IMG/VR virus record: IMGVR_UViG_3300005611_000113
Coordinates: 1-33,442 of that record
Strand: one strand, 5' to 3'
Origin: a virus
Lineage: Duplodnaviria > Caudoviricetes
Length of the DNA: 33,442 bases
Position numbers and translations under genes: made by a program
Notes under the pieces: generated by a model
Told to the model about the DNA's origin: nothing
Database searches by the model: none
Seen by the model: the letters and a program-made list of their open reading frames with translations, nothing else
Part shown: one piece after another, positions 1-33,442 of the stretch
Numbering within the stretch: the stretch's first letter is position 1
How the letters are laid out: the number at the start of each line of letters is the position of its first letter

Positions 1-2096
1 GCCTGCTCTACCATGGGCTGACCGGACTGGTACTTGGCCATGAGGTCCGTGAACCGAGGAACACCGGCCTCCGGGTTGCCCAGCATCAGATCCCTAGTCA
101 CCAAGGCCTTCAGCTCGCGTGGGTCTTCAACGCCCCCATGGAACCGTAGCAACTTGGCCACGTTCACTTCTGAGATGACGAGCAACTCGGCCTCGGCGTT
201 CACCCGAGCGTCGTAGTTGTCAGGCCGCTGCACATAGGTGGTCTGCATTGTAGCGTCATCCCTGACCTCTTCTCGATCAGGGTAGCGCGACAGAAGAGAC
301 CCCTTGATGTTCTGGATGTACGCGGAGTCTGCGCTGAGGAGGATCCTCGGGTTCTGGGTGTAGCTGGTGGCCAGGAGGTCCTGCACATCCTTTCGAGCCC
401 GGTACTTGGCTTGCAGATCGCCCGGCAGGGTGAGTCGCAGCGCTTCTTTCTTGGCGGGGTCAGGCTCGGCCTGGATCATGTTGAGGAACTCATCGCGCAT
501 CTCCAGCTGCACCAGAGCCAGCTTGCCCTGAGCACCTCCAGGGAGCAGCTTCATCTCGTCGGTAGTGACCAAGAGGTCCATGACGGCTTGCGCCTGCTCG
601 CGTGCCTGGGGGTTGCGGTAGCCCTTCTCCTCGCTCGAAGTGAACTCATTCCACAAGCCGTCCCAGCTCCCTCCGGGCTTGGTGCCCCCAAGGAGCTCTT
701 GGTTCTTTTGGTCCAACAAGGCCGCACGCAATTCTTCCGTGGCACCCTCGGTCTTGATGCGGAGGCTGAGCGTGGCGAGCATCTGGGTGCCCTCCTCGCT
801 CAAGGGGGCAGCAGGACCGTTGAGGCCACGGGTGAAGTTCTCAGCGACCTCAAGGACCAACGATTCCAAGTTATCCGGAGAGAGCCCGTTCTCCTCGAGG
901 GCGCCAGCGAAGAGCGCCTGGTTCTCAGGTTGGTTGAGAATGGCGAGGGCGTCCTCGGTGGTCGTGGCACCACCTTCGACGAGCACCTGGCGCATCTTGC
1001 CGGGCATCCGCCAGCGGACCTCGCCCAAGGAGGCCTCGGTCTTATCGCGGCCCAGCTGTCGCTCCTTCAGGGCCACACGGTCCTCGATGTCCCCAAGGGC
1101 GTTCTGCCAGAAGGGGTCATCTCCTAGCTTCTTGCCAGGAGTGAAGACTTCCTGATCCTGCACCCAGGCAAGGAAGTCCACAGCCTCCAGTCCATCGTCC
1201 GAGTCCCGCTGAACTTCCTCAGCGATCATCTCGATGGCCTTGGAGACCAGCGTGTTGGTGTCCTCGCCACCCTTCTCCTTGTAGGGGCCGACGATGTTCT
1301 GGAGGCGGCTGAGGAGCAGCTGCTGCGCCTCGCTGTCCTGAAGCGAGCCTTGGTCTTCCCTCAAGGTGCTTGAGGTGTAGCCCGTCCGCAGCGACTCGTA
1401 CAACTCCGTGGTGACCTGACGCTTCGTCTCGTTCGCTCGGGAGGCCTGCTGCTTGGCACCCGTGATCTGCATGAACTGGGTCTCAATGGGAACCCAGGCA
1501 TCCAGCACACCCTCGCGGAACGCTGTGCCCTTGTTCGAGTCGATGCCCTCGAAGAGTGCCTCGCGCACCTCTTGCATCAGAGCTTGCCGGTCAGCCTCTG
1601 GATCAGCGAACTCATCCATCCTGCTGTAGATGTAGTCCTGTGCCGTCACCTGACGCCCATCGGCACCAGGGAACCGCTTGTCCTCGAGGACGTTCCTGCG
1701 GCCAGCGTAGGCCTGGAACTGGAGCACGAAGTCGGGGCGGCTCGCGTAGTTGAGCTCGTAGTCCCCGAAGGCTCCCTTGTTGGCCTCGAACCAAGCCTGG
1801 GTCTCATCGGGCGTCATGGAGGGAAGGTCCCTCAAGGCGCTCGCGTCCCCCTTGTACTGCGACACGGCCATCTCGGCCTCAGAAGGCATCTTCTTGCGCT
1901 TCTGCTTCTCCATCTCTTGGAGGAAGCCCGTCATGGACGGGGATAGCGCAGAGAGCCCCTTGGCCACCTCGAGCCAAGCGTTGGTCACGGCCTCTTCAGG
2001 CGGCACAAGGTTCGGCTGGTAGAAGGTGTCCACCGGTGCCGCGGTGGGCCGAAGGCCCTGTTGCGGCAGGGCGAAGTTGATCTGCGGTCTAGCCAT
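1..2096 (-). CDS. Internal virion (ejection) protein C, T7 gp15-like; partial, runs off the left edge
   Basis: ATG at 2096 overlaps the gp14 stop. Reads MARPQINFALPQQGLRPTAAPVDTFYQPN... Absent from the ORF track, consistent with no stop before the window edge. Position after gp14 matches T7 synteny. Confidence 0.75.
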   Translation of the reverse strand, partial: MARPQINFALPQQGLRPTAAPVDTFYQPNLVPPEEAVTNAWLEVAKGLSALSPSMTGFLQEMEKQKRKKMPSEAEMAVSQYKGDASALRDLPSMTPDETQAWFEANKGAFGDYELNYASRPDFVLQFQAYAGRRNVLEDKRFPGADGRQVTAQDYIYSRMDEFADPEADRQALMQEVREALFEGIDSNKGTAFREGVLDAWVPIETQFMQITGAKQQASRANETKRQVTTELYESLRTGYTSSTLREDQGSLQDSEAQQLLLSRLQNIVGPYKEKGGEDTNTLVSKAIEMIAEEVQRDSDDGLEAVDFLAWVQDQEVFTPGKKLGDDPFWQNALGDIEDRVALKERQLGRDKTEASLGEVRWRMPGKMRQVLVEGGATTTEDALAILNQPENQALFAGALEENGLSPDNLESLVLEVAENFTRGLNGPAAPLSEEGTQMLATLSLRIKTEGATEELRAALLDQKNQELLGGTKPGGSWDGLWNEFTSSEEKGYRNPQAREQAQAVMDLLVTTDEMKLLPGGAQGKLALVQLEMRDEFLNMIQAEPDPAKKEALRLTLPGDLQAKYRARKDVQDLLATSYTQNPRILLSADSAYIQNIKGSLLSRYPDREEVRDDATMQTTYVQRPDNYDARVNAEAELLVISEVNVAKLLRFHGGVEDPRELKALVTRDLMLGNPEAGVPRFTDLMAKYQSGQPMVEQ

Positions 2097-2683
2097 CAGG
2101 CCTGACTCCAGAAGGCTGCGGAGTTGAAGGCCGAAGCGCCTAGCTGACCCAGGGCAGCCATGGCCGAAGGCCCAGCAACAGGACCACCGATGGCTCCGTT
2201 GACTCGGTTGATCTGTTGGGCTCTCACGCCTTCCATGGACATCCTGATCTGATCTTCCTCCCACTTCAGGTTGGTCTGCCGCTGCGCCACCCAGTCCTCG
2301 TACTGGGTAGCCCACTCACCTGCGCTCTCGGTGGCCACGCCACCCATCACTCCACCAGCGGCTGCTGCCACCCGGCTGGCCGCTGTGGCCTTCAGGGTGC
2401 GCTGTAGGGCCCCTTGGACATCTTGGGCCGCTGACTCCCTGGCTTGCGATTGGCGCTTCAGGAGGCCCTCGTACTGCGTCCTGGCGGCATCTGCTGCAAT
2501 GGCCTGAGTCTGCTGAAGACGCTCGCTTTGGAACTTGGCCTGAGCACTAGCTTGCTGCTGCTGGCCGATGAACTGAGCTCCGATAGTCAAGGCGCTCATC
2601 GCGAACGAGAGGTTCGCCATGGCTGCCGCAGCTCCTGAAAGCTGAACCCCGGCTCCGGCTGCTACTGCTGCGGGTAGGCACAT
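2096..2683 (-). CDS. Internal virion protein B, T7 gp14-like
   Basis: 195 aa, starts MC, Ala/Gly/Gln-rich and helical, lies between gp13-like and gp15-like genes. Confidence 0.75.
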   Translation of the reverse strand: MCLPAAVAAGAGVQLSGAAAAMANLSFAMSALTIGAQFIGQQQQASAQAKFQSERLQQTQAIAADAARTQYEGLLKRQSQARESAAQDVQGALQRTLKATAASRVAAAAGGVMGGVATESAGEWATQYEDWVAQRQTNLKWEEDQIRMSMEGVRAQQINRVNGAIGGPVAGPSAMAALGQLGASAFNSAAFWSQA

Positions 2684-3118
2684 CTAGGAGATCCTCGCAA
2701 ACTCGATGAAGGGCGGCTCACGCCGCACGAAACGGAACCCAAGGAACTTGAGCCACTTGTGGTGCAACTCGTTGTCCTCATGGACGACATTGGAGAGCAG
2801 CTCGTAGCCCTCCGCGATTCGCTCCAGCCAGCCACGGCTCTGCCGCAGGAACTGGGTGCGAATCTCTGTGATCTCATCTGTGCCCAAGAGCCAGACGTTG
2901 CCGAAGGTGGGGGCACCAAAGACCCGCGTGACACCGAAGAGCGCAATGCAGCGACCTCGGTGCTCAATGGCATAGCAGGGCCTTGAGTCCATGATGCCCA
3001 CTCGAAGCACTTCGGTTGCATCGACCCCGTGGGCCTCGAGCTCCACCATGTCCGCGTGGCGCAGACGGCCCTCGAGATCCTCAAGGTCCGACTCGACGGC
3101 CAGGCGTACCGATGCCAT
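2684..3118 (-). CDS. T7 gp13-like protein (internal virion protein A / GNAT-like fold)
   Basis: Likely start ATG 3118 overlapping the gp12 stop. Contains LRHADMVE..., VWLLGT and NVVHEDNELHHKWLKFLGF, typical of gp13-like proteins. Synteny agrees. Confidence 0.8.
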   Translation of the reverse strand: MASVRLAVESDLEDLEGRLRHADMVELEAHGVDATEVLRVGIMDSRPCYAIEHRGRCIALFGVTRVFGAPTFGNVWLLGTDEITEIRTQFLRQSRGWLERIAEGYELLSNVVHEDNELHHKWLKFLGFRFVRREPPFIEFARIS

Positions 3119-5679
3119 CAGAAGCGGCGGTTGAAGCCCACTCGGCTGTGGTAGAAGGCCTCCCACTCCGCAGCAATGAAGCGCGAGGGTAGAGGTGAAG
3201 GGTTCTCCAGCTCAATGGTCACGCGATCATGGCTCGCCATGACGGGGAACTGATACTCACCTGTGTAGACACCAATGCTTCCCAGCAGGCTCTCAGGCTC
3301 CCCAAGGAGGTAGCCGTTCCAGATGTAGCTCTGGGCGGGCTGGCCCTTGATCGTGACCCGCACAAGGAAGTGCGAGGTGTCCGCGTAGCTGATGCGCCCG
3401 TAGCGCACCCTGTGGCTGGTGTTGCCCATTGGAGCAACGCGCCCCTCGCGCTGGAGGTGCAGGGTGCTGAACTCGTAGCGCATGGTGTACGCCTCCCCGA
3501 TGTACACCGGTGTGCTGGTGTGGTCACCGCTGACGGTCACCGTGTCCGTACCCGTGCTGGTCACGGGGTAGTTCAGCCCCGCATTGGTGCTAGCGGTGGC
3601 TCGGCCCACCACCTGCATCGTTGCGCCAGTACCCAGGTCGTAGGGCAGCGTGAACGTGGTGGAGTTGGTGCCAGCGTCGTAGCTCGAGGTGACCCCGGAG
3701 CTCCCATCGGTGATCCGCCGGTCCAAGTGGATGCGGAACTGCGCGTAGGGGTCCGCCAAGAACGGCTCAAAGTCCATCCGCTCCAGGCTCGTCTGGGTGC
3801 CCCGGCGGACCACCAAGTGCAGGTACTGCTCGATCCATGTGATCGAGAGGATCTCGGCATTGGTGCCACCAAGGGTGAACTTGGACCAAGCGGACTGCAC
3901 CCGCTCCTGCCCGTTCACTTGCCACTTGTAGACGTACAGCGTGGCATCGTCTCCAGCCCGCAGCACAAGGCAATCCTCAGTGGGGGAGGCTGCCATCTCC
4001 ACAGCGGCCCCAGTGATGTAGGTGGGCACCTGGCCCGTCACATCCACTGCCCCGTACTCAGGGCGGTTGGTGCTCGCGTCGTAGAGCTCGCGCACCGTGG
4101 CGCTCGAGCCCCGAGTCCCAGCGAAGAAGATGCTCTGCCTCGCGGCCTTCGGCTGTGCACCCACTGTGCTCTCGTACTCGGACGCTACGTCCACCGAGAC
4201 GTTCGAGGGGGTCACGGTGCCATCTACGCCCCCGCTGAGTACGAACTGCGTGGACTCGGAGAAGAGGACGAGGTTGCCCCGCAAGGCCACCGCCGAGTTC
4301 AAGAGGTTCACCCGTGTGCCTGCGGCCACGACGGACATCCGTGCTGAATCGAGGAGCGTGGTGACCGTGGTCCGAAAGAAATTGAAGTATTGCCCGGACT
4401 CCGAGAGGACTACGGTTTCCCCACTGAGGAGCACCAGGCGATCCTTGTAGAAGCTGATGCCCCGGATGAGCTCCCCATCCGTGCCGGAGCTTGTTTGGAG
4501 GAACGCCGGTCTCGGGTTGGTGTCTTCATTCCCAGCAGCTCGCTCTCCCCACTGGGGAGCGGTGTAGGCCACTGTGCCACCGATGGCACCTCCGAGGGTG
4601 GCCCCGTTCAGCGGCGTCCACACAAAGTCCCCGTTGCTGAGGCGCACCAGAAGGTGCGGCATGGTGTCCGCATCAGGCTTGTACTCGATGCCGCCTGCGA
4701 CCGACTCCTCCCAGACGCCATCACCGAAGGAGCTCGCGCCCCCCTCGTTGGTCTCAAACTTGACGTAGTACGCACCAGCCCCAGCACCCCCTTGGTCAGG
4801 CACCCCGTCGATCAGGATGGTGAAGCCTTCTGGGGCCACGGTCGGGAGCACGCTGAAGGACTGCACTGAGCCCTTGATTGCCTCGAGGACAGAAGAGCCC
4901 ACAGAGTCATCGGTGGACATATCGAACGCGCTGCCATCACTCTTGGCCACCCAGATCGTGGACCCCTCACGGCTGATGTCCCAGCCTGTGGCTAGTGGTG
5001 AGCCAGAGGTGCCAACGGTGACACCGTAAAGCGGGGTGGCACCAGACCCAGAGGTCAGGTGGTCGCGGATCAGCTCTGCGATGTAGTCCGTCTGGATGCC
5101 CTGGATGTGAGATGCCACGGACCCATCACCTGTTTCCACGGTGACCACCCGGCCAGCTACGTCCGCGATGTACTTGGTTCCGTAGTTACCCTGCTTGACG
5201 AAGATGAGCCCTTCTTCGCCTCGGTCAGCAGTGGTGGTAGAAGCCATCTTGGGCTGCACCGACTTGTTGAGCACGATGGTGGCATCGGCAATCGTCAGGA
5301 ACTCGAGGTCCCCTTCGGGGTCCGATGTCTCTAGGTAGTCAAAGTCCCCAGAGGCCCCAACGGCTGCGGGATCTCCCCCCATGTCGTACACGGACTGAGA
5401 GCTGCCGTCCGCCAGGTCGTAGACCCGCAGCACCTTGCTCTCAACAGCCACCACATAACGCTCAGCCGCGTCACGGTTGATGGTGTGGTACGCAGCGGTG
5501 CCCGTTGGGGCAGAGGCCAGAGTGCCCAGGTGCTCCGTAGGGGGCCTCTTGCGGAGCCCCTCGACCACGGTGCCCAAGGCGTTCTCTTGTGCCTCACACT
5601 GCGAGGGGAATCGCTTGATGGCGGGCTGCTGGCTCACACCCCCGACAAGTGCGTCAGTGGTGTGGGTGATCAGCGTCAT
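3118..5679 (-). CDS. Tail tubular protein B (nozzle), T7 gp12-like
   Basis: 853 aa; N-terminal LVGGVSQQP...GLRKRPP, MPHLLVR, YFNFFRTTV, QSAWSKF and C-terminal AEWEAFY. Confidence 0.93.
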   Translation of the reverse strand: MTLITHTTDALVGGVSQQPAIKRFPSQCEAQENALGTVVEGLRKRPPTEHLGTLASAPTGTAAYHTINRDAAERYVVAVESKVLRVYDLADGSSQSVYDMGGDPAAVGASGDFDYLETSDPEGDLEFLTIADATIVLNKSVQPKMASTTTADRGEEGLIFVKQGNYGTKYIADVAGRVVTVETGDGSVASHIQGIQTDYIAELIRDHLTSGSGATPLYGVTVGTSGSPLATGWDISREGSTIWVAKSDGSAFDMSTDDSVGSSVLEAIKGSVQSFSVLPTVAPEGFTILIDGVPDQGGAGAGAYYVKFETNEGGASSFGDGVWEESVAGGIEYKPDADTMPHLLVRLSNGDFVWTPLNGATLGGAIGGTVAYTAPQWGERAAGNEDTNPRPAFLQTSSGTDGELIRGISFYKDRLVLLSGETVVLSESGQYFNFFRTTVTTLLDSARMSVVAAGTRVNLLNSAVALRGNLVLFSESTQFVLSGGVDGTVTPSNVSVDVASEYESTVGAQPKAARQSIFFAGTRGSSATVRELYDASTNRPEYGAVDVTGQVPTYITGAAVEMAASPTEDCLVLRAGDDATLYVYKWQVNGQERVQSAWSKFTLGGTNAEILSITWIEQYLHLVVRRGTQTSLERMDFEPFLADPYAQFRIHLDRRITDGSSGVTSSYDAGTNSTTFTLPYDLGTGATMQVVGRATASTNAGLNYPVTSTGTDTVTVSGDHTSTPVYIGEAYTMRYEFSTLHLQREGRVAPMGNTSHRVRYGRISYADTSHFLVRVTIKGQPAQSYIWNGYLLGEPESLLGSIGVYTGEYQFPVMASHDRVTIELENPSPLPSRFIAAEWEAFYHSRVGFNRRF

Positions 5680-6275
5680 CAGCTGCTCAGGCGACGAGTC
5701 ACAGAGGGGCGGGCCACGACACGGTACACATCGTAGTTCCCGGTCAGCATGTTGTGGTCAGCGGTGTCCCCCTCGGCGTCCTTGAGGTCCGAGAGGGCCA
5801 TGTACTCATCCTGCACGTTGTAGGTGTGCTGGGGGCCGTAGCCGATGATGCGGTCAGCGAAGACTCGCGTGGCGCGAATCATGATGTAGCGCCGTGCCAC
5901 CTCGGGCAGCAGTGACCAGTCGAGGTTGTAGGTGACATCCACCGTGACATCTTGGTCGAAGGCGTAGGTATGCCCTGCTCGGTCATACAGCAGCGTGCCT
6001 CGCTGGACGATATCTCGGTTGCCGTTGTAGCCCGCGGATCCGTCAATCCTCAGCACGTTCTCTGCCAAGGCGACCTCGCCAGCCACGGGGGTCATGGTGA
6101 CCTTGGTTTCGTAGTTGAAGGCCCATCCCCTGGAGAGCACCTCGCGGCGCGTCTCAGTCAGGATGTTCTTCGCAATGGAGACTTCCGCACCTCCACTCAG
6201 GCTGCTCACAGGTGAGGAACCGATAGCCGAGAGCATCACATTGACTGCCTCGAGCTCGGTGGTGTAGTTGCTCAT
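5679..6275 (-). CDS. Tail tubular protein A, T7 gp11-like
   Basis: Start ATG 6275 after an AAGGAG RBS; TTELEAVNVMLSAIGSSPVSSL, GWAFN, LPEVARRYI. Confidence 0.93.
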   Translation of the reverse strand: MSNYTTELEAVNVMLSAIGSSPVSSLSGGAEVSIAKNILTETRREVLSRGWAFNYETKVTMTPVAGEVALAENVLRIDGSAGYNGNRDIVQRGTLLYDRAGHTYAFDQDVTVDVTYNLDWSLLPEVARRYIMIRATRVFADRIIGYGPQHTYNVQDEYMALSDLKDAEGDTADHNMLTGNYDVYRVVARPSVTRRLSS

Positions 6276-6290
6276 GGTCTCCTTGTAGGG

Positions 6291-6324
6291 GGGAAAGGCT
6301 GAGGACTCCGAAGAGCCCCCAGCC
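6291..6324 (-). terminator. T-phi-like terminator/attenuator after the capsid gene
   Basis: Minus strand GGCTGGGGGCTC-TTCG-GAGTCCTCAGCC gives a 12-bp stem (2 G-U) with a cUUCGg tetraloop, then a short TTT. A second hairpin GGGGTG-ACCTAG-CACCCC lies just upstream. Confidence 0.65.
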
Positions 6325-6366
6325 ACACAGCATCACTCACGGGGTGCTAGGTCACCCCATGGACGA

Positions 6367-7371
6367 CTACGCAGTCTTGATCAGGCCACAGGCCTCGGGA
6401 CGCAGGTAGTGGTGTCCACACGCCAGCTTGGCGACCATCAGCGTGGACATGCGCTCGAGCAGGTACTCGGACTGCACGGAGAGGTCCGCCATCTTGACGC
6501 AGCCGACACCGGAGCGGTGGAAGGCCAGAGCCACCACGTTCGACCAGTCACCGTTGTAGCCCACGCCACTGGCGCCGAAGACATCGTTCTGAGCACCACC
6601 GTCAGCAGTCGATGACAGGTCGGTGCTCCCCATGTTGTTGGTCTTCACGATCTGCATGCCAGCGACACGCAGGACCGTACCCGACGCGAGGTCACCGTTG
6701 TCCCCCGCGATGTCGCGGTGGATCAGGTTCGAGTCGTGGGCCTGGAGGAGGTAGTACAGGCTCGGGCTGACCGCGAAGTAGCGATCCTCGCTCGGCACAT
6801 CGTTCTCATCGAAGGCCTGGGCGAGATCCTGAGCCGAGCCAATGAGCGAAGACACGTTCGAATCAGCGTCGGCATCCGTGATCTGAGTGCCCGCAGCGGT
6901 GACACCCGAGATGTTGGCAGAGGCCGTAGCACCTGCGTAGACCGTGGCGAGGATGTGCTGGTCCACTTCCTTGGCGAGGGCACGGCCAATGGCCGAGCTG
7001 TACTCGCTGCGGTAGTCCCAGTGCACCTTCATCGCATCGAGGTCATCGACCAGCACGCTCGAGGTGAGCATGTCGTCAATGAAGATCTCACGCTCGGTGA
7101 CCTTGATCTGGCTCAGGTACGCGGCGCTCGCGGCGTCGGCGTCCGTGATCAGACTCTCACCAGGGGTGTGCCACTTGGCAGCAGCGGTGCCGATCACCGG
7201 GAAGGTGGCCGACTTACCCGAGGAGATCGTGCGGCTCATGACGAGCGGCATGAACTTGTTGGCCTCTTGGAAGGTGGCCAGGGTCTCGCCCGCGAAGAGC
7301 TTGAGGAAGTTGGCGTTGGTGGAGCCAGTAGCCAGGTCCTGGCCCAGCCGGGAAATGTCAGTGACAGCCAT
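6367..7371 (-). CDS. Major capsid protein, T7 gp10-like
   Basis: 334 aa; FLKLFAGE, RTISSGKSATFP, IDDML, YS..IGRALA, LRPE; AAGGAG RBS. Confidence 0.96.
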   Translation of the reverse strand: MAVTDISRLGQDLATGSTNANFLKLFAGETLATFQEANKFMPLVMSRTISSGKSATFPVIGTAAAKWHTPGESLITDADAASAAYLSQIKVTEREIFIDDMLTSSVLVDDLDAMKVHWDYRSEYSSAIGRALAKEVDQHILATVYAGATASANISGVTAAGTQITDADADSNVSSLIGSAQDLAQAFDENDVPSEDRYFAVSPSLYYLLQAHDSNLIHRDIAGDNGDLASGTVLRVAGMQIVKTNNMGSTDLSSTADGGAQNDVFGASGVGYNGDWSNVVALAFHRSGVGCVKMADLSVQSEYLLERMSTLMVAKLACGHHYLRPEACGLIKTA

Positions 7372-7521
7372 CGGAGTTCTCCTTGTGGAGGGGTGTTGAG
7401 TAGGAATGGGCCAAAGGGCCCGACATTCCCTGACAACAGCTCCGTCGCCTGGAGCAGCGGGTTATCCGCCTAAGCGGGCCCGGACAGACATCGACTTGCG
7501 ATGTCAGGTGTTCGTGGTGAG
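7372..7521 (-). promoter_or_regulatory. Structured 5' leader of the capsid gene (four hairpins)
   Basis: Stems at 7487-7505 (GACATCG/CGATGTC), 7458-7482 (CGGG-C-CCGC/GCGG-ATAA-CCCG), 7439-7455 (GCTCC/GGAGC) and 7394-7438 (long imperfect stem). Confidence 0.55.
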
Positions 7522-8103
7522 CTACTGCCAGCTGGCAATCAGCTCGACGGTGTAGGTCTCAGATTGGGAGACTTGCACGCTCGGGGAGGGACTCTCGATG
7601 CTCCACAGAGGAGTCACTTCCAACGAGAAGGGGCCTCCGTTTGATGACCACACAGCGGCACCTCCAACGGCAAAACCGGAGACGGCCATGGTGTCCATCC
7701 CGTAGGCACCCGAGGGGAACGTGGCGTCCATGTCGAACCAGCGGGCACCAGAGAGTGCGAAGCTCCCCGTGGTGGGCAGCGAGGCACCAGCCTCATAGGG
7801 GCGAATGAGCCCGAAGCATGAAGCACTAGCGGCGGCTGAGGGGCCAGGAGTCCAAGGGGCCATGGTGGACCATGTGACACGGTTGCCGCTCAGGCTGCCT
7901 CCGCTGGCCGTGACGAGCACCGAAGCCCCAGCGGGGGCCAGGAGCTTCGGTGTCCGCAAAGTGCCCGTGACACCCTCCAGGCGCAAGATGTATCGGGAGG
8001 GGGAGGACCCAATACGCTGCCATTTGGAGGGCGGCACGGTGCTCGAGGGCGCGGCCCAGATGATGGTGGCCAGCAGGCTCGCAGCCACCAGGGTGGCCTT
8101 CAC
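7522..8103 (-). CDS. Hypothetical exported protein (signal peptide, Ser/Gly-rich, beta-rich)
   Basis: 193 aa; MK followed by a hydrophobic stretch and small residues (MKATLVAASLLATIIWAAP). GTGA overlap with the upstream stop. Confidence 0.65.
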   Translation of the reverse strand: MKATLVAASLLATIIWAAPSSTVPPSKWQRIGSSPSRYILRLEGVTGTLRTPKLLAPAGASVLVTASGGSLSGNRVTWSTMAPWTPGPSAAASASCFGLIRPYEAGASLPTTGSFALSGARWFDMDATFPSGAYGMDTMAVSGFAVGGAAVWSSNGGPFSLEVTPLWSIESPSPSVQVSQSETYTVELIASWQ

Positions 8104-8519
8104 GAAGGCTCACCTCGCATGCGTCTCGCCCTGTCACGCTTGTCGTTGACCCGCTTCTCCGCAAGGCGTGAACTGCCAGCCACAGCGGCCCCGAGGCCAG
8201 CAACGTAGGTCAGCAGCGACACAGGGTCCGTGGGGATGTGGCTAGCCGCCTTGGCGATGGCTTGCGTTCGCTCCTCCACTTGAGCGATGGTCTCCTCGAG
8301 CTCCTGCTTGAGGTCCTTCTGTGCGTCATCGATCTGATCCTCTGCCTGCTTCTCCGTGATCGCCTCGGCCTCGAGCTCCTCGAGCGTCTTGCCCACCTCG
8401 ATCCGGTAGCTGGCCTGCGCCTCCTCAATTCGGCGGATGTCCGAGCTGGTGACGCACCCCGTCAGAAGGAGCGCGGCAATCAGGGCAAGCAAGGCAGAGA
8501 GAATCTTCAGCATGGTCAC
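8100..8519 (-). CDS. Lipoprotein with coiled coil and C-terminal hydrophobic segment (candidate unimolecular spanin)
   Basis: Lipobox LLLTGC after a hydrophobic signal; Glu/Gln/Ala heptads; VSLLTYVAGLGAAVAG followed by a basic tail. Confidence 0.6.
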   Translation of the reverse strand: MTMLKILSALLALIAALLLTGCVTSSDIRRIEEAQASYRIEVGKTLEELEAEAITEKQAEDQIDDAQKDLKQELEETIAQVEERTQAIAKAASHIPTDPVSLLTYVAGLGAAVAGSSRLAEKRVNDKRDRARRMRGEPS

Positions 8520-9322
8520 ATGATGTTGGAGCTTTCGAGTCGCTTGGCGACCTGTGCTCGGAAGGCCGGGTCGTTCTTGTAGGCAGGGTTCTTCATGTCA
8601 ACCATGACCTGCGCCACGCTCTGGTAGGGCGCGTTGCCACCAGAGCCAGTCGGCTCCGTGGGCAGCAGGGTGGCCTCGCGGTCACCTCCGTTGGACTGGT
8701 AGAACATGGCCATGAGGCCGCGCACCGCAACGCCAGCGGCTGCCAAGTCACCTGCCTCCACCTGATCGTTGTAAGCGCGGATCTCCTCGACGCTCATCGT
8801 CTGAGCTGCCCAGGCCAGAGCCTGCGAGTACGCTTCCTGGCCACCGGCCTGCTCGTAGATCGTGCCGAGCTCAGCAGCCTGGACGGCTTGCTGGCCTTCC
8901 ATGAAAGCCGTGACCAGCTCCCTGCTGAGCCCCATGCCCTCGAGCTGCGTGAAGGCGTCGTCCGAGAGCTCGCCAGTGGAGTAGTACTCCTCCGCGAACG
9001 GCTCAAGCGCAGCCGTGGTGACGCCCGCGGCCTCGGCCACCTCGGCCACCTCAGTGGCTTCGGGGGCGTCTTGGGCACCCATGCGAGACTGGAGCTCGCG
9101 GTAGGCCTTCGCCATGTCCTCGGGGCTGGCGAACTTCTCGTCCAGCCACTCGGGCCGCTCGGGCTCCTGGGGCAGCTTGGGCTCAGGGGTGCCCTCGTCA
9201 GGCAGTTGAGACTCCATGCCAACGGACACACCGTGCTCGCTCTCCGAGGTCACGGTGTAGTCAGGGGCGTCGGGGGCAGAGGCGGCTTCAGAGGTGAAGC
9301 TGACGGAATGGGTTTCTCCCAT
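8516..9322 (-). CDS. Capsid assembly scaffolding protein, T7 gp9-like
   Basis: Acidic; RPEWLDEKFASPEDMAKAYRELQ; C-terminal DMKNPAYKNDPAFRAQVAKRL. Confidence 0.93.
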   Translation of the reverse strand: MGETHSVSFTSEAASAPDAPDYTVTSESEHGVSVGMESQLPDEGTPEPKLPQEPERPEWLDEKFASPEDMAKAYRELQSRMGAQDAPEATEVAEVAEAAGVTTAALEPFAEEYYSTGELSDDAFTQLEGMGLSRELVTAFMEGQQAVQAAELGTIYEQAGGQEAYSQALAWAAQTMSVEEIRAYNDQVEAGDLAAAGVAVRGLMAMFYQSNGGDREATLLPTEPTGSGGNAPYQSVAQVMVDMKNPAYKNDPAFRAQVAKRLESSNIM

Positions 9323-9326
9323 GAGG

Positions 9327-10859
9327 TTATTCCTGTGGTTGCTGTGATGCTTGGTCAGCAGTGATCTTCATGACATCAGGCCCGAACTGCTGAATCATCT
9401 GGGCCTGCATGGCGGCTTGCCGCTCCTGTTGGATCTCCTCTTCCGACTTGATGAGACCATCGGTCACAAGACCTAGTGCCGTGGCTCGTCGGGACAGGTA
9501 GTCCCCAATGTTCATGTACTGCGCGAGGAGCTGCGGGCCAACCTGCTGCATCGCGCCGGCGATGAACTGGTCAAGGCGCATGAGGTCAGCTCCGCGCCCC
9601 AGAGCCTCCAGCCCCGTGACGATGCTCGGGTGGACGATGTCCTTGGGCAGCTGCGGAAGCCTTGCCTCTTTGGTCATGCGCTGAATGACCAATTGGACAA
9701 GAGGCAGTTGGAAGCTTGCACTCAAGGACGCATAGGCACCACTGAGCACGCTCTCGAGCTCCTCAGCCAGGATGCGCCACTCGGTTGCGGTGACGCGCTC
9801 TCCCTTGCGCTGGAGCTGGGTGTTCATCAGGAAGGCCAGCCCGAGACGCTCACGGATCTGAGCAGCCGTCTCGAACGTGATCCGCATGTCGGCAGCCTTG
9901 GAGCCCATGGTCACCATGGACACATCGCTGTCGCGGCCCTCACGGATGGCTCCGTTGGGCGAATCAGCCAGCACCCGTGCGCGAGTGGGTGACGCAGGGT
10001 CTACCAGCCACAGGCACTTCGAAGCCATGGCGCTCGCTTCCACCAGGGCTTGGCTGAGGCCCTCCAGGGACTTCAGGTCACCGAGGTACTGGGTGGCATA
10101 GCCATAGGCATAGGACTCACCGGAGACTTCCTCGAGGCGCAACGCCAGGTAGGGGAGGGTCCCCTCCTTGTACTCTCCACGGGTGCTCTCGACCACGGTG
10201 CCGAGCACCTCTTGGTGCACGCTGAACTTGGTGGAGTCCAGCCGGTAGATGCAGGTGTAGACATCCACCGGCTCCTCGGGGCCACGGTTCGGCGGGATCG
10301 CGTCGTGGAGCTCCTCGGGGAGCGAGGCGGGGGCAATCTGCTCCTTGATGATGAGCTTCTGCAAGGAGCCCATCGGGTCTCGCTTGACCACATAGCGGTC
10401 GAGCTTGAAGACTTGCATCCCACCCTTGGGCGGCATGTAGATCAGGGCGTTGCCCGCGATCACCAGCTGCTTGATCGCTTCGTGCAGCTGCGGCCTGTAG
10501 CCCTTGGACTCGACCTCAGCCATCACAGCCTGCTCAATCTTGTTGAGCGTGGTCTCCACCTCGGTGCGGATGGCCGGGTCACCCGTCACTTCCTCGAGCT
10601 TGTACGGATCCACCGTCAACTTGAAGAAGGGCGTGTTCGGCGGGTACAGCGCCATCAAGAGCTTGCTGCTCAAGCTGGCCACAGCCTGGGCACCTACGCT
10701 CTGGTAGGGCGTCGGGAGCTTGGTGGTCCCGGTGTACCCGTCTTCGGGCAGAAGGTGGGGGATCGTCAGGGCCGACACATCACGCGCCCGCGAGAGGTAG
10801 CCCTCGCGCTCGGCTGCGTGGCGTTCGTAGTAGGACGCTGCCGATCCTTCCGTGTGCAT
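9327..10859 (-). CDS. Portal (head-to-tail connector), T7 gp8-like
   Basis: 510 aa; LTIPHL, PYQSVGA..V.SLSSKL, YVVKRD..G, ERVTATE, TGLEALGRG. Confidence 0.96.
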   Translation of the reverse strand: MHTEGSAASYYERHAAEREGYLSRARDVSALTIPHLLPEDGYTGTTKLPTPYQSVGAQAVASLSSKLLMALYPPNTPFFKLTVDPYKLEEVTGDPAIRTEVETTLNKIEQAVMAEVESKGYRPQLHEAIKQLVIAGNALIYMPPKGGMQVFKLDRYVVKRDPMGSLQKLIIKEQIAPASLPEELHDAIPPNRGPEEPVDVYTCIYRLDSTKFSVHQEVLGTVVESTRGEYKEGTLPYLALRLEEVSGESYAYGYATQYLGDLKSLEGLSQALVEASAMASKCLWLVDPASPTRARVLADSPNGAIREGRDSDVSMVTMGSKAADMRITFETAAQIRERLGLAFLMNTQLQRKGERVTATEWRILAEELESVLSGAYASLSASFQLPLVQLVIQRMTKEARLPQLPKDIVHPSIVTGLEALGRGADLMRLDQFIAGAMQQVGPQLLAQYMNIGDYLSRRATALGLVTDGLIKSEEEIQQERQAAMQAQMIQQFGPDVMKITADQASQQPQE

Positions 10860-11038
10860 CAGACGTTGAGCGGGATACGGAGTTTGGACATCAGGGACTC
10901 CGAAGAACCACCGAAGCCAGGCATGCGGGCTTTCAGAGCATCAGAAGGCTGGAGCTGCTTGGCCGTGGGCTGCGGCGCAGGAGGCGCAGCGGCGGGCGGC
11001 GGCGGGACCGTGGGTGTCTTGATGCTCGGCATGCACAT
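10859..11038 (-). CDS. Small Pro-rich virion-associated protein (gp6.7/7.3 position)
   Basis: Likely start ATG 11038: MCMPSIKTPTVPPPPAAAPPAPQPTA...KLRIPL, immediately before the portal gene. Confidence 0.7.
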   Translation of the reverse strand: MCMPSIKTPTVPPPPAAAPPAPQPTAKQLQPSDALKARMPGFGGSSESLMSKLRIPLNV

Positions 11039-11040
11039 GG

Positions 11041-11241
11041 CTAGAGGCTCTCTTTTCGCTGTTGCTCGTACTCGGCCAGGAGCATCTCTACGACGGCACG
11101 CTGACCACATCGGAACCAGATCTCCCTGTCGGGCATGTCCAACCTTGGGCACTCGCTCGGGAACAACTCTTCGAGGCGTTCAAGTAGCGGTTTTGCAACG
11201 GCAGGGAATCTGGAATCCGCAAGGGAAGAGTCAGACGGCAT
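11041..11241 (-). CDS. Small phage protein (T7 gp6.5-like position)
   Basis: LLERLEELFP..CP......EIWFRCGQRAVVE pattern; lies between the exonuclease and portal genes. Confidence 0.65.
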   Translation of the reverse strand: MPSDSSLADSRFPAVAKPLLERLEELFPSECPRLDMPDREIWFRCGQRAVVEMLLAEYEQQRKESL

Positions 11242-11593
11242 CCTTGCCCTCCTTCTGGATGTACGCAGCTAGGAGCACGCAGTAGTTGATCGTGTCCAGC
11301 AGGGCATCCATGGCGCCTTCGTTAGGCACATTCAGCTTCCCATCGTTCACATAGGTGACCAGCCGGTTCAGCTTGTCGCCCATCCGCATCAGGATCCCGG
11401 ACTCGGTCGTGGCGATCCCCAAGGCCTCGGTGCTCTCGAAGTTCCTCCACGGTGTCTCGCCGGCAGCCCCGCCATAGTCGTGGTTCTTAACCTTGCAGAT
11501 GCAGTAAGCCCTGTAGCAGAACGCCAGGTGGAACTGGAGCAGTCGGTCGGTCGCGGTCGTCGGCGGGTCTACTTGTGCTTCTTCGGATCCCAT
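11231..11593 (-). CDS. Nucleotide-modification-associated domain 1 (DUF1599-like, all-alpha) protein
   Basis: KNHDYG...NF...GILMRMGDKLNRL...EGAMDALLDTINY motif pattern. Confidence 0.7.
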   Translation of the reverse strand: MGSEEAQVDPPTTATDRLLQFHLAFCYRAYCICKVKNHDYGGAAGETPWRNFESTEALGIATTESGILMRMGDKLNRLVTYVNDGKLNVPNEGAMDALLDTINYCVLLAAYIQKEGKDAV

Positions 11594-12342
11594 AGGGTGA
11601 TCTCCTGGGTCTTCTGGTCAAACAGGCGGGTGTTCAGGATCTTGACCAGGCGGGCCTGTAGCAGAGCCTCGGTCTCATTCAGTCCTCGGTTCTGGTAGGC
11701 ATCGACCACCTCTGACCAAGTGCCCTTCTGGAGCACAGCGGCTGCACCTTTCGGCCCACAGCCAGGGAGCCCTGGGATCCCGTCTGTGCTGTCTCCAGTC
11801 AGCGTCATCTCCAAGTGGCGCATGCGGGCGTAGGGGTGGGTGATCCGCTGCACGCCGAGCTCGGGCTTCATCGGCTTGTAGAGCGCACAGGCGATGGTCT
11901 CCAAGTCTTTGTCATCAGACACCAGGATCTTGGGGGCGGGTACGCTGTGGCTCGTAGCCAGCACACCGAGCACATCGTCTGCCTCCAGGCCAGGCCACTC
12001 GTAGGACTCCCACTGGGTCTGAGCCCAGGCCCTCAGCGGGCCGAATACGACGGGCTTGCGGCCCTTCTTGCGGTTGGCCTTGTAGGCCGGGTAGATCGCG
12101 TGCCGGAACGTCCGCTTGCTCGAGAGGCAGAGGATCGTGCGGACGCTGCCGAGCTGCTCCTCGAGGCCCTCGATGGCAGAGCGCAGCGTCTCTTTCGCCT
12201 CCTTGAGGTCAGCGTGCAGCGACCAGATCTCAGCCTCCTCGTCCCAGCAGATCTCCTCCTCGCACTTCACCGCTGCCTTGTGCAGCAGGATGTCCGCGTC
12301 GATCAGCAGGGTGTTCCGTTTCTTGCGGCGCCTAGTTGCCAT
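11569..12342 (-). CDS. 5'-3' exonuclease, T7 gp6-like
   Basis: LLIDADI, YKANRK, LEADDVLG, SDDKDL, GDSTDGIPGLPGCGPK. Confidence 0.94.
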   Translation of the reverse strand: MATRRRKKRNTLLIDADILLHKAAVKCEEEICWDEEAEIWSLHADLKEAKETLRSAIEGLEEQLGSVRTILCLSSKRTFRHAIYPAYKANRKKGRKPVVFGPLRAWAQTQWESYEWPGLEADDVLGVLATSHSVPAPKILVSDDKDLETIACALYKPMKPELGVQRITHPYARMRHLEMTLTGDSTDGIPGLPGCGPKGAAAVLQKGTWSEVVDAYQNRGLNETEALLQARLVKILNTRLFDQKTQEITLWDPKKHK

Positions 12343-12733
12343 AGTCCAGTCGTTTCATCTGTGTGAGCTGTGCAATCATTCCGTCTCGTTCGTGGCCAGG
12401 AGGAGTCTTGCGGATCTCGAAGATCAGCAGGGCCTGCACCCGCTTCTCCTGAAGGTGGTCGATGAGGTCTTCCAGTACACGGGTGGCAGCGTCCCCATAG
12501 ATGCGCCAGCGGAAGTAGTTCCTGTGCGCTGTGGACCTAGCGTCACACTCGGTGAAGGTGCCGCCATACAGCGACTCGAAGAGCTTCAGCGTGTAGGGGT
12601 AGGTGGAGGTGACCTCGAGCGTGGGGGATCCCTTGAAGCGGATGCACCCTTCGCCGTCCACATAGCCAGCGAGGTAGCCTCGTAGGTCGTCAGTGAGTTT
12701 CGGCCCAGGAGTTGCCAATAGATGTGTCTCCAT
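12332..12733 (-). CDS. Free-standing single-motif LAGLIDADG homing endonuclease
   Basis: YLAGYVDGEGCI motif, then a beta-strand region, YGG, and FRWRI...L.EK..QA. Nearest ATG is 12733, inside the end of the pol gene; start uncertain. Confidence 0.8.
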   Translation of the reverse strand: METHLLATPGPKLTDDLRGYLAGYVDGEGCIRFKGSPTLEVTSTYPYTLKLFESLYGGTFTECDARSTAHRNYFRWRIYGDAATRVLEDLIDHLQEKRVQALLIFEIRKTPPGHERDGMIAQLTQMKRLDYGN

Positions 12734-14423
12734 CAAGTCGGACCTTGAGACCGTAGAACTCACCAGCGACTCGGATAGCTGAAGGGGCCACCTCGGCCAC
12801 CATGTCCGCGTGCTCCTCCAGCACCTCGATCTGCCACTCATCGTGGAAGTGGCCAAGGACATGGAAGTCCACCTGCTGCCTCACGCCCTCGGCCTCGAGC
12901 ATGTCGCGGTGGATCAGCGCGGCCTTCTTGGCAACAGTCACCGTGGCGTTCTGAATCCACAGGTTGAGGCAACTGTGGGCTGAGCGTGGGTAGAGCTTGC
13001 GGCCATCGAGGCCGAGCAAGAAGCCGTTCTCCTTGGCCCGCTCCTGCACCATCTCCACCAGCTTCTGGAAGGCGGGGTGCGTCTTGTAGAACCGATAGCG
13101 GATCTCGGCCCCCTCGCGCCTGGAGCCACCCACTGCCTCACCTAGCATCTGGTCGCCTGCTCCGTAGATCAGAGCGAACTGCACGATCTTCGCCTGCGGC
13201 CTGGTGATCTTCAGGCGATCAGCGTTCTCTTGGTGCGGGTCACCTTCCTCGCACAGGCGAGCAAACTTCCCGTCGTCCCAGTAGGCCATCGCGTGCGCCA
13301 ACAGCCGCAGCTCGGCACCAGAGAGATCCGTGCCCACCAGCTTGTAACCCTCGGGCACAGTGAAGAGACCACGCATCTCCTTGCCGTACTCGCTGTGCGC
13401 GTTGGGGCACTGCGACAAGTTGGGTGAGTAGTGGGCCATCCGGTGAGACACCGTGGCACCGCAGGTGATGAACCTTCCGTGGATCTTGTCGTCGTCTTCG
13501 ACCAGCCCAAGCCAGGAGTGCTTGCCCTCGGCCAGCTGGCCCAGGCGCTTCTGGATCAGCAGGTATCGCTTGAGGGTCGCGGCCTCGTCAAAGCGCGGCT
13601 CGAGCTCCTCGAGGACAGTCTCGCTAATCTTGGGCTGCCCCTGGCTGGTGAACTCCTTCGGCTTCCACCCGCGCTCCGTGAATCGCTCTGCGATCTGCTG
13701 GCGGGAGCCGGGGTTGAAGGGGACCAGCTTGGTCTTGGTCTTGAGCACCACCTCTCTTGGGGGGAACAGCTCCTGCAAGGCAGCGTCCAGTTGGTCCTTC
13801 TCGCACAGTAGCTTGACGTACAGTCGGTCAGCCGTCTTGCGGTCGAAGGTCCACCCGTGGTGCGTGGCCAGTGACATCATCCCGTGGATGTCATGCTCCA
13901 TCTCCACCGCGACCTCGGGCAGCTCCTCCTCCTCGAGCTTCTGGTAGAGCCTGTGCGTCACCTCAACATCTCGGGCGCAGTAGCTCTCCATCTCCGGGGA
14001 CCACTTGACCCATGCGTTCTCATCCCCCTCCCCGTAGGAATACTTCGGGAACCCAAGGCGGACACCCCAGGCCTTCAGAGAGTGGGAGCCAAGAAGCTCG
14101 CGGGGGAAGTCCTTGCGCTTCCAGTCGAGGTCCTTGATGTGGGGGAACGCCAGCCGCGCCAGGACCAGGGTGTCGAGCACACGGCCACTCGGGCTGAACA
14201 ACGGATAGAGCCTCTCCAGCGCGGGCAAGTCGTAGTCCATCACGTTGTGACCCACCAGCAAGTCAGCCCGCTCTAGGTGTGTGAGGCCCTGGCGGAAGTT
14301 GCCCTGCTCATGGTTGTAGCTGAACTGGTTGCCCTCCCCATCCATGATGGAGATTTGGTGGCATACGGTGGGCTCGAGGCCATCGGTCTCGATGTCGAAG
14401 AACAGGATGCGGGCTTTGTCCAT
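12690..14423 (-). CDS. Family A DNA polymerase with 3'-5' exonuclease, T7 gp5-like
   Basis: ExoI FDIETDG, ExoII HNVMDYD, ExoIII YCARDV; motif A DLSGAELR, motif B RPQAKIVQFALIYG, motif C HDEWQ. Confidence 0.96.
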   Translation of the reverse strand: MDKARILFFDIETDGLEPTVCHQISIMDGEGNQFSYNHEQGNFRQGLTHLERADLLVGHNVMDYDLPALERLYPLFSPSGRVLDTLVLARLAFPHIKDLDWKRKDFPRELLGSHSLKAWGVRLGFPKYSYGEGDENAWVKWSPEMESYCARDVEVTHRLYQKLEEEELPEVAVEMEHDIHGMMSLATHHGWTFDRKTADRLYVKLLCEKDQLDAALQELFPPREVVLKTKTKLVPFNPGSRQQIAERFTERGWKPKEFTSQGQPKISETVLEELEPRFDEAATLKRYLLIQKRLGQLAEGKHSWLGLVEDDDKIHGRFITCGATVSHRMAHYSPNLSQCPNAHSEYGKEMRGLFTVPEGYKLVGTDLSGAELRLLAHAMAYWDDGKFARLCEEGDPHQENADRLKITRPQAKIVQFALIYGAGDQMLGEAVGGSRREGAEIRYRFYKTHPAFQKLVEMVQERAKENGFLLGLDGRKLYPRSAHSCLNLWIQNATVTVAKKAALIHRDMLEAEGVRQQVDFHVLGHFHDEWQIEVLEEHADMVAEVAPSAIRVAGEFYGLKVRLDGDTSIGNSWAETH

Positions 14424-16060
14424 TAGAAGGGAACCTCGTCGTCTGTGGTGCTGTGTGTGAAGGCAGGCTCAACCTCGGTGTGCCTGCCAGTGCGGGAGTC
14501 CCAGTGCAAATGGGTGGCGACACCCAGCTCCCCGCTGAACCTGTTCTTGAGGACGCGGACTGTCGTGGTGTCCGAGTCCTCGCCCATGGTGTCGCGGCTC
14601 AAGGCGAGGCAGGCATCGCTCAGCTGGCTGATGGCTTGGCTACCGCGGAGGTGGGAGAGCTCGATCTCGCCGCCACGCTCGGCGCTTTTGCCGTCAACTC
14701 GGCGCAAGTGGGAAACAAGGATCATCCCCACGCCCGTGGCCTCACAGACCTGGGAGCGCAGAGCTGTCATCACGTTGTCGATCAGGCGACGCTCGTCCCC
14801 GTCCCCCCATCCTGAGACCAAGATCGAGAGGTGGTCCACGAACAAGACATCCACCTTCTCTGCCACCCGCAGGTAGCGGCAGCGGGCGAGAAGGTTCTCG
14901 CTGCTCATCGAACCGAAGTGGTTGTAGACGAACAGCCTGTCCTTGAGCTCACGGTTGAACACCTCGCGGATCTCATCTTCGGAGACACCCGTGCGATCTA
15001 GGTGCAGGGGCTTCTCCATCAGCAGCCCGAGCAGCGAGAGGCCCGTGCGGGCCAGGCCCTCCTCGAGGGCGATATATCCAACGCGCAGCCCCTGGCGCAG
15101 CAGGTGCACCGCGAGGCTGCGGCAGAACTGGCTCTTGCCTACACCTGTGCCCGCGCAGACGGTGACCAGCTCACCAGCGCGGATGCCGTGCAGCTTGTCG
15201 TTCAGACCGTGCCACGGGTAGGGTGCCAGGCTCTCCGCGCCCTTGTCCTCTAGGATCGCCTCGAGGAGCTCGTCTCCCGTGACGATGCCATCAGGTCTGT
15301 AGGGCCTTGCCTCCCACCAGGCCTGCACCAGTTCCTCCTGCATACCCTTGGCCCAGGCATCGCAGACATCGTTGGCCCCCTCGGGCACCAGGACGATGCG
15401 GCACTTGCCAGGGGAGAACAGCTGAGCGATCTCCTCGGCAGCCTTGGCCCCGGCCTCGTCGCGGTCCATGCAGACCAGCACCTCGGTGAAGCTCTCGAAG
15501 AAGTCGATGTCTCGAGCCACGGCCTTGCGTCCACCCGAGGCCCCCGAAGGGAGGCTCACAGCAGGGTACTTCGGGAAGATGTCGAGCCACTTCAGGCAGT
15601 CCGTCTCACCCTCGAAGATGGTGATGCGCTTGCCGCCAGGCTTGTAGCGGTGCAACTGCCAGCAACTCAGGTGCGACCCGTTGCCCACCACGCTGAACCG
15701 CTTGCCCGGAGCCTTGACCTTCTGGGCAACAAGGTTGCCCTTGTCGTCACGGTAGTCCGCCACTTGCACCTGCTCACCGTGCTGCGTTGCGACCCCATAG
15801 CCAGCCATGCGGCAAGTCGCAGCCTTCACGCCTCGAGAGCGAAGGTCCATGGGCTGGTGCTCGATGAACCCAGCGGGCACCTTGGGGGCCTTAGGCTCAA
15901 GGGGCACTACGTCCCCTTGGCCGTCACCAGGGAAGTACTGCTCGCATGAGAAGCAGAAGCCGTGGCCGTCGTCGTAGCGGGCCAGGGCATCGGAGCTGCC
16001 GCAGGCAGAGCAGGGTTCGTGGGCAACGAAGCCCGCTTGGGCGTCGATCAGATCAGACAC
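14423..16060 (-). CDS. DNA primase-helicase, T7 gp4-like
   Basis: Likely GTG start 16060 with GAGG upstream; Zn finger CSACGSSD...CFSC; TOPRIM EGETD and DRD; Walker A GTGVGKS; VDHL, LRGS, LKNR. Confidence 0.95.
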   Translation of the reverse strand: MSDLIDAQAGFVAHEPCSACGSSDALARYDDGHGFCFSCEQYFPGDGQGDVVPLEPKAPKVPAGFIEHQPMDLRSRGVKAATCRMAGYGVATQHGEQVQVADYRDDKGNLVAQKVKAPGKRFSVVGNGSHLSCWQLHRYKPGGKRITIFEGETDCLKWLDIFPKYPAVSLPSGASGGRKAVARDIDFFESFTEVLVCMDRDEAGAKAAEEIAQLFSPGKCRIVLVPEGANDVCDAWAKGMQEELVQAWWEARPYRPDGIVTGDELLEAILEDKGAESLAPYPWHGLNDKLHGIRAGELVTVCAGTGVGKSQFCRSLAVHLLRQGLRVGYIALEEGLARTGLSLLGLLMEKPLHLDRTGVSEDEIREVFNRELKDRLFVYNHFGSMSSENLLARCRYLRVAEKVDVLFVDHLSILVSGWGDGDERRLIDNVMTALRSQVCEATGVGMILVSHLRRVDGKSAERGGEIELSHLRGSQAISQLSDACLALSRDTMGEDSDTTTVRVLKNRFSGELGVATHLHWDSRTGRHTEVEPAFTHSTTDDEVPF

Positions 16061-16440
16061 TTGATCGCTACCTCGATGTGCCCCTCGGCTCCTGGCTCGG
16101 CCCACTGTTTGTCGCTGTGACTGGCGACCACCTGGCAGTCGTCGAGCCACGCCTTTGCGTCGGTCAGGCTGTCCCACAAACTCTTCTCGTAGTTGTCGAT
16201 GTCACCACGGGGGTGCTGAAGTTTGGTCGTCTTCGGGCGCGTCACTCGGAACGAGGACCACACCACCACAGGGTTGTCGAGCGGTTGCGTCAGCCCGGCC
16301 TCCGTCAGCAGAGGGGGGAGCAGCTCGGACATCACCTTCTTCCACGCCTTGTACTTGGGCGGGTAGTAGGTCCACCCCTTGCTCGTCACTCGAGGGCGCG
16401 GGCAAGGGATGGGGGAGAGGGGGACAACCAGTCGGAACAC
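16048..16440 (-). CDS. rusA: RusA-family Holliday junction resolvase
   Basis: PRPR near the N-terminus, then DIDNYEKS..DSL.....DD.QV, the RusA catalytic DxDNxxK...D...DD signature. Confidence 0.85.
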   Translation of the reverse strand: MFRLVVPLSPIPCPRPRVTSKGWTYYPPKYKAWKKVMSELLPPLLTEAGLTQPLDNPVVVWSSFRVTRPKTTKLQHPRGDIDNYEKSLWDSLTDAKAWLDDCQVVASHSDKQWAEPGAEGHIEVAIKCLI

Positions 16441-17108
16441 TAGAAGTCGTAGTCGGCAGCGGTGGCGACCTCTTCGGCCTTGAACCCTTCGGTGGGGGAG
16501 AAGCCGAAGTCAGCAGCCTCCTGGCTGCCACCACCCACACCAGGCTCGCGGAGCTCGATGATCTGCACCGCGCTAAGGAGCAGCGTCATGTTCGCCACGC
16601 CGCTCGCGGTGTAGCCGTAGAAGGAACCCGCCAGCTTGCAGCGAGTGCCGAAGCCCACCGGGGGCACATCGCTCATCAGCGCACCCTGTGCGTCAAAGAT
16701 GCGCGGGCCCGCGGGCTCAAGGATCCCATCGCGGGTACGACGGAACGCCTTGGTGCCCGTCTTGAAGACAGCCTGGTCTTCCTCCAATGAGTCCAGCAGC
16801 TTGGCGACCGACTCGCCAATGTCGTCCCACCGCTCCGTGTCGTGCGTCAACCACTGCACATTCTTCTTCACGCGGCGCGGCTTCTTGCCACTGGCTGTGG
16901 TGACGATCTTGACCCACTCATCCATGGTGGACTCCACCTTGGCCAAGAAGCTCTTCGCCCCTTCACCGCTCAGCAGGATCGAAGCCTTGTACTTCTGCTT
17001 CTCAGGCTCCGGCTGGAACTTGCTGTCGGGCTCGTTGAGGTACAGCGGGGAAACGAGGCGACCCTCGGGTGTAGTGAACTGCCCAAGGGCTCTGCGAAGA
17101 TCAGACAT
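16440..17108 (-). CDS. Single-stranded DNA-binding protein, T7 gp2.5-like
   Basis: FTTPEG...YLNEPDSKF, G.GT..K, L.AVQIIEL and an acidic C-terminus ending in F (DYDF). Confidence 0.9.
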   Translation of the reverse strand: MSDLRRALGQFTTPEGRLVSPLYLNEPDSKFQPEPEKQKYKASILLSGEGAKSFLAKVESTMDEWVKIVTTASGKKPRRVKKNVQWLTHDTERWDDIGESVAKLLDSLEEDQAVFKTGTKAFRRTRDGILEPAGPRIFDAQGALMSDVPPVGFGTRCKLAGSFYGYTASGVANMTLLLSAVQIIELREPGVGGGSQEAADFGFSPTEGFKAEEVATAADYDF

Positions 17109-17118
17109 TCAGGTGCTC

Positions 17119-19506
17119 CTAGTTGAAGAAGTAGAGAGATTGCCGCACGGCGGCGGGGTCGAGCGTCCCGTAGGTGGGCAGCTCAGGGAGTGACACTTCG
17201 GGCGGAAGGTAGGCCTCCACCTCACGCTTGAACTCAGCCAGCAGATCGCGGCTGAACATGGAGGCTGCTGCCTCGAGGATGCTGCTGTGCAAGAGGCCTG
17301 CATCGGCGGCCCTGGTGGCGAAGCTGTCGTGCACGACGGCGAAGTCCGTCACGCCTTGACGCTTGGCCTCGAGGATCGTGGTGAACATCAGAGCCGCGTC
17401 CATCGAGTGGACCCAGTTGGGCGCGAGGCCGTTCAGCATCTTGCGCCGGTCGATCCTGTCGGTCTCCTCACGCAGCTTGTGCTGACGGATGGTGTCACCG
17501 ATGCGCGTCTTGATGCTCCGCATCTTGAAGCGCCGGTAGTCCTGCCGAACCGGGTAGCCCACAGGTGTAGTCCATCGCACAGGCACCTCGTTGTGTACGC
17601 AGATGTCCGCCACTGCGCTGAACCAGTCCATGGCCTGTTGCGCTCCGCTGATCACCAGGTCGAGCGCGTTCCAGATCTGGCGGGCCAGGTACAAGCAGGC
17701 CTTCTGGTCGTTGTCCACGGGCAGGAACTTCTCATCGCCCCCCGCCTTGTCGATTCCCCACTCGCGCACATACTGCATGGCGCTGTAGAGCTGGGCGTTG
17801 TAGACCCGCGTCATCACGATGCGCTTGGTCGCTGTGCGGTCGATGCCGAACTCCAGCCACATCCGGCCCAGCTCGGTGCCGTCTGCCTCCATGAGCTCGA
17901 TCACCTTGTCGGCCACCTGCTGATACAAGTCCTGCGGCTTGTCGGCGGGGGTGCAATTGGTGGCCGCGGCACCGATGGGATCACGCAGCGCAAGGGAGAG
18001 CACCTGCACTCCCGACTGCGTGGCGTCCAGTGCCACGGCCAGCGAGGACTCGAAGCCCTCCGGGTTCGCAACCCAATCGGCGTACTCCTTGCAGAAGGCG
18101 AGGAACTGCCACGGCTCATCGGCCTCAGCCCAGAAGGAGCTGTGAAGGTAGGGATCCTTGGCCACCTCGAGGATGAGCGGGTGGCTTCCGTTCACCCACT
18201 CCACTCTGTCCTCGAACGAGGCCTTGGTCATGCCATAGCAATTAGCACCATGGATCTTGAGCCAACGGACCCCCTCTGCATCCAGCTTCGCGCCCTTCCC
18301 AAAGCGCAGCAGTGCCTTGACGTAGTCCGGCCCCTGCGGATGCAGATGGAATGATGTCTGGTAGGCGCGGCTGCGCCAGTCGAGCTGCGCCACGAACCAC
18401 ATAGAGCGGCCCGAGTATTCCTGCGCCATGTGCAAGACCTTCTCCATCGTGAGCCTAGAGGCCACGGTGTGAGCGTTGTGGTCGTACACCGCTGCGGCAG
18501 CTCTTCGCCACTTGCGTCGTGCGACTTCGTTGGTCTCGATGTCCAACGGCTTCGGCGGGATCTCGAGGTTATCACGCGCCGGCAGCCCAGCCACCTCGCT
18601 CCCCGTGCCCCAGTAGGACTGGAGCACCTCGAGCAGCCAGGTGTTCACGGTGAACTCCGAGTTCTGGATGGTGTTCACCGCTTCGTACAGCTCGGGCATC
18701 TCCGCGAGCTCGAGCTCCTCGAGGTAGCGACGGTCCCAACACTTCACCAAGGGGCGACGGTAGAGGTCCTTGGTGTGGAAGCCACCTTGGGTGGGGGATG
18801 TCCATGGCTTCGGCGGAGCCAGGCAGGGGAGGTACACCGGGGTCAGCAGTTGCTGCCGCTCATGCGCCTGCTCCATCCACCTCATCGTCTGCTCCGTGGC
18901 GCACACCTCCGCCCGAGTCTTGCCGAACATGGTCATGCGGTTCTGCACTTCGATCAGCCCGGTGCTCTGCGCCAGGAGCTCGATGGCAACGGTGCCCACT
19001 TGCAGCTTGTCGGTCTGGGTCCACTTCACGAACGGGTGCTTCATGCGGTTCATCAAGGCGACGATGCTGCGCCGCTTCACCGAGTAGCCCATGTACTCAT
19101 TGACCCGCTTCTTCACAGCGGTCCACAACTTCGGGTCCGACTCGGCCAGGGCCATGTAGCGGCACTCGTCCTCGAGCAGCGTGGCCACCTGGATGGCACA
19201 GCGCGTAGCGGTCTTGCGCCTGCTCACACCATCGAGCACGCACCGGGCGACCAGTGCAGCGATCAGGTGTGCTGGCAGGAGCTCGAAGTAGATGACTGCA
19301 CGGTGCGCCTTGCCTGGCCTCGAGTTGGCCAGGTGAATCCACGACTCAATAGCCTCAGCCAAGTGCGTCACTGCATTGGCGAGAAGCCACTGGCCAGCTG
19401 GCGTCGTGGTCTCAAGGCCGTGCTGCTCAGCCTGGTCCTTGCGTGCCTGGTAGCGGGCCTTGCCCAACCGTGCCATCTCGCGCTCAAGGGCTGCTTGCTC
19501 GCTCAA
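17119..19506 (-). CDS. Single-subunit T7-like DNA-directed RNA polymerase
   Basis: 795 aa; PPKPW, LDWRSRAY, motif A LDATQSGVQ, motif B RTATKRIVMTRVY, APNWVHSMDA, motif C VHDSF, C-terminal YFFN. Confidence 0.97.
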   Translation of the reverse strand: MSEQAALEREMARLGKARYQARKDQAEQHGLETTTPAGQWLLANAVTHLAEAIESWIHLANSRPGKAHRAVIYFELLPAHLIAALVARCVLDGVSRRKTATRCAIQVATLLEDECRYMALAESDPKLWTAVKKRVNEYMGYSVKRRSIVALMNRMKHPFVKWTQTDKLQVGTVAIELLAQSTGLIEVQNRMTMFGKTRAEVCATEQTMRWMEQAHERQQLLTPVYLPCLAPPKPWTSPTQGGFHTKDLYRRPLVKCWDRRYLEELELAEMPELYEAVNTIQNSEFTVNTWLLEVLQSYWGTGSEVAGLPARDNLEIPPKPLDIETNEVARRKWRRAAAAVYDHNAHTVASRLTMEKVLHMAQEYSGRSMWFVAQLDWRSRAYQTSFHLHPQGPDYVKALLRFGKGAKLDAEGVRWLKIHGANCYGMTKASFEDRVEWVNGSHPLILEVAKDPYLHSSFWAEADEPWQFLAFCKEYADWVANPEGFESSLAVALDATQSGVQVLSLALRDPIGAAATNCTPADKPQDLYQQVADKVIELMEADGTELGRMWLEFGIDRTATKRIVMTRVYNAQLYSAMQYVREWGIDKAGGDEKFLPVDNDQKACLYLARQIWNALDLVISGAQQAMDWFSAVADICVHNEVPVRWTTPVGYPVRQDYRRFKMRSIKTRIGDTIRQHKLREETDRIDRRKMLNGLAPNWVHSMDAALMFTTILEAKRQGVTDFAVVHDSFATRAADAGLLHSSILEAAASMFSRDLLAEFKREVEAYLPPEVSLPELPTYGTLDPAAVRQSLYFFN

Positions 19507-19763
19507 GAGCAGACCCCCAGCAGCAGCAGGCCCACCGCAAGGGAGAGCAGCAGGGCCTTGTGAAGCACACCTGCGGGAGCGGCGGGAACCACTCCGCGAA
19601 CCTGCACCGCCCCACGACTGCGGGTAAACGGCTCGGCTGCTCCAGCAGGTGCCCGACCTCCACTGTGGAAGTCGGTGTAGAAGGCTCCACGCGAAGTCAG
19701 CCCGGCATCAACGTGGAGCCTGGAGGACACAGCGTCCTCCGGTTCTTTGGTAGGGGAGCTCAC
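19503..19763 (-). CDS. Hypothetical early protein with C-terminal hydrophobic segment
   Basis: 4-nt start/stop overlaps with both neighbours; ends LLLSLAVGLLLLGVCS. Confidence 0.5.
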   Translation of the reverse strand: MSSPTKEPEDAVSSRLHVDAGLTSRGAFYTDFHSGGRAPAGAAEPFTRSRGAVQVRGVVPAAPAGVLHKALLLSLAVGLLLLGVCS

Positions 19764-19990
19764 ACCCAGTCCTTGGGGTCATACCCACCAGGGTGCACCT
19801 CGTCGTCCTGAAGGCACTGGGGACACCCAGGCTCGATCACTGCGATCTCGCCAAAGCTGTCCAGCAGCTCGCGGTCGAAGCTGTACCACTCGATGGCACA
19901 GCGGCCACAGTGCCACTCAGTGCGCCAGCGGTTGGCCGCATCCTCGCGGTCCACATCCGCATACTTCTCGTAGCGCAGGTCGTCACGCAT
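19760..19990 (-). CDS. Hypothetical early protein, Zn-ribbon-like
   Basis: CGRC...CPQC cysteine pairs in 76 aa. Confidence 0.65.
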   Translation of the reverse strand: MRDDLRYEKYADVDREDAANRWRTEWHCGRCAIEWYSFDRELLDSFGEIAVIEPGCPQCLQDDEVHPGGYDPKDWV

Positions 19991-20069
19991 GACGGACCCC
20001 CGTTGTGAGGTGGTGGGTGCAAAGGTTGGTGCCCACCAGCACCCGCAGCTCTCCTTTGCTAGATGTCAT
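19983..20069 (-). CDS. Possible 28-aa peptide
   Basis: MTSSKGELRVLVGTNLCTHHLTTGVRHA; ATGA overlap with the upstream ORF. Confidence 0.35.
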   Translation of the reverse strand: MTSSKGELRVLVGTNLCTHHLTTGVRHA

Positions 20070-20206
20070 GCCATCCTCTCCCTTTTCAGAGCGGCATTGA
20101 CTAGGGGTGCCAGCACCAAGAACACAGGTGCCACGATGATCACGGCTTCGCACCAAGACCAGACCATCGCCAGGCAATAGAGTGCCAGCTCGCAAATGGC
20201 CTCCAT
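20066..20206 (-). CDS. 46-aa hydrophobic membrane peptide (below the ORF-track cutoff)
   Basis: MEAICELALYCLAMVWSWCEAVIIVAPVFLVLAPLVNAALKRERMA; TAATG overlap upstream and ATGA overlap downstream. Confidence 0.55.
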   Translation of the reverse strand: MEAICELALYCLAMVWSWCEAVIIVAPVFLVLAPLVNAALKRERMA

Positions 20207-20412
20207 TACTGCACCTTTTGGGCGGCTGCCCGCTGCATCCAGAAGCGGACCAAGGCCTGCTCCAGAATCCTTGCCAGCTCGGGTCGCTCCTCAGCGATAG
20301 CCCGCAGCCGGTGCTCCTCAGAGGGCTTGTCGCCCCAGTCTTGAGGATTGAGTTCGAACTCCCAGGCCCAGTTGAACCGGGCGCACTGCTTGTGGAATTC
20401 GGTGGGCCTCAT
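20206..20412 (-). CDS. Hypothetical early protein
   Basis: 68 aa; GAGGAGG RBS and ATGA coupling with the upstream ORF. Confidence 0.65.
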   Translation of the reverse strand: MRPTEFHKQCARFNWAWEFELNPQDWGDKPSEEHRLRAIAEERPELARILEQALVRFWMQRAAAQKVQ

Positions 20413-20732
20413 GCCGTCACCTCTTCCTCATGGGCCTCGACGTAGTCGGCCTCCTCGAGCTCACGCGCCGCAGCACAAGACCTGTGCTTGCAGCGGTACT
20501 GCATCAGGTCGCGGCGGAAGTCGTGGCCCCCGTCGTGGATGTTCTCGACACAACGGAGCGTGGCCTCCCATTCACAAGGCTCACCGGGCAGCTGGATGCT
20601 GGTCGCGAGCAGCTTCAGGAAGTGCTCGAGGCAGTCGAGGCACAACGCCACCTCACCCGCAACGGTGCGCGGGGTCTCTCCGGCGGGGATGAGGTACTCA
20701 GCCGCCTGGTGGCAGGTGATGCAGGCCTTGAT
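20409..20732 (-). CDS. Cys-rich (Zn-finger-like) early protein; start uncertain
   Basis: CITC...CLDC...C...C...CKHRSC with phage-like codon usage from about 20732. Nearest in-frame ATG is 20957, inside the structured region. Confidence 0.55.
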   Translation of the reverse strand: MKACITCHQAAEYLIPAGETPRTVAGEVALCLDCLEHFLKLLATSIQLPGEPCEWEATLRCVENIHDGGHDFRRDLMQYRCKHRSCAAARELEEADYVEAHEEEVTA

Positions 20733-20739
20733 TGAACGT

Positions 20740-21120
20740 GAGTAGGATTGCGATTTCCTACGGACATCAAAGTCCGCTGACCCCCGTTGGGACCAGTTAA
20801 TTGGTTGCGATGTTTGAGAACCGTAAAGGGCTCGGGAGCCAGCGTCGCCGCCATCAAGGTCCGATAATGTACGTCGGGTTGCTTCCCAACGCGGGCCTCC
20901 GGCCCTCTTCCCTTGATTGCGTGCGACACCCCCCGATGACGGAGTGATGTGCTGCATGCATCTACTAACGGTAGATCTTGCCAGATTCCAAACTCCTAGT
21001 TTGGAAATTCCTGGCCGTGGTGCCACAGGTGGGAGAAAGGTGGCGGGGTGGCTCATGTCCCGCCAGCTGCCGATAACGACCAAATCGAGGTGAGCCACGC
21101 CTCCTAACGGCAGCCTGTTC
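20740..21120 (-). ncRNA. Candidate structured RNA / attP-containing region downstream of the integrase
   Basis: About ten helices in ~380 nt, an 8-bp loop-loop complement and a ~24-bp interrupted helix. Several pairs are G-U on the minus strand but A-C on the plus strand. Confidence 0.5.
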
Positions 21121-21123
21121 AGT

Positions 21124-21963
21124 CTAGCGCCCAACCTCCAAGAGGCGCACAGCGTCCTCGAGGTTGCGCGGGGCAAGGTGTGCGTAGATCAGGGTGGTCT
21201 CGAGCTTGGCGTGGCCGAGGAGCTCCTTCACGGTGAGGATGGGCACCCCGGCCTGCACCAGGCGCGAGGCGCACCCATGGCGCAAGCAGTGGGGGGTGAA
21301 CTGCTTGTCGTCCGCCAGGCCCATGGCCTTCTTGGCCTTGTTCCAGGCGTACTCAAGGTGAGCCTGGTTGATCTCGGTGAAGGGCCCATCGCCACCCTGC
21401 TCCCTGCGGGCCTCGAGGATCCGCTGGACACGCTGGGTGCAAGGGATCGACCTCGAGGTGCCACCCTTGGTCTCCCACAGGCGGATCCAGCTGCCATCAA
21501 CATCCTCCCACTGGAGGCCCAGCAGCTCGCTCCTGCGGCAGCCCGTGTCCGCGAGGCAAGCCACCAGGTCACTGAGGTCCTCGCGGCCCTGCTCGCGCAG
21601 GAGGCGGATCATCTCGGCCTCCTCCTCCTGAGTCTGCCACCGCAGCCGCCCCTGCTTCTCCTTGAACTTCTGGATGTGGGGGACCTTGGCGATCCATTCG
21701 CGCTGGTGAGCCCAGGTGAGCATGCGGCTGAGCACCGAGAGCCTGCGGTTCACCGTCTTCTCCGAGGTGCCCGAGGCCACCCACTGGTCAGCCTGGTCCT
21801 CGATCATCGAGGCCGTGATCCTGTGGACCTGGCGGTCAGCACCGAAGCCCTCGAGCACCTTGTTCAGGTTGGAGCGGTGCGGGGCAGGGGTGCGGGTGCC
21901 AGCCCAGAACTTGGGCCAGGCCTTCTCAGCCAGCTGGCCGAGGGTGAGCGGGGTGCGCTTCAT
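21124..21963 (-). CDS. int: Tyrosine recombinase / phage integrase
   Basis: 279 aa with the full catalytic set: TGCRRSEL (R), ETKGG (K), HCLRH (HxxR), LGH, TLIYAH (Y). AAGGAG RBS. Confidence 0.95.
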   Translation of the reverse strand: MKRTPLTLGQLAEKAWPKFWAGTRTPAPHRSNLNKVLEGFGADRQVHRITASMIEDQADQWVASGTSEKTVNRRLSVLSRMLTWAHQREWIAKVPHIQKFKEKQGRLRWQTQEEEAEMIRLLREQGREDLSDLVACLADTGCRRSELLGLQWEDVDGSWIRLWETKGGTSRSIPCTQRVQRILEARREQGGDGPFTEINQAHLEYAWNKAKKAMGLADDKQFTPHCLRHGCASRLVQAGVPILTVKELLGHAKLETTLIYAHLAPRNLEDAVRLLEVGR

Positions 21964-22210
21964 CAGTGTCTCCTTGGTCGTAGAGAGCCCAGCGGTGCGC
22001 CGGGGACACTTGACTTATCGGGTGTCGCCTCGGATTAGGCAACAGGAAAATAGAAAGGGCCGGGGCGGCGGGTCATCGGGGGCAGGTGTGCGCCTCAAGA
22101 AACGTAGGGGGCCTCGGGTACTCAAGTACCCCAGCTCGGGGTTCTCCCCTCGGAGCGCGACGAGGATGGTGCCGCTGTTGATGACCACCTGGCGACCAGC
22201 GGTGGGCATC

Positions 22211-22311
22211 GGTGGGCAGAAGGAACTGAGGTGGGCAGAAGGGACTGAGGTGGGCAGAAGGAACTGAGGTGGGCAGAAGGAACTGAGGGGGCAGAAGGAA
22301 CTGAGGGGGCA
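22211..22311. repeat. Tandem 19-bp direct repeats (GGTGGGCAGAAGGAACTGA) x5 plus partial units
   Basis: Units start at 22211, 22230 (one substitution), 22249, 22268 and 22287 (18 bp); partial units at 22201 and 22305; no spacers. Confidence 0.95.
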
Positions 22312-22661
22312 CCGGTGTCCCACATTTGGGAGGGCAAAACGCACAGGGTATCTATCAGCGAAGCCGCCTCGCGCCCCCGCCGGCCGGGTCCGCCGCGCTT
22401 GAGGCCCCCCCTTACCCCCCCTGGGGCCCCCCTGGTGCACCCTGTTAGACTGTCCATCAAACCGATACCCCCTCCAAATCAGCCTTCTCGGGGTCATGAG
22501 GGCCGATTCTCGGGGCGCTCGAGGCGCTCGAGGCCACCCTACCCCCCTCGAGCGCACGTTTGCGGGGGCGTGCGCGGGTGCGCGGATGGCCTAGGGGGCC
22601 CGGGGGGGTGGGCGCGACTATGACGAACGTACAGTCGCTCAGATTTTTGCACCGACTTGCC

Positions 22662-22725
22662 GCACCGTTGGGAGCACCGTTGGGAGCACCGTTGCCCCCC
22701 AGTGCACCCCAGTGCACCCCAGTGC
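22662..22725. repeat. Short tandem repeats: GCACCGTTGGGA x~3 then CCCCAGTGCA x~3
   Basis: Read directly at 22662-22694 and 22697-22725. Confidence 0.9.
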
Positions 22726-22738
22726 CCCCGTTGCCCCC

Positions 22739-23011
22739 TCAGCCCCCCTTGGGCACAGGGATGTCCCAGAGGGCCTTGATGACCCCTGTGGGGATGCAGC
22801 ACACAGAGCCCAATTGCGGCTCCTCGTCCACCGTCTCCACCGTTGAGGCCAGGGTCACATAGGCCTCGGTCTGGTGCACCACGATGCCCACGGTGCACAT
22901 CGGTGCTGGTGTGAGATCCATGGCTTCATCTGGTGAGAGCCATGGCCGCTCGATGCCCACGATGTCTTCCCAGTGGACCATGACCCACCGAGGCTTCCTG
23001 TTGGTGCTCAC
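22739..23011 (-). CDS. Hypothetical phage protein
   Basis: 90 aa with a V.VHWEDI......W...CTVG...TLAS......IP.GVI pattern; GTGA overlap with the upstream ORF. Confidence 0.7.
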   Translation of the reverse strand: MSTNRKPRWVMVHWEDIVGIERPWLSPDEAMDLTPAPMCTVGIVVHQTEAYVTLASTVETVDEEPQLGSVCCIPTGVIKALWDIPVPKGG

Positions 23012-23286
23012 GGGATCGGGTTGCTGCCCCCTGACGCATCCCCAGGGCGGCTCTGGCGGGCCGTGGTGGGGTTGTATCGGGTACGGAACCCAGACTGAGC
23101 ACCTCGTTCCCCTAGAGCTAGCGCCTGGGCCAGGCTCATGGAGTCAGCTCCCTCGAGCACGCACATGAGGTTGCCCCCGATGTTCTTGAGCTGGTAGCCC
23201 TCGGGACAGGGATTCACCATGAGCTCCTGACGGGGCATCGGATCAAGCCCGGCCAATGCCAAGAGGGCCTCAACGTCGAAGTGCAT
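23008..23286 (-). CDS. Hypothetical protein
   Basis: ATG 23286 with an AAGGAG RBS; 92 aa; CPEGY...C motif. Confidence 0.6.
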   Translation of the reverse strand: MHFDVEALLALAGLDPMPRQELMVNPCPEGYQLKNIGGNLMCVLEGADSMSLAQALALGERGAQSGFRTRYNPTTARQSRPGDASGGSNPIP

Positions 23287-23297
23287 GGGGCTCCTTA

Positions 23298-23673
23298 GTG
23301 CACAATTGTGCACATAGAGGGGTTGAGTGGGCCGAGGGGAGGAGAACTACTACCACCTCCCCCTCTCGCCCCCTATAGGCACAATTGTGTCTTAGGGTAG
23401 ACCTATGAGGATTCTTCTTCTCTCTTTAGGTCTTCTTCTAATCTCTTCTATCCCTATAGGCACAATAGGGGGGGCTTTCTTCATGAGGGAAGAGCTTTCG
23501 ATGGAGGTCGTTCTTGGAGGTCGTCACCAGTGCCCACCGATGCCCCTCGGAACCCAAAAGCACAATTGTGCACAATTGGGGGATCTGGAGCGTCGTCAGC
23601 GGTAGGCCGGGGCCACCAGTGACCAAGGTGCACAATTGGGGGCCTTGGTGCGTCGTCAGCGGTGGCCTGGGGG
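23298..23673. repeat. GCACAAT(T) motif array with palindromes and a ~45-bp direct repeat
   Basis: 16-bp palindrome GTGCACAATTGTGCAC at 23298-23313; motif copies at 23379, 23460, 23560, 23570 and 23630; imperfect repeat 23568-23614 versus 23628-23673. Confidence 0.85.
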
Positions 23674-23746
23674 CTGCCATTGCCCAGAAGGCCCCTAGGA
23701 GCCTCTGTGAGAGCGTTTCACCCTCGCTGAGAGTCAGAGGTCATCT

Positions 23747-23968
23747 TTAGTAGCTGCCTCGCTCCTGCGGCTCCTCAGAGGCCTTCCTGGCAATGTCGCT
23801 CATTCGTAGTGCCTGGTCGTGGTCTACCTCGATGGTGGCCCACTTGTAGGCACAGTTGAGGCACAGGCGCCACCTACGGACTGTCTTGAAGTGGGTGTCC
23901 CAGGTGGCACTGATGACATGGGTCAGCTCCGAGACGCAGTGGGGGCAAGGGACGCTCAGCCGAGCCAT
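23747..23968 (-). CDS. Zn-ribbon protein resembling the NrdR N-terminal / Ogr-Delta-type domain
   Basis: CPHC...T.V.......VRRWRLCLNCAYKWATIE; no ATP-cone domain follows. Confidence 0.7.
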   Translation of the reverse strand: MARLSVPCPHCVSELTHVISATWDTHFKTVRRWRLCLNCAYKWATIEVDHDQALRMSDIARKASEEPQERGSY

Positions 23969-25644
23969 GAGGTCTTCCTGGGCTGGCCTCCGATGACCAC
24001 CGAGCCGGGGCCTGTCTCCATGTACCGGGCCAGCATCTCGGCCCTACGGTCCTCACGGACTTGGTGCATCTCGAGGTCTCGGTCCCGCGCCATGGCGTCC
24101 GCCAGGAAGGCCAGGGCCATCGAGAGCGCGTCGAGTCGGTCGTCATGCCGCAGGGCACCACGCTCCCTGGTGATCCGAGAGAACTGGTGCATCAGCTGGT
24201 AGGCCCGCTGCTGATCGGGCGGGAGGTCCTGGGTGCTCTCGTAGTCCCTCTGGATCACCGAGCGGTTGAAGATCAGGCGCCGCCCAGAGCTCAAGGGCTC
24301 AATGGTGTCGCAGATCCGACGCTCCTTCTGGATGTGGTGCCGCACCAGGTCCACCGTGCAGGGGTAGCCCATGCGCTTCAGCACCGGGGCCAGCAGGGAA
24401 GCGAACATCCCTTGGCCCAGGTTCTCCTCCACGATGATCCGGGCCACCTTGTACCTGCGGGCCACCCTGGCGATCTCCTCGAGCACCGGCTCCTCGAAGC
24501 CACCCTTGATCCCTTTGCACTCGAGGACGAAGGCCTGGCCCGCATAGGAGCCACAGACAGCCAAGGAAGTCTCGTCAGCACCGCGGCCCGAGGGGTCCAC
24601 CGCGAGCACCTTGGTGTCGTAGGAAACGAGGTCCCCATCGGTGGCCATGGAGCGGTAGTACCTGTCCCCGTTGAAGCCCACGCAGGGCAGATCGTTGATC
24701 ACCTTCTCGGGGTCGTTGCACCAGATGTACTTCTCGTAGCACTTGTCCTCATCGAGGTCCGCGACCTGGAGGTCGTTGATCTTCAGCGGGTAGCGGTCGA
24801 GGTCGCTCAGCGACTGGTCCAGCATGAACTGGAGGTTGAACATCGAGCGCCCATAGGCGAGCTCACGCTCCATCAGATCCTCGACGGAGAACCGCTTGGG
24901 GTCCGTGGGGGTGCCCGCTGACTCCTCCAGCTCCGCGATCATCGGGGCCAGGAGCTCCCCATAGCCCACCTTCTGCTTGTGAGTGGGCACCCGTGCGGGC
25001 CAGATGCGCGTCTTGAACCCACGGGCCGGGAGCTCCTTGAGGATGTCCTGCTCCGTCTGGGGCGTGCCGAGGTAGATGATGCGACCCCCCGGCTTCAGGA
25101 TGGCCTCGTACTCACTGGTGGCTGCGACCAGCTTGTCTCGCATCATCTGCGTCTGAGAGTTCGCCCAGGACGCTACGTCGTCACAGATGATCTCGGTGGC
25201 CCTCGCGCCCGTGATGGAGGAGTAGACGCCCTTGGAGGTCACAGAGGGCGCGTGAGAGGGCGGGGCTGGCCCCACATCGAAGGCCACCTTTGAGTTCCGC
25301 TGGTTGTCCCTGGGGCGCAGGTGCTGCGTCAGGGAGCCCATCTCCTCGATGAGCCGCAGCGTGAACGTGCTGAAGTCATCTGAGCGGTTCTTCGAGGCCG
25401 AGATGACCAAGAAGTTCAGGCTCGGGTCCAGCAGCAGACGCCACACCACATAGGCCGAGGTGATGTAGCTCTTGCCTACACCACGGAAGGCCTGGATCAC
25501 GGAACGCTTCGGGCCGCTCGCCAGGTAGTCCGCGATGTCGTACTGGACTGGCGTGGGCTCAGGGAGACCTAGAGCACTCCACGCCAGCCAGAGGAAGTTC
25601 TTGAACCCCGACGCTCCTTGGAGCCTAGGGTCCACCTGCGTCAC
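23956..25644 (-). CDS. Terminase large subunit, T7 gp19-like
   Basis: IQAFRGVGKSYITSAYV, ITGARA..IICDDV, YLGTPQ, VDPSGRGADET, HDDRLDAL. Confidence 0.97.
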   Translation of the reverse strand: MTQVDPRLQGASGFKNFLWLAWSALGLPEPTPVQYDIADYLASGPKRSVIQAFRGVGKSYITSAYVVWRLLLDPSLNFLVISASKNRSDDFSTFTLRLIEEMGSLTQHLRPRDNQRNSKVAFDVGPAPPSHAPSVTSKGVYSSITGARATEIICDDVASWANSQTQMMRDKLVAATSEYEAILKPGGRIIYLGTPQTEQDILKELPARGFKTRIWPARVPTHKQKVGYGELLAPMIAELEESAGTPTDPKRFSVEDLMERELAYGRSMFNLQFMLDQSLSDLDRYPLKINDLQVADLDEDKCYEKYIWCNDPEKVINDLPCVGFNGDRYYRSMATDGDLVSYDTKVLAVDPSGRGADETSLAVCGSYAGQAFVLECKGIKGGFEEPVLEEIARVARRYKVARIIVEENLGQGMFASLLAPVLKRMGYPCTVDLVRHHIQKERRICDTIEPLSSGRRLIFNRSVIQRDYESTQDLPPDQQRAYQLMHQFSRITRERGALRHDDRLDALSMALAFLADAMARDRDLEMHQVREDRRAEMLARYMETGPGSVVIGGQPRKTSWLG

Positions 25645-25827
25645 CTAGAGCTCCTCGTACTTGATCTTGAGGGCAGCGCGCTTCGGACGCCGGGTAGCAG
25701 TTCCCGTGCGCTTCGGTGCAGCACTTGAGCGCGATCTCGAGCGCGTAGAGCGCCGCTTGGGCCGCTGGGAGCCCGAAGCCGGCTGGGCAACAGAGGGGGT
25801 GATGGGAGGGGGCGTTCCACGGGGCAT
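25645..25827 (-). CDS. Small, very basic hypothetical protein
   Basis: 60 aa, Arg/Lys/Ser-rich; exactly fills the gap between the terminase genes. Confidence 0.5.
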   Translation of the reverse strand: MPRGTPPPITPSVAQPASGSQRPKRRSTRSRSRSSAAPKRTGTATRRPKRAALKIKYEEL

Positions 25828-25829
25828 GT

Positions 25830-26054
25830 CTAACCTACTTGGCCAAGGGCCTGATCAGGAGAATCGAAGGGGAGGGCGCTAGCGATGTTGGCGATGGGGG
25901 AGTCCGCGAACGCCACACTGTCGATCCCGTTGTCCTTCAGGAACTGACGGGCCACGGAGAGGTCAGCAGCTGTTGCCTCCCCGCTCTGGATCTTTACCAA
26001 GAGGTCTTCTGCCAGCGAACTGTGCAGTGCCTCGAGAAGCTCACTCATGTTCAT
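25830..26054 (-). CDS. Terminase small subunit, T7 gp18-like
   Basis: L..LH..LA..LL.KIQSGEATAADLSVARQFLKDNGI...LPF. Confidence 0.9.
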   Translation of the reverse strand: MNMSELLEALHSSLAEDLLVKIQSGEATAADLSVARQFLKDNGIDSVAFADSPIANIASALPFDSPDQALGQVG

Positions 26055-26057
26055 GGG

Positions 26058-26378
26058 TCACTCCATCAGGCCCACAAGGACCGAGGCACCCGTGGCGCCC
26101 TTCATCACCGCTCGCATCTGCGGCAGGACGGCCACTCCGGTCTGCAAGACTTCATCGGTGCCCGCGGCACTCAGGGCACCAGAGGTGGCGATCTCCACCC
26201 AGCTCATGTCCGGGTGCAGGCGACCTTGCAGCTCGATCTCCGTGCAGGTGCCAGCCGTGATCTTGAACTGCACAGCACCAGCCTCGTCGTCCACCAGCTG
26301 GCAGTTGTGCTGATCTCCAGCGGTTTCCCCAACCTCGGTGACCGTGGTGGTCTCGAGGAGCATAATCACTTTGCTCAT
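26058..26378 (-). CDS. Hypothetical beta-rich protein, paralog B
   Basis: 106 aa; aligns by eye with the product of 26383-26709. Confidence 0.75.
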   Translation of the reverse strand: MSKVIMLLETTTVTEVGETAGDQHNCQLVDDEAGAVQFKITAGTCTEIELQGRLHPDMSWVEIATSGALSAAGTDEVLQTGVAVLPQMRAVMKGATGASVLVGLME

Positions 26379-26382
26379 CTGG

Positions 26383-26709
26383 CTACTCCATGATGTAGAT
26401 GGTGTACGTCGCGCTCGAGGCTCCCACCAGGCGCGTGCGGATCTGAGGAAGAACGGGAAGCCCCGTCATGATGAGGTCGGTGGAGGTGCTCAAGCTTGCA
26501 GGCCCACCGTTCTCCGCGGTGTCCGTAATGGTCACCCAGCCGAACTCATTAGAGAGGCGACCTTGCCACTCGACTTTACTGGCCGTGCCAGCAGTGAGTT
26601 CCACCTGCATCGCGCCGGATTCATCATCGACTGCCTGACAGAGAATTCGGAGCCCCGTGCGGTCCCCTGTGAAGGCTGTGCCGTTGTTAGTTAGTGTGAC
26701 CTTTGCCAT
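26383..26709 (-). CDS. Hypothetical beta-rich protein, paralog A
   Basis: Likely start ATG 26709 (MAKVTLTNNG), 108 aa. Confidence 0.75.
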   Translation of the reverse strand: MAKVTLTNNGTAFTGDRTGLRILCQAVDDESGAMQVELTAGTASKVEWQGRLSNEFGWVTITDTAENGGPASLSTSTDLIMTGLPVLPQIRTRLVGASSATYTIYIME

Positions 26710-26710
26710 T

Positions 26711-26923
26711 TCATTTCTTGTTGAAGAACTCGAGACCGAGGGTGATGAGAAGACTGATAGCGGCTGCACCACCTAATGCCCAAGCGCGCCCCTGTTCGAG
26801 GAGCTTGACCCGGTCATCGAGGCTCTTGATCTCTTCGTGATGCACGCGCATCGTTGCCAGGATCGAGTCCACCTTGCCCTCAAGGCGACCGATGGCCAGC
26901 AAGAGATCGTCTTGTGCGCTCAT
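26711..26923 (-). CDS. Holin-like / XhlA-like small membrane protein
   Basis: Coiled-coil IGRLEGKVD...LDDRVKLLE, one C-terminal TM segment and a KK tail; sits at the T7 gp17.5 position. Confidence 0.55.
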   Translation of the reverse strand: MSAQDDLLLAIGRLEGKVDSILATMRVHHEEIKSLDDRVKLLEQGRAWALGGAAAISLLITLGLEFFNKK

Positions 26924-27324
26924 CAGTCAGTCGTGGCAGCTCGGATGATGAAGTTGAAGACGATGCCGTGGTCCTTGGTGCCATCTGACTCCACGATCTT
27001 TTGGCCCGTTGCGGCCAGTGTGGCACCGTCTAGCCCATCGACACCCGTGGTCACGCGGCTGGCAGCCGAGGCCCCCATGTCGTCCTTGCCAACCAACACA
27101 CGACCACGCAGGTCAGGCACGTTGAACGTGGTGCTCCCATCACCAGCACCGAAGCTGATGCCCACAGCGGTGAACAAGGTGGCGTAGTCCGTGCGGCTGA
27201 TAGCCGTGCCATCACACCACACCCAGCCATCGGGAAGCGTAGCGCCCGCGTAGGCAATAATGGCCCCAATGGGCATCAGCATGCCGGGGAATTCCACCCC
27301 CGCTACTCGCATCTTTGTGACCAT
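26923..27324 (-). CDS. Phage tail-collar domain protein
   Basis: PIGAIIAYAG..LPDGWVWCDG.AISRTDYATLF.AVG..FGAGDGSTTFNVPDLRGR and C-terminal FNFIIRA; likely start ATG 27324. Confidence 0.9.
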   Translation of the reverse strand: MVTKMRVAGVEFPGMLMPIGAIIAYAGATLPDGWVWCDGTAISRTDYATLFTAVGISFGAGDGSTTFNVPDLRGRVLVGKDDMGASAASRVTTGVDGLDGATLAATGQKIVESDGTKDHGIVFNFIIRAATTD

Positions 27325-27326
27325 GA

Positions 27327-29240
27327 TTAGAGTCCTTCGTAGCCGTAGACGAGAACGCGACAACCCGTGTCAAACTTGACACTACTTAGCGTGCGGAAGC
27401 GGAGCCCTTCGATGGTCGATGCGGCATAACCCGAAGAAGTACTTAGGCCGCCAAGCTGTTCGTATTCCGTAAACCCATCACCGATCCTGCGACGGCCCCT
27501 CCAGTGTAGGTACTTGTAGCCCGCCCCTCCTGAAGTACTGGCGTTCCCCATGAGCTTAATGCGCCCACTTACCGAAGTGGTTGTGTCGTAGCCATGGGCC
27601 AGGTAGATGGTATCGGACGCCGACGTTGGTGTCGTCGAGGTGCGGTACACAGCGGTGCTCGGATAAGTGCCGTCTGGCATCTTTAGCCGGACACCCCAGC
27701 CCGTTGTGGAGAGCGTGCGGAACGCGAGAAGCACGACCTCGTACCAGAGATACTTGGAGCCATCAAACCAGCCCGAGACATCAAAGCTGGTCACATCAGA
27801 ACCCAATGTGTAGTCCGTGATCAACGTGCCCCTCATGGCCGACTGCGTGCTCACATCCACATAGGCCTTCGTGGCTGCGTGCTGGGCAGAGGTCGGGTCG
27901 GGCAGGTTGGTGATGAACTGGCTGTTCATGTTCACAGCAGCCGTTGCCGCAGCCAGCGAGCTCACGGGCGTAGCCGTCACAGCAGCGTTGAAGTTGCTGA
28001 TGTCTGCTGTGACCAAGGTGCCTGTTGTGAGGTCGGCGCTTCCCGCATCCACACGCAGCACCTGGGCCGTAGAGCTCGCGTTGGCGGCACTGAGGAAGTC
28101 GGTGTTCTTCAGCCTTGCGTAGTCCACCGAGCTGTCCGCGATCTTCGCCTCAGTCACAGCATCGGTGCCCAGCTTGGCAGCCGTCACAGAGGCGTCCTCG
28201 AGCTTGGCCGTGGTGACCGAGGCATCCGCCAGCTTGCCCGTGGTGACATTGGCGTCCACCAGCTTAGCGGTGGTGACAGATGCATCCCCAAGCTTGGCTG
28301 TCGTGACGGCTGCATCTTGCAGCATGGCCGTGGTGACCGAGTCGTCATCAAGCACAGCTGAGTCAAGGAACCGCGCCTTGCCAAAGTTCAGCACGTTGAT
28401 GATCTGCCCATCGGCAGGCGTGTAGCTCACAAACACCAGCTCCGAGTTGGTGGCCCCACCAATCACGGTGTAGTCGTCCGCAGGCAACTGGAGCACCCCG
28501 TCGAGCCCCACGACCAGCATGGCAGCTTCAGCGTAGGGCGCACCGGTCAGCGTGAAGCTGTTGGTTGCCCCGTCTGCGGTGAACTTGAAGGCCTGGGGCA
28601 CGCCCGCAATACCCCAAGTGGCTACGTCATCGACGTACTTCTTGGTGGCCGCTTGCTGATTGCCAGCAGGGTCAAGCACCCCGTCGATGCGCTTGTCGGC
28701 ACCAGAGCGCGAGGCATCGTAGGTGCCCGCTGTGCCATCCCAGGGCAGGAACCCATCGTCCACATAGGTCTTGTTGACGGCATCGGTGCCCGAGGTGGGT
28801 GTGGCAACTCGAGCTACCTGCTGGCTCTCGGCGTCCCAGGCACCCAGGGTTGCCGAGTAGGGGAGGTAGGTGGGCGTGGCGCTACCACCCGAGGAGGACT
28901 GCTCAAAGGCCTCCTGGGCAATGTAGAGCAGCTGGAGCGCAGAGGTGTCCAGTTGGTCCTCGGTCAGCACCGTAGCGTCCGCGAAGTCCACCAGGCGATC
29001 TGACTTCCCTCGGGGCGTGGAGCGCAACAGGAGCACTGAGGCCCCATCGGCAGGGGCAGAGCCGAAGACGACATCGGAGCCCACAATGGAGTAACCCGAG
29101 GTCTGCTTCACATCGTCAACGTAGACGAGGATCCCTTCTGGGGTGACCCCGACGACGACGGTGTCTGCCAGGTAGTCGAAGGCAATGGCGAAGTTCGTCT
29201 GACTCCCCGTGCCGGTGTAGCTGGAGTATGAGTAAGGCAT
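27327..29240 (-). CDS. Tail fibre protein, T7 gp17-like N-terminus
   Basis: MPYSYSSYTGTGSQTNFAIAFDYL...LLRSTP....VDF.D..VLTE..LD....QLLY.AQE; internal AATK.YVD and DASVTTAKL repeats. Confidence 0.92.
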   Translation of the reverse strand: MPYSYSSYTGTGSQTNFAIAFDYLADTVVVGVTPEGILVYVDDVKQTSGYSIVGSDVVFGSAPADGASVLLLRSTPRGKSDRLVDFADATVLTEDQLDTSALQLLYIAQEAFEQSSSGGSATPTYLPYSATLGAWDAESQQVARVATPTSGTDAVNKTYVDDGFLPWDGTAGTYDASRSGADKRIDGVLDPAGNQQAATKKYVDDVATWGIAGVPQAFKFTADGATNSFTLTGAPYAEAAMLVVGLDGVLQLPADDYTVIGGATNSELVFVSYTPADGQIINVLNFGKARFLDSAVLDDDSVTTAMLQDAAVTTAKLGDASVTTAKLVDANVTTGKLADASVTTAKLEDASVTAAKLGTDAVTEAKIADSSVDYARLKNTDFLSAANASSTAQVLRVDAGSADLTTGTLVTADISNFNAAVTATPVSSLAAATAAVNMNSQFITNLPDPTSAQHAATKAYVDVSTQSAMRGTLITDYTLGSDVTSFDVSGWFDGSKYLWYEVVLLAFRTLSTTGWGVRLKMPDGTYPSTAVYRTSTTPTSASDTIYLAHGYDTTTSVSGRIKLMGNASTSGGAGYKYLHWRGRRRIGDGFTEYEQLGGLSTSSGYAASTIEGLRFRTLSSVKFDTGCRVLVYGYEGL

Positions 29241-29242
29241 GG

Positions 29243-32200
29243 TCACTGCATGGGGAAGAGAACGTCACGGACGACATCTACGCTGACGCCGCGTCGAAGG
29301 GCTTCGTTGGCGATGGTCTGATTGCGGGCCTGAGCTCTGACTTCGGGGAACTCGGTGAGCATCTGGCGCAGAGCAGCGGCCCGATACCGAGTGATGATCC
29401 GCTGCACCTCGCTGACTCTGGGCGAATCGGCATCCAACTCAGACACCCCATCCGTGGGCAGCTCTTGGTAGCGGCGCGACTGGATGAGCCTGCGGAGCTG
29501 TTGGCGCAAGGTGCGCCCCGAGCCTTCCCCAAGACGGACTGTGCCCGAGAGCTCCAGCCACCTGTCGTAGGCCGACTGGCCCGAGGAGTTCTGGTAGTCC
29601 GTCAGGTCCGTGCCGTATTTCTTGGGCTGCGGCAGCGTCAGAGGGAAAGCCAGAGCAGCCAGCTCGTTGGTGACCAAGTCATCCGAGGTCTGGTTGATCA
29701 GCAGCGGGAGGAGGACATTGGTTGCATCGGCAGCGTAGCGCGCCGCTCCATCGAAGGTCTTCTTGTCCACGGGCTCACCCAAGACAGTCCGCTGGGGATC
29801 GAGCATCGCCGCTCCAAGGAGGGGCACCCTGGAGAGCATCCGATCCACCATGGAACGCACGCCCGCCATGGAACGTACTGACACCCTGTTCTGGTCCGTC
29901 ACATCGCGAAGAGAGGCCACCAACGAGGGTGTGGTGAGAGCAGCCAGCAAGCGACCGCCCGTCTGCTCCACCGCCCGCTCTGGCTCGTCAATCAGGCTGC
30001 TGACTTGGACAAGGCCTTGGAGGTAGGACTTCGACTCGATGTTGTGCAGCACCGAGATCAGAGCCGCCACAAGCACACCTTCGTCCTCATTCTGAGAGGC
30101 TTCGGAGAACTTCCCTGCATCCGCGATATCGGCGTAGATGCCCAGGATCGTCGCGAACGGGTCCATCTTCTGGTAGCTGACGTAGGTGTCCCCGAACTTG
30201 AAGCTGTAGGGCTGCCAGCCAGCTTGAGTCATGAGGTTCCGCTGGTTGCGGTCCCTCGGGCCAGCACCCGTGATCGTGCCCGCCAAGGCGGCTACGCTGA
30301 AGACGGACGCGAAGCCCATGGCTGCCGAGGCTCGCCCAAGGGCAGCGGAGCGCACAGCTGCGTCATCTGAGGTGATCTCTCGAGCGAAGCGGTTCCGCAG
30401 CGTGTCCAGCCCCTGGTCCTTGAACTTGACCTTGTAGAGGTACTCAGCAGCCCCCGTGATGTCCTTGTTCAGACCCGGTAGCGCCGTGCGCTCCCCGGCG
30501 TACATGAGGATGTTCAGAGGCGTGCGGATGAACGGGACGAACAGACGGAACAGCGGGTGCCTGTTGCCGAATTCGGTCATCGAGACCCCCAGGCTCGAGA
30601 GCGCACCGGCCTCGGAGTCGAGCTCCTTGGTGAACGTGCGGTATCGAGCCTTCTCCAGAGCCCTCTCCGCAAGAAGGCCGCGGTCAAGCACCTCGAGGTT
30701 CCCCATCTGTTGCTGCATCCAAGCACGCTGGTCAGCCTCCATCTCCTCGATGCCGAGGGCGTGCTGGTACTTGGGGTGGTCGGGCCGGAACTTCTTCCTG
30801 GCAGCGATCTGGAGGTTGCGTTCCGTCAAGGCTTGGCCACGGCGGGTGAGGGCGTCCAGCTCGACACGCACGAACTCATCCAAGTTGTCGATCTCACCAG
30901 CAGCCAGCTTCTTCCGCCCCTCGAACAGAAGGTCAGCGGTGACGCTCGAGCGGTAGTTCCACTGCTTGTAGAACTCGTCCGTTGCCATCAGTGCACGGCT
31001 CGGGAGGCGAAGGAAGCTGCCAAACCACTCGATGGCATGCCCAAGGCCCTTCTCAGGGTCCAGCTCTCGGCCCAACACGGAACCGGCGTTCTTCGCGTTC
31101 CACGCCTCCTTCATGTGCTGAGGGAGATCGAGGGCCGCAGCGGTGTCGTCGAGGATGTAGTCTCCCTTCTTCCAGGCCCGGCGACCCCAACGAAGCGCCT
31201 CGGAGAACTGGGTGTAGAGAGCCGAGAACTCATCGAGTGCCCTGGCTGCCTCGGCTGCATAGGCCTCCGTGGGCTTGCCCTTGAGGTGGGCGATCCCTTG
31301 GCCCACACGGGCCCCCAGAAGCGCCTCCATCGGCCCGTAGACCGTGGTGGCGAGGTTGCCCAAGGTGTTCGTGGAGAACGTCCGCACAGAGCTGAGGACG
31401 AAGTTCACGAAGTACTCGTTGAGCATGAAGCTGAACTGAGCCTTGCGGTCGAACTTCTCGATCATGCGGACAGCGGCCATGTTGTTCTTGCCGCCCAGGT
31501 TCCGCGCCTCGAATAGCTTGTCCCCTCTACTCAGAACTGCGTCCCGGCCCCCCATCTCCCTGATGCTGATCTCCATCATCTCAGGAGTCATCATCCGAGC
31601 GGCTCTGGCCTGGTGTCGGTGCAGAGCGCGTCCGTGCTCTCGCCTGATGGCATTCCAGCCCTTGAACAACTCCGCAGCGTCTCGCTCTGCGTGGCCAACC
31701 GCAATGAGTGCCTGATCCTGCGTGAGCTCCACCTTCTTCAGTGCAGCCTGGTCTCCCTTGGCTGCACGGTGCAGCAGTTCCATATCGTTGAGGTGTCGGT
31801 CGATGTAGCCAAGGAGGGCCGTCGCATTGAGGCTGTCCTCTCCAATCGAGGCAGCCAGGCGTTTGGACCACGCAGCCACCTCTTCTGGCTTTTGCCCCCA
31901 AAGGTGCGCCCATGCCCGCTCGCCGGCCTCGCGCTCCGATGCTTCAACAAAGCCTTCCTTCGCACCCCGGCCACGCGGACGATCAACGGTGGCACCCTTG
32001 CCCACTTGCTCCTTGGGCAGCGGGTTGCCCAGGTGGTCCACTGCGTTGTCTGCGGCGTCTTGGACGGCATACAGGATTGCCAGCTTGCGGTTGGCACCAG
32101 GGCTCAAGGTGGCCGTGTTGACCACCCCCGCGAGCTTCTCAAGGACATCCTCACCGTTTGCCAGGGCCTCCTCGATCCTCGAGACAGCTTCGAGGGCTTG

Positions 32201-33442
32201 GTCTCGATCCACGGCTCCATGGTCCAACGCCTCCTGAGCGAACTCGCGGACGCGGACTTGCAGCGGGGACAGTTGGCCAAAGGTCTCCTCGCTGACACCG
32301 ATGATGCGTTCAGCTGAGCGCATCCGTGCAGCCTTGTTCCGCTTGCCCTTGAGAGCGTTCTGCTTGCCCTTGGGAGCCTTGTCCACTGACCCGTACTCGT
32401 CGATCAGCTTGGCCTGGTAGTTCTGCCAATCGAGGTCCATCTCGTCCGCCTTGGTCTTCGGAGGTGCACCCTCGGGCTCAGCACGGCGGGCTTCGGCCAA
32501 CTGCTCCCGAAGGGCAGCGGCGCTCTGGGTGGCCTTGACTCCTCTGCGCTTGGCTTCGGCTTGGAGATCGCGGTACTCAGCAGCAGCGAGGTCAGGGAAC
32601 TCTTCCTCAAGGGTCTTAGGCTCGGCCTCTACGACAACCTCGTCCTCGAGCATGAGGTCTCGTTCGGCCTGGCGGTCCACCTCGAACTCGGGTCCGTTGG
32701 GATCCGCGAGGCCCTTCTCGGCACCTTCTTCGATGTAGGCCTCGTTGGCCTCCAGCAGCTCCTGCTTGCGTGCAGTGGTGGTGTTCTCAGCCAGGATCTT
32801 GACACGGTTCTTGAAGCCCTTGAGGACTTGCATGACACCATCCACGGCTACACCGGCGATGCCTCCTTCGAGCACGTTCTTGAGGCGCGACTCGAGCGCC
32901 CCGTCCTCGTCATCCTGGGCGAGGAAGTTGAGGACCGTGTTCTCCTCGAGGCCGGGGATCTCCCGCAGCATGTTTGAGAGGCGGGCCTCGTCCTCAGCGA
33001 AGACCACAAAGTCCGCCAGGGCACCCGTGGCAAAGTTCTTGGCGTAGATGGATGCCTTGAGCTTGGATGCCTGGCCTGTGATTTGACCAGCCCTTCGGAG
33101 GATCTCCTCAGCCTTTACTGCCTTGCCCGCACGCTCGAGCTTCGATGCGATCCTCGCGGCCTTGCCCGCTGCACCGATGCGCCCCGCGACCCCCGCGATG
33201 GGGATGAAGCCCGACAAGAACTGCGTCGTGCCCTCGACGAAGCTTCCCACCGTGGTAGTGGAGTGCCCAAGCCCGAAGTTGTCGGGGATGTCGTAGTCGA
33301 TCCCAGGGAGGATGGCGGGCAGCTCGGCAATGGACTCCACAGCACCCGCCAGACCACGGCCCACACCTTTGACAGAATCGAGCATCCAGCCATCTTGTGA
33401 GGCAGCGAAGGGGTCCTGAGTGGCGAAGGGGTCTTGGCGGCT
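29243..33442 (-). CDS. Internal virion protein D, T7 gp16-like; partial, 5' end off the right edge
   Basis: Frame is open to the window edge (SRQDPFATQDPFAASQDGW precedes the listed Met), >1399 aa. Motifs LESRLKNVLEG, PSRAL.ATDEFYK, PFIRTP.NI, ITGAGP, GWQPYS; upstream of the tail fibre. Confidence 0.85.
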   Translation of the reverse strand, partial: SRQDPFATQDPFAASQDGWMLDSVKGVGRGLAGAVESIAELPAILPGIDYDIPDNFGLGHSTTTVGSFVEGTTQFLSGFIPIAGVAGRIGAAGKAARIASKLERAGKAVKAEEILRRAGQITGQASKLKASIYAKNFATGALADFVVFAEDEARLSNMLREIPGLEENTVLNFLAQDDEDGALESRLKNVLEGGIAGVAVDGVMQVLKGFKNRVKILAENTTTARKQELLEANEAYIEEGAEKGLADPNGPEFEVDRQAERDLMLEDEVVVEAEPKTLEEEFPDLAAAEYRDLQAEAKRRGVKATQSAAALREQLAEARRAEPEGAPPKTKADEMDLDWQNYQAKLIDEYGSVDKAPKGKQNALKGKRNKAARMRSAERIIGVSEETFGQLSPLQVRVREFAQEALDHGAVDRDQALEAVSRIEEALANGEDVLEKLAGVVNTATLSPGANRKLAILYAVQDAADNAVDHLGNPLPKEQVGKGATVDRPRGRGAKEGFVEASEREAGERAWAHLWGQKPEEVAAWSKRLAASIGEDSLNATALLGYIDRHLNDMELLHRAAKGDQAALKKVELTQDQALIAVGHAERDAAELFKGWNAIRREHGRALHRHQARAARMMTPEMMEISIREMGGRDAVLSRGDKLFEARNLGGKNNMAAVRMIEKFDRKAQFSFMLNEYFVNFVLSSVRTFSTNTLGNLATTVYGPMEALLGARVGQGIAHLKGKPTEAYAAEAARALDEFSALYTQFSEALRWGRRAWKKGDYILDDTAAALDLPQHMKEAWNAKNAGSVLGRELDPEKGLGHAIEWFGSFLRLPSRALMATDEFYKQWNYRSSVTADLLFEGRKKLAAGEIDNLDEFVRVELDALTRRGQALTERNLQIAARKKFRPDHPKYQHALGIEEMEADQRAWMQQQMGNLEVLDRGLLAERALEKARYRTFTKELDSEAGALSSLGVSMTEFGNRHPLFRLFVPFIRTPLNILMYAGERTALPGLNKDITGAAEYLYKVKFKDQGLDTLRNRFAREITSDDAAVRSAALGRASAAMGFASVFSVAALAGTITGAGPRDRNQRNLMTQAGWQPYSFKFGDTYVSYQKMDPFATILGIYADIADAGKFSEASQNEDEGVLVAALISVLHNIESKSYLQGLVQVSSLIDEPERAVEQTGGRLLAALTTPSLVASLRDVTDQNRVSVRSMAGVRSMVDRMLSRVPLLGAAMLDPQRTVLGEPVDKKTFDGAARYAADATNVLLPLLINQTSDDLVTNELAALAFPLTLPQPKKYGTDLTDYQNSSGQSAYDRWLELSGTVRLGEGSGRTLRQQLRRLIQSRRYQELPTDGVSELDADSPRVSEVQRIITRYRAAALRQMLTEFPEVRAQARNQTIANEALRRGVSVDVVRDVLFPMQ

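What the first reader, a model, noticed from the sequence alone, without database searches (positions are those of the whole stretch)
20740..21120. Dense candidate structured RNA between integrase and RNAP operon: possible RNA-based lysogeny switch
Seen on the minus strand: (1) GCTGCCG/CGGCAGC (21114-21108 with 21072-21066) enclosing GAGG/CCTC; (2) TGGCGGG/CCCGCCA (21065-21041); (3) GCCAG...TTCCAAACT-AGG-AGTTTGGAA...CTGGC; (4) ATCTAC/GTAGAT; (5) a ~24-bp interrupted helix, 20936-20911 with 20859-20832, capped by a junction carrying GGGCC/GGCCC and CGTTGGG/CCCGACG; (6) GAGCC/GGTTC; (7) ACCA/TGGT; (8) CGGAC/GTCCG; (9) GTAGGA/TCCTAC. Several pairs are G-U on the minus strand but A-C on the plus strand, which favours a minus-strand RNA over DNA palindromes. 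It matches no tRNA, tmRNA, riboswitch or intron I can recognise. Established: phages P4 and P1 use structured RNAs (CI, C4) for immunity. Inference: since no repressor is visible, this RNA may gate read-through from int into the RNAP operon.
Basis: partly seen in the sequence, partly recalled or inferred. Interest (0 to 1): 0.8.

Follow-up and report, generated by a model that had tools for sequence, protein, structure and literature searches.

The report
Kissing-loop RNA leader plus half-dif site
In an uncultured marine T7-like phage, the stretch between integrase and RNA polymerase holds a short conserved folded RNA whose two loops are predicted to pair and which likely controls transcription into the polymerase genes, followed by a gene carrying half of a host chromosome-resolution (dif) site that is likely the phage's integration site.

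Summary
The listed helices exist and fold better than shuffles (z -4.4), but the 380 nt are not one RNA. Three of the 8 came from models blind to that pairing. There is no Rfam match. A -10-like hexamer lies 6-9 nt upstream in 5 of 5 close relatives, and in one distant relative the element sits just before the polymerase gene, so it likely leads the polymerase-bound transcript. The 3' 218 nt are the start of a 182-aa gene; its folds are not conserved. That gene carries an invariant 12-mer matching the XerC arm and centre of published dif sites, with a degenerate XerD arm: a likely attP. Integration there would split the gene and detach the polymerase from this promoter. No transcript, prophage or host was found. 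The scan noted half-dif sites before on other DNA, mostly in integrase-less phages. Verdict: a real new RNA motif and a probable dif-targeted attP; the lysogeny-switch role is untested.

The parts
21124..21963 (-). Tyrosine integrase, 279 aa, core-binding and catalytic domains only; no N-terminal arm-binding extension
   Evidence: PHROGs and Pfam hits; catalytic-box residues R143, K166, H225, R228, H251, Y260 invariant in 20 of 20 aligned sequences; cultured T7-like integrases are 336-357 aa
21121..21126 (-). Candidate -10 hexamer of a host-polymerase promoter, overlapping the int stop codon, 6 nt before helix P1
   Evidence: TAnnnT 6, 7, 6 and 9 nt before P1 in window, L074, L078, L079, and CAnnnT at 8 nt in L077; background 1-2.6% of positions; TTG-type -35 at 17-18 nt in L077, L078, L079 but not in window or L074. 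Not found by the strict scan
21066..21114 (-). RNA domain 1: helix P1 (21114-21108 with 21072-21066) enclosing hairpin P2 (21103-21100 with 21090-21087) with a 9-nt loop, and a 14-nt 3' bulge
   Evidence: Paired in 8 sequences; P2 pair A-U/G-C changes on both sides; one P1 column shows C-G, U-A and G-C
21041..21065 (-). RNA hairpin P3; its loop (21055-21049) is complementary to the P2 loop (21097-21091): predicted kissing-loop pseudoknot
   Evidence: 5-7 consecutive pairs in 8 of 8 sequences; only 4 of 40320 pairings of loops score as well as the cognate one, 1 of 120 for five lineages; 5 of 7 columns change on both sides
21031..21040 (-). Pyrimidine-rich tail after P3 (a long T run only in L002 and L087)
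   Evidence: 10 of 10 pyrimidines in window, 7-9 of 10 in L074, L077, L078, but only 3-5 T; T runs
20960..21015 (-).
   Evidence: displayed variants at 20960 and 20986 break pairs
20409..20957 (-). ORF182: variable N-terminal part and a conserved Cys/His-rich C-terminal domain of no known family
   Evidence: In-frame ATG and open frame in 5 of 5 relatives; 41% identity to L007; independently called with the same start (P0121); no Pfam or PHROGs hit
20857..20884 (+). Half-dif site inside ORF182: XerC-type arm 20857-20867, 6-bp centre 20868-20873, degenerate XerD-side arm 20874-20884; likely attP
   Evidence: 12-mer 20860-20871 invariant in 5 of 5 close relatives, unique in window; 20860-20874 identical over 15 nt to predicted dif sites of Bifidobacterium and Jonesia; contains TTA, used 0 of 801 times for Leu in 15 window genes
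17119..19506 (-). T7-type RNA polymerase, downstream on the same strand after ORF182 and several small ORFs
   Evidence: phrog_414, E 1.9e-232

Best explanation
The region is a composite of a conserved ~75-nt RNA element with complementary loops (predicted kissing-loop fold), which likely forms the 5' leader of a host-polymerase transcript running to the phage RNA polymerase gene and likely acts as an attenuator, and the start of a gene holding a half-dif site that is likely attP. Shown by comparison: helices P1-P3 and the loop complementarity are conserved with compensatory changes; ORF182 keeps its start and frame; the 12-mer is invariant and matches dif. Inferred steps: (1) host polymerase starts about 6 nt after the hexamer, at P1; (2) P3 with its pyrimidine tail is a leaky pause or terminator, and locking its loop to the P2 loop sets how much transcription passes on to ORF182 and the phage polymerase; (3) the arm-less integrase, alone or with host XerC, recombines the half-dif site with the host dif; (4) integration would cut ORF182 at about codons 28-30 and leave promoter and leader at the int end of the prophage, so the polymerase operon would lose this promoter without needing a repressor.
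For: Covariation: 98% of cells paired, 1 of 500 shuffles reach the covariation score on 5 sequences; 0 of 500 on 7 sequences; slid controls 36-48% paired. Out-of-sample support: models R1 and R2 contain no pseudoknot, yet found L002 (26.9 bits), L087 (16.7 bits) and L082 (20.9 bits), whose different loops are again complementary; held-out L079 scored 44.5 bits. G-U outnumbers A-C 4 to 1 among 96 P1/P3 cells chosen on Watson-Crick pairs only. In L082 the element lies about 25 nt before the polymerase start and below a sigma-70-like promoter, 1.7 kb from int. In L002 and L087 P3 is followed by a T run. LUZ100 has a terminator after int with leaky read-through proposed to reach the polymerase (PMC10134795, passages). 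Pelagiphage attP sites lie between int and polymerase (10.1101/410191, passages). The pattern XerC arm + centre + five XerD bases has 119 viral loci whose unforced flanks rebuild a dif consensus; 22 rows of predicted dif share the 11-mer (PMC3025954 supplement 2).
Against: No RNA data, so start site, termination and fold in vivo are unmeasured. Six of 8 tails lack a T run long enough for a textbook terminator. The window and L074 lack a -35 box. The isolated window element folds no better than shuffles without the pseudoknot (z -0.78), and its MFE prefers an extended loop2-loop3 helix. Only 8 related sequences; L002, L087, L082 are weak hits (E 0.001-0.14, rough) and shuffle controls ignore relatedness. 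No prophage or att junction was seen, and no host is identified. The sister clade (L002, L080, L082) shows no dif-like site in the stretches held. About 15 of 21 displayed variants in the ORF182 N-terminal part change the amino acid, so that part is weakly constrained as protein. The dif weight matrix was trained on a pattern taken from the window, so its scores are circular.
Confidence: 0.45

Rival explanations
1. The RNA is a put-like processive antiterminator: it would fold at the 5' end of the early transcript, bind host RNA polymerase and let it read through to the phage polymerase gene.
For: HK022 putL is ~70 nt, has two adjacent stem-loops and lies just downstream of an early promoter (PMC9378689, passages); this element has similar size, position and abutting domains, plus conserved unpaired bases after P2.
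Against: The passages read describe a triplex and no loop-loop pairing ('pseudoknot' occurs 0 times); a T run directly after P3 in L002 and L087 suggests termination there; no sequence likeness was tested.
Confidence: 0.15
2. Promoter, element and tail define a free ~80-nt small RNA that would stay expressed from the prophage and block the leader of an incoming phage in trans (RNA immunity in the manner of P4 CI or P1 C4, recalled).
For: Promoter-like hexamer before P1 and terminator-like P3; integration at the half-dif site would leave this unit intact; loop sequences differ between lineages and pair best with their own partner, as a specificity code would.
Against: Cognate pairing is equally expected for an intramolecular fold; no second target site was found in the window (model search); no Rfam match, the C4 family being in Rfam by my recall; no expression data.
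Confidence: 0.15
3. The RNA is only a 5' stability or processing element (nuclease shield or cleavage signal) with no regulatory decision.
For: The nested fold is more stable than the extended alternative in 7 of 8 sequences, so no conserved two-state switch is visible; the fold begins at the predicted 5' end.
Against: A simple hairpin would suffice; conserved bulge bases and the T run in two relatives are unexplained.
Confidence: 0.2
4. The half-dif site is not the substrate of the phage integrase: host XerCD would use it, either for TLC-type integration with a phage activator (possibly ORF182) or for resolving dimers of circular phage DNA.
For: Good XerC arm, 6-bp centre and degenerate XerD arm are the layout of TLC attP and GGI sites (PMC6744903, passages); all three centres seen in the clade also occur in full dif-type sites.
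Against: The phage keeps an intact integrase and no other att candidate (no tRNA); no DUF3653 hit among the 19 proteins given to Pfam; a site inside a gene is odd for dimer resolution.
Confidence: 0.3
5. The 12-mer is a protein-binding operator or a conserved peptide (T-L-S-D/E) and its likeness to dif is chance.
For: It is read in the same frame in 5 of 5; a short inverted repeat flanks it and partly covaries; no junction was observed.
Against: Fourfold-degenerate ACA and the otherwise unused TTA are invariant; 15-nt identity to predicted dif sites; single copy in 33 kb.
Confidence: 0.12

Closest known systems
LUZ100 int-terminator T4-RNA polymerase region (PMC10134795, passages read)
   Same: Temperate T7-like layout; host-transcribed read-through proposed to start polymerase expression
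   Different: LUZ100 has a MarR regulator, a tRNA-Leu and a 357-aa integrase; the RNA model finds nothing there; here a promoter-like site precedes the element
Pelagiphage HTVC019P-type attP (10.1101/410191, passages read)
   Same: attP between int and polymerase, so integration separates them
   Different: Those cores are in non-coding DNA and target tRNA genes; here the core is dif-like and inside a gene
TLC-phi attP and XafT; GGI dif-like sites (PMC6744903, PMC4246890, passages read)
   Same: XerC arm and centre kept, XerD arm degenerate
   Different: Those elements rely on host XerCD; this tailed phage encodes its own arm-less tyrosine recombinase and no XafT-family hit was found
Mycobacteriophage BPs integration-dependent immunity (PMC4557955, passages read); Brujita-type simple integrases (10.1101/542381, passages read)
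   Same: attP inside a coding sequence; arm-less integrase
   Different: BPs loses a C-terminal degradation tag and gains an active repressor; here the cut would fall near the N terminus of a non-HTH gene and remove its start
HK022 put RNA (PMC9378689, passages read)
   Same: About 70 nt, two abutting stem domains, just downstream of an early host promoter
   Different: No loop-loop pairing described; lambdoid context; antitermination untested here
P4 CI RNA and P1/P7 C4 RNA (recalled, no paper read)
   Same: Short structured RNA within the leader of the operon it may control
   Different: No Rfam match and no separate complementary target found; trans action untested

Membership tests
Any Rfam family (riboswitch, ribozyme, C4, tRNA, tmRNA) | Covariance-model match | tested here: not met
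   No match at the element in window at E <= 1 or in 5 relatives at E <= 5; ARAGORN 0 genes
Intrinsic terminator | GC-rich hairpin followed at once by a U run | tested here: inconclusive
   Hairpin in 8 of 8; T run in 2 of 8 (L002, L087); window tail is pyrimidine-rich with 4 T in 10 and fails the scan
Two-state attenuator | Conserved alternative fold of similar energy | tested here: inconclusive
   The one alternative tested (extended loop2-loop3 helix) is favoured in 1 of 8 and within about 5 kcal/mol in 4 more; 10-20 kcal/mol worse in 3
put-type antiterminator | Two adjacent stem-loops just downstream of an early promoter | tested here: met
   promoter is predicted only
put-type antiterminator | Binds the beta-prime zinc domain and suppresses distant terminators | not testable with these tools
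   Needs transcription assays
CI/C4-type immunity RNA | Discrete small RNA pairing in trans with target sites | not testable with these tools
   No RNA run listed; no second copy in window
dif site | 11-bp XerC arm and 6-bp centre | tested here: met
dif site | Conserved XerD arm | tested here: not met
   XerD-side score negative in 5 of 5: not a full dif, a half site
TLC-type IMEX | No integrase of its own | tested here: not met
   Intact integrase
TLC-type IMEX | XafT/DUF3653 activator | tested here: not met
   No such Pfam hit among 19 proteins scanned, not every window ORF
attP | Hybrid attL/attR junctions with host DNA | tested here: inconclusive
   No loose end at the site in contigs of 8 runs; no close prophage in the genome scan
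BPs-type integration-dependent immunity | attP inside a repressor gene, truncation activates it | tested here: not met
   Site is inside a gene, but no HTH family hit and the cut is near the N terminus

The most novel reading that the evidence does not exclude
A repressor-free lysogeny system in T7-like phages: an arm-less integrase inserts the genome at the host dif site, which splits ORF182 and detaches the RNA polymerase operon from its promoter, while that promoter keeps making a short kissing-loop RNA whose lineage-specific loops shut down the leader of a superinfecting relative in trans.
Probability: 0.12. Interest if true: 0.88.

Novelty: new variant of a known kind. Interest (0 to 1): 0.6.

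Why it matters
How temperate T7-like phages silence and restart their RNA polymerase is open; the proposed MarR model (PMC10134795) has no visible counterpart in this contig. This locus offers two testable parts: a new covarying RNA motif at the head of the polymerase operon, and a dif-like site inside a gene beside the phage's own integrase. If the site is attP, a tailed phage targets dif while keeping its own recombinase, which my searches did not show in print among open-access papers. The site also predicts the host: a bacterium whose dif carries this XerC arm, common among the Actinobacteria in the table read.

Tried and rejected
Read-through or frameshift fusion of int to ORF182: the frame from int is open in window and L074 but closed in L077, L078, L079; rejected. 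One 380-nt RNA: rejected. tRNA/tmRNA-derived attP: none. Conserved bistable switch through an extended helix: favoured in 1 of 8 only. Phage-polymerase promoter between P3 and the ATG: no recurring motif in the window. TAGTCGC as operator: 1 copy in window, 1.9 expected. Expression: no RNA holder listed; this is no evidence either way. Att junctions: none in 8 of 22 listed runs laid, all contigs. Host search by dif pattern: 0 of 251, 0 of 61, 0 of 51, 2 of 51; Actinomycetota, Myxococcota and Planctomycetota could not be chosen as search groups. More RNA copies: pattern scans gave 75 and 3 loci, with only known family members scoring clearly; L402, L361, L342 matched the P2 part alone and were dropped; L079:7805-7897 was treated as a false hit and left out of R2. 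No match of the element in cultured phages. The first att pattern scan gave 48 loci, 2 from this clade. Automatic loop picking was wrong for L074 and L087 and was replaced by one fixed rule. bioRxiv supplements (pelagiphage att sequences) were not seen.

Full report
Context. The window is a 33-kb contig of a T7-like phage (63% G+C): RNA polymerase, DNA polymerase, primase/helicase, capsid, portal and terminase all match PHROGs on the minus strand. A 279-aa tyrosine integrase (21963-21124) lies upstream of the polymerase (19506-17119). Cultured relatives are distant (polymerase up to 38%, integrase up to 41% identity). Close relatives come from marine and estuarine metagenomes.

Observation. 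The 381 nt fold at z -4.40 on the minus strand and -2.49 on the plus strand. Rfam and ARAGORN find nothing here.

Comparison set. Scans with the integrase gave four distinct close relatives with the downstream DNA: L074 (same as L007, L075; L076 nearly identical), L077, L078 (same as L155) and L079, with integrases 71-81% identical. A sister clade (52-58%) gave L002, L080, L082 and L087; the tree separates it with full support but leaves the five close sequences unresolved.

The 3' part is a gene. An ATG at 20957 opens a 182-aa frame to 20409. All five close sequences have an in-frame ATG and an open frame into a conserved Cys/His domain, although the spacer between the motif below and that domain varies from 48 to 100 codons. 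A database gene call uses the same start. The strong folding of these 218 nt is specific to the window (z -5.66 against -0.77, -0.18, -1.77, +0.03). Among 21 displayed strain variants, 12 of the 15 at paired positions break the pair and none compensates; no indels were seen. Against a protein role, about 15 of the 21 change the amino acid. Elements 5-9 are therefore not a conserved RNA.

The 5' part is a conserved RNA fold. P1 (7 bp) encloses hairpin P2 (4 bp, 9-nt loop) and a 12-14 nt bulge; hairpin P3 follows within 0-4 nt. The loops of P2 and P3 are complementary. On the unedited five-sequence alignment, P2 plus the loop helix are 98% paired, 3 of 10 pairs change on both sides, and 1 of 500 shuffles reaches the covariation score; slid partners give 40-48%. 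Covariance models without the pseudoknot then found L002, L087 and L082; their loops differ in sequence yet pair over 5-6 bases. With seven sequences 6 of 11 pairs change on both sides. With eight, 4 of 40320 loop assignments score as well as the true one. These are weak model hits and related sequences, so the numbers are not probabilities, but three out-of-sample confirmations are hard to get by chance. A strict descriptor hit only clade members in 1.68 Mb, and missed L079, L002, L087 and L082. No relative matches Rfam at the element, nor cultured phages.

Where the RNA starts. A TAnnnT hexamer ends 6-9 nt before P1 in four of five close sequences and CAnnnT in the fifth, against 1-2.6% background; three have a TTG-type -35 box. 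In the window the hexamer overlaps the int stop. In L082 the element lies below a sigma-70-like promoter and about 25 nt before the polymerase start, 1.7 kb from int. In L002 and L087 it is followed by a T run; in L002 a second promoter-like site and the polymerase gene follow. The element thus tracks the head of the polymerase operon, not the int 3' end. I infer a leader that pauses or terminates leakily at P3. The nested fold beats the extended alternative in 7 of 8 sequences, so a simple two-state switch is not supported, and a stabiliser, a put-like antiterminator or a free small RNA remain possible.

The half-dif site. TACATTATC(C/G)GA is invariant in all five close sequences, 50-53 nt from the ATG in four and 86 in the window. 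It forces a TTA codon that 15 window genes never use (0 of 801) and is the only TTA in each ORF. Its reverse complement is the XerC arm and centre of dif: 22 rows of the Kono table share 11 bases, 21 of them Actinobacteria, and Bifidobacterium and Jonesia rows match 20860-20874 exactly (PMC3025954 supplement 2, searched rows only). Adding five XerD bases retrieves 119 viral loci whose free positions rebuild a dif consensus. The XerD-side arm is degenerate in all five, as in TLC attP (PMC6744903, passages). The position between int and polymerase is where pelagiphage attP sites lie. No junction or prophage was found, so attP is inferred. The integrase is catalytically intact and about 60-80 residues shorter than those of cultured relatives, which fits an arm-less recombinase.

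Model. On infection host polymerase would start at P1; the leader would meter passage into ORF182 and the phage polymerase. Integration at dif would cut ORF182 near codons 28-30 and strand promoter and leader at the far end of the prophage. My odds: conserved RNA fold with loop pairing about 0.85; 5' leader about 0.7; half-dif used for integration about 0.65; the whole attenuator-plus-disconnection model 0.45.

Literature seen. Passages: 10.1101/542381, PMC4246890, 10.1101/410191, PMC10134795, PMC6744903, PMC4557955, PMC9378689. Supplement rows: PMC3025954. Listings only; none of the listed titles or abstract openings describes this motif or a T7-like phage at dif, but subscription papers are not covered. 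P4 CI and P1 C4 are recalled.

Verdict.

Noticed in passing
L079:1281-1341: Type-P5 twister ribozyme above the Rfam gathering score (38.4 bits), 2.3 kb upstream of the integrase in this relative; none detected in the window.
   Followed up: no
window 22211-22323: Tandem 19-nt repeats (about 5 copies) in a long non-coding stretch upstream of int, with 10-nt repeats at 22684-22734; L007 has different tandem repeats at the same place. Possibly the genome-end region.
   Followed up: no
window 23290-23672: 31-nt inverted repeat (23301-23331 with 23359-23389) and several copies of a short palindromic word in AT-richer DNA.
   Followed up: no
window 23747-23968: 73-aa protein with an NrdR-like zinc ribbon (PF22811, E 1e-7); the only regulator-like hit among the small ORFs scanned.
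   Followed up: no
L002, L082, L074, L078 around the element: The word TAGTCGC recurs in or beside promoter-like sites and at the int stop codon; only one copy in the window, so no operator claim is made.
   Followed up: partly
L074:1663-1690: A degenerate second copy of the half-dif site 33 bp from the first.
   Followed up: no
L213-L330 (many): A large group of mostly 38-48% G+C viral contigs, some over 30 kb, share one full dif-type 28-mer with conserved flanks.
   Followed up: no
window 20960-20975 and relatives: ORF182 has no Shine-Dalgarno-like motif in 4 of 5 sequences, whereas int and the capsid gene do; a CCG(A/T) word recurs 14-17 nt before the ATG.
   Followed up: partly
window 18561-18720 and 23681-23840: Two 160-nt windows fold more strongly than the finding region (z -5.0, -4.1).
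   Followed up: no
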